Shown: positions 1 through 64,000 of the stretch, piece after piece
How positions within the stretch are numbered: position 1 is the stretch's first letter
Layout of the letters: each line of letters opens with the position of its first letter
Assembly: GCA_040397175.1 (NCBI GenBank)
Contig: JBBAWM010000002.1
Coordinates: forward strand, 190,482 to 254,481
DNA length: 64,000 bases
Direction of reading: 5' to 3'
Source of the DNA: Candidatus Limnocylindrus sp.
GTDB taxonomy: Bacteria; Chloroflexota; Limnocylindria; Limnocylindrales; Limnocylindraceae
Notes under the pieces: model-generated
The model's database searches: none
What the model saw: the letters and a program-made list of their open reading frames with translations, nothing else
What the model was told of the DNA's origin: nothing
Made by a program: the position numbers and the translations under genes

Positions 1-219
1 CTCGCGGCGCAGGTCACCTTCGACCTTGCGGCCCTTATCGATGACTTCACGAAGTCGGTTGACCTGGTCTTCAGTAAGGTCACGTACGCGCATGTCGGGA
101 TTGATGGAGGTCTGCGCCAAGATCTTCTGGCTGGTGGTCAGACCGATGCCGAAGATGTAGGTGAGGGCGATCTCAACACGCTTTTCGCGCGGAATATCAA
201 CGCCTGCAATACGAGCCAT
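1..219 (-). CDS. rpsM: 30S ribosomal protein S13 (partial, runs off window start)
   Basis: Manual translation [26 protein letters not shown]; position after rpmJ. Confidence 0.96.
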
Positions 220-222
220 CAG

Positions 223-336
223 TTAACCCTGGCGCTGCTTGTGCTTCGGGTTTTCGCAAATGACCATGACGCGACCGTGCCGCTTAATCACGAGGCACTT
301 GTCGCAACGAACCTTAACCGACGCAGATACTTTCAC
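223..336 (-). CDS. rpmJ: 50S ribosomal protein L36 (zinc-binding type)
   Basis: Manual translation from GTG: [37 protein letters not shown]; not in ORF track. Confidence 0.96.
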
Positions 337-373
337 TCGTTCTCCTGCTGTGAGCGGCGCACCGCTCGTGCTG

Positions 374-595
374 CTACTTCAACCGGTAGGTGATCCGACC
401 CTGGGTCAGATCGTATGGCGAGAGTTCGACCTTCACCCGATCACCTGGAAGGATTCGGATGAAATTCGTCCGAAGCTTTCCACTGATGTAGGCGCGGATC
501 CGGTGGCCATTCTCAAGCTCGATCACGAACGATGTGTTCGGAAGCGGCTCTACAACGGTCCCCTCGACCTCGATCGAATCCTTCTTCGCCAACAA
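374..595 (-). CDS. infA: translation initiation factor IF-1
   Basis: [18 protein letters not shown]...[15 protein letters not shown]; TTG start at 595 or 592. Confidence 0.97.
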
Positions 596-673
596 ACCCC
601 CGATCAGAACGCGTTACTGGATCTCGGAAGACCGAGACGGCGCGCTACTGAGTCCGCAGACGCGCGAAGGAAG

Positions 674-682
674 ACAATAGCA
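674..682 (-). promoter_or_regulatory. putative extended -10 promoter for infA-rpmJ-rpsM
   Basis: Minus-strand TGcTATTGT in the map-infA gap. Confidence 0.45.
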
Positions 683-713
683 GAGCCCCACGATCCACGC
701 ACGAGGAGGGCGT

Positions 714-1469
714 TCATGACCCCCTCGTCAGGATGGTGGAACCCCCCGCCTCGATGGCGATGCTCTCTTCCCAGTGAGCTGCGAGGCCCCCGTCAATTGT
801 TACAACCGTCCATTCGTCGTCCATCACCCCCACCTCAGGCGACCCGAGGGTGAGCATCGGCTCGATCGCCAGGCAGTGGCCCTCCGCCAGGGTCAGACTC
901 TTGCGGCCGGTGCGGTAGTTGGGCACCTGCGGCGCCTCGTGCATGGCACGGCCGATGCCATGCCCGACGTAGGGGCGCACGATCCCGTACCCCGCCCGGA
1001 GGGCGACATCCTCGACCGCTCCAGAGATCTCTTCAATCGTGGCCCCGGGCCGGGCCGCCGCGATGCCAGCGTCGAGCGCCTCGCGAGTCACCGCCACCAA
1101 GCGCGTCGCCTCCGGCGAGCCCTCGCCAACCACGAAGCTCCGCGCTCCGTCGGCGTGCCAGCCCTCCCAGATGGCCCCCGCATCGATCGAGACGAGCATC
1201 CCATCCTTGATTTCTCGGTCACCAGGGATGCCATGCACCACCTCGCTATCCAGCGAGATGCAGATCACGGACGGGAAGCCGTGGTAGCCCTTGAAGTTTG
1301 AGGTCGCGCCATGCCGCGTAATGCAGCGTTCGGCGATCGCATTGAGTTCGGCGGTGCTCGCACCGGGGATAGCCGCCTCGCGCACGAGGTCATGAATCTC
1401 GGCCACAATGGCGCCCGCGCGCCGCATCAAGGCGATCTCTGCTGGGCTCTTCCGCGTAATTGTCCCCAT
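714..1469 (-). CDS. map: methionine aminopeptidase type I
   Basis: VVHGIP, GHGIG..MHE, AIEPM motifs; position after adk. Confidence 0.96.
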   Translation of the reverse strand: MGTITRKSPAEIALMRRAGAIVAEIHDLVREAAIPGASTAELNAIAERCITRHGATSNFKGYHGFPSVICISLDSEVVHGIPGDREIKDGMLVSIDAGAIWEGWHADGARSFVVGEGSPEATRLVAVTREALDAGIAAARPGATIEEISGAVEDVALRAGYGIVRPYVGHGIGRAMHEAPQVPNYRTGRKSLTLAEGHCLAIEPMLTLGSPEVGVMDDEWTVVTIDGGLAAHWEESIAIEAGGSTILTRGS

Positions 1470-1473
1470 GAAC

Positions 1474-2130
1474 CTACGCCGTTAAGCCAGCGGCCGCGGC
1501 GGCCGCCGCCAGTCGACCTTGAACCTGGTCGATAGCACCGACCCCGTCGACCTCAGTGAGCCGGCCAGCTGACCGATAGAGCTCGACGACTGAATCGAGG
1601 GCGGTGAGCTGGTTCTCGAGTCGTGCCGCCACCGTGGCGGGTGCGTCATCACTGCGGGTGATCAGCGCCGTGGCACACACATCGCACAGCCCAGCCTGCT
1701 GCGGTGGGCGGCTGATGAGGTGGTAGGAGCGCCCGCAGGAGGGGCAGACGCGACGCGCAGTGAGGCGCTCTTCTAGTAGTGCGCGATCTACCTTGAGCAG
1801 CACGGCGCGGATCGAGCGACCACTGGTCGCATACGCCGCATCGAGTGCCGTCGCCTGTGCAGGATTGCGCGGAAATCCGTCGAGGATGACGCGATTCGCT
1901 GCGTCCGGTTGGGCGAGACGCGCCTGGATCATGTTGATCGTCACCGCATCCGGAACAAGTTGCCCAGCGTCAATGAATTGCTTTGCGGCAACGCCCAGTG
2001 GTGAGCCAGCAGCGATTTCAGCACGGAAGAGGTCGCCTGTTGCAACGTGGGCTGCCCCCGTTGCTGCGGAGAGTGCCTCCGCTTGCGTCCCTTTCCCTGC
2101 GCCTGGGGCGCCGAGAAGGACGAGGATCAC
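1474..2130 (-). CDS. adk: adenylate kinase (Zn-lid type)
   Basis: GAPGAGKGTQ, LDGFPR, CxxC...CxxC lid. Confidence 0.97.
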   Translation of the reverse strand: MILVLLGAPGAGKGTQAEALSAATGAAHVATGDLFRAEIAAGSPLGVAAKQFIDAGQLVPDAVTINMIQARLAQPDAANRVILDGFPRNPAQATALDAAYATSGRSIRAVLLKVDRALLEERLTARRVCPSCGRSYHLISRPPQQAGLCDVCATALITRSDDAPATVAARLENQLTALDSVVELYRSAGRLTEVDGVGAIDQVQGRLAAAAAAAGLTA

Positions 2131-3416
2131 TTAATAAAGCCCTCGTAATTTCGCATCAACATCTGAGCCTCGAGCTGCTTCATCGTCTCCACGACAACGC
2201 TCACCGCAATGAGAAGGCCGGTGCCACCAAGGCTGACACCAAGGCCGCCAAGGTCACCGAAGAGTGTGCCGAGGGCGTACGGCGAGACGGCAACGAGTCC
2301 AAGGAAGAGCGAGCCGAGCAGGGTGATCCGTGTGACCACCTTCCCGAGATACTCCTGCGTTGGCATTCCTGGGCGAATGCCTGGAATGTAGCCACCGTTC
2401 TTGCGCAGCTGGTCTGCGGTTTCGTCGGGCTTGAAGGTGAACGCCGTATAGAAGTAGGTGAAGGCGACGGTCAGCGTGAAGTAGAAGGGCAAGTAGACCA
2501 GCTTATTCTGTGGCCCGAGTGTATCGACGATCCACTGGGCGCCAGCCTTGACCCACGTTACCTCTGATGCCGTGAAGTAGCCCGCAATCTGCGCGGGGAA
2601 GAGCAGGATGCTCATCGAGAAGATGATCGGGATCACGCCGGCCTGGTTCACCTTGAGTGGCAGGAAGGTGCGACCCCCCTGATAGACGCGGTTACCGCGA
2701 ACGCGACTGGCGTATTCGACAGGAATTCGACGCTGCCCCTCGGTAATCAAGATAATTGCCGCAACAGCTGCCGCACCCACCACGGCGAAGGCGAGTAGCA
2801 CGGCGAGATCTGGCGCAGTAAAGAACTGCTGAATGGCACCTGGAACTCGACCGATGATGCCGGCGAAGATGATGAAGCTGATGCCGTTGCCGATGCCCCG
2901 CTCAGTGACCAGTTCGCCGATCCACATCAGGAGGAGCGAGCCGGTGGTGAGGATGACAATCTGCACCAGGGTCTCTGGGCTGGCGAGGTCAAAGTTCGTC
3001 TTGAGAACCTTCTGGCTATTCAGCAACGCAAGGAAGGCATAGCTCTGCAGCGCTGCAAGCGGCACCGTCAGGTAGCGAGTGTACTGATTGATCTTGTTGC
3101 GACCGTACTCACCCTCACGGCTGAGCTCGATGAGGCGCGGCACGACGCCGCTCATGAGCTGCATGATGATCGAGGCGTTGATGTATGGGTTCAAGCCGAG
3201 GCCGACCACGCTGAATCGCGCCAGTCCGCCACCCGAGAAGAGGTCAAGGAGGCCGAAGAGGGCGTTGTCTTTGAAGAAGCTTGAGAGGGCCGCTGGGTCG
3301 GCGCCTGGCACGGGGACATGGCTCAGAAGGCGGAAGACGACGAGCATCGCGGCGACGAAGAAGAGCTTGCGTCGGATCTCGGGGGTTCGGAACGCGTTCA
3401 CTAGGGTGTCAATCAT
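2127..3416 (-). CDS. secY: preprotein translocase subunit SecY
   Basis: GIGNGIS, PLKVNQAGVIPIIF, IPGIRPG motifs. Confidence 0.98.
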   Translation of the reverse strand: MIDTLVNAFRTPEIRRKLFFVAAMLVVFRLLSHVPVPGADPAALSSFFKDNALFGLLDLFSGGGLARFSVVGLGLNPYINASIIMQLMSGVVPRLIELSREGEYGRNKINQYTRYLTVPLAALQSYAFLALLNSQKVLKTNFDLASPETLVQIVILTTGSLLLMWIGELVTERGIGNGISFIIFAGIIGRVPGAIQQFFTAPDLAVLLAFAVVGAAAVAAIILITEGQRRIPVEYASRVRGNRVYQGGRTFLPLKVNQAGVIPIIFSMSILLFPAQIAGYFTASEVTWVKAGAQWIVDTLGPQNKLVYLPFYFTLTVAFTYFYTAFTFKPDETADQLRKNGGYIPGIRPGMPTQEYLGKVVTRITLLGSLFLGLVAVSPYALGTLFGDLGGLGVSLGGTGLLIAVSVVVETMKQLEAQMLMRNYEGFIK

Positions 3417-3472
3417 CGTTCGTCTCCTCCACCGCTCACTGTAGGCGCAACGCGCCTACCTGCGTCCTAACC

Positions 3473-4066
3473 TTAGGCGTCTGCGCCGTCAGCCTTTGCG
3501 GCCTTGGGGGCACGCTTTGCTGGGGCCTTCTTGCCGGGCGTTGGGGCGTTCTTCCCCGCCTTCACCCCTACTGGGGCTGCCGAGGCGGGAGTGGCGCTCT
3601 CGTACACCGTGATGTCACCGCCGGCCGCCTTGATCTTGGCGACGGCGCTGTCGGTAAAGGCGTTCGCGGCAAAGAGGATCTTCGCGGAGATCTCGCCTGT
3701 GCCGAGCACTTTCAACGGCTTTCCTCGAGTCTTGAGGAGACCCGCTGCGGCGAGGATGTCAGCGTTGACGCTGAGCGGGCTCTCGCCCTTCAGGCGCCCG
3801 GCGTCGATCCACTGCTGAATGCGACCGACATTGACGACGGCAACTTCAACGCGCAAGACATTGCGGAAGCCGCGAAGCTTTGGAATTCGGCGATGAATTG
3901 GCGTCTGGCCGCCTTCGAACCACGCTGGGATGCTCCCGCCGCTTCGTGAGGTCTGACCCTTCGTACCGTAACCGGCAGTCTTTCCGCGCCCAGCGGCAAT
4001 ACCGCGACCGACGCGAATGCGCTTCTTCTTTGACCCTGGTGCTGGCTGCAGATCATGGAGCTTCAC
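3473..4066 (-). CDS. rplO: 50S ribosomal protein L15 with Lys/Ala/Pro-rich C-terminal tail
   Basis: RVGRGIAAGRGKTAG, FEGGQTP. Confidence 0.97.
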   Translation of the reverse strand: MKLHDLQPAPGSKKKRIRVGRGIAAGRGKTAGYGTKGQTSRSGGSIPAWFEGGQTPIHRRIPKLRGFRNVLRVEVAVVNVGRIQQWIDAGRLKGESPLSVNADILAAAGLLKTRGKPLKVLGTGEISAKILFAANAFTDSAVAKIKAAGGDITVYESATPASAAPVGVKAGKNAPTPGKKAPAKRAPKAAKADGADA

Positions 4067-4347
4067 TTAGTCACCTTCGCCTTCTTCACCTTGGCAGGCT
4101 TCTTCGCCTTCTGTGCCTTCTTCGTTGCAACCGCAGTGGCCGCCGTTGCCGCCTCGGCGCCGGTCAACTCATCGAGCGAGACGAGGAAGTTCACCTGGCG
4201 CACCATGCCGCGCACGGCAGGATTGTCAGGAAGGAGATTCGTATCACCGATTCGGTCGAGGCCAAGGGCGCGGATCGTGCCGCGGTTACGCGCCACATGC
4301 CCGAGCTCGCTCTTGACCTGAGTAACCTTGATGTACTTCTCAGCCAT
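4063..4347 (-). CDS. rpmD: 50S ribosomal protein L30 with basic C-terminal extension
   Basis: [13 protein letters not shown]...TIRALGL; ATG at 4347 preceded by GAGG. Confidence 0.93.
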
Positions 4348-4873
4348 GGTGCACCTCTGGTGCCGACTCTTGCCCGCCGACTCGGATGCGGACGCGCTTG
4401 CCACGCGCAGCTGAGATCTGCTCAGCGGTGCGCAGTTGCGAGAGTGCTTCAATCGCGGCGCGGGTTGCGTTCACGGGGTTCGACGAACCGTAGACCTTGG
4501 AGAGAATGTCGTGAATGCCCGCAGCGGTGATGATCGCGCGGATCGCGCCACCGGCGATCACGCCGGTTCCCTGCGAGGCTGGCTTCAGCATCACGCGGCT
4601 CGCGGAGTGCTCGGCTGACACTTCGTGTGGAATGGTGGTGCCAAGGAACGGCACGCGGATCAAGTTTTTCTTCGCGTCTTCGGTCCCCTTGCGAATCGAC
4701 TCCGGCACTTCGCCAGCCTTGCCGATGCCAACGCCCACGTGGCCCTGGCCATCGCCAACGACGACGAGCGCCGAGAAGGTGAAGCGGCGACCGCCCTTCA
4801 CTACCTTCGCTACGCGGTTGATCTGCACGACCTTCTCTGCGAGGGTCAGCTTCGACGCGTCAATTCTCGCCAT
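4340..4873 (-). CDS. rpsE: 30S ribosomal protein S5
   Basis: [24 protein letters not shown]. Confidence 0.98.
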
Positions 4874-4885
4874 CTCAGTGCCCTC

Positions 4886-5251
4886 CTAGAACTCAAGCCC
4901 GGCAGCCCGGGCAGCGTCTGCGAGCGCCTTAAGGCGCCCATGATATTTAAATCCAGCGCGGTCGAAGACCACCTTCGCCACTCCAGCGGCCTTGGCGCGC
5001 TGGGCAACAAGAGTGCCAACTTCGGCAGCCTCCTGCACCTTCGTGCGCTTGGCGTCGCTCTTCACCGTTGCGTCGAGCGTTGACGCTGCTGCCAGGGTCT
5101 TGCCGGCTGCGTCATCAATGACCTGCGCGTAGATGTGATTCAAGCTGCGGAAGATCGCGAGTCGCGGTCGCACGGCTGAGCCCTCAACCGTCAGTCGAAT
5201 TCCAAAGTGTCGGCGCTTACGCGACGCGACGCGTGTCGTTACGCGGCTCAC
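4886..5251 (-). CDS. rplR: 50S ribosomal protein L18
   Basis: [23 protein letters not shown]. Confidence 0.97.
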
Positions 5252-5796
5252 TTAGCACCAACCTTTCCGGCCTTACCAGCCTTGCGGCGGATAACCTCGT
5301 TGACATACTTGATGCCCTTCCCCTTGTACGGCTCAGGCTTACGGAGGGAACGGATCTCTGCAGCGATCTGGCCGACGAGCTCCTTGTTTGCGCCGAGAAC
5401 GGCGACCTTCGTCTGGCCGTCCACTTCGAAGGTAATCCCGGCCGGGGGATTGATCTCAATTGGGTGGCTGTAGCCGAGGGCCAGGGTCAACTTGTTCCCC
5501 GCCTTCGCGGCGCGATAGCCGACGCCATTGATCTCAAGATCGGTGCGGAAGCCAGTGGCAACACCCTCGACCATATTGGCGATGAGGGTGCGGCAGAGGC
5601 CGTGCATCGAGCGATTGGTCTTGCTGTCATCAGGACGCGACACAGTGATCACGTCCGCCTCAAGGGTGAACGTCACGGCGCCAGGGATCTCACGCGAGAG
5701 GGTCCCCTTCGGTCCGGTGACCGAAACGGTGCGACCCTCAATAGTGACCTTCACCCCTGCTGGTACGGCGATGGGCTTGCGTCCGATTCGTGACAT
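5248..5796 (-). CDS. rplF: 50S ribosomal protein L6
   Basis: [18 protein letters not shown]. Confidence 0.98.
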
Positions 5797-5808
5797 CAGT
5801 CCCCTCCT

Positions 5809-6207
5809 CTACCAGACGTAGGCGAGGATCTCGCCGCCGAGCTGGGCCTTGTGGGCCTGCGCTCCGGTCATGATCCCCTTAGATGTGCTCAAGATGACAA
5901 CACCGAGGCCGCCGAGCACGCGCGGAATCTCTGTCTTACCAGCATAAACCCTTAGGCCAGGCTTGCTGATGCGCTTGAGGCCCGAGACGACAGGCACCTT
6001 GCCATCGACGTACTTCAGGGTGACCTGAAGGTAGTTCTCGGGGCCCTTCTTGGTCTCCACGAAGGACGCCACGAAGCCCTCATCCACGAGGATGCGAGCC
6101 ATCTGAAGCTTCAACTTGGAGGCCGGAACCAGCACCTCAGCATGCCGCGCGCGCGACGCGTTCCGGATGCGAGTAAGCATGTCTGCGATTGGATCAGTGA
6201 CGTTCAT
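5809..6207 (-). CDS. rpsH: 30S ribosomal protein S8
   Basis: [21 protein letters not shown]. Confidence 0.98.
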
Positions 6208-6211
6208 ATTC

Positions 6212-6397
6212 TCACCAACTCGACTTCGTTACGCCCGGAATCATGCCGACCAGGGCACGCTCTCGGAAACAGATTCGGCAGAGGCCGAACCGACGGATGA
6301 ATGCGCGTGGACGCCCGCAGAGGGCGCAACGGCTGTACTTCCGCGTAGAAAACTTTGCCGGTGCTGCCGACTTTAGTACCAACGACTTCTTTGCCAT
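6212..6397 (-). CDS. rpsN: 30S ribosomal protein S14 (type Z, zinc-binding)
   Basis: RCALCGRPR...LCRICFRE, 61 aa. Confidence 0.97.
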
Positions 6398-6407
6398 CTC
6401 AGCCCCC

Positions 6408-6947
6408 TCAGTTCGCGAACGGCATGCCGAGCATAGAGAGGAGCTTCTTAGACTCCTCGTCGCTCTTCGCCGTCGTTACGATTGTGACCTCGAGACCTCG
6501 AAGTCGGTCGATCTTGTCGAATTCCACCTCGGGGAAGGAGAGCTGCTCCTTCATGCCCAGGGTGTAGTTACCACGGCCATCGAATGACTTACCCGACACT
6601 CCGCGGAAGTCACGGATGCGTGGCAGGGCGACCCGGGTGAGTCGCTCGAGGAAGTCCCACATGCGCACGCCGCGCAGGGTGACCTTTGCGCCGACGGGGT
6701 TCCCCTCGCGCACCTTGAAGGTTGCGATGGACTTCTTCGCCTTGGTGACGATCGCACGCTGACCGGTGATGAGGGCGAGGTCGCCCACGGCTGCATCCAC
6801 CGCCTTGGCGTTGGTGAGTGCCTCGCCGAGCCCGATGTTGACCACGATTTTCTCGAGGCGTGGCACCTGCATCGCGTTGGTGTAACCAAACTCGCTCTTG
6901 AGGGCTGGAATTACCTCTGTCGTGTAGCGCTGCTTCAGCTGGCTCAC
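6408..6947 (-). CDS. rplE: 50S ribosomal protein L5
   Basis: [28 protein letters not shown]; GTG start overlaps rplX stop. Confidence 0.97.
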
Positions 6948-7324
6948 TTGGCAGCCTCCTTCTTCGCGCCGATCACCGCACCGCAGCGGCCACAGAGGCG
7001 CTGCTTCTTGCCGTCGGCGGTTCGGCCTGCCTTGAGGCGAATTGGTCGGTCGCACTTCGGGCAGACGACAGCAACCTTCGCAAGTGCGAGCGGCATCGCT
7101 ACCTCGATGATTCCGCCTGGCTCCATGGTTGGCGCCTGCGAACCGTTCGCCATCTTCTGGCGTGGCTTCTGATGCTTCTTCGCAACGTTCAGGCCGGTCA
7201 CAACGACCTTTCCTGGCGTGACGAGGCGCTCAACGCTGCCGCGCTTCCCTGCATCCTTGCCGCTGAGCACCGAGACGGTGTCACCGACGCGAATCTCCGT
7301 GGTTGTCTCATAGATCGAACGCAT
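6944..7324 (-). CDS. rplX: 50S ribosomal protein L24
   Basis: KOW motif [16 protein letters not shown]; between rplN and rplE. Confidence 0.95.
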
Positions 7325-7692
7325 TAGAGCACCTCCGGCGCGAGTGAAATGATCTTCATGTAGTCCCGGTCTCGCAGCTCGCGCGCGACTGGCCCAAAGA
7401 TGCGGGTCCCTCGTGGGTTGCCGTCAGCGGCGATCAGAACGGCAGCGTTCTCATCGAAGCGGATCACGCTGCCATCAGGGCGCGAGATCTCCTTGACGGT
7501 GCGCACGACGACTGCCTTGACGACATCGCCCTTCTTCACGCCGGCATTCGGCGTTGCCTGCTTTACCGCGGCAACGATGACGTCGCCTACGAACGCGGTG
7601 GTTGCCCGACCGCGACCGAGGATGCGGAAGCACTCGATCACCTTTGCGCCGGAGTTGTCAGCGACCCGGAGTCGGGTACCAGTCTGGATCAC
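7324..7692 (-). CDS. rplN: 50S ribosomal protein L14
   Basis: [21 protein letters not shown]. Confidence 0.98.
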
Positions 7693-7970
7693 AGTGCCCC
7701 CTCCTGCGACTCGCCACGCTTCACGACCTTGACGAGCGTCCAGCGCTTGCGGGCGCTGAGCGGTCGGGACTCTTCGACGGTCACGAGGTCGCCGATCTTG
7801 GCGTCGTTGAGCTCGTCGTGCGCCATAAATCGCGCAGTGCGGCGAATGACGCGCTTGTAGACGGGGTGCTGTGCGAGGCGCTCTACAGAGATCACGATCG
7901 TCTTGTCACCCTTATCGCTGACAACACGGCCGGTCTGTGTCTTGCGCTTTCCTAGATGCTGCTCGCTCAT
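7689..7970 (-). CDS. rpsQ: 30S ribosomal protein S17
   Basis: [24 protein letters not shown]; ATG at 7970 after GGAG. Confidence 0.96.
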
Positions 7971-7978
7971 AACTCCCC

Positions 7979-8182
7979 CTATGCCTTCTGTGCGGCCTGG
8001 CGCTCGGCCAGGACCATCAGCAGGCGCGCGATGGTCTTGCGCGTCTTGTTTACGACACTCGTGTCTTTCAACTGTCGGGTTGAGAGCTCGAATCGGGCCT
8101 GCCACAGGTCGCGCTTCGCGTCGGCAATGGCCTGGACCAGCTCGGCATCAGTCATGTTGCGGACCTGGGCGATCTCAATCAT
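7979..8182 (-). CDS. rpmC: 50S ribosomal protein L29
   Basis: 67-aa helical protein, [14 protein letters not shown]; between rplP and rpsQ. Confidence 0.93.
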
Positions 8183-8739
8183 GCCTCGTCCTCCTTCGCA
8201 GGCTTCACTGGCTTCACGAGTTCAGGCTCCTTTGGAGCGGCGCCGCCAGCGGCTGGAGCCTCTTCAGTGGTTGGGAGGCCAAGGGCCACCTTCTGGAGGA
8301 ACTTCTTGCCAAAGACAACCTGGCCGAGATCCGCTGCGCGCTCCACGATCACCGTGCTCACCGGGAGCTTCATGCCAGCGAGGCGGAAGGCTTCCACAGC
8401 CTCTGGCCGCGTCACGCCAGCGATCTCAAAGAGGATGCGCCCTGGCTTTACCACGGCAACCCACTGGTCTGGCGCGCCCTTACCCGAACCCATGCGGGTT
8501 TCGGCAGGCTTCTTCGTGATCGGCTTGTCAGGGAAAATGCGGATCCATACCTTGCCGCCGCGGTTGATTTCGCGCGTCATCGCACGGCGGGCGGCCTCGA
8601 TCTGACGGGCGGTCACCCACGCTGGCTCAGTGGTGGCAATGCCAAAGTCGCCGAAGGCCACGGTGCGGCCCGACTTAGCGGGGCCAGACATACGGCCGCG
8701 CTGCACCTTGCGCCACTTGACTCGCTTCGGCATCAACAT
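8179..8739 (-). CDS. rplP: 50S ribosomal protein L16 with ~50-aa C-terminal extension
   Basis: [27 protein letters not shown]. Confidence 0.97.
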
Positions 8740-8741
8740 CG

Positions 8742-9416
8742 CTATGCCCCCGATCCTGCGTTTTCAGAGAGCGGCTTCGGCTTCAGCACATCGGCCGGAG
8801 CATCGCCACGGTAGATCCAGACCTTCACACCAATCTGACCGAACGTGGTCGTGGCGTGGAAGACGGAGAAGTCAATATCGGCACGAAGGGTATGGAGCGG
8901 TAGTCGGCCGTCGCGGTCCCACTCGGTGCGGCTCATCTCTGCGCCGCCCAGTCGACCGGAGACCATGATCTTCACGCCCTTAGCGCCAGCCTTCATCGAA
9001 CGCTGGATCCCCTGCTTCAGCGCCTTGCGGAAGGCGATGCGTCGGACCAACTGTGCGCCGATGGACGCGGCAACGAGATATGCGTCGAGGTCTGGCTGGC
9101 GAATCTCCTTGATCTCGAGCTTCACCTTGCCGGCGCTGATCTCGCCGATCGCAGCGCGAAGCACTTCGACGTTTGCGCCACCCTTGCCAATCACCACACC
9201 CGGCTTGGCCGAATGGACGGTCACGGTGACGTAGTTCAAGCCACGCTCGATCTCAACCTTCGAGATGCTGGCCGCGGCCAACTTCACGTCGATCAACTTG
9301 CGAATGCGGAGGTCCTCCTGGAGGAGCTTGGTGTAGTCCTTGTCGGCGTACCACTGGGCAGACCACGTCTTGGTGATGCCGAGTCGGAAGCCTACTGGGT
9401 GAACCTTCTGTCCCAT
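8742..9416 (-). CDS. rpsC: 30S ribosomal protein S3
   Basis: [23 protein letters not shown]. Confidence 0.98.
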
Positions 9417-9418
9417 GG

Positions 9419-9763
9419 TCAGGCCTCCTTTGCGCTTACAACGACGGTGATGTGGGTCATTGGCTTATGGATGGCGAAGGCTCGGCCCTGCGCGCGGGGT
9501 CGGAAGCGCTTCAAGGTTGGACCCTCGTCGGCGCTGGCATCGACCACGAAGAGGCGGTCGGCTGGAATGCTGTGGTTCGCTTCGGCGTTGGCCGTAGCGC
9601 TCTTGAGCACAGAGGCGACATCGCGCGCTGAGGAGTGCGGCAGGAAGCGCAGGATCGCCGTGGCGTCAGCCACCGACTTCCCTTTGATCGCTCGCACCAC
9701 GAGCTGGGCGCGGCGGGTCGAACCGCGCACGTACTTCGCCGTTGCCTTCACGCGAATGCTCAC
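9419..9763 (-). CDS. rplV: 50S ribosomal protein L22
   Basis: [18 protein letters not shown]. Confidence 0.97.
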
Positions 9764-10044
9764 GAGGCCACCGCCGTCGTGCGGTCCACGCGCTGGTGGC
9801 CCTTGAACGTACGCGTTGGCGAGAACTCGCCGAGGCGGTGCCCGACCATGTTTTCGGTGATGAAGACCGGCACATGCTTGCGGCCGTTGTAGACCGCGAC
9901 GGTGTGGCCGATGAAGTCTGGGTAGATGACCGATGCGCGCGACCAGGTCTTCACGACGCGCTTCTCATTGATCGCGTTCATTGCCTGAACGCGGGCAAGG
10001 AGCCGCTTCTCGATGAACGGAGCCTTCTTAGACGAACGTGACAT
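9760..10044 (-). CDS. rpsS: 30S ribosomal protein S19
   Basis: [20 protein letters not shown]. Confidence 0.98.
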
Positions 10045-10060
10045 TAAGCCTCCTCCTCGA

Positions 10061-10888
10061 TCAGCGTGCGTGTCGCGAGCGGACGATCAGCCGCTGCGTC
10101 AACTTGTTGCGGCGGGTACGAAGACCCATCGCAGGCTTGCCCCAAGGCGTCTTCGGAGGCATACCCGTTGGGGCCTTGCCTTCGCCACCGCCGTGAGGGT
10201 GATCGACCGGGTTCATTGCCGAGCCACGAACCTCTGGGCGCTTGCCCATGTGTCGTGCGCGCCCGGCCTTACCGATCGCCATGTTTTCGTGGTCAAGGTT
10301 CGACACCTGGCCCACGGTTGCCATGCATAGAAGTGGGACGAGACGCATCTCGCCAGAGGGCATACGAATGGTGGCAAATGCGCCCTCTTTGGCGACGAGC
10401 TGCGCGGCAGTTCCGGCGGAACGGACCATCTGGCCGCCCTTGCCTGGAACGAGCTCGATGTTGTGGACCGTAGTACCGAGCGGCATACGGCCGAGCGGCA
10501 GGGCGTTTCCGACCTTCGCTTCAGCGTCTGGGCCCGAGACCACGTTGTCGCCGACCGAGAGGCCGTTTGGCAGGAGCATGTAGCGCTTCTCGCCATCGGC
10601 GTAGTTGAGGAGGCCAATGCGCGCTGAGCGGTTTGGATCGTACTCAACGGTCGCCACGCGGGCTGGCACGCCGAACTTGTTGCGGCGGAAGTCGATCTTG
10701 CGATAGAGGCGCTTCTGCTCGCCACCGCGGTGACGAACGGTGATCTTCCCCTGGAAGTTACGCCCTGAACCGCGCACGAGCTTCTCCGTCAGCGGCTTGT
10801 GCGGCTCGTTGGTCGTGATCTCGTCGAACGTTGGCATGGTCATGCCACGGACGCCGGCGCTGGTTGGCTTCAATCGACGAAGTGCCAT
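10061..10888 (-). CDS. rplB: 50S ribosomal protein L2
   Basis: [21 protein letters not shown]; ATG at 10888. Confidence 0.98.
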
Positions 10889-10890
10889 GG

Positions 10891-11193
10891 TTAGACTCCT
10901 TCGAAGAACTGAATCTTCTCGCCAGGGGCGAGGGTGACCATGGCCTTGCGCCATGGGGTCGTCTTACCTGGGAAGCGACTGCGGGCGAGTGTGCCGCGCG
11001 TCTCCTTCGCCTTGGTGGTGAGCACGTTGACCTCTTTCACCTTGACGGTAAAGAGTGAGGCAATGGCGGCGGCAATCTCAATCTTGGACGCGTCGGCGTG
11101 CACCGCGAAGGTGTACGTGCCGGTCTGCGACTGCAGGATCGACTTCTCGGAGATCACGGGACGAAGGATTGTCTCGTGTGGGGTGCGGTTCAT
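10891..11193 (-). CDS. rplW: 50S ribosomal protein L23
   Basis: [16 protein letters not shown]. Confidence 0.96.
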
Positions 11194-11804
11194 CCGTACA
11201 CCTCCTGGATCTCGGCGAGAGCTGCCTGCTCGACAATGATCGTGTCGGCATTGACGAGGTCAACGACGTTGAGCGAGTCGGCGCGGAGTACCGAAAGGTG
11301 CGGGATGTTCGCCGCAGACTTGACGAGGGCGGTCCCCACTGTCGGCGATACCACGAGCACATGCTTGCCAGCCTTGAGGGCGGTGCACATACCGGCGATC
11401 ACCTGCGTCTTTGGCGTCTCGATGCCGAGCACATCAATGATCTTGAGCGTCTCGACCTTGGCGGCGAGTGCGCCCAAGAGGGCTGCACGGCGCATGCGCT
11501 TCGGGAAGGGAATCTCGTGCGAGCGGACCTGTGGCCCGAAGACAACGCCGCCGCCCTTCCACTGTGGCGATCGGGTGGAACCCTGTCGCGCGCGACCGGT
11601 CCCCTTCTGCTTCCATGGCTTGCGGCCACCACCGGCCACGGCGCCGCGCTTCTTCGAAGCGTGCGTACCCGTGCGTCGACCAGCGAGCTGCGAAACGACA
11701 GCCTGGTGAATGAGCGCCTCGTTCACCGGCGACGAGAAGGCGGCAGGCAACTCCACGGTTCCCACCTTGGCTCCGGCTTTCGAGAAGACGTCAACGGTAG
11801 GCAT
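11190..11804 (-). CDS. rplD: 50S ribosomal protein L4
   Basis: KPWKQKGTGRARQGS, GGGVVFGP. Confidence 0.98.
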   Translation of the reverse strand: MPTVDVFSKAGAKVGTVELPAAFSSPVNEALIHQAVVSQLAGRRTGTHASKKRGAVAGGGRKPWKQKGTGRARQGSTRSPQWKGGGVVFGPQVRSHEIPFPKRMRRAALLGALAAKVETLKIIDVLGIETPKTQVIAGMCTALKAGKHVLVVSPTVGTALVKSAANIPHLSVLRADSLNVVDLVNADTIIVEQAALAEIQEVYG

Positions 11805-12436
11805 TAGATCTGCTCCGCCTTGCTCACTATGACGAGAGCGTTCTTCGCGCCAGGAACCGAGCCCTTGAGGAGCAAGAGGTTCTGCGCGCCGTCGGAACGA
11901 ACGATGGTGACCTTCTGAATGGTGGTGCGATCGACGCCCATGTGGCCAGCCATGCGGGTGCCGCGGTAGACACGGCCTGGGGTCGTACCGGCACCGATCG
12001 AGCCTGGCTCGCGGTGATGGTCGGCGCCGTGGGTCTCAGGTCCACTTGCGAAGCTGTGGCGCTTGATCGTTCCGGCGAAGCCCTTCCCCTTCGAGATGCC
12101 TGTCACATCAACGAGATCGCCATCGGCGAAGAGGCTGACGTCCAGCGTCTGGCCCAGGGTCATCCCCTCGGTCGAATCAACGCGGAACTCACGAACAACC
12201 GAGCAGGCTGGCAGCTCGCCCTTGAACTGGCCCTGGTCGGGCTTGTTCAGTCGGCGCTTCCCAGCCTCAATCCCAAGCTGCACGGCGGTGTAGCCGTCCA
12301 GGTCTGGGGTGCGGAGCTTCGTGACGGTGTTCGGCTCAATCGACACCACGGTAACGGGTACAGAGGTCCCGTCCGGGGCGAAGATCTGAGTCATCCCGAC
12401 CTTTCGGCCGAGCAGTCCAATCGTCATTCCACTCAC
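11804..12436 (-). CDS. rplC: 50S ribosomal protein L3
   Basis: [21 protein letters not shown]. Confidence 0.98.
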
Positions 12437-12736
12437 CTACATCTTAATTTCAATGTCGACGCCGGCTGCGAGCGTTAGTCGCATCAGCGCGTCGACCGTC
12501 TTTGGGGTCGGATCAATGATGTCTACCAGGCGCTTGTGTGTTCGAATCTCGAACTGCTCTCGGCTGTCCTTATCGATGAACGGCGAGCGCAGCACGGTGA
12601 ACTTCTCAATGCGCGTTGGCAGCGGCACCGGACCAATCACATCGGCGCCAGTGCGCTGAGCCGTCTCAACGATCGTCTGGGCAGACTGATCGATGAGGCG
12701 GTGGTCATACGCCTTGAGCCGAATGCGGATCCGCTG

Positions 12737-12745
<9 letters not shown>
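12437..12745 (-). CDS. rpsJ: 30S ribosomal protein S10
   Basis: [25 protein letters not shown]. Confidence 0.98.
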
Positions 12746-13950
<1,205 letters not shown>

Positions 13951-13998
13951 ACTCCTCCTTCTTTCTTTCTTACGCTTCTACGAACAACCGCGCGCCGA

Positions 13999-16089
<2,091 letters not shown>

Positions 16090-16098
16090 CGCTGCCTC

Positions 16099-16566
16099 CT
16101 AGAACCGGAAGTGGCTGAAGGCCTTGTTCGCCTCCGCCATCTTGTGGGTCTCTTCGCGGCGCTTCACTGCGGCACCGAGGTTGTTCGATGCATCAAGGAA
16201 CTCAGCGGCGAGCTTGTCAGACATGCTCTTGCCGTTGCGCTTGCGTGCAGCCTGCACCAACCAGCGAACGCCGAGGCTCAAGCGGCGCTCGCCGCGAATC
16301 TCAACGGGAACTTGGTATGTGGCACCACCAACGCGGCGCGGCTTGACTTCGATGAGCGGTGTTGCGTTGCGCAAGGCAAGGTCGAGTACCTCAAGACCTG
16401 GGCGGTTCGCCTGCGACTCAACACGTGCAAGCGCTTCGCGCAAGATGCGCTCTGCGAGTCCGCGCTTGCCGCTCAACATCACCTTGACCACGAAGCGGTC
16501 GACGGTCTTGTTCAGCGGAACAACTTCGTACTTGAGCTTGCGTGGGACCGTTGTACGACGTGGCAT
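16099..16566 (-). CDS. rpsG: 30S ribosomal protein S7
   Basis: RRVGGATYQVP, HKMAEANKAF. Confidence 0.98.
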   Translation of the reverse strand: MPRRTTVPRKLKYEVVPLNKTVDRFVVKVMLSGKRGLAERILREALARVESQANRPGLEVLDLALRNATPLIEVKPRRVGGATYQVPVEIRGERRLSLGVRWLVQAARKRNGKSMSDKLAAEFLDASNNLGAAVKRREETHKMAEANKAFSHFRF

Positions 16567-16569
16567 CGC

Positions 16570-17001
16570 TTACTTCTTCTTCACGACGGCTTGTTCAGCC
16601 TTCGCGCCATACTTTGATCGGCTCTGCTTGCGATCCTTCACACCGGCGGCGTCGAGCGCGCCACGAACGATGTGGTACTTCACCGACGGAAGGTCCTTCA
16701 CGCGGCCGCCACGAACCAGCACCACGCTGTGCTCCTGGAGGTTGTGGCCGATGCCAGGGATGTAGGCGGTCACTTCCATCTGGTTGGTGAGCTTCACGCG
16801 CGCGATCTTTCGAAGAGCGGAGTTCGGCTTCTTCGGGGTCATGGTGCGCACGATCAGGCAGACACCACGCTTCATCGGAGCGCCCTCTGCGGACTCCTGA
16901 CGCTGCTTAATGCCGTTCCAGTTCTTTCGGAACGCCGAGGCCTTGATCTTCGAGACCTTCGCCTTGCGACCCTTTCGAACGAGCTGATTAATCGTAGGCA
17001 C
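16570..17001 (-). CDS. rpsL: 30S ribosomal protein S12
   Basis: [29 protein letters not shown]. Confidence 0.99.
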
Positions 17002-17083
17002 GATGTGCGCGCGCTCCTTCTTTATTCGATTCCACTACTGGCGTGATGTCAGGACGCTTACGCCCTTTGTGCACGGACGGCGG

Positions 17084-17113
17084 AGCGTAGCAGTCAAGCA
17101 CGAAGAGTGTCAA
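17084..17113 (-). promoter_or_regulatory. sigma70-type promoter of str operon
   Basis: Minus strand TTGACA-18 nt-TACGCT. Confidence 0.7.
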
Positions 17114-17146
17114 AGCACCCCCGTGCGGGACGACCGAGCTTCGCCC

Positions 17147-21649
<4,503 letters not shown>

Positions 21650-21675
21650 GGTTTCTCCTCGCCCCTACGCCGCGC

Positions 21676-25023
<3,348 letters not shown>

Positions 25024-25098
25024 GCGGCGGCTCCTTCGTCGATCCTGGACGCTCGGCGATATGGACGCTGTTAATTGGTCGCCCAAGGGCGAAAGGAC

Positions 25099-25127
25099 AT
25101 ACTAGACCCCAGAGCCGAGCCTGGCAA
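25099..25127 (-). promoter_or_regulatory. putative rpoBC promoter
   Basis: Minus strand TTGCCA-17 nt-TAGTAT. Confidence 0.65.
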
Positions 25128-25166
25128 GCGGGGTACCCTGCGCCCCCATTGGGGAGGGGGTGGCGC

Positions 25167-25196
25167 TCCCCCCGCCCCACGCTGGGGCGGGGGGGT
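25167..25196 (-). terminator. GC-rich hairpin downstream of rplL (no clear U-tract)
   Basis: CCCCCCGCCCCA-CGC-TGGGGCGGGGGG inverted repeat. Confidence 0.5.
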
Positions 25197-25209
25197 ATTC
25201 GCCGAATTG

Positions 25210-25599
25210 TTACTTGATCTCGACCTTGGCGCCAGCCTCGGCGAGTGCGGCGACGATCTTCTCGGCGTCGGCCTTGGAGATCCCCTCCTTGATCGGCTTT
25301 GGAGCGGCGTCCACCAGGTCCTTCGCCTCCTTGAGGCCGAGGCCGGTGAGCTCGCGCACTACCTTGATGACCTGGATCTTGTTCGCGCCAACGTCCGACA
25401 GGACTGCCGAGACGGAGTCGCTGCCTGCGGCATCGCCACCTGCGGCGGCGCCACCGGCGGCTGGGGCTGCGGCAACGGCGACTGGAGCTGCGGCGCTCAC
25501 GCCGAACTTCTCCTCGAACGCCTTCACGAACTCGGAAAGCTCAAGAACGGTCATCTCGCTGACGGCCTCGAGCATCTGATCTGTAGTGAGCTTTGCCAT
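25210..25599 (-). CDS. rplL: 50S ribosomal protein L7/L12
   Basis: [35 protein letters not shown]. Confidence 0.98.
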
Positions 25600-25664
25600 G
25601 TCTCTCTCCTTCTTTCAGCCCAGGTGGGCCAATATTGTTACAAAATGGACCGGACTACCGGCGG

Positions 25665-26192
25665 TTAGGCCCCTTCGGACTCGCGCTTCGTCTTCAGCCC
25701 ACCGAGGGCGTAGCCCAGCTTCTGCAGCGGAGCATTGAAGAGGAAGGCGAGCTTCTGGACCGGTGCCTGGAATGCCCCAGCCACCGTGGCCAAGAGCACT
25801 TCGCGGCTTGGGAGCTTCGAGAGCGCCGTCAACTGGGCCAGGTCGAGAATCGACGTCCCCAGGATGGCCCCCCTGACCTCGGCGGCTGGGTAGGCCTTCA
25901 GGGCCGCCAACACCGTCTTAGCCAGAACCGCCTCATCTCCCGTGCCGAAGGCAATTGCCGTTGGGCCGGAGAGGTGTGACGGAAGGGTGGCGTTCCCCGC
26001 CTCGTTTGCGGCGACCCGCATCAGGCGGTTCTTCACCACCCGATACGTGATCCCCAGCGGCCGAAGCGTGTTACGGATGGCGGCGAAATCCGACACCGTA
26101 AGACCTCGGTACGAGGTAAGGATGAGCCCACGGCTCTTCGACAGCTCGTTCGCGAGCGAGTCGATCGTGCTGCGCTTCTTCTGCGTTGGCAC
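25665..26192 (-). CDS. rplJ: 50S ribosomal protein L10
   Basis: YRGLTV, VVKNRL, GPTAIAF, LSKLPSREVL. Confidence 0.96.
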   Translation of the reverse strand: MPTQKKRSTIDSLANELSKSRGLILTSYRGLTVSDFAAIRNTLRPLGITYRVVKNRLMRVAANEAGNATLPSHLSGPTAIAFGTGDEAVLAKTVLAALKAYPAAEVRGAILGTSILDLAQLTALSKLPSREVLLATVAGAFQAPVQKLAFLFNAPLQKLGYALGGLKTKRESEGA

Positions 26193-26289
26193 GGTTCCTC
26201 CTTCTCTGGACGCACAGGCCGGTGCGTCTCGGCGGATGCAGCTGGCACCCCTGCAACTCTTCGCGTCACAGGGGGTCGCGCGTTCCGCG

Positions 26290-26400
26290 AGAAACCCTCT
26301 GCCTCAGCATGCCCGCTCGTTGGTCGACCTTGCGGTTGACCTCTGAGTGGCTTAAGTCCCCTGCCTCACGGCGGGGGTCACAGGCCCTCTTCGGCGAATC
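26290..26400 (-). promoter_or_regulatory. putative L10 leader (autoregulatory RNA)
   Basis: In the rplA-rplJ gap; GCCGAAGA...UUAA...CUGAGGC resembles L10-leader elements. Confidence 0.45.
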
Positions 26401-26479
26401 GTCGTATTTCGTCTCCCGAGCGTCTCCACTCGGGCGCTTCTGTTTCGGTCGGCCAACCGGGCCGACGCGGATGGGGAGT

Positions 26480-27184
26480 TTACCCCGCGACCGCCAGTAG
26501 TGCTGGCACGTCAACGGCAACACCGGGCCCCATCGAGGCCGAGATGCTGACGCCCTTGATGAAGGTGCCCTTCAGCCCTGTTGGCTTGGAGCGGTTCACC
26601 GCGTCAAGCAGGGTCGCCAGGTTTCCGACGATCTGCGCTTCGGTGAAGCTCGCCTTGGCGAAGCCGAGGTGAATGATCGCGGCCTTGTCGACCTTGAACT
26701 CCACGCGTCCTGACTTCAACTCAGCGATGGTTCGCTCTAGGTCGTTGGTGATCGTGCCAGCCTTCGGGTTTGGCATCAGGCCCTTGCGACCGAGCACCTT
26801 ACCGAGCTTACCGACCTGCCCCATCATGTCTGGCGTTGCAATGGCAACGTCGAAGTCGCTCCAGCCACCGTCGACCTTGGCGATCAGATCGGCGGCGCCG
26901 ACCTCATCTGCGCCGGCCTTGGTTGCCTCGTTCGCCTTCTCGCCCTGGGCAAACACAGCAATGCGGACGCGCTTGCCAGTGCCGTGCGGAAGGCCGATGG
27001 TGCCACGCACCATCTCATCGGACTGTCGTGGGTCGACACCGAGGCGAATGTGCACCTCGATCGTCTGGTCAAACTTCGCGGTCGCAGTCTTCTTCACCAG
27101 GGCAGCGGCCTCGGTTGGCTCGTACTGCTTCTCTGGGTCAACCAGCTTTGCCGCTTCGATGTAACGCTTGCCGTGCTTTGCCAT
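26480..27184 (-). CDS. rplA: 50S ribosomal protein L1
   Basis: [24 protein letters not shown]. Confidence 0.98.
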
Positions 27185-27246
27185 TTCGTTTCCTCCTTGT
27201 CGGCCGTTTGTCGGCCTCCCCCTTCACCGCGGGGTTGCGGCGATCG

Positions 27247-27672
27247 TCAGGCGACGACCTCTACTCCCATGGACTTTGCTGATCCCTCGATCATCTTGCA
27301 GGCCGCCTCAATCGTTGGGGCGTTCAGGTCAGCCATCTTCTTGGTTGCAATCTCTTGTACCTGTGTGCGGGTGATCTTGCCGACGTTACCGGCCTTGTGA
27401 TCGCCAGCGCCCTTTTCAATGCCCGCCGCCTTGCGAATCATGTCCGCAGCCGGTGGCGTCTTGAGAACGAAGGTGAACGAGCGGTCCTCGAAGATCGTGA
27501 TGACGGCTGGAATCACTTCGCCCTTGCGGTCGGAGGTCTTCTCGTTGTACGACTTCGTGAACTCAACGATGTTGATGCCGTGAGGCCCGAGGGCCGTACC
27601 GACAGGTGGCGCTGGAGTTGCCCCACCCGCGGGGAGCTGCAGCGTGACGGTTGCGCGAATCTTCTGTGCCAT
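27247..27672 (-). CDS. rplK: 50S ribosomal protein L11
   Basis: [20 protein letters not shown]. Confidence 0.98.
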
Positions 27673-27696
27673 GGTGTGCTCCTCTCTACTCTCGGA

Positions 27697-28302
27697 TTAC
27701 AGCTTCGATACTTGGAGCAGGTCGAGTTCCACTGGCGTTTCACGCCCGAAGATCGAGACCAACACCTTGACCTTGCTTCGCTCTGGGTCGATATCTTCGA
27801 CCGTGCCAACGAAGTCTGAGAATGGGCCGTCGTTCACGCGGACCGACTGACCCTTGACGAAGGCAACCTTGACCACGGGGGCCTGGCCCACGCCGAGTTG
27901 GCGCAGGATCTGCTTCACCTCGGTTTCGGTGAGCGGCACTGGATCGGCCTTCATTCCTGGAATTGCTGATCCACCAACGAAGCTGGTAACACCCGGCGTG
28001 TTGCGCACGACGTACCAGCTCTCTGGCTCCATGATCATGTCAACGAGCACATACCCCGGGTAGATCTTCTTCTGCACGGTCGTACGCACACCGCCGCGAA
28101 TGACGATCTCGTCTTCCATCGGCACAACGACCTGGAAGATGCGGTCCGACATGTCCATCGACTCAATCCGGTGCTCGAGGTTCGCCTTCACCTTGTTCTC
28201 AAAGCCTGAGTAGGTGTGGATGGCGTACCAGTGTCGTTTCGCGGTTGGCGCCGGCTTCTCAGCAGCGGCGCTTCCGGTCTCGGGGATCAGTGCATCAGTC
28301 AC
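27697..28302 (-). CDS. nusG: transcription termination/antitermination factor NusG
   Basis: WYAIHTYSGFENKV, VRNTPGVTSFVG, IFGRETPVEL. Confidence 0.98.
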   Translation of the reverse strand: MTDALIPETGSAAAEKPAPTAKRHWYAIHTYSGFENKVKANLEHRIESMDMSDRIFQVVVPMEDEIVIRGGVRTTVQKKIYPGYVLVDMIMEPESWYVVRNTPGVTSFVGGSAIPGMKADPVPLTETEVKQILRQLGVGQAPVVKVAFVKGQSVRVNDGPFSDFVGTVEDIDPERSKVKVLVSIFGRETPVELDLLQVSKL

Positions 28303-28327
28303 AGGTTTCTCCTCGTCGTCCAGCTAC

Positions 28328-28513
28328 TCAGGCGGGGTTGATGAGCTTGAGGATTTCGGTAAAGAGCAGGTCCCAGAAGGCGATATAGAAGCCCACGACC
28401 AGCGAGGCAACGAAGACGAGCAGGGTCAGCACGCGGACCTGTGCGCCGGTTGGCCACGCCACCTTGCGCAGTTCCGAGATTGCCTCCGAGAAGAACTTTC
28501 GGATTCGCTTCAC
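28328..28513 (-). CDS. secE: preprotein translocase subunit SecE
   Basis: ELRKVAWPT plus one TM segment; upstream of nusG. Confidence 0.95.
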   Translation of the reverse strand: MKRIRKFFSEAISELRKVAWPTGAQVRVLTLLVFVASLVVGFYIAFWDLLFTEILKLINPA

Positions 28514-28567
28514 GCTCGTTTGCTCCTTCGCTTCACTTCACTCCCTCTGCGACCGTAGCCGAGAGGC

Positions 28568-28643
28568 TGGCAGGGGCGGCCGGACTCGAACCGACAACAA
28601 CCGGTTTTGGAGACCGGGACTCTACCAATTGAGCTACGCCCCT
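28568..28643 (-). tRNA. tRNA-Trp(CCA)
   Basis: Cloverleaf AGGGGCG...CT-CCA-AA...GCCA, 76 nt. Confidence 0.97.
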
Positions 28644-28667
28644 ACTGATGCTCTCCTTGCGCCTGAC

Positions 28668-28832
28668 CTACTTCGTCTCGCGATGCATGCGCTGCACGCG
28701 ACATCGCGGGCAGTACTTCATCAACTCGAGGCGATTCGGGTCATTGCGCTTGTTCTTGCGCGTCGTGTACGTGCGTTCCTTGCACTCCGTGCACGCGAGT
28801 TGCAGCGTGGGTCGGTTCTCTGCCTTCGCCAT
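28668..28832 (-). CDS. rpmG: 50S ribosomal protein L33 (zinc type)
   Basis: Manual translation [22 protein letters not shown]...[16 protein letters not shown]. Confidence 0.96.
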
Positions 28833-28835
28833 CTG

Positions 28836-30032
<1,197 letters not shown>

Positions 30033-30110
30033 CTCGATTCTCTCTCCGATTTCTTACTACCGTCACTTGTTAATAGCGTTGACGGTTACCGCTTTTCCCC
30101 CACCCGAAGG

Positions 30111-30186
30111 TGGAGCCCACGACCGGACTTGAACCGGTGACCTCGTCATTACCAATGACGTGCTCTACCAACTGAGCTACGTGGGC
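30111..30186 (-). tRNA. tRNA-Thr(GGT)
   Basis: Cloverleaf GCCCACG...TT-GGT-AA...TCCA. Confidence 0.97.
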
Positions 30187-30229
30187 CAGTCCATTTCCGA
30201 TCCTATTGCTTCTCTTGTTGCTCCAGTTC

Positions 30230-30314
30230 TGGTGGGCAGGAAGGGAATCGAACCCCCACAGTCGAAGACGGCTGATCTACAGTCAGCGGAGCTCACCACC
30301 TGCTCAACCTACCC
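30230..30314 (-). tRNA. tRNA-Tyr(GTA), atypical
   Basis: GGGTAGG...GCTGA-CTGTAGA-TCAGC, long variable arm, ACCA end. Confidence 0.92.
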
Positions 30315-30328
30315 TTGTGATCCAGTGC

Positions 30329-30404
30329 TGGAGCCGACAACGGGACTCGAACCCGGAACCTACGGTTTACAAAACCGTTGCTCTACCAATTGAGCTATGT
30401 CGGC
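30329..30404 (-). tRNA. tRNA-Thr(TGT)
   Basis: Cloverleaf GCCGACA...TT-TGT-AA...TCCA. Confidence 0.97.
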
Positions 30405-30444
30405 GCCCACGTCGGGATACCTTGCGATCCGTCGGTGAGGCGTG

Positions 30445-30474
30445 ATCATAGCCCCCTACGGGCGTGGGGGTCAA
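30445..30474 (-). promoter_or_regulatory. promoter of tRNA-tuf operon
   Basis: TTGACC-18 nt-TATGAT; -35 overlaps rlmB stop. Confidence 0.7.
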
Positions 30475-31520
30475 CCGCCTGCGTGCGGGAGATCGTCGCT
30501 TTCAGGGGCGGCTGGCGCTGCAGCGTCGGCTGGAACTGGCGCGACAGGGTCGCTGGACGCCGTGGGTAGGGCCCCAAGCACTGGCACAGACTGTGCCGTG
30601 AACGGGCGCTGACCAAGCGCCTCGAAGAGGAGGACGGAGCCTGCGACGGCGGCGTTCAGGCTGGCGACCTTCCCCGCCATCGGGATGCGGACGAAGAGGT
30701 CGACCCTGCGACGAACCGCGGGCGAAAGCCCTCGGCCTTCGGCCCCGATCACGATGCAGAGTGGCCCACGCAGGTCCGCCTCGCGATATCCCTGGGCCGC
30801 CTCTGCCTCGGCACCGACCACCCGAATGCCTCGCAGACGCAGGGCCGTGAGCTCGTCAGCGAGATTCTCGACCCGTGCGACCAAGAGGTGCTCGACCGCA
30901 CCGGCGCTCGCCTTGATGGCGGCTGGCGAGAGGGGGGCGGCCCCCTTGCTGCCGATCAGGAGCCCGTGCACCCCGACCGCCTCGGCGCTCCGGATCAAGC
31001 TGCCGAAGTTCTGGGGGTCCTCTACCCCGTCGAGGGCCAATAGGAAGGGGGGCTCTCCACGCGACACGGCGCGGGCCAGCAGGTCTTCGGGGGCGGCCTC
31101 GGGGCGCCGCCTCACGACCAGGGCCACCCCCTGGTGGCCATCGAACCCCGAAAGCTGGCCGATGAGGGCACCCTCGACCTCAATGATCGGGATGCGGAGG
31201 GCGGTGGCGTGCAGGACCATCTGCTGCAGGGCATCACGCCGCTGCGGTACCACCAGGAGGCGGACCGCCTCGCGGCGAGCGGCGAAGGCCTCCTCAACTG
31301 GCCGGCGCCCCGCGATGACCTCGTGTTCAGGGCCGACCATGCCCGCAACCTGGAGGGAGAGGGCACGTCGCGATGCCCACTGCTTCGCGCCACCGGCACT
31401 AAACGTCGGGCGCGCAGCGCCGGGTCGTGTGCCGAATGGCCCGCCGGGGCCGCCTGGGCGGGCGCCACCGGGACGGAAGCCCGCGGGGCGTGCGGGTCGC
31501 GGGCGCTGGTCGTCGCTCAT
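30471..31520 (-). CDS. rlmB: 23S rRNA (guanosine-2251-2'-O)-methyltransferase, SpoU family
   Basis: LDGVEDPQNFGSLIRSA, GAEGRGL, SLNAAVA; follows cysS with ATGA overlap. Confidence 0.9.
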   Translation of the reverse strand: MSDDQRPRPARPAGFRPGGARPGGPGGPFGTRPGAARPTFSAGGAKQWASRRALSLQVAGMVGPEHEVIAGRRPVEEAFAARREAVRLLVVPQRRDALQQMVLHATALRIPIIEVEGALIGQLSGFDGHQGVALVVRRRPEAAPEDLLARAVSRGEPPFLLALDGVEDPQNFGSLIRSAEAVGVHGLLIGSKGAAPLSPAAIKASAGAVEHLLVARVENLADELTALRLRGIRVVGAEAEAAQGYREADLRGPLCIVIGAEGRGLSPAVRRRVDLFVRIPMAGKVASLNAAVAGSVLLFEALGQRPFTAQSVPVLGALPTASSDPVAPVPADAAAPAAPESDDLPHAGG

Positions 31521-32929
31521 GCCTGTGGTCCAGCCAGTCGCCAACGTTGCCCATCGCGACCGTCATCAATCAACACGCCGAGGAGCGCTAGCTCGTCGCG
31601 CAGCGCATCAGAGCGCGCCCAGTCCTTCGCGGCGCGCGCGGCAATGCGCTCCGAGAGCAGCGCTTCGGCACCGACCGGAAGTACCGCGCGTTCTGGCAGC
31701 ACGGCGAAGACCAGATTGATCTTCTCGAGCACAGCGATGAGCGCCTGCGCACCGGCGCCGCTGCAGTTGGCATCAAGGAGTCGATTCCCGTCGCGTACCA
31801 AATCGAAGAGCGCCGCGAGGGCTTCCGGGACCGCTAGGTCGTCGTCCATCGCAGCGGCGAATCGGTTCCAACTTGCTTCCGCGAGTGTCGCTACTCGCTG
31901 GTCGGCGTCCGCATCACCGGTTGTGATGGCGCTCCGTGCGCTCAGTGCGGCAACGAAGGCATCAATGCGCGCGATGGCCGATGCCGCTGCGGTAAGTGAG
32001 TCGTCGTTATAGTTGAGATTGGTACGGTAGTGCGCGGAGATGAGCGCAAGGCGCAAGGCGCGAGGCTCTGCGCCGCTTGTGAGCAGGTCACTGACGCGCG
32101 AGATGTTGCCGAGTGACTTCGACATCTTGTCGCCTGAGACGTGCAGGTGCGCACAGTGCATCCAAGTTCCGACAAATGGCTTCCCAGTGGCTGCCTCAGA
32201 TTGCGCAATCTCGTCTTCGTGATGCGGGAAGACGAGGTCAATCCCGCCCGTGTGCAAATCAAACGATTCGCCAAGGTAGCGCATGCTCATTGCCGAGCAC
32301 TCGAGATGCCATCCTGGTCGCCCTGGGCCGAGCGGCCCATCCCATGAAGGCTCGCCGGGCTTCGCCGCCTTCCACAGGACAAAGTCGCGCACGTCATCCT
32401 TGCTGTACTCATCGGCCTCAACCCGCTCACCGACACGCATTGCCTCTGGGTCGAGGCGAGCGAGTCGCCCATACGCTGGCCACGAGGCAATCTTGAAGAA
32501 GATCGAACCGTCTTCAGTCCGATAGGCGTGCCCACGTTCCAGGAGCTGCTGTACGAGGGCGATCTGCTCGGGAATGTGCTCCGTGGCACGGGGCATCTCG
32601 TCTGGGGTCGTCATGCGCAAGGCGGCCATGTCAGCGCGGAAGACCGCCTCCCAGCGATCGGTGAGCGCGCGAATCTCGACGCCCTCCGCTGCCGCGGCAC
32701 GGATGATCTTGTCGTCGATGTCGGTTAGGTTCACCACCCAGCGCACCGTGCGGTCACTCGCTCGGAGCCAGCGCACGAGTGTGTCGGCGAAGAGGAAACT
32801 GCGGAAGTTACCGATATGTGCGGGTCCATAGATTGTTGGACCGCAGGAGTACACGCCGACCTGCCTTGGATCGAGTGGCGTGAAGGGTCGGGTCTCCCCA
32901 CTCATCGTGTCCCGGAACTGCAAGCTCAC
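31517..32929 (-). CDS. cysS: cysteine--tRNA ligase
   Basis: CGPT, HIGN, GRPGWHLECSAM, KMSKS. Confidence 0.98.
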   Translation of the reverse strand: MSLQFRDTMSGETRPFTPLDPRQVGVYSCGPTIYGPAHIGNFRSFLFADTLVRWLRASDRTVRWVVNLTDIDDKIIRAAAAEGVEIRALTDRWEAVFRADMAALRMTTPDEMPRATEHIPEQIALVQQLLERGHAYRTEDGSIFFKIASWPAYGRLARLDPEAMRVGERVEADEYSKDDVRDFVLWKAAKPGEPSWDGPLGPGRPGWHLECSAMSMRYLGESFDLHTGGIDLVFPHHEDEIAQSEAATGKPFVGTWMHCAHLHVSGDKMSKSLGNISRVSDLLTSGAEPRALRLALISAHYRTNLNYNDDSLTAAASAIARIDAFVAALSARSAITTGDADADQRVATLAEASWNRFAAAMDDDLAVPEALAALFDLVRDGNRLLDANCSGAGAQALIAVLEKINLVFAVLPERAVLPVGAEALLSERIAARAAKDWARSDALRDELALLGVLIDDGRDGQRWRLAGPQA

Positions 32930-34173
32930 TCGGCGGTACCCCTTCGCTGCGCTACAAGGATGGCGGCACAGCGAATCGCCTTGCCGGCACCCTCGTCGCC
33001 AACCAGATTACCGCTCGACGCCTTGGCGCTAACGCGGTCAGCCGGAATGCCAAGCAGACTGGCCACATTCGCGCCAATCTCGTCGAGATGCGGGGCAAGC
33101 TTCGGCGCGCTGGCGGTGATCAGCAGATCGACCCAGAGCGGCTGCACGCCGACCGCAGCGGCGCGTTGGACGCTTTCGGCGAGCAAGGTGCCACTCGCGA
33201 CCCCCTTTGGTGTCGCCTCCGTTGCGGGGAAGAGTCGGCCCAAGTCACCAAGCCCCGCGGCGCCGATCAGGGCATCCGCCACCGCATGGAGGACGACGTC
33301 GCCATCAGAGTGCCCGATCAACGCTGGGCTCTCCGAGAAGGGGCGCCCACCGAGGTGCAACGTGCCGCTGGTGCCGACTGGGTGCGCATCGTCGCCCCAC
33401 CCAACGCGAATCCGACTCCCAGGGAGCGACGCAAGGATTTCGCTGAACGAGACCGTGGGATCTGAGGGTCGCAGCATTGCCCCAACAGAGAGAAGGTCAT
33501 CGGGCTCCGTCAGCTTGCGCAACCGTGCCGAACCTTGCACCAGCTCAACGGCAACGCCGATTGATTCAAGGATGCTTGTATCGTCGGTCGCGGCTGTATC
33601 GCTCGCAAGGGCTGCCGCGAATGCGGCTACATGCTGTGCGGCAATCCCTTGCGGAGTTTGCGCCGAGACAACGCCTGCTCGATCAACACTCCCCGAGCTA
33701 TGTGCGGTGGCCGCACCCATGGAATTTGGCGCGATGCGCTTCAGCGTGTCGGCGATCGGCATGAACGGCGCCGCGGCACCGTGTAACTCCGCAGCAGCCA
33801 CAACGCGGAGCGTTACATCGGAATCAACCCCGGGGCGCGCAGCATCGTGAATCAGGAGCACGTCGCTCGCTTGGCCTGGGGCGCGCTCCAGCGCGTGCAG
33901 GCCAGCAGCAACCGATGCGGATCGTGTTTCGCCGCCGGGAACCACGGCAACGACAGCAGCAGGGATCCACGGCAGTGCGGCGTAGGTGGCAACACGATCT
34001 TGTGCCGTCACCACAACGATGCGCCGAACCCCAGCGGTTGCTGCGAATGACTCGAGCGACCAGCGCAGCACCGGCTTCCCTGCAATGGGGATGAGTGACT
34101 TGTCGACCCCGCCCATACGGAGACCAGAGCCTGCCGCAACCACGATGACGTCAAACGTTGAGGCGCTACTCAC
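32926..34173 (-). CDS. ispDF: bifunctional IspD/IspF (MEP pathway)
   Basis: N-terminal AAGSGLRMG..K, IHDAARP, QTPQ; C-terminal GHSDGDVVLHAVADALIGA. Confidence 0.92.
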   Translation of the reverse strand: MSSASTFDVIVVAAGSGLRMGGVDKSLIPIAGKPVLRWSLESFAATAGVRRIVVVTAQDRVATYAALPWIPAAVVAVVPGGETRSASVAAGLHALERAPGQASDVLLIHDAARPGVDSDVTLRVVAAAELHGAAAPFMPIADTLKRIAPNSMGAATAHSSGSVDRAGVVSAQTPQGIAAQHVAAFAAALASDTAATDDTSILESIGVAVELVQGSARLRKLTEPDDLLSVGAMLRPSDPTVSFSEILASLPGSRIRVGWGDDAHPVGTSGTLHLGGRPFSESPALIGHSDGDVVLHAVADALIGAAGLGDLGRLFPATEATPKGVASGTLLAESVQRAAAVGVQPLWVDLLITASAPKLAPHLDEIGANVASLLGIPADRVSAKASSGNLVGDEGAGKAIRCAAILVAQRRGTAE

Positions 34174-35560
34174 CGAGCGCCTCGGTGATCGCTTCGCGTA
34201 GGGTGCGCACGGCAATGACCTTCATCCCTTCGGGCGTGGGTTCGCTCGCGGCGCCACGTCGCGGGGCAGGCACAATCGCCGTTATAAACCCGTGACGCGC
34301 CGCTTCACGTAGGCGGCGAGCGAGCCCGGAGACGGGGCGGAGCTCACCGAGGAGTCCAACCTCACCAACAGCGACGAGCGCACGATTGATGGGCCGGTCG
34401 CTCTGTGACGAGGCAAGAGCGAGCGCCAGTGGAAGATCGAGTGCGGGCTCATCGAGCACGATGCCGCCAACCAAGTTGGCGTAGATGTCGCGGTCGCTCA
34501 ACGCAATGCCGGCACGACGTGCGAGCACCGCAGCCAAGAGCGAGAGACGTGCGGTGTCGAGCCCACGTCCAGTGCGGCGTGGTGTGCCGTAGGCCGTGCC
34601 CGCAACGAGTGCCTGCACCTCAACCAACATGGGGCGGCTCCCCTCGAGCAGTGGGGCAACCACGGCGCCAGGGGCGCGCTCATCACGATCATCAATAAAG
34701 GCGCGCCCTGGGTCGTCAATTCCGGCGAGGCCACTCTCCCCCATCTCGAGGAGTCCGAGTTCATCGGTGGAGCCGAAGCGATTCTTCGCGGCGCGCAAAG
34801 TGCGCAGGGTGCCGTGGCGGTCGCCATCCAACATGATCACCGCGTCAACGAGATGCTCCAGCGTCTTTGGCCCGGCGATGCTCCCCTCTTTGGTGACATG
34901 GCCAACCAGGATCACCGCTGCTCCCGTTGCACGCGCAACACCTGCGAGCCACTCCGCGCTACCGCGTACCTGACCGACGCTGCCTGCTGGCCCCTCGAGC
35001 TCGGCGAGCGTTGCGGTTTGAATGGAGTCAACGATCAACAGCGTCGGGCGGTCACGATGTGCCGCTTCGGCAATGGCGCCCACTTCACTCTCGGCAAGGA
35101 TCTCTACGGTGTCGGCTGCGACGGTCGCCATGAGGCCAAGCCGCTCGGCGCGATCGGCAATCTGCGCCGCCGACTCTTCACCGGATGCGTACAGGACGCG
35201 TCCGCCGGCGAGCGCGATCCCCGCCGCAGCTTGCAGTAGCAGCGTGCTCTTTCCGATCCCAGGTTCGCCGCCAAGCAAGATGATGGAGCCAGGTACCGCA
35301 CCTCCGCCAAGAACGCGATCAAGCTCAGGAACGCCGAGTGGCAGGCGCGGTGCGCGGTCGGCGCTTGCCGCCCGAAGCGGCTGTGGCTGTGCTGGAGCGG
35401 CGGCAGTTCGTCCCCCAGCGGCGCGAGCGCGCACCGACGGTCTCTCTCGCACCGTCTCCACGAGCGAGTTCCAGGAGCCGCAACTGCGGCAAGGATTCTC
35501 GAGGGCGGGCGCCTCAAAAGCGCAGGTTTGACAGAGCCAGACGCTCTTACTCTTCGCCAT
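34166..35560 (-). CDS. radA: DNA repair protein RadA/Sms
   Basis: Zn finger, GGEPGIGKSTL, KNRFG. Confidence 0.97.
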   Translation of the reverse strand: MAKSKSVWLCQTCAFEAPALENPCRSCGSWNSLVETVRERPSVRARAAGGRTAAAPAQPQPLRAASADRAPRLPLGVPELDRVLGGGAVPGSIILLGGEPGIGKSTLLLQAAAGIALAGGRVLYASGEESAAQIADRAERLGLMATVAADTVEILAESEVGAIAEAAHRDRPTLLIVDSIQTATLAELEGPAGSVGQVRGSAEWLAGVARATGAAVILVGHVTKEGSIAGPKTLEHLVDAVIMLDGDRHGTLRTLRAAKNRFGSTDELGLLEMGESGLAGIDDPGRAFIDDRDERAPGAVVAPLLEGSRPMLVEVQALVAGTAYGTPRRTGRGLDTARLSLLAAVLARRAGIALSDRDIYANLVGGIVLDEPALDLPLALALASSQSDRPINRALVAVGEVGLLGELRPVSGLARRLREAARHGFITAIVPAPRRGAASEPTPEGMKVIAVRTLREAITEALGE

Positions 35561-35572
35561 TCGGCGAACGCG

Positions 35573-38188
35573 CTAGTCGACTGCGCCGACCGGCTCAGCC
35601 GGCACAGCGGCGGGCGAAGCTACCCCCTCTTCGCGGATCATCACCGTGATCGCGCCATCGACAAGATCCACCACATACGATGCGCCAATTGGATCTGCAC
35701 CTTGGAGCAGGCGTTCGGCGAGTGGGTCCTCGATGAGCGTTTGGATGGTGCGGCGCAGCGGGCGCGCGCCGTAGGAGACGTCGTATCCAACCTTGATAAG
35801 GTGATCTTTCGCCGCGTCGGTAATGACGAGGTCGTGCCCCTGCGTGCGCAGCTGCGACACGACGCGCTTCACGAGCAGGTCGACGATGCGGCGCATCTCC
35901 TCTTGGCTGAGCGGCCGGAAGACGATGCGGGAATCGACACGGTTGAGGAACTCTGGGCGGAACGCCTTCTTCAGCTCCTCGTCGACCTTCTCGCTAATCA
36001 GCGTGTACTCGTCAGCGGCGCGTGCCGCTTCGCCCTCGCCACGCGAGCGGAAGCCGAGTGACGATGGCGTCTGAATCTGTCGAGCGCCAAGGTTTGACGT
36101 CATGATCAAAATCACGTTGCGGAAATCGACACGGCGTCCCTTCGCATCGGTGAGCTGGCCGTCTTCCAGGATCTGCAGCAAGATGTTGAAGACCTCGCTG
36201 TGCGCCTTTTCGATCTCATCGAGCAGCACCACGGAGTAGGGGCGTCGTCGAATCGCCTCGGTGAGCTGCCCGCCATCATCAAAGCCCACGTAGCCCGGAG
36301 GAGCGCCAACCAGGCGGCTGGTGTTGTGGCGCTCCATGAATTCACTCATGTCGATCTTGACGAGCGCATCTTCTGTGCCAAACATGAATTCAGCAAGCGC
36401 CTTGGCAAGCTCCGTCTTGCCTACGCCGGTAGGCCCAAGGAAGAGGAAGCTACCGATCGGGCGCTTCGGATCCTTCAGTCCCGCACGTGCGCGTCGCACG
36501 GCGCGGCTCAGCGTCGAGATCGCCTGCTCTTGTCCGACGACACGAGCGCTCAGTGTCTCCTCCATCTTGAGGAGTCGTGCAGTTTCGGCTTCGGCCAAGC
36601 GCATCACTGGGATGCCGGTCCACATGGAGACAACGGCGGCGACCTCCTCTTCGGTCACGACCGGGCGCGTATCTTCGCGCGATTCAGGCGCAGCTGGGGC
36701 GGCAATGGCAAGTGGTGCTTCGGGCGCAACGGCAGGCGCGGGGGCGGGTGCGGTCGATCCTGGTGCTGGCGGAAGGTTCAGGCTCAGGCGCCAGGCGCGA
36801 TCCAGCTCTTCAATGCGGCTCTTGAGCCCTTCGCCCTGGTTGCGCAGGGAGAGGGCGCGGTCAAAGGCACCGGCGGCCTCCGCGTCGCGCTGGTCTCGCT
36901 CGACGGCGTCCGCCTCGCGGCGGGCCGAACGCAAATCTGCAGGTGGCGATGAGTGTCGCAACATCACGCGGCTCGAAGCTTCGTCAATCACATCAATCGC
37001 CTTATCTGGCAGCTGTCGATCGCTGATGTAGCGAACGGAGAGCTCCACCGCCGAGGCGAGCGCCTCGTCAGAGATGCGAACCTTATGGTGCGCCTCATAG
37101 CGCGGGCGTAGCCCCTTGAGGATCTCGATCGTCTCATCGGCCGAAGGCTCGGCCACCAATACCTGCGCGAAGCGTCGCTCAAGCGCTGGGTCTTTCTCGA
37201 TGTGCTTGCGATACTCGTCGAGCGTGGTTGCGCCAATGCACTGGATCTCGCCGCGGGCGAGTGGCGGCTTCAAGATGTTGGCAGCATCGATCGCGCCCTC
37301 AGCAGCACCGGCGCCGACCAGCGTGTGCAGCTCATCAACGAAGAGGATCGCGTCGCGCGAGGCGCGCAGCTCTTCGAGCACCTTCTTCAGTCGCTCCTCG
37401 AACTCGCCGCGGTATTTTGTGCCGGCAACGAGTGAGCCCATATCAAGCGTCACAACGCGCTTGTCGAGCAGCGGTGCAGGAACGTCGCCCTTCACGATGC
37501 GCTGGGCGAGCCCCTCGGCGATCGCCGTCTTGCCGACGCCCGGTTCGCCAATGAGCGCTGGGTTGTTCTTGGTGCGGCGCGCCAACACCTGAATGACACG
37601 CTCAATTTCGCGCTCACGGCCGATGACCGGATCAAGGCGACCGGCGCGGGCCGCTTCGGTGAGATCGAGGCCAAGGGCGTCGAGGGTTGGAGTCTTTGAG
37701 CCGCTGCGGCGCTCGGTCGGTTGGGCGGTTGGTGTTGATGACTGGCTGAGCACGCGCACCACCTCGTGGCGCACCTTCTCGAGGCTGACGCCGAGTGATT
37801 CGAGCACGCCGGAGGCGATTCCGCCCTCTTCGCGCACGAGGCCGAGGAGGAGGTGCTCGGTGCCGATGTAGTTGTGACCCAAGCGTCGCGCCTCATCGAT
37901 GGCGAGCTCGATCACCTTCTTCGCGCGGGGTGTGAGGCCGATCTCGCCAACGACGGGGCGTTCGCCACGTCCGATGATGAACTCCACCGCCTGGCGGACC
38001 TTGGCCAGCTCGACGTTGAGGTTCTCGAGGACCTTCGCCGCAACGCCTTCGCCCTCGCGGACAAGGCCGAGCAGCAGGTGCTCTGTGCCGATGTAGTTGT
38101 GGTTGAATCGCTGCGCCTCGTCTTGGGCGAGCGTCAGCACCTTGCGGGCGCGATCCGTGAAGCGATCGAAGCGGTCAGCCGTGGCCAT
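35573..38188 (-). CDS. clpC: ATP-dependent Clp protease ATP-binding subunit ClpC
   Basis: Two Clp-N repeats ([13 protein letters not shown]), [16 protein letters not shown]. Confidence 0.95.
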
Positions 38189-38245
38189 GCGCTCCTCCGA
38201 TCCCCGCTCCCAGGCGTACGTCGCCAGGCACTTGTGCGGAGAGGA

Positions 38246-38254
38246 AGTCTACCA
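38246..38254 (-). promoter_or_regulatory. extended -10 promoter of clpC operon
   Basis: Minus strand TGgTAGACT. Confidence 0.55.
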
Positions 38255-38298
38255 CTCCGATTGGGCGCTTCACGAGGGGGCTCAACGTCCCCGCGGGA

Positions 38299-39954
38299 CT
38301 AGGCCTGATCGGCAGGGGCCTCTGGGGCGACGTCGGCGAGGGCCTCTTCAATGGCCTCCGTCGCGCTCTCACCGTCATCGGCCTTCTTTGGGGCGCGCTT
38401 CTTCTTCGTCTCGCCGTCGCTTCCGGCAGCGTCGTCGGCCGTCTCGGCGATCTTCTCGCGAATGCCGGCAAAGGCTGCCGCGAGCGTGGTGTCGATACCA
38501 CCCTCTGGCTCCTGTACGGCGTCATCCATGGAGAAGCTTCGCTCTGGTCGAGCACGACGCGTCTCACGCTTCGGCTCGGCGGCTGGCGTTTCGCGCACCG
38601 GAGCCTCTTCAGCCTGCTTGAGGCTGAGGCCGAGTCGGTGACGCTCTGAGTCGAGGCTGATCACCTTGAGCTTCAGGGTCTGCTCGTCCTTCACGACGTC
38701 GCCCGGATGGGTGACGCGATTGTGCGAGAGCTCGCTGATATGGATGAGTCCCTCGAGTCCGTCGCGCACGCGCACGAAGGCACCGAAGTTCACCAACTTG
38801 GTAATGGTTCCCTCAACGAAATCGCCAATCTTGATGTCGGCGATTGCGGCGTTCCATGGGTCTGGCTGCAACTTGCGGATGGAGAGGCTAATGCGCCCGC
38901 GCTCCGTGTTGATGTCAATAACTTCGGCGTCGACCGAATCGCCCACGTTGTAGCCCGCTTCTGGATTGGCGACCTTCGACCAGCTGATCTCACTCTTATG
39001 AATGAGCCCGTCAATGCCGCCGAGGTCAACGAAGAGTCCGAATGGGGCGATCGAGCGCACCACGCCGGCAACGCGCTGGCCAACCGAAAGGGTGCTGAAG
39101 AGTTCGTCGCGCTTACCGCGGCGCTCCTCATAGTGCGCAACCTTCTCGGAGAGGATCAGGCGGTTCCCCTTTCGGTTCACCTCCAAGATCTTCATGCGCA
39201 GCTTGCGGCCAACATACGGCTGCAGCTTCTCGGCAATCTCCTGAATGGCGTCCCGTGGCGCGTCGCCCGCTGGGCGGCGTGGGAAGTCGACGATCTGGCT
39301 GATTGGCACGAAGCCGCGAATGCCACAATCGACAATGAGTCCGCCCTTGTTGTGATCGATGACGGCGGCCTCGATGATGGTGCCGGCGTCGAGCTGCTCC
39401 TGCATCGTGCGCCACTTGCGCTCCATGCCAGCGCGGCGGATCGAGAGCACAACGTGCCCATCTTCCGACTCTGGCTGCATGACGTAAACGAGTACGGTGT
39501 CGCCAACGGTTAGGGCTGGGCCCTCTTCACCGTTGCGGCCGTGAAGTTCGCGGCTCGAAACAACACCTTCGCTCTTTGCGCCAATGTCAACGAGGACCTC
39601 GTCCTTGTCGACGCGCACCACGATGCCGTCGAGGACGTCGCCCTGCTTCAAGTTCTTAATTGGCATCCCTGCACCGGCGAGTAGCTCTTCCATGGTGGTT
39701 GGCTCAGGTCCGGTCCACGCGCGCGGCGCAGGCGCCGCGGTTGGCGTGGCAACGGGAGCCTCAGTGGCTACTGGGGCCGATTCGACAGGCGCGATATCAG
39801 CAACGTCAACCGCTGGGGTCTCCAACGCATCTGTTGCGATCACCTTGACGCTCTTCGGCTTTGCAGGGGCTTTCGCCTTGCGGACTGGAGCGACTGCTCC
39901 AGCTTCGGCACCCGCCTCTAGATCGGCGGCGCCAGGGGTCAGTTCTTCGTTCAA
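38299..39954 (-). CDS. rpsA: 30S ribosomal protein S1 (four S1 domains, long low-complexity termini)
   Basis: VLVDIGAKSEG, RGFVPISQ, DGLIHKSE, EGLIHISEL; TTG start after AAGGAG. Confidence 0.9.
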   Translation of the reverse strand: MNEELTPGAADLEAGAEAGAVAPVRKAKAPAKPKSVKVIATDALETPAVDVADIAPVESAPVATEAPVATPTAAPAPRAWTGPEPTTMEELLAGAGMPIKNLKQGDVLDGIVVRVDKDEVLVDIGAKSEGVVSSRELHGRNGEEGPALTVGDTVLVYVMQPESEDGHVVLSIRRAGMERKWRTMQEQLDAGTIIEAAVIDHNKGGLIVDCGIRGFVPISQIVDFPRRPAGDAPRDAIQEIAEKLQPYVGRKLRMKILEVNRKGNRLILSEKVAHYEERRGKRDELFSTLSVGQRVAGVVRSIAPFGLFVDLGGIDGLIHKSEISWSKVANPEAGYNVGDSVDAEVIDINTERGRISLSIRKLQPDPWNAAIADIKIGDFVEGTITKLVNFGAFVRVRDGLEGLIHISELSHNRVTHPGDVVKDEQTLKLKVISLDSERHRLGLSLKQAEEAPVRETPAAEPKRETRRARPERSFSMDDAVQEPEGGIDTTLAAAFAGIREKIAETADDAAGSDGETKKKRAPKKADDGESATEAIEEALADVAPEAPADQA

Positions 39955-40043
39955 GTTTGTAGTTCTCCTTACGACGTATTCGCGCTCACGAGGGTGCGCC
40001 ACCAGCAGATGCGGGAGGCGCAATCTCACGATCGCGTTGGGCG

Positions 40044-40052
40044 AGCCTACCA
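40044..40052 (-). promoter_or_regulatory. extended -10 promoter of rpsA
   Basis: Minus strand TGgTAGGCT. Confidence 0.5.
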
Positions 40053-40077
40053 CAGCCCCCCTGACTCGGCCCGGCGC

Positions 40078-40755
40078 TTACGGGAGCTTGAGCACCTGAC
40101 CGGTTGTGATGGCGTACGCGGGTCCCGCGATGTTATTCAGGGCTGCAATCTCTCTATATCCATCGGGACCCATGCCGAGCGAGAGCCCAATGTCATAGAG
40201 GGTGTCACCCGACCGTACGACATAGGTTTTTGGCTCGAGCGCGCTCCCTGAAGGGGCAGGCGATGTGCTCGGCGACGGGGTCGGGCTCGGCGACTCGCTG
40301 GGGCTCGCCGTTGGGGTGGCCTCGACCGATGGGGTTGGCGTGGTGTCGCTCGACGCGGTGCGCGAGCCAATGATGGAGGTTACAGCCGGGCCGACCACCG
40401 AGGCGATCGGGCCGCTGCTCACGGTAAGCACGCCGGCGAGCACAACCACAAGGAGTGCGCGGCGCCATAGGGAACTGGGGGGATCGTTCGGGAGGACCGT
40501 GCCGCACATGACGACGGCGCGGCCGACGGGTTGGCGTGGAGCCAGGCTTTCCGCTAGGGCGCCAAGCTGCGCCTCGCGCGCCTGGCGAATCTGGCAGGCG
40601 CCGCCCACGACGCATCGCTCCGCGCGCACCACCTTTGGTAGTTCAGGGCGCGCGGGCTCAGCGCCGCAGTGGCTAAGGGTGCGTGACGGTGTAAGGGTGA
40701 TTGCACCGCTTGGGTCGAGGAGCCAGGGGCAAGGGGTAGCGTTCACGGGTTCCAC
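40078..40755 (-). CDS. membrane-anchored LysM domain protein
   Basis: Cys-containing N-terminus, TM segment, Ser/Pro/Thr linker, C-terminal YVVRSGDTLYDI...GQVLKLP. Confidence 0.85.
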   Translation of the reverse strand: MEPVNATPCPWLLDPSGAITLTPSRTLSHCGAEPARPELPKVVRAERCVVGGACQIRQAREAQLGALAESLAPRQPVGRAVVMCGTVLPNDPPSSLWRRALLVVVLAGVLTVSSGPIASVVGPAVTSIIGSRTASSDTTPTPSVEATPTASPSESPSPTPSPSTSPAPSGSALEPKTYVVRSGDTLYDIGLSLGMGPDGYREIAALNNIAGPAYAITTGQVLKLP

Positions 40756-40796
40756 GTTCGCAGGATAGCCGACGAAACCCCCCAGGATGCCAAAGA

Positions 40797-40914
40797 GCCC
40801 GGCGACGTCCTATTTTGCCGAGGAGCTGCCCCCTCAGTATTTTCGGCGCTGGAGAGCTTGACTTCCGTGTTCGGGATGGGAACGGGTATGGCCTCTCCGC
40901 AAATGTCACCGGGC
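40797..40914 (-). rRNA. rrf: 5S rRNA
   Basis: CCCGTTCCCATCCCGAACACGGAAGTCAAG core; terminal helix. Confidence 0.96.
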
Positions 40915-41017
40915 TCCGCTTGGCGAAGTCCGAATCCATGACTGAAAACATCGAGAAGTTGTCTGTTTCATCGGGGGTGTATCCAAAACGACCACGGGCG
41001 CCGAAGAGGCGTCGTGG

Positions 41018-44077
<3,060 letters not shown>

Positions 44078-44297
44078 ACCAACGACGACTCTTCGCCGCT
44101 CGCGGATCGTTTCGGGATACACCTTGACAATTTCACTTGTTTCATCCGACGAAACATTTACTTTTCGATGTTCTCAGTCATGTATTCGGCTGTTAAAGGT
44201 GCGCCTTGCGGCGCTGCGGCCTTCGCCGCCCAGCTGATCGCTGGTCGCTGGCCTTCCGAGGAAGGACAGTGATCAGTGATGTGCCGGTGGTGACGGT

Positions 44298-44373
44298 TGG
44301 TGGAGACGAGGAGTCTCGAACTCCTGACCTCCTGCTTGCAAAGCAGGCGCTCTACCAACTGAGCTACGTCCCC
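44298..44373 (-). tRNA. tRNA-Ala(TGC)
   Basis: GGGGACG...TT-TGC-AA...ACCA, G3:U70. Confidence 0.97.
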
Positions 44374-44381
44374 AGTGATGA

Positions 44382-44458
44382 TGGTGGGCGTTTCTGGACT
44401 CGAACCAGAGACCTCTGCCTTATCAGGGCAGTGCTCTAACCAACTGAGCTAAACGCCC
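44382..44458 (-). tRNA. tRNA-Ile(GAT)
   Basis: GGGCGTT...CT-GAT-AA...ACCA. Confidence 0.97.
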
Positions 44459-44692
44459 CCCGTGGGACCGCTCCTGCCTACGCAGGGTTGCGGCACCGGA
44501 CAGCTAAAGAGTGGCAGGAACACGAACAACCGAGAATCCACCAGGGATTCGGTTTGCTTGTTGAGCCATGTTCGTCTCGATCTCTTGCGAGTCCGCTGAG
44601 CCCGCCCAACTTGGAGGCTCAGAACGACGACATGTTTAACCTGGGATTTCTTTTTGTGTTCGAACCACCGCTGGCTCAAACAGAAACTCCCT

Positions 44693-46193
<1,501 letters not shown>

Positions 46194-46281
46194 AACGTGT
46201 TGCCTTACGGCAGCACGTTAATTTTCCGAGGGTCTGCCCCGGCGAAAAAACGGTTGCTTTGTGTTACCTGCCACTCTTCAG

Positions 46282-46294
46282 CTGTTAAGGTGCC
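46282..46294 (-). promoter_or_regulatory. boxA-like rRNA antitermination element (second copy about 44189-44202)
   Basis: GCACCTTAACAGC before 16S and GCACCTTTAACAGC before 23S. Confidence 0.6.
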
Positions 46295-46411
46295 GCCGAC
46301 TTTCGCCGACGCGGTCGCCACGGAGACCGTGGTGACTGTAAGCGCTGCTCTGCTCCACCCGTGATCGGGGCGGACGGTCGAGGATCTCTTCCACGAGCGA
46401 CGCGAAGGGGG

Positions 46412-46441
46412 AGTCTACGCACCCTGCCGTTCCCCTGTCAA
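46412..46441 (-). promoter_or_regulatory. rRNA operon promoter
   Basis: TTGACA-18 nt-TAGACT. Confidence 0.75.
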
Positions 46442-46501
46442 ACGGGGGGCTCGTGCGGCGCCGTGAGAGGTGATTCGTGCTCACCACGCAGGGGTTGCGT
46501 G

Positions 46502-46687
46502 TTACAGCGGGCTCGACTCCACGAGGAGCAGCACGCCCGCTGCGGCGGCCAGGGAGGTGACGGCAAGGGTGGCTCCAGCGGCAGAGGGCTCCACGCTCGT
46601 GGCAACCGTGTAGATAAGGAGGGCGACGAGGCCGGCCAGGGCCACCTTCAGGAGGCGGAGGAGGAGCTCGGTGATCAGGTCGCTCAT
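46502..46687 (-). CDS. small hypothetical membrane protein (2 TM)
   Basis: 61 aa, hydrophobic, starts 4 nt after recR stop. Confidence 0.7.
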   Translation of the reverse strand: MSDLITELLLRLLKVALAGLVALLIYTVATSVEPSAAGATLAVTSLAAAAGVLLLVESSPL

Positions 46688-46691
46688 GCCC

Positions 46692-47318
46692 CTACTCTAC
46701 GCCCCGCCGCTCTTCGAGGCTGCGGAGGATTGTTACAGCATCGGCGTACTGGAGGTCTGCCCCGAAGGGGAGGCCGCGGGCCATGGAGGTAATGGAGGGG
46801 ACCTTGGCGGCCAGGCGCTCCTGGAGGTAGAGAAGTGTTACATCGCCCTCGGGGGAGGGGTTGGTGGCGATGATCACCTCGCGCACGGGGCTCCCCTCGG
46901 CGGCGGCGGCGTCGATCCGCTCGAAGAGCTCTTTCATGCGGAGCTGGCCAGGGCCGATCCCCGACATGGGTGAAAGGGCGCCGTTAAGCACGTGATAGCG
47001 ACCACGGAAGGCCCCGGTGCGCTCGATGGCGACCAGGTCGAGCGCCTCTTCGACCACGCAGAGGAGGCCCAGGTCGCGAGAGCTATCGCCGCAGATGCGG
47101 CAGCGCTCCTCATCGGAGACGTGGCCGCAGATGACGCAGGGTCGGGTGTTCGCCCGCATGGCGCTGATTGCCCCCGCAAGTGCGAGCGCCTCGGGCTCAG
47201 GCGTGCGCAGCAGGTGGAAAGCGAGCCGCTCGGCGGTGCGGGGGCCAACCCCTGGAAGTCGGGAGAGGGCCTCAATGAGCCGCTCGACGGAGCTCGGCAG
47301 CGCTGCGCCGCTGCTCAC
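46692..47318 (-). CDS. recR: recombination mediator RecR
   Basis: LPGVGPRTAERLAFHL, CxxC..CxxC, YHVLNGALSP; GTGA overlap with dnaX. Confidence 0.97.
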   Translation of the reverse strand: MSSGAALPSSVERLIEALSRLPGVGPRTAERLAFHLLRTPEPEALALAGAISAMRANTRPCVICGHVSDEERCRICGDSSRDLGLLCVVEEALDLVAIERTGAFRGRYHVLNGALSPMSGIGPGQLRMKELFERIDAAAAEGSPVREVIIATNPSPEGDVTLLYLQERLAAKVPSITSMARGLPFGADLQYADAVTILRSLEERRGVE

Positions 47319-48832
47319 TCCTTCCAAACCTCGCGAAGGGCCGTGTCAGGGTCGAGCTCGCCGAACTGAATCACGATCTTGCGCCCATAGGCCTTGTCGG
47401 CGAGCGACTCAATGCGCTCACGCTTCGCCTCGGCGCGCTGGCGCAAGAAGCTCTTCGTGGGCGGATAGCTGAGCACGAGGGTGTCGCCGTTGAGCGTGGG
47501 TCGAGCATCGGCGAGGAGCGGCTTCGTGGCCGGATCGGCGCTGGCGAGCATGGCGCCCCACTCCCCCGTTGCCGGAGGGACGGGCGGAGTTGTCGGGGTA
47601 TGTGTTGGGGCTGGAGCCGCAGCGCGCGGTGCCGGCTGTGCTGGGTTGCTCGTGGCAGCGGGGGCGGAGGTGGGGGCGGTGGCGCGTGCGGGTGCTGGGG
47701 CAGGCGCGACGACGGGGGCTGCGAGTGCGGCGCCCCCACCAAGAAGGAGCAGCTCAAGGCCGAGACGCAGGTCGGCGTCACCGCGGCCGGTTTCGATGCG
47801 GCGCAGGGCGGTGGCGAGACCGAGGAGGGCTTCGCGCGTGCGGCCGGCGAGGCCGATGGTGGCGCCACCACCGTCGGAGAGGTCGAGGCCGGCGGGGAGC
47901 TTGGCGGCGTCGCCTGGCACAGTGCCACCTCCAGCGAGCGCGGCGTGTAGGCCTCGACGCACGAGGTCGGTGAGGCGGTCGGCAATGATGCGTGGATCGC
48001 GGCCGCGCGCCTCGAACTCGGCGAGGATCGCGAGGCCGGCTGGGGCGTCGGCGTCAAGGATGGCGCAGGCGAGACGCTCGATGCGATCGGCGCCTGGGAG
48101 TCCGAGGAGCTCTTCGACGTCGGCCGCCTTGAGCGGGTCGACCCCTGAGGAGAGAAGCTGGTCGAGCATTGACTCAGCGTCGCGCATGCCGCCGTCGGCG
48201 AGGCGGGCGAGGAGCTCAATGGCGGCGGGCTCGGCGACCCGCTTCTCGGTTGCCAGGATGGCTTCGAGCTTGGCGGCGATCTCAGTGCGGGCGATCGGAC
48301 GGAAGTCGAAGCGCTGCAGGCGCGAGAGCACCGCCGGGCGGATCTTCGATGGGTCGGTGGTACAGAAGATGAAGACGATCCCTGGCGGTGGCTCCTCGAG
48401 CCACTTGAGGAGGGCATCCCAGGCGTCATTGGTGAAGCGGTGCACCTCGTCGAGGATGAGGACCTTGCGCTTTAGGTCGGTTGGCGGGTTAGTAATGAGC
48501 GGGATCAGGTCTTCGCGCACGTCGTCGATGCGGTTCGAGGTGGCCGCGTTCGATTCGACCACGTCGAAGGTGGCCCCCTCGGTAATGGCAATGCAGGATC
48601 GACAGGTGCCGCATGGTTCGCCCTCGGCCGGGGCGAGGCAGTTGAGCGCCTTGGCGACGATGCGGGCGGTCGAGGTCTTACCGGTGCCGCGTGGTCCGAC
48701 GAAGAGGAGTCCGTGGCCAAGTCGCCCGTCGGCGACGGCACGACGGAGGGTCTTGGCGATCGGGTCTTGGCCGCGCAGCTCGCCGAAGGTGGTGGCGCGG
48801 TAGCGGCGGTAGATTGCCAGCTGCTCCGTCAT
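47315..48832 (-). CDS. dnaX: DNA polymerase III subunit gamma/tau
   Basis: YRRYR..F..L.GQ, GPRGTGKTS, LKWLEEPP, DGGMRDA. Confidence 0.96.
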   Translation of the reverse strand: MTEQLAIYRRYRATTFGELRGQDPIAKTLRRAVADGRLGHGLLFVGPRGTGKTSTARIVAKALNCLAPAEGEPCGTCRSCIAITEGATFDVVESNAATSNRIDDVREDLIPLITNPPTDLKRKVLILDEVHRFTNDAWDALLKWLEEPPPGIVFIFCTTDPSKIRPAVLSRLQRFDFRPIARTEIAAKLEAILATEKRVAEPAAIELLARLADGGMRDAESMLDQLLSSGVDPLKAADVEELLGLPGADRIERLACAILDADAPAGLAILAEFEARGRDPRIIADRLTDLVRRGLHAALAGGGTVPGDAAKLPAGLDLSDGGGATIGLAGRTREALLGLATALRRIETGRGDADLRLGLELLLLGGGAALAAPVVAPAPAPARATAPTSAPAATSNPAQPAPRAAAPAPTHTPTTPPVPPATGEWGAMLASADPATKPLLADARPTLNGDTLVLSYPPTKSFLRQRAEAKRERIESLADKAYGRKIVIQFGELDPDTALREVWKE

Positions 48833-48875
48833 GCTCCCCTCCCTTCACGTTCGCCCGCCTCGTCGCACGGCAAGT

Positions 48876-48983
48876 GCCGCCGGCCGAGCCATCCGCTGCG
48901 CCCGCCGCGATCCGCTTAGCGCTGCTTCCTTCCGGATCTGACGCGGTTCACAGAGCGTCGTCGCGCGGAGTCCGACCGACGGC
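48876..48983 (-). ncRNA. ffs: signal recognition particle RNA (small type)
   Basis: Helix 8 GUCAGAUCCGGAAGGAAGCAGC; paired termini GCCGUCGGUCGG/UCGGCCGGCGGC; TATGAT at 48990-48995; upstream of dnaX. Confidence 0.92.
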
Positions 48984-49105
48984 AGAGGGATCATAGACGA
49001 ACCGACCTCCACAGATCGCGCAACGGCCACCCGCACTTCGGACCGCGCGAGGCACTCTACGGAGAGCGCCTGCTTGGGCGAGAGAGAGCGGATTGGAGCG
49101 GGATC

Positions 49106-50281
49106 ATGGGCCACAGCGTCGACCTTCACGCCTACGGTGTTACAGCGGAGCGTGGATTCCTCCCCATCGCCGACCCGAGTGCCGCCATCCCCCTCGCCAA
49201 TGCGGAGTGGCACGAGACCGCGCGCAATCTGCCGAGCCTCATTCCAACTGGCTGCATTCGCGAGATCATCGAGGCGCTTCCGCCCTTCCGTGCCGATCTC
49301 CTGACGAGCGAGGAGGATCTTGAAGCGGCGATGCGCACCCTCAGCTACCTCGGCCAAGCCTATGTGTGGGGTCAGCCAGAGGCGCCGACCTCCCTCCCGG
49401 CCGTTCTCGCCGTGCCGTGGCATGAGGTCGCTGCGGCGATCGGTCGCGAACCGATCCTCTCCTACGCCAGCTATGCGTTGTGGAACTGGCGTCGCATTGA
49501 TGAAGATGGCCCGATCGCCCTCGGCAACATCGCCCTACTTCAACACTTCTTGGGCGGCCTCGATGAGGCCTGGTTCATCCTGGTTCATGTCGACATCGAA
49601 CGACGTGCGGGCGCGGCACTCGCCGCCGGCGCACGCGCCCAAACAGCAATCTCAGCGGGCGATGACGCGAGCGCCACCGTTGCGCTGAGCGAGCTGGGTG
49701 ATGCGCTCGACGGCATTCTCGCCACGATGCAGCGCATGCCAGAGTCGTGTGATCCGTATGTGTACTACCACCGCGTGCGCCCGTACATCTTCGGCTGGCA
49801 CAACAACCCTGCCCTGCCAGGTGGCCTGGTGTACGAAGGGGTCACCGCCTATGCCGGAAAGCCGCAGTCGTTCCGTGGCGAGACTGGTGCACAGAGCACC
49901 ATCGTGCCCTGTCTCGACGCCGTGCTCGGCGTTGAGCACGCACCCGACGAGTTGCGCACCTATCTCATGCAGATGCGTCGCTATATGCCCACCAAGCATG
50001 TCGGACTTCTTGAAGCGTTTGAAGCGGGCCCAACCGCACTCAGCCGCGTCGTTGCACTCGGCAAGAGCGCGCCGGCGGGACTCGTTGCGGCGCGCAATCG
50101 CGCAGTCGAAGTGCTGCGCGCCTTTCGCGCGCTCCACCTCGAGTACGCCGCGACCTACATCAATAGACAGGCGGCGGCGGCAACGGGGAACCCAACGGAT
50201 GTGGGAACAGGCGGCACGCCATTCATGAAGTACCTGAAGAAGCATCGCGACGAGACGGAGTCGTCGATCACCAAGGCCTAG
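49106..50281 (+). CDS. indoleamine 2,3-dioxygenase family heme protein
   Basis: LSYASYALWNW, EAWFILVH, YYHRVRPYI, RGETGAQS, YMP..H, GTGGT motifs. Confidence 0.88.
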   Translation: MGHSVDLHAYGVTAERGFLPIADPSAAIPLANAEWHETARNLPSLIPTGCIREIIEALPPFRADLLTSEEDLEAAMRTLSYLGQAYVWGQPEAPTSLPAVLAVPWHEVAAAIGREPILSYASYALWNWRRIDEDGPIALGNIALLQHFLGGLDEAWFILVHVDIERRAGAALAAGARAQTAISAGDDASATVALSELGDALDGILATMQRMPESCDPYVYYHRVRPYIFGWHNNPALPGGLVYEGVTAYAGKPQSFRGETGAQSTIVPCLDAVLGVEHAPDELRTYLMQMRRYMPTKHVGLLEAFEAGPTALSRVVALGKSAPAGLVAARNRAVEVLRAFRALHLEYAATYINRQAAAATGNPTDVGTGGTPFMKYLKKHRDETESSITKA

Positions 50282-50284
50282 GGC

Positions 50285-51190
50285 TTAGCGGCCCACGAGG
50301 CTCCGCAGCACGAAGCGCAGGTTCGCTGGTCGCTCAGCCATACGCCGCAGCGAGTACGGCCACCAGTCGGGGCCGTACGGCGTGTAGATGCGCACGCGCC
50401 ACCCGCTCGCAACAAGCCGCTCAGCGAGTTCAGACCGGACGCCGTAGAGCAGTTGAATCTCGCCGCGCTCCTGCGCAGCTGCGCCGAGCTTGGAGATGAT
50501 GCGGTCGTCATGGGTGCCGAAGGCAATTGGCAGGCGTGTTGCGATCAGCCGTTCGGCCAGCGCAAGGTAGGCGGCATTCACCGCCTCGATGTCACCAACC
50601 CCTTCCGCACCCGGATCGTACGCACCTTTCACAAGGCGTACGGGAATCCCGGCGGCGATGAGGCGACCAAGGTCTGTTCCCGAACGCTGCATGTTGGCCT
50701 GTACCACGGCGCCAACTGGCCGACCGACTGCGCGCGCCGCACAGACAATCTCGTGCATCTGATCCAGGCTATTCGGGTACTCCGCATCGACGCGCACAAA
50801 GCCGTTCACCGATTGCGCCGTTGCCAAAATGCGGTCGAGCCGTGTCGCGGCGACGTCGCTCCCCTCCGCGAGGCCGATGGCGGTGAGCTTCACACTGACG
50901 TTTGGCTCAAGGCCGGCCGCCGCCTGTGCGGTTAGGAGGGCGCTCGCATCGGCGGCATACCTGTCGGCGCTCGCGCCAGTGGAGGCCTCGCCCAGTCGAT
51001 CGAGGGTGACGGTAAAACCGCGTCGCTTCAGGTCGAGCGCCACCTCAACGGCGACGGGGATCGTATCTCCAGCAACGAAGCGTCGAACCGATCGCCGGCC
51101 CCAGGCGGTGCGCTGCACCAGTCGACCCAACGCGGCGGCGCGACTCATGCGCAAGAGCACGGTGCGGCTGAGGGCGAAGAACGGATTCAC
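50285..51190 (-). CDS. monofunctional proline dehydrogenase
   Basis: RFVAG, SVKLT, RLVKGAY, FGTHD, YTPYG..W..Y..RRMAERP. Confidence 0.9.
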   Translation of the reverse strand: MNPFFALSRTVLLRMSRAAALGRLVQRTAWGRRSVRRFVAGDTIPVAVEVALDLKRRGFTVTLDRLGEASTGASADRYAADASALLTAQAAAGLEPNVSVKLTAIGLAEGSDVAATRLDRILATAQSVNGFVRVDAEYPNSLDQMHEIVCAARAVGRPVGAVVQANMQRSGTDLGRLIAAGIPVRLVKGAYDPGAEGVGDIEAVNAAYLALAERLIATRLPIAFGTHDDRIISKLGAAAQERGEIQLLYGVRSELAERLVASGWRVRIYTPYGPDWWPYSLRRMAERPANLRFVLRSLVGR

Positions 51191-51218
51191 GCCTGAATCC
51201 TAGCGCGGCTGTCGCGAC

Positions 51219-51692
51219 TTAGGGGCGGTCACGCAGGCGAGCGAGGGCGGCGACCGCCTGGTCGATCGACCAGACCACTTCGCCCGAAGCGCGGATCGCA
51301 CCCACGACGAAGAGGTTGATGCCGTCGGCGGGGACGAGCCCCTTGCGACGCGCAACGCGCATGTCAGTGCTCAGACCAATGATCCCCTTGTAGCGCGCAG
51401 GATCCTGCGCGGCAAGGCGACTGAAGATGCCGATCTCCACCGCGGTACCGTCGTCAACCTGGGTGCCGTCAAGCCAGGCGAGCACGGCGTTGGCCCCCAT
51501 CACGCCGGCCAGATCTACGGCGTAGACCTCGTCTGCGGTGGAGTCGCCATCGGAGCGCTGGAATTTCTGCTCGGCGAACTGCTCGTGCGGCACAAAGACC
51601 TCGAAGCCCTCTGCGCGCAGCCGGGCGGCAACGATGTCGAGGAAGTTCCGCTCTGCATCGCTAAAGAGTGGTCCAGCGAGATAGATCTTCAT
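51219..51692 (-). CDS. nucleoside 2-deoxyribosyltransferase / nucleotide N-glycosidase family protein
   Basis: MKIYLAGPLFS, DDGTAVEIG, INL. Confidence 0.85.
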   Translation of the reverse strand: MKIYLAGPLFSDAERNFLDIVAARLRAEGFEVFVPHEQFAEQKFQRSDGDSTADEVYAVDLAGVMGANAVLAWLDGTQVDDGTAVEIGIFSRLAAQDPARYKGIIGLSTDMRVARRKGLVPADGINLFVVGAIRASGEVVWSIDQAVAALARLRDRP

Positions 51693-51796
51693 GGCGGCAG
51701 TATCGCGCACGCACTGCCTGCGCTGGAGGAGCGTTGCGGCGGCGGGGTAGACTCAGACGACTGGCAGCACTGCCAGGGAGGCGCAGAGGAGGTCCC

Positions 51797-52012
51797 ATGA
51801 GCGACGAGCAGAAGGTCAAGATCACCGTCAAGGACAACGGTTCACTCCGAGTCGAGGGCGATTTCACCATCCTTGATGTGGAAGGGAACGAGGTTCCACA
51901 TGAGGGGGTTGCTGCCGGCCTCTGCCGCTGCGGTCACTCTGCCAACAAGCCCTTCTGTGACGGCTCCCATAAGGAGCGCTTCGAGAGCGTTGTCCGCGCC
52001 CCGAAGGCGTAG
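51797..52012 (+). CDS. CDGSH iron-sulfur domain protein
   Basis: LCRCGHSANKPFCDGSH; GAGGAGG RBS. Confidence 0.93.
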   Translation: MSDEQKVKITVKDNGSLRVEGDFTILDVEGNEVPHEGVAAGLCRCGHSANKPFCDGSHKERFESVVRAPKA

Positions 52013-52021
52013 CGCTCGCCG

Positions 52022-53236
52022 CTAGAAGCGGCGAAGTGCGGCACGGCCGCGCACCATGGCCACCACCGGGAGCACGATGAGTGCGGCACCGAGGAGTCCC
52101 AGCGCGGTATAGCTTGCCGCGGCGACGACGATTCCCGAACCGAGCGCCGCAGCTGCTGCCGAACTCCAGATCATGGCGTCGGTCGCCCCCTGCAGGGTGG
52201 TGCGCTCCGCTCCGTCGAGCCCCTCCGTGAGCAGTGCAGAGCCTGCAACGAACCCAAAGTTCCAGCCGACACCGAGCAGGAAGAGTGCGATGAAGAGGAG
52301 CGTTCCGCCATCCGGCGGCGCGACCGCGGCAAGCACCGAGGCGAAGGCGCTCAACGCCAAGCCTGCGGCAATGATTGCTGGCGTTCCGAAGCGACCGGCG
52401 AGGCGACCGGAGATGGGCGAGAAGGCGAACATGCCGAAGGTGTGCCCGCTAATGACAAGGCCGACGGCATCGAGTCCGTGGCCATGTTCGGTCATGTGCA
52501 GCGGCGTCATCGTCATGACAAGCACCATCACCACCTGCCCAATGATGAGCGCCACGACAGCGGCAAGGATGCGGGGGCGCGCGAGCATCTCCCCGAGCGA
52601 TGCGCTCGCACGGCCGAGGGTGCCTGCGCGCACGGGAGCGAGGGTGGCTGGGTCGGGGCGAAGCGTGAAGAGGGTCAGCAGCGCCGCAGCTGTGACGAAG
52701 AGGATCGGCACGCCGTAGACGCCGGCGAGTCGTGGCAGGTTCAGCCCTTCAGCCACATTCCCCGAGAGGGTCACGAGATTCGGCCCGACAATTGAACCGA
52801 GCGTGGAGCCCCACACCACGAGACCAATCGCCGAGGCGCGGCCCGATTCGGGATACATGTCGGCGGCGGTGTAGCGCGAGAGCTGATTCGCCGCGTTGGC
52901 ACAGCCCATCGCCGCGGTGGCCACGATAAAGAGTGGAAACGAGGAGAGCACCACCGCAATGCCGGCGGCGAGTGCCCCCACTGCGCCAATGCTGTAGCCA
53001 AGCACAAGCCCCGCGCGACGGCCGTAGTGCACCATGAATCGCGAGAGGAGCTGTGATGCGGCGGCGGAGCCGAGCACGATCGTTGCGCCAGGAAGTCCGG
53101 CAAAGCTGGAACCGCCCGAGAGTTGTTTCGCCACGATCGTGGCAATGGTGATGGCGGCGATGTAACCCGTGCTGCCAAGGCCGACGCCAAGGACGAGCGA
53201 CGTTTGCAGGCGGCGCCGCGTGACCGCGGCGGTCAT
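52022..53236 (-). CDS. MFS transporter
   Basis: About 12 hydrophobic segments, GRRAG motif-A-like loop; ATGA-coupled to nucleoside hydrolase. Confidence 0.88.
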   Translation of the reverse strand: MTAAVTRRRLQTSLVLGVGLGSTGYIAAITIATIVAKQLSGGSSFAGLPGATIVLGSAAASQLLSRFMVHYGRRAGLVLGYSIGAVGALAAGIAVVLSSFPLFIVATAAMGCANAANQLSRYTAADMYPESGRASAIGLVVWGSTLGSIVGPNLVTLSGNVAEGLNLPRLAGVYGVPILFVTAAALLTLFTLRPDPATLAPVRAGTLGRASASLGEMLARPRILAAVVALIIGQVVMVLVMTMTPLHMTEHGHGLDAVGLVISGHTFGMFAFSPISGRLAGRFGTPAIIAAGLALSAFASVLAAVAPPDGGTLLFIALFLLGVGWNFGFVAGSALLTEGLDGAERTTLQGATDAMIWSSAAAAALGSGIVVAAASYTALGLLGAALIVLPVVAMVRGRAALRRF

Positions 53237-54189
53237 GCCGACGGTGCGGTGGCGAGCGCCTCGTAGATCAACTGGAAGATCTCGGCGGACTTCGGCTCGT
53301 ACGCCACGAGTGCGTTCGGCTTCTCCTTCTTGGACTGCACGATCGGGCGCTCGTCGACGGCGGTCATGCCGCGGGTGAACTCTCCGTGCAGCTCAATGTC
53401 AACGCGCTTCTCGCGCAAGTCGAACAGGTGGGGATGGGTGACGGCGAAGATCGCGCACGGGTCGTGCAGCGGTCCGCCATAGACGCCGAGCTGCTCCCCG
53501 TAGGTCGTCGAGAAGAAGTCGAGCAGCTCTGCGGCAAACTTTGCGCTCGGTGTGCCAAACGCCAAGACGCGCTGCACGAACTCCTTGGTGATGACGACCT
53601 GATGCGTGGTGTTCAGCCCGACCATCTTGAGCGGGCCGCCGTAGTTGAAGACGGTCGAGGCGGCCTCGGGGTCGGCCCAGATGTTGAATTCGGCGTGTGG
53701 CGCACGGTTGCCGTGCAACGTTCCCCCACCCATCAACGAGATGCCGGCAATGCGGCGGCCCAAGTCGGGCGCTACGCGCAGGGCCAGGGCGATATTGGTG
53801 AGCGGCCCCAATGGCGCAAGCCAGACTCCTTCACCCTCGTGCTTTCGGACAAGTTCAATGATGGCTTCGACTGCGCCCATCTTCTCGGGAGTTCGGCGCA
53901 CTGGTGGCAGCTCTGGGCCGCCAAGGCCCGACTCCCCGTGGATGTGTGGCGCATTGCGCGGCGGGGCGACGAGTGGTCGGTCGGCCCCGGCGAAGACTGG
54001 GGCGGCGATATTGAACACGTCGCAGGCGATGAGGGTGTTCGGCAGGGTTCGGGAGAGTGGCGCGTTGCCGTGCACGGCGGTGATGCCAATCAAGTTGGCG
54101 TAGTGGTTCGCCACCACGAGCGCGAAGACATCGTCGTGCCCAGGGTCGCAGTCGACGATCATCGTGGGGCGCTTGGCGGCGGTACTCAT
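53233..54189 (-). CDS. nucleoside hydrolase (IU-NH/Rih family)
   Basis: DCDPGHDD, HGESGL, GPLTN, AEFNIWADPEAA, LHDP. Confidence 0.94.
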   Translation of the reverse strand: MSTAAKRPTMIVDCDPGHDDVFALVVANHYANLIGITAVHGNAPLSRTLPNTLIACDVFNIAAPVFAGADRPLVAPPRNAPHIHGESGLGGPELPPVRRTPEKMGAVEAIIELVRKHEGEGVWLAPLGPLTNIALALRVAPDLGRRIAGISLMGGGTLHGNRAPHAEFNIWADPEAASTVFNYGGPLKMVGLNTTHQVVITKEFVQRVLAFGTPSAKFAAELLDFFSTTYGEQLGVYGGPLHDPCAIFAVTHPHLFDLREKRVDIELHGEFTRGMTAVDERPIVQSKKEKPNALVAYEPKSAEIFQLIYEALATAPSA

Positions 54190-54239
54190 GGGCGAACCTT
54201 AGCGCACCGAGCCCACCCCCCGTGCGCCATACTGCACGC

Positions 54240-56354
54240 ATGCAACGCGCCACCCGACCCTCGAGTGAAAGCCCCTTCCGACCCGAGATCGAGGGGCTGC
54301 GCGGGCTCGCCGTGGGGTTGGTGGTGGCGGCGCACGCTGGCCTCCAGATCCCCGGCGCGGCACTCGGACCAGATATCTTCTTCGCCCTTTCGGGCTACCT
54401 CATCGTGGGCATCCTGCTCCGCCGCCTCGAGGCGGGAAGCGGGGTCGGCTACCGCGACTTCTACGCGCGCCGAATTCGCCGAATCGCCCCCGCCCTGGCG
54501 GCAACAATCTTGCTGACCGTTGGGGCTGTGGCCCTGCTCAACGACTCGACGACCCTCGCGCGCACCGCGAAGGATGGGGCTGCCGCGCTTGCTGGTACGG
54601 CAAACATCTCCTTTGGGCTGCAGGCGGTCGACTATTTCGGCAGCACCGAACCGTCGCCGCTCCTGCCGCTCTGGTCCATTGGTGTCGAAGAGCAGTTCTA
54701 CCTGGTGGTCCCGCTCCTACTCGGCATTGCCTGGACGCTCGGCCGTCGCCGCGGAATCCTCATAACCCTCGGCGTGATTGCCGTCGGCTCCACGATCGCC
54801 GCCGCACTGCTGACACCCGCCGAACCGATCTGGGCCTACTACCTGCTGCCAACTCGCGCGTACGGCCTCGCCGCGGGAGGACTGCTCGCGCTTCTCGAAA
54901 CACGCCTGCTCGCGATCAACGCCATCCGTCGCATTCCGCTGGCGCCGATTGGCCTCGCGCTGATCGTGGGGCTCACGCTGCTCCTCCCCGGCGAGGAGGG
55001 ATACCCGGGCCTCGCGGGGCCGCTCTCGGGACTCGCCTCCGCGGCCCTCGTCGGCGGTATGGCGACCATCGGGCTCCGCGGCACCGTTGGCGCCGCTGGG
55101 GGGAGGGCGCTCCGCGCACTCTTCTCACTCGCACCCCTTCGTGCCGTTGGGCGGATTAGCTATAGCCTCTACCTTGTGCACTGGCCGTTCTTGATCCTGC
55201 CCACCTACTTTGGCATTGCGATGACGACGCGAAAAACACTGATCGCCGTCGTCGCTGGCGTGGTTGTTGCAACCCTGATGTATCGCTTCATTGAGCAACC
55301 GTTCCGCAAGGGGTTTGCGCTGAGCCTCGTGCCGGGTACGGTGCTACGCCGCGGCGGAGCGGTGCTCATCAGCCTGGTGATTGCGCTCGCGGCCATCGGC
55401 ATTGCGCCAGACATTGCCTCGGCCGACCCTGGAGCGAGCAGCGACCCGAGCATCAGCGTCGTGAGCCCATTGCCAAGCGCGTCGGGGGCAGGCGCAAGCT
55501 CCTCACCGACGCCGTGGGCCCCGATCTCGATTGGTGGCACTAGCGTTTACCAGCTCACTGGCGCCGTTCCGGCCAACGTAAAGCCGGCACTTGGTCGGGC
55601 GGCTGGCGATGCCGACACGGTGCTCAATAAGGGCTGTAGTCGTGACCATTACGGTGAGACCATTCCCATCTGCTACTACGGCAAGAAGGGCGGCCTGCGC
55701 ATCGTGATCTTGGGTGATAGCCATGCCATGCACTGGATGCCAGCCCTCGACCTGATCGGCAAGGCGTACAACTACGAGATCATTCCAGTCGCCAAGGTGA
55801 ATTGCGTCTTCATGGACGTCAAGCTGTACGCCTATCGCTTAGGGCACTCGTACACCTCATGCACAAAGTGGCGACTGAATGCGATCAAGAAGATCATCGA
55901 GCTGAACCCCGCGCTCGTGATCCTCTCGCAAACAGAAACGCGTGAAGAGGGGAAGCCAAATGAGAAGCGGCCCCAGTACTACGCTGATGCCGTTGGGCGA
56001 CTGCTAGATAAGCTCCCGTTCCCCGTGCTGATCTTTGCGGAGACACCAAATGGTGAGATCAACATTCCCACCTGCCTCGCGCGCAACAAGAGCAACGTAG
56101 CCAAGTGCGTCACCACGAAGCCCGACGTCTATCCTGCGTGGGGATATGGCCGCGACCTGCTCGTTGCGGAACAGCGAAACCTCCCACTCTTCGATTTTAC
56201 TGCCGCCCTCTGCCCGGGGGATCGATGCGCCCCCATCATCGACGGTCGCATCGTGTTCCACGACAACCATCACCTCACCACCACGATGTCGAAATACCTT
56301 GCCGGACCAATCGGCGTGGCGCTGGCACAGGTGATTGCAAACCTGCCGCGCTAA
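54240..56354 (+). CDS. acyltransferase-3 (OafA/OatA-like) with C-terminal SGNH domain
   Basis: EGLRGLAV, FFALSGYLI, FYARRIRRI, WSIGVEEQFY; GDSHA and DNHH. Confidence 0.92.
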   Translation: MQRATRPSSESPFRPEIEGLRGLAVGLVVAAHAGLQIPGAALGPDIFFALSGYLIVGILLRRLEAGSGVGYRDFYARRIRRIAPALAATILLTVGAVALLNDSTTLARTAKDGAAALAGTANISFGLQAVDYFGSTEPSPLLPLWSIGVEEQFYLVVPLLLGIAWTLGRRRGILITLGVIAVGSTIAAALLTPAEPIWAYYLLPTRAYGLAAGGLLALLETRLLAINAIRRIPLAPIGLALIVGLTLLLPGEEGYPGLAGPLSGLASAALVGGMATIGLRGTVGAAGGRALRALFSLAPLRAVGRISYSLYLVHWPFLILPTYFGIAMTTRKTLIAVVAGVVVATLMYRFIEQPFRKGFALSLVPGTVLRRGGAVLISLVIALAAIGIAPDIASADPGASSDPSISVVSPLPSASGAGASSSPTPWAPISIGGTSVYQLTGAVPANVKPALGRAAGDADTVLNKGCSRDHYGETIPICYYGKKGGLRIVILGDSHAMHWMPALDLIGKAYNYEIIPVAKVNCVFMDVKLYAYRLGHSYTSCTKWRLNAIKKIIELNPALVILSQTETREEGKPNEKRPQYYADAVGRLLDKLPFPVLIFAETPNGEINIPTCLARNKSNVAKCVTTKPDVYPAWGYGRDLLVAEQRNLPLFDFTAALCPGDRCAPIIDGRIVFHDNHHLTTTMSKYLAGPIGVALAQVIANLPR

Positions 56355-57082
56355 AGGGCGAGCGACTCCCCCGCCACGAGCTTTCGCCGCGGGCCACCAC
56401 GAAGCACATGCACAGCGCCATCACCCACGACCTGCCACTCCCCTGCCGAGCTCCATCGCACCAGTGCGGTGAGGTTCTCGATACCGAGCAGATGCCTCGT
56501 TGAATCTGGGGCACCCCTCACCGCCAACTCGAAGAGTCGGTTGAAGTGCGGAATGATCTGGATGCCCGGGAGCAGGTCAAATCCGGCAACCGGCGCACGG
56601 GCGCCGAAGCGGAAGGTGGGGACGATTGTGCCGAGCACCATCGCGCCCGCACTGCACCCGGCGAGCGCCCCACCGCTGCGCACGTGCGCCATGATCGCGT
56701 CACCAACCAGCGAGCCCACGAGGGTCGCCGCGAGATATCCAGGGTTTCCACCCGACAAATAGATCAGGCCGGCCTCGGCTACGCGAGCTGCGAGGGCTGC
56801 GTCGTTGGCATGCTCTCGCGTGAACACGGGCAAGAAACTTGTAGGGACTCCTATCCGTTCGCCCTGCGCCGCGCCTAACTCGCGCCAAAAGGTGAGGCTC
56901 TTCTCCCCCTCCTGCCCAGCCGCTGTTGCGAGCTGCAGGTAGTGCTGTGGCCTCCCCCGACGCACGGCATCATCAAGGAGCCGCCCTTCGAAGGCGGACA
57001 TCGCAGGCAAATACTCACCGGAACCAACGAGGGCGATCGCGCCAAGGTCACCTTTCACCGCAGGAGTCTCACGTTCGGCCAT
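56351..57082 (-). CDS. peptidase S51 / cyanophycinase-like (class I glutamine amidotransferase-like fold)
   Basis: LVGSGE, YLSGGNP, GCSAGAM, IPHF. Confidence 0.8.
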   Translation of the reverse strand: MAERETPAVKGDLGAIALVGSGEYLPAMSAFEGRLLDDAVRRGRPQHYLQLATAAGQEGEKSLTFWRELGAAQGERIGVPTSFLPVFTREHANDAALAARVAEAGLIYLSGGNPGYLAATLVGSLVGDAIMAHVRSGGALAGCSAGAMVLGTIVPTFRFGARAPVAGFDLLPGIQIIPHFNRLFELAVRGAPDSTRHLLGIENLTALVRWSSAGEWQVVGDGAVHVLRGGPRRKLVAGESLAL

Positions 57083-57092
57083 GGGAGTAAGC

Positions 57093-57512
57093 CTACCTGC
57101 GCCGCACGAGGCGTAGCGCCCCCGTGGACCAGAGCGCCCACAACACCAGAACGGGCTGAAAGAGGAGACGCACCGCTCGGGCCGTGTCCGTATTAAGGCC
57201 GAAAGCGTCGATGCGGTTCACGAACTGATTGATGTTCCCCGGAAAGACCGCCACAAAGAAGAGGGCGACGACCAGTCCAACATTCGCACGGAAACGCCAC
57301 AGGGTCAGGAGTGAGAGCCCAAGCAAGATCTCGACGACGCCCGATGCGAGCACCACAAAATCGGGGTCGAGCGGCAGCCAGATGGGCACCTGTGCGCGGA
57401 AGGCGATCCGATTTACTGTCAGATGGCTGTAGCCGGCAGAGGTGAGGAAGAGGCCGAGGCCAACTTGGCTTACCACCCGCAATAGGCGAAGTAGGGAGTT
57501 GCGCTTCCGCAT
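57093..57512 (-). CDS. DoxX-family membrane protein
   Basis: HL..F.AQVP.WLP, SGVVEI, VFPGNI, RLLFQP. Confidence 0.8.
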   Translation of the reverse strand: MRKRNSLLRLLRVVSQVGLGLFLTSAGYSHLTVNRIAFRAQVPIWLPLDPDFVVLASGVVEILLGLSLLTLWRFRANVGLVVALFFVAVFPGNINQFVNRIDAFGLNTDTARAVRLLFQPVLVLWALWSTGALRLVRRR

Positions 57513-57535
57513 GATGAGTACCGCGTCCGGGCGCG

Positions 57536-58261
57536 CTAGGAAACTGGATCAAAACGGGCGGTAACTTCAACAGCGGGTACGTCAACATAGGCGCCCAAGG
57601 TGACAGTGCACGTGGACGTCCCTGCGCATGCTCCGCTCCATCCTACGAATACATAGCCACTTGCTGCAGCAGCGGTGAGCGTCACCTCTCCCGCACCAAA
57701 ACGGGCCAGGCACGTGGCAACACAACTGATTCCACTTGGGGCTGAGTTCACCAGGCCTCCAGCCCCGTTGATCGTCACCTGCAGCGCAAAGCTCGACGGC
57801 CGCAGGCGGAAGGTGGCGTGAAACGTCTGATTGCTCGTTACCGTCGTCTCACAGGTGGTGCCTTCGCCCGGGCACGGCTCGACCCAATCCATCCAGGTCA
57901 AGTCGTACCCAGTTGGAGGTGGTCCCGCCTGTGGAATCATCTTCACGAACGTGCCTGTCGGGAAGAGCGCTGAGCATTTTGTCGGGCAGTTGATGCCAGA
58001 TGGGATTGAAATGAGCCTGCCGTTTTCCGCGCCAGTCATTACGACCGTAAGGCGAAACTTCTCAACAGGAGAGGCGCTAGGGCTTGGCGATGCACTCTCT
58101 GATGCCTCAGGCGACGGAGACACCTCGGACGAGGGTGAAGGCGACGGAGAGCCGTTTGCGATCGGACCGCTTGCCTTCGGGGCGAGGAGTGCCGCGATCA
58201 GGAGTACGGCGCATGCCACGGCAGCACCAGCAACAACCTTGCGCACGAGGGGCATATTCAT
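57536..58261 (-). CDS. exported protein with Ser/Pro linker and two InlB B-repeat-like domains
   Basis: N-terminal hydrophobic segment; two S.PSGI.C...C...F repeats; FVGWSGAC. Confidence 0.75.
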   Translation of the reverse strand: MNMPLVRKVVAGAAVACAVLLIAALLAPKASGPIANGSPSPSPSSEVSPSPEASESASPSPSASPVEKFRLTVVMTGAENGRLISIPSGINCPTKCSALFPTGTFVKMIPQAGPPPTGYDLTWMDWVEPCPGEGTTCETTVTSNQTFHATFRLRPSSFALQVTINGAGGLVNSAPSGISCVATCLARFGAGEVTLTAAAASGYVFVGWSGACAGTSTCTVTLGAYVDVPAVEVTARFDPVS

Positions 58262-58329
58262 TCGGGCAGTCTATCCGAATCAGGCGACGACCACGAGGAA
58301 TTGAAGAACGTGTCCCCCGTGGGAATCGG

Positions 58330-59730
58330 TCACAGTTCGCGACGGGCGTACTCCGCTCGATCACGTCGAAGGAACTTCCCGGCGCCCTCACGGCCCAGGA
58401 ACACACCCCCCTCAACAATGACGCTACCGCGCGAAAGTACGATCTCCGATGCTCCCTGAACTTGGCGTCCCTCGTAACACGAGTAGTCAACATCCATATG
58501 GTGCGTAGCGGCAGAGATGACGCGCTTCGCCGCTGGGTCATACATCACAATGTCGGCATCAGAGCCAACGGCAATGACCCCCTTCTTCGGATACATGCCG
58601 AAGAGTCGCGCGGGAGCGGTAGAGCAGATCTCAACCCAACGCTCCTTCGTAATCTTGCCGGTCACCACGCCGCCGTCGTGGAGGAGGTCGATACGATCCT
58701 CCACTCCGGGCAGTCCGTTGGGGATCTTGCGGAAATCGTCGCGTCCCAACTCTTTTTGACCGTGAAAATCAAATGGGCAGTGGTCTGTTGCTACGACCTG
58801 CAGCTCGTCTCGAACGAGCCCACCCCACAGTTCTGGCTGATGGTCTTCGCTGCGCAGAGGGGGCGAGCAGACAAACTTCGAGCCGTTGAACCCGTCTCCA
58901 AGGTCTTTGATCGAAAGGAAGAGGTATTGCGGACAGGTCTCCGCGTAGACCGGGAGCCGCTCCTCCCGCGCCGAACGCACACTCTTGAGCGCCTCTTTTG
59001 CGGAGAGGTGCACGATGTAGACGGGTACCTTTGCAGCCTCGGCGAGCCTGATCACTCGATGCGTAGCTTCACCCTCAAGGCTCGAGTATCGAGCCAATCC
59101 GTGTCCGATCGGGTCGGTGACGCCGGCGGCCACGGTATCTGCGGCAATGACATCGATGGCGAGGCCGTTCTCGGCATGCATCATGATCATGCCGCCGTTC
59201 TTGCCCGACTGCTGCATCGCTCGGAAGATGGCTCCGTCGTCGCTAAAGAAGACGCCCGGATAGGCGGTGAACAACTTGAAGTCAGGGATCCCCTCCGCAA
59301 CCAGGGTATCCATCTCCTTCAACGTATCGTCATTGACGTCGCTCATGATCATATGAAAACCGTAGTCAATTGCGGCGTGCCCCTCAGCCTTGCTGTGCCA
59401 CGCGTCGAGCCCTTCGCGCAGCGACTTGCCGCGGGATTGCACCGCAAAGTCGACCACCGTCGTGGTCCCACCGAAGGCCGCCGCGCGCGTTCCGGTAAAG
59501 AAGGTGTCCTTGGCGGAGGTGCCGCCGAACGGCAGCTCCATGTGCGTGTGCACATCAATGCCACCCGGAATGAGCCACTTGCCGCTGGCGTCAATGACGC
59601 GATCAACCGTCATGTTGCTGAACTCTCCCGTCACACCAACGCCCACAATCAACTCGCCGTCAATTAGCACGTCTGCCATGCGTGAGCCCTCAGCTGTGAT
59701 CACCATTCCGCCTGAAATTACCGTTTTCAT
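58330..59730 (-). CDS. hydA: dihydropyrimidinase (D-hydantoinase)
   Basis: PGGIDVHTH, GGTTTVVDF, KLFTAYP, HAENG, ETCPQYL, TDHCPF, IPNGLPG. Confidence 0.95.
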   Translation of the reverse strand: MKTVISGGMVITAEGSRMADVLIDGELIVGVGVTGEFSNMTVDRVIDASGKWLIPGGIDVHTHMELPFGGTSAKDTFFTGTRAAAFGGTTTVVDFAVQSRGKSLREGLDAWHSKAEGHAAIDYGFHMIMSDVNDDTLKEMDTLVAEGIPDFKLFTAYPGVFFSDDGAIFRAMQQSGKNGGMIMMHAENGLAIDVIAADTVAAGVTDPIGHGLARYSSLEGEATHRVIRLAEAAKVPVYIVHLSAKEALKSVRSAREERLPVYAETCPQYLFLSIKDLGDGFNGSKFVCSPPLRSEDHQPELWGGLVRDELQVVATDHCPFDFHGQKELGRDDFRKIPNGLPGVEDRIDLLHDGGVVTGKITKERWVEICSTAPARLFGMYPKKGVIAVGSDADIVMYDPAAKRVISAATHHMDVDYSCYEGRQVQGASEIVLSRGSVIVEGGVFLGREGAGKFLRRDRAEYARREL

Positions 59731-59743
59731 AAAGCCCCCCCTA

Positions 59744-60748
59744 CTAGTGCGTGTTGACCGCAGCGGCCCGATAGGCGGGAATAACGTGTGTGCCAAATAG
59801 TTCAAGCTGCTCCGCCTCATCGCCATTCATCAGGTATAGATTGAACTGAGTAACACCCGCCTTGTCGAGCTCGACAAGCTTATGAACATGGTCCTCAACT
59901 GAGCCGACAAGCCCGAACCGATCCACGATTTCGTCGGTAACGAACGATGCATTCGTCGAACCCACCTCAGCATGGTGCAAGTAGTTGTACCCCTCACGGT
60001 CGCGAACATATCGCGTCAGCGACTCTGGCAGCGCACCCTCGTACTTATTGATCAGGTCGACCACGTGATTGCCCACCAGCGCCGGGAACCAGCGGATACG
60101 CTCGCGGCCAGTGTCAACGTCGCCAATATATGAGGGGGCTGCGGCCATGATCTCTACTGGGTTCGTCCGACCACTCGCCGTTGCTGCCTCCTGCACCTGC
60201 CCAGCAAACCAGCGAATCAGGTCGGGGTCGCCAATCTGTAGGAGTGCCCCGTCTCCTAGCCTTCCGGCGAGGCTCAACGCCATCGGCCCATAGCCGGCGA
60301 TCCACACTGGCAGGCGATGGCCCTTCGTCCAGGGGAGGTGCAGTGCGGTGCCCTCGTGCTCCATGGAGGTGCCAGCGACAAGGCCACGGATCAGCACTAC
60401 CGCCGCTTCAAGGTCCTTCATTGAGGTTGGTGCCTTGCCTAGAACACGCCGCGCCGAGTCACCGCGCCCAATCCCAAGATCAACCCGACCGTTGGAAAGC
60501 TCGCTCAACACGGCCAGCGTGCTTGCCGTGACCGAGGGTTCACGCGTGGCCGGATTCGTCACGCAGGTACCGAAGCGCATGGTGCTCGTCGCGCCGATCA
60601 TCAGCGTGAGCAGTGGATACGGATCTCGCCACAGCACATGAGAGTCAAACAGCCATCCGTACTCGAATCCGAGCGCCTCGGCGCGGCGCGTGAGCTCCAA
60701 CGTTTCTTCTATCGAATGATCTGGCTTAAGGGTGAACCCAAATTTCAT
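59744..60748 (-). CDS. luciferase-like (LLM) oxidoreductase, putatively F420-dependent (TIGR03842-like)
   Basis: WLFDSHVLW, GTCVTNPATR, LGIGRGDSA, AGYGP; between amidase and hydA. Confidence 0.85.
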   Translation of the reverse strand: MKFGFTLKPDHSIEETLELTRRAEALGFEYGWLFDSHVLWRDPYPLLTLMIGATSTMRFGTCVTNPATREPSVTASTLAVLSELSNGRVDLGIGRGDSARRVLGKAPTSMKDLEAAVVLIRGLVAGTSMEHEGTALHLPWTKGHRLPVWIAGYGPMALSLAGRLGDGALLQIGDPDLIRWFAGQVQEAATASGRTNPVEIMAAAPSYIGDVDTGRERIRWFPALVGNHVVDLINKYEGALPESLTRYVRDREGYNYLHHAEVGSTNASFVTDEIVDRFGLVGSVEDHVHKLVELDKAGVTQFNLYLMNGDEAEQLELFGTHVIPAYRAAAVNTH

Positions 60749-60759
60749 GTGCAAAAAAT

Positions 60760-61608
60760 TTACGGCCGCACAAGATCTTCATAGGCGTCTGGCCTGCGAT
60801 CTCGATACCACTGCCACGTTTGGCGCACGTCTTGGATCAGGTCTAGGTTCAGGCTGCGAACGAGGAGCTCCTCGTTGTGTGCATCACCAACTTCACCGAC
60901 GAACTGGCCGCGCGGGTCAACCAAATAACTCTGTCCGTAAAAATCATTCTCTCCGAGCGGCTCGATACCAACGCGATTGATCGTGCCAACGTAGTAACCG
61001 TTCGCCACGGCGTGGCTGACCTGCTCAATGCGCCAGAGGTGCTCCGAGAGACCGCGCGACGTGGCCGATGGGATGAGCACGATCTCAGCACCATTGAGCC
61101 CTAAGGCACGAGCCCCCTCAGGAAAGTGGCGATCGTAGCAAATGTACACGCCAACTTTGCCAACCGCCGTATCAAACACTGGATACCCCAGATTCCCCGG
61201 GCGGAAATAGAACTTCTCCCAAAATCCATTGACGTTTGGGATATGCGTCTTGCGATACTTTCCTAGGTACTTTCCGTCGGCATCAATCACGGCAGCGGTG
61301 TTGTAATAGATACCGCTCGTCTGGCTGTCCTCTTCATACATCGGCACAACAAGGACCATGCCCGTCTCTTTTGCAAGCGCCTGCATGCGCTTCGTGGTTG
61401 GGCCATCCGGAATCAACTCGGTGTAGGAATAATATTGCTTGTCTTGCACCTGGCAAAAGTAGGGTCCGTAGAAGAGTTCTTGGAAGAGCATGAACTGGGC
61501 ACCCTGCTTCGCAGCGTTATGCGCATACTCCTCGTGCTTCTGGATCATCGACTCTTTGTCACCGGTCCACTTAGCCTGGAGCAACGCTCCCTTTACGATG
61601 CGTGCCAT
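60760..61608 (-). CDS. beta-ureidopropionase (nitrilase superfamily)
   Basis: FQELFYGPYFC, KYRKTHIP, FWEKFYF, ICYDRHFPE (E-K-C triad). Confidence 0.9.
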   Translation of the reverse strand: MARIVKGALLQAKWTGDKESMIQKHEEYAHNAAKQGAQFMLFQELFYGPYFCQVQDKQYYSYTELIPDGPTTKRMQALAKETGMVLVVPMYEEDSQTSGIYYNTAAVIDADGKYLGKYRKTHIPNVNGFWEKFYFRPGNLGYPVFDTAVGKVGVYICYDRHFPEGARALGLNGAEIVLIPSATSRGLSEHLWRIEQVSHAVANGYYVGTINRVGIEPLGENDFYGQSYLVDPRGQFVGEVGDAHNEELLVRSLNLDLIQDVRQTWQWYRDRRPDAYEDLVRP

Positions 61609-61644
61609 AACTCCTCCGTCTCTATAGGGGCCCTCAACGAGGTG

Positions 61645-61677
61645 AGTCTACGCCCGCACTCTGCCGTGGCGGAGTGC
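61645..61677 (-). promoter_or_regulatory. promoter (-10 TAGACT) with overlapping 22-bp palindrome
   Basis: TAGACT at 61645-61650; GCACTCTGCCGTGGCGGAGTGC at 61656-61677. Confidence 0.5.
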
Positions 61678-61778
61678 CGTTCCGAGGCATACCGAGAGAC
61701 ACTTTTAGGCTCAGCAGAGCGGGCAGGCAAGCTGCCACAAGGGAAACTAGGAGGGGGTGCGGCTCGCCTAAAGCTCCA

Positions 61779-61830
61779 CCCAGAAACAGCACCGCCCCCA
61801 CCAAATGGTGGAGGCGGTGTGATCAGCGCA
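61779..61830 (-). repeat. duplicated hairpin (terminator/REP-like), copy 1
   Basis: CCCAGAAACAGCACCGCCCCCACCAAATGGTGGAGGCGGTGTG, nearly identical to 63255-63305. Confidence 0.8.
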
Positions 61831-61842
61831 TGAGACCAGAAA

Positions 61843-63111
61843 TCAGCTGAGTGCGATACCGATCGCGAGGCTGAATCCGAACGCACCCTGCAGCACGATC
61901 GTGCCAACGTTCGCGCGCACGAGCTTGCGCGAGGCGAACTCGCGGAAGAGCACGGTGAGAGCACGTGCCGCGATCGGGAGCGTGAGCAGCGCTAACAACG
62001 CCGTTGGCGCAAGAGCGCCTGTGGCGACGAGTGCGATCAGGATTCCGTAGGCACCAACGAGCAGTGCAGCATAGCCCCAGCGTGCGGCGCTGGTGCCGAT
62101 CGTCACGACCAGGTGGTTCTTGCCGGCGAGCGCGTCGCTCGGCGCATCGGGGAACTCGTTGATCCAGAGGATGGCGGTAGTGAGCAGACCAACGGGAACG
62201 CCCAGGAGCCCCGCAACAGGGTCGATGGTTCCCGTCATTGCGGCAACTGCACCCACCGAGAGGAGCGGCCCGAAGGAAACGCCGATCAGCAGCTCGCCGA
62301 GCCCGCGTCGAGCGATGAGTCGAAGTGGTGGCGCGGTGTAGGTCCACGCGGCGATTGCACCGAGCACGCCAAGTGGGAGGACGATCGGCGAACCGAGCGC
62401 AGCGATCCCAAGGCCACAGGCGAGTGCTACGACGAGCGAGCCGACTGCAATGCGCATCAGTCCGCCTTCGGTGACGAGACCGAGCTCAATGGCGCGGCTG
62501 CCACCGGAGTACGGCAGGAAGTAGTCGTGGTTGATCTTGTCGGCACCGCTCTGCCAGTCGTACATGTCGTTCCAGGTGTTGGCGGCAATGTGCACCGAGG
62601 CGGCGCCCACGAGGGCCAGCACGAACGGTAGCCACGAGAAGGCCGAGACCTGTGCGGCGTAGGCACCGGCGATCAGCACCGGAATGATGCTCGCCGAGAG
62701 GAATGGGGCGCGCGTCACCACCATCCAGCGGAAGATCTTCGTGAAGGTCTTGATCTTTGGCTCCACGCGGGCAAGCTCGCTCATTGGGAGCGGAGTCGTA
62801 ACGCCGCAGTAGCCAATCTGCACGCCATCGCGCTTGGTTGGGGTGATGCGAATGGTTGCTGGGAAGCGGCTGCCATCTTTACGAACGAAGACGGTCTCTC
62901 CATCGTACTTGCCAGTGGTGCTCGCGGTCGCGAGCCAGTTCGGCACGTTTTGCAGCACCACCAGGCCTGGGGAGAACTGCGACACACGCGCCTTGCCGAT
63001 CACTTCGGAGGCCTTGTAGCCAAACACCTGCTCGGCGCCTGCGTTGAAGGTCTCGAGTCGGCCCTCCATGTCGCAAGTGATCGTGCTCTTTACGGCTGCG
63101 GTGGTTGCCAT
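61843..63111 (-). CDS. PAS domain fused to MenA-like (UbiA family) prenyltransferase
   Basis: N-terminal FNAGAEQVFGY..SEVIG and RKDGSRFP; C-terminal NTWNDMYD..SGAD, GGSR, NEFPD..SD..AGK; AAGGAG RBS. Confidence 0.85.
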   Translation of the reverse strand: MATTAAVKSTITCDMEGRLETFNAGAEQVFGYKASEVIGKARVSQFSPGLVVLQNVPNWLATASTTGKYDGETVFVRKDGSRFPATIRITPTKRDGVQIGYCGVTTPLPMSELARVEPKIKTFTKIFRWMVVTRAPFLSASIIPVLIAGAYAAQVSAFSWLPFVLALVGAASVHIAANTWNDMYDWQSGADKINHDYFLPYSGGSRAIELGLVTEGGLMRIAVGSLVVALACGLGIAALGSPIVLPLGVLGAIAAWTYTAPPLRLIARRGLGELLIGVSFGPLLSVGAVAAMTGTIDPVAGLLGVPVGLLTTAILWINEFPDAPSDALAGKNHLVVTIGTSAARWGYAALLVGAYGILIALVATGALAPTALLALLTLPIAARALTVLFREFASRKLVRANVGTIVLQGAFGFSLAIGIALS

Positions 63112-63254
63112 GGTGGTTCTCCTTCTCTTCAGATGCGCGGCATCAACTATTGGGATGATTTCATCGGGAATCCTACCAAAATTCCTTCCACGAGGATTCG
63201 CAGCCATGTGTATCCGAAACGGATTTTCCTTCTCGGTGCAGGCATGTTTTGAAG

Positions 63255-63305
63255 CCCAGAAACAACACCGCCCCCACCAGATGGTGGAGGCGGTGTGTTC
63301 AGTGC
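63255..63305 (-). repeat. duplicated hairpin (terminator/REP-like), copy 2
   Basis: CCCAGAAACAACACCGCCCCCACCAGATGGTGGAGGCGGTGTG. Confidence 0.8.
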
Positions 63306-63318
63306 GAGTAACCGAGAG

Positions 63319-64000
63319 CTAGGCGCGCTTTGCACCTCGAACTCGCAGGCCGATGCTGGCCGCAGCGGTCAGGCCGGCCAAGATCACCAGCATCGTGGTC
63401 CAGACCGAACCATCACGGCTCGTCTCTGGCAGCACGTAGGTCGGCTCATCGAGATAGGCGAACTCATAACCAGTGGCAGCGCTGTACACCGTGGTGTACA
63501 GGCGACCGCCGACGGCCACGATGTTCGTGTCGTAGCAGACGCAGCTGATGTACTGGTTTGTTCCACCAGGGAACGGCACGCTCTCTGTGGTCGCACCGTC
63601 TGTGCGCCAGAGGCCAAAGTTCGTACCGTCGGTGGCCTGGAAGTAGAGGAAGGCACCGAGGGCGGTGAAGGCGTACGGGGAGGAGTAATCGGCGCCGCCG
63701 CTGCCGGTGTTGATGTCCTGCACCAGTGCGGTCGTGGTGCCGTTGGTGCGCCAGAGTTCAGCGCCATGCGTGGCGTCGGTGGCCTGGAAGTAGAGGTAGC
63801 CCCCGAGGGCGGTGAACTCGTATGGGTAGGAGCCATCGGCGCCGTTCGTGTTGATGTCCATCACTAGTGCGGTGGTGGTGCCGTTGGTGCGCCAGAGTTC
63901 ACGGCCATGCGTGGCGTCCTCGGCGCTGAAGTAGAGATAGCCATTGAGGGCGGTGAAGTCGTTCGGGTCGGAGCTATCGGCGTCGTTCGTGTTGATGTCC
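63319..64000 (-). CDS. ELWxxDGT-repeat surface protein with C-terminal sorting-like signal (5' end outside window)
   Basis: Frame open to window end; ~47-aa repeats DINT...FTAL..YLYF.A.D..HG.ELWRTNGTTT; C-terminal LPETS-TM-basic tail. Confidence 0.88.
   Translation of the reverse strand, partial: DINTNDADSSDPNDFTALNGYLYFSAEDATHGRELWRTNGTTTALVMDINTNGADGSYPYEFTALGGYLYFQATDATHGAELWRTNGTTTALVQDINTGSGGADYSSPYAFTALGAFLYFQATDGTNFGLWRTDGATTESVPFPGGTNQYISCVCYDTNIVAVGGRLYTTVYSAATGYEFAYLDEPTYVLPETSRDGSVWTTMLVILAGLTAAASIGLRVRGAKRA

What the first reader, a model, noticed from the sequence alone, without database searches (positions are those of the whole stretch)
61843..63111. PAS sensor domain fused to a MenA-type prenyltransferase
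Seen: about 105 N-terminal residues with PAS hallmarks (TCDMEGRLETFNAGAEQVFGY, RKDGSRFPATIRITP) run without a stop into a MenA-like membrane domain with both Asp-rich motifs. Established: MenA is normally a stand-alone membrane enzyme, and PAS domains usually regulate kinases or cyclases. Inference: menaquinone-type prenylation may be directly ligand-, redox- or oxygen-gated.
Basis: partly seen in the sequence, partly recalled or inferred. Interest (0 to 1): 0.7.

Follow-up and report, generated by a model that had tools for sequence, protein, structure and literature searches.

The report
Sensor-capped vitamin K salvage enzyme
A lake bacterium with no detectable genes for making the vitamin K ring carries a conserved membrane enzyme, likely attaching a lipid tail to scavenged rings, fused to a PAS "sensor" domain that is predicted to sit on the enzyme's lid and would let a small molecule switch respiratory quinone synthesis on or off.

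Summary
Confirmed. Window 61843-63111 (-) is one 422-aa ORF: PAS (Pfam PAS_9, above cut-off) joined to a MenA/UBIAD1-type prenyltransferase with both Asp motifs invariant. It belongs to one clade spread patchily over Chloroflexota (host: Ca. Limnocylindrus), Myxococcota, Bdellovibrionota, Marinimicrobia and Flavobacteriales. The PAS is better conserved than the enzyme (75 of 75) and was not seen attached to anything else. Carriers mostly lack ring synthesis: MenB or MqnA/D in 1-2 of 50 carrier genomes, against 160 of 301 Chloroflexota and 178 of 251 Myxococcota-centred genomes; MenG is found in 32 of the 50. So it is likely a salvage enzyme, not canonical MenA (below all MenA cut-offs, outside the menB-linked clade). 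A complex model docks the invariant PAS motif on the linker and the catalytic cap loop (0.75; best control 0.00). The heme His and LOV Cys are absent, and flavin binding is inconclusive, so oxygen gating is unsupported and the ligand unknown. Other ring-less MenA-like proteins carry split-barrel or luciferase-like domains at the same position. The scan noted this fusion twice before, in archaea. No paper found. New variant of a known kind.

The parts
61843..63111 (-). PAS-MenA-like fusion gene, 422 aa (P0001)
62791..63090 (-). PAS domain, residues 8-107
   Evidence: Pfam PAS_9 above cut-off; fold Z 16.9 to 3lyx; conservation
62953..62988 (-). Family motif R42-V-S-x-F-S-P-G-x-x-V-L53; predicted to touch the linker helix and the enzyme's cap loop
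   Evidence: R42, S44, F46, S47, G49, V52 invariant in 76 of 76; interface
62710..62790 (-). Linker and first helix, residues 108-134, between PAS and the membrane domain
   Evidence: DSSP of model; interface residues 112-131
61849..62709 (-). UbiA-superfamily membrane domain of MenA/UBIAD1 type, residues 135-421
62539..62580 (-). First Asp-rich motif N178..D191
62476..62505 (-). Cap-loop motif GGSRxIELGL, residues 203-212; 209-212 predicted to contact the PAS
   Evidence: assignment to loop L2-3 inferred from position and PMC9314443
62134..62160 (-). Second Asp-rich motif N318..D326
63119..63124 (-). Shine-Dalgarno-like AAGGAG
63265..63296 (-). Terminator-like hairpin upstream; one copy of a 51-nt repeat
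61790..61819 (-). Terminator-like hairpin downstream; second copy (92% identical); the gene is likely its own transcription unit

Best explanation
The protein is a single-chain PAS + MenA/UBIAD1-type membrane prenyltransferase that likely attaches a polyprenyl tail to scavenged naphthoquinone head groups (DHNA or menadione-like), with its PAS domain predicted to dock on the catalytic cap loop and likely to tune the enzyme when it binds a small hydrophobic ligand. Shown: the fusion, intact catalytic motifs, a dedicated and highly conserved PAS subfamily, and the scarcity of ring-synthesis genes in carriers. Predicted: the PAS-to-cap contact. Inferred: the substrate (salvaged naphthoquinone), the product (demethylmenaquinone from DHNA, or menaquinone from menadione, since no MenG was found in this host) and allosteric control; the most economical ligand is the head group itself or a related quinone.
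For: Enzyme class: best profile and fold matches are UBIAD1 (E 1.3e-19; Foldseek rank 1) and MenA models. Quinone link: menG directly downstream in L031 and L032/G152; polyprenyl synthase directly upstream in 5 of 77 scanned neighbours. Salvage: own genome (91.5% complete) has no MenB, MqnA/D, MqnC, MenG, or MenD above cut-off but has NuoH and a polyprenyl synthase; MenB in 0 of 42 genomes of the genus. In 50 carriers MenB is above cut-off in 0 (1 match below) and MqnA/D in 1, while MenG is above cut-off in 32, against 160 of 301 Chloroflexota. In the Myxococcota-centred sample 1 of 5 carriers has a ring gene against 177 of 246 non-carriers. Precedent: Porphyromonas pasteri keeps only the last two genes and grows on DHNA (PMC9704088); UBIAD1 prenylates menadione (PMC9314443). 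PAS role: more conserved than the enzyme in 75 of 75. Model score 0.75, best of 3 controls 0.00, runs agree in 100% of contacts, partner pLDDT at least 90; the mark was reached by 116 of 157 solved and 2 of 215 mismatched pairs, counts that hold only roughly with my own alignment. Contacts include cap residues 195, 199 and 209-212; the cap loop closes over the active site in UbiA enzymes (PMC9314443).
Against: No activity, substrate or ligand was measured. Ring-less MenA-like genes without PAS are common (229 of 301 Chloroflexota have a MenA-like match but only 121 a MenB match), so salvage does not need the PAS. 37 of 50 carriers hold another MenA-like copy, several beside menG, and within the genus the fusion is in 9 of 42 genomes while a distant unfused paralog is in 39: the fusion may serve another substrate. 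Counter-examples: G596 has the PAS and MenB above cut-off; G311 has MqnA/D. Carrier completeness is mostly unknown and relatives are not independent. Much of the modelled interface is with the covalently adjacent linker (112-131), and the two chains are halves of one protein. The invariant PAS residues can be explained as interface alone, with no ligand.
Confidence: 0.42

Rival explanations
1. The PAS holds a flavin and acts as a redox module: it senses redox state or helps deliver the reduced quinol that a menadione-type substrate would need, paralleling the flavin/F420-type domains fused to other MenA-like proteins.
For: FAD-binding PAS domains NifL, Aer and MmoS rank 3-5 in the fold search (Z 15.3, 15.0, 14.9). 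Invariant W59 aligns with a Trp of NifL that I recall as flavin-contacting. Other MenA-like proteins in ring-less Chloroflexota are fused to PNPOx-type split barrels or luciferase-like domains; split-barrel FDORs include F420H2-dependent menaquinone reductases (PMC8498797). In G152 the fusion follows cofD, cofC and a luciferase-like gene and precedes menG.
Against: The NifL Asn before RRKD, recalled as the isoalloxazine-binding residue, aligns with an invariant Phe (F75, 76 of 76). Those Z values are within about 1 of PAS domains with other or no ligands. The F420 cluster is one lineage (2 loci). I recall no PAS domain acting as a reductase.
Confidence: 0.18
2. The PAS binds nothing: it is a fixed structural lid or folding aid for the cap of a salvage prenyltransferase, with no sensing.
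For: The invariant motif 42-53 maps to the modelled interface. Conservation above that of the enzyme is unusual for a sensor tuned to varying signals (inference). A high whole-chain pTM of 0.85 suggests one rigid arrangement. No standalone or kinase-linked member of this PAS subfamily was seen.
Against: Conserved residues not named in the modelled interface (C13, F30, W59, L60, G67, F75, G100, G103) include likely pocket positions, though they may be plain core. Unfused relatives with the same FSGGS loop exist, so the cap does not need a PAS.
Confidence: 0.2
3. The enzyme prenylates a different aromatic head group, from an unknown pathway or for a non-respiratory product; it is only MenA-like.
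For: Below every MenA cut-off (TIGR00751 96.4 and 97.7 against 102.15). Outside the clade of menB-adjacent and E. coli MenA, with a different L2-3 loop. Usually an extra copy. The host has chorismate synthase, so an unknown ring route is not excluded.
Against: menG and polyprenyl synthase adjacency in separate lineages. It is the only MenA-like match in 13 of 50 carriers. No conserved partner gene that could form a new pathway lies within 10 kb.
Confidence: 0.15
4. The PAS is a heme oxygen sensor or LOV light sensor that gates menaquinone synthesis directly.
For: FixL, DosP and LOV domains appear among the fold matches.
Against: No invariant His in the PAS (position 55: His in 59 of 76, Asn in the window protein); Val in 75 of 76 at the position of the LOV Cys (positions from recalled motifs).
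Confidence: 0.05

Closest known systems
MenA, 1,4-dihydroxy-2-naphthoate polyprenyltransferase (TIGR00751, PRK06080 models; E. coli b3930)
   Same: UbiA fold, RP motif, both Asp-rich motifs; best-scoring NCBIfam models; menG and polyprenyl synthase neighbours in some loci.
   Different: N-terminal PAS; below all cut-offs; separate clade with an FSGGSR loop instead of GPxR; hosts mostly lack MenB and MqnA/D.
UBIAD1 (animal menadione geranylgeranyltransferase; PDB 8djk)
   Same: Top sequence-profile and fold match; works in hosts that do not make the ring (own knowledge; menadione substrate from PMC9314443).
   Different: About 25% identity; UBIAD1 has no PAS and is regulated through GGpp binding and HMG-CoA reductase.
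Stand-alone salvage MenA/DmkA of ring auxotrophs (Porphyromonas pasteri, Lactiplantibacillus plantarum)
   Same: Partial pathway that converts outside DHNA to menaquinone (PMC9704088; PMC10746273).
   Different: No fused sensor is mentioned in the passages read; those hosts are oral or food bacteria, while carriers here are mostly uncultured environmental lineages.
FAD-binding PAS domains (NifL, Aer, MmoS) and the S-box PAS of CPS_1291 (3lyx)
   Same: PAS fold, Z 14.9-16.9; aligned Trp.
   Different: 19-22% identity; Phe in place of the NifL Asn; output is a membrane biosynthetic enzyme rather than a kinase, cyclase or receptor.

Membership tests
UbiA prenyltransferase superfamily | Pfam PF01040 above gathering score | tested here: met
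   103.9 bits against 34.2
UbiA prenyltransferase superfamily | Two Asp-rich motifs NDxxDxxxD and DxxxD | tested here: met
   Invariant in 76 of 76; definition from PMC7839719 passage
UbiA prenyltransferase superfamily | Multi-helix membrane fold of solved members | tested here: met
   Foldseek 8djk_B TMt 0.81, 4od4_A TMt 0.79
MenA (TIGR00751 / PRK06080 equivalogs) | Score above curated cut-off | tested here: not met
   96.4 bits whole protein, 97.7 domain alone, cut-off 102.15; all PRK06080 models far below
MenA (TIGR00751 / PRK06080 equivalogs) | Groups with menB-linked and E. coli MenA | tested here: not met
   PAS rows form their own side (31 rows, SH-aLRT 98); menB-adjacent rows plus E. 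coli another (13 rows, 99); quick tree only, backbone unresolved
MenA (TIGR00751 / PRK06080 equivalogs) | Occurs with the classical ring pathway (MenB, MenD) | tested here: not met
   0 of 50 carriers above the MenB cut-off; one exception elsewhere, G596
MenA (TIGR00751 / PRK06080 equivalogs) | Converts DHNA + polyprenyl diphosphate to demethylmenaquinone | not testable with these tools
   needs assay
PAS domain | Profile above cut-off and PAS fold | tested here: met
   PF13426 38.3 against 27; TIGR00229 31.3 against 22.9; Z 16.9
Heme-PAS (FixL/DosP) | Invariant proximal His (recalled) | tested here: not met
   No invariant His in residues 8-107; window protein has none there
LOV | GxNCRFLQ cysteine (recalled) | tested here: not met
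   GKARVSQFS at that place; Val in 75 of 76
FAD-PAS (NifL/Aer/MmoS) | Flavin-contacting Trp and Asn (recalled) | tested here: inconclusive
   Trp aligned (W59), Asn replaced by invariant F75
FAD-PAS (NifL/Aer/MmoS) | Binds FAD | not testable with these tools
   needs purification

The most novel reading that the evidence does not exclude
This is a ligand-gated respiratory-quinone synthase: a PAS domain that binds the scavenged vitamin K ring (or a flavin) and opens or closes the cap of a UbiA enzyme. It is one of several swappable front-end modules (PAS, split-barrel, luciferase-like) on a class of salvage prenyltransferases by which many uncultured lake, sediment and ocean microbes live on vitamin K rings made by others.
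Probability: 0.25. Interest if true: 0.8.

Novelty: new variant of a known kind. Interest (0 to 1): 0.56.

Why it matters
UbiA-family enzymes are known as stand-alone membrane catalysts; a PAS domain docked on the catalytic cap would be direct allosteric control of respiratory quinone synthesis, which three literature searches did not find. The co-distribution points to vitamin K ring cross-feeding in uncultured Chloroflexota and Myxococcota, with a practical test: add DHNA or menadione when trying to culture them. The soluble 100-residue PAS is easy to express, so the ligand question is directly testable. Interest is tempered because salvage by unfused MenA is known, the gene is accessory in this genus, and this scan has recorded the same fusion twice before.

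Tried and rejected
Frameshift or chance fusion: rejected. Link to the downstream pyrimidine-catabolism genes: rejected; a terminator-like hairpin separates them and clustering of ORFs from 80 loci plus the window found no real neighbour family in more than 13 loci (clusters 1-3 are shadow frames). Standalone form of the PAS: of 10 short hits, 9 are cut-off or frameshifted pieces by inspection and one (P0392, 847-base contig) runs into unrelated sequence. Longer fusions: only 4 generic PAS proteins at 33-35% identity among 99 candidates (weak evidence). Expression: one RNA run with a 0.05 word share; contigs under 95% alike and none across the PAS: uninformative. No sigma-70-like promoter found. 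Atlas: the query was not held; a homologue returned only PAS+UbiA clusters and fragments. My first reading that the roughly 140-aa front domain of L092-L103 is a split barrel was not confirmed (no Pfam hit, no PDB hit, hhalign probability 0.3); only the gene upstream of it is PNPOx-type. The luciferase-like gene beside the fusion in L031/L032 is only 24-27% identical to the fused luciferase-like domains, so they are not one family. The careful tree did not finish in two runs; only the quick tree is cited. Searches for papers on Chloroflexota or Limnocylindria quinone salvage gave no listing that addresses it. Fisher tests (p 1.6e-12 and 0.026) overstate because relatives are not independent.

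Full report
Observation. The minus strand of 61843-63111 gives 422 residues without a stop, with AAGGAG 7 nt before the ATG and a terminator-like hairpin on each side, two 92%-identical copies of a 51-nt repeat; only these two full copies were found in the genome. Pfam finds PAS_9 at 10-99 and UbiA at 143-391, both above cut-off. AlphaFold2 with 67 sequences gives pLDDT 89 and pTM 0.85; Foldseek ranks UBIAD1 first and PAS domains from rank 4; the PAS alone matches 3lyx at Z 16.9, rmsd 1.7 A over 106 residues.

Family. 118 of the 120 listed homologues carry both domains. Of 380 pattern matches in GTDB contigs 341 encoded a relative; the 80 kept are all near full length, and their titles name Ca. 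Limnocylindrus (closest, 95-96%), Anaerolineae, Myxococcota and Bdellovibrionota among others. I take the host to be Ca. Limnocylindrus from these. Cluster names add Marinimicrobia, Dehalococcoidia, Cryomorphaceae and Flavobacteriaceae. A PAS-only profile against 1.84 billion representatives, rescored per domain for the 150 listed, gave 26 proteins at 127-180 bits and then a drop to 65; 16 of the 26 also hit the MenA-half profile and the rest are short pieces. Identity to the query is higher in the PAS (mean 0.69) than in the enzyme (0.56) in 75 of 75 proteins. The fusion is rare: 3 of 301 Chloroflexota, 5 of 251 genomes drawn around a Myxococcota carrier, 9 of 42 in the host genus. In a quick tree of 73 domains the 31 PAS-fused rows form one side (SH-aLRT 98) apart from the 12 menB-adjacent proteins plus E. 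coli MenA (99); the backbone is unresolved. One origin with patchy spread is the simplest reading; no donor is claimed.

Enzyme. The catalytic motifs are invariant and align with E. coli MenA, but every MenA model is missed and the loop after motif 1 reads FSGGSR rather than the GPxR of menB-linked proteins. No neighbour is conserved family-wide. Of 144 immediate neighbours picked by script I scanned 77, mostly same-strand: polyprenyl synthase upstream in 5 loci, MarR upstream in 5 Myxococcota-type loci, a luciferase-like gene upstream in 2, menG downstream in L031. G152 (= L032) has cofD, cofC, a luciferase-like gene, the fusion, menG and a hotdog-fold gene in a row.

Missing ring. In the own genome (91.5% complete) no MenB, MqnA/D, MqnC or MenG/UbiE was found and MenD only below cut-off, whereas NuoH, a polyprenyl synthase and chorismate synthase are present. 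MenB was not found in 42 of 42 genomes of the genus. For 50 of the 80 carrier genomes (chosen for spread and contig size): MenB above cut-off in 0, one match below; MqnA/D in 1; MenG above cut-off in 32, which argues against incompleteness as the sole cause. Background: 118 MenB plus 42 MqnA/D, no overlap in the listed handles, = 160 of 301 Chloroflexota (the tally includes unpublished G263); 178 of 251 in the Myxococcota-centred set, where 1 of 5 carriers (G596) has MenB. Against: ring-less MenA-like genes without PAS are common; 37 of 50 carriers have a further MenA-like copy; the host has a distant PRK05951-like paralog found in 39 of 42 genomes of the genus.

PAS role. No invariant His and no LOV Cys (motif positions recalled). 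Against NifL, W59 aligns with a Trp and F75 with the Asn before RRKD; I recall both as flavin contacts, so FAD is left open. Folding PAS (5-108) with the rest (112-422) as two chains scored 0.75 against a best control of 0.00, with full agreement of three runs and partner pLDDT of at least 90; the mark was reached by 116 of 157 solved and 2 of 215 mismatched pairs, roughly valid with my alignment. The contacts join PAS 39-55, 72-74 and 82-85 to linker 112-131 and to 195, 199, 209-212 and 395. Residues 195-212 lie between motif 1 and the next helix, the L2-3 loop that with two other elements forms the cap and closes on substrate binding (PMC9314443, passages). This is a model of two halves of one chain and shows no ligand.

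Other front ends. Among 18 MenA-like loci fetched for high score or long frames, 2 carry a PNPOx-type split barrel (one above cut-off), 4 a luciferase-like domain (3 scanned, all above cut-off), 11 an unassigned domain of about 140 aa, and 1 nothing. None of the 17 genomes with such a fusion is in the MenB or MqnA/D lists; G211 and G155 have long frames and MenB but those frames were not fetched and may be exceptions.

Mechanism. Best reading (0.42 for all steps together; about 0.65 for salvage alone): outside DHNA or a menadione-like ring enters, the membrane domain adds a polyprenyl tail, and the PAS on the cap tunes the step on binding a small hydrophobic ligand. Rivals: structural lid 0.20, flavin/redox module 0.18, other head group 0.15, heme or LOV gating 0.05.

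Literature. Passages only were read from PMC9704088, PMC8498797, PMC7839719, PMC9314443 and PMC10746273; other papers were seen as listings. Three searches for PAS with MenA or UbiA returned 0 papers; the library lacks most subscription journals and no supplements were read, so an architecture table could list it. Automatic Atlas names already say PAS/UbiA. Two earlier notes of this scan describe the same fusion in archaea, one noting the missing ring pathway; I had reached that reading before the look-up and tested it in bacteria only.

Verdict. Real, conserved, apparently unstudied; a new variant of a known kind; interest 0.56.

Noticed in passing
L090:1398-2918, L091:1390-2946: MenA-like domains with the highest unfused-type scores to this family are fused to a PNPOx-type split-barrel domain.
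   Followed up: partly
L104-L107 (e.g. L104:1121-3190): Luciferase-like (F420-type by best models) domain fused N-terminally to a MenA-like domain in genomes with no MenB or MqnA/D match.
   Followed up: partly
L092-L094, L096-L103 (e.g. L097:1784-3115): Conserved, unassigned domain of about 140 aa (GYP, SHIxPxxGxGYD, GWxE motifs) fused to MenA-like domains in Limnocylindria and others; in L097 it follows a PNPOx-type gene. No Pfam or PDB match.
   Followed up: partly
L108:4364-10176: Run of cofD, cofC, luciferase-like gene, PAS-menA, menG and hotdog-fold gene on one strand.
   Followed up: partly
L081:8172-9212 (G000:C1): Second, distant MenA-like gene (best model PRK05951, below cut-off) after dnaE; found in 39 of 42 genomes of the genus although no ring pathway or MenG was found.
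   Followed up: partly
window 58330-61608: Carbon-nitrogen hydrolase, TIGR03842 F420-type luciferase-like gene and dihydropyrimidinase in a row: likely pyrimidine breakdown with an F420-dependent step; cofC and cofD homologues are in the genome.
   Followed up: partly
window 63319-64000: Gene with about 47-aa repeats (ELWRTNGT type) and a C-terminal membrane anchor, cut by the contig end; no Pfam hit.
   Followed up: no
L023, L030, L059, L064, L067, just upstream of the match: A MarR-family gene directly precedes the fusion in five Myxococcota-type loci; possibly a quinone-responsive regulator.
   Followed up: no
L083 (G000:C1:233439-235280): 614-aa open frame with a UbiA-family C-terminal half; by eye a heme A synthase-heme O synthase fusion.
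   Followed up: no
P0213: A family member with about 115 extra N-terminal residues before the PAS that look by eye like an EF-hand pair.
   Followed up: no
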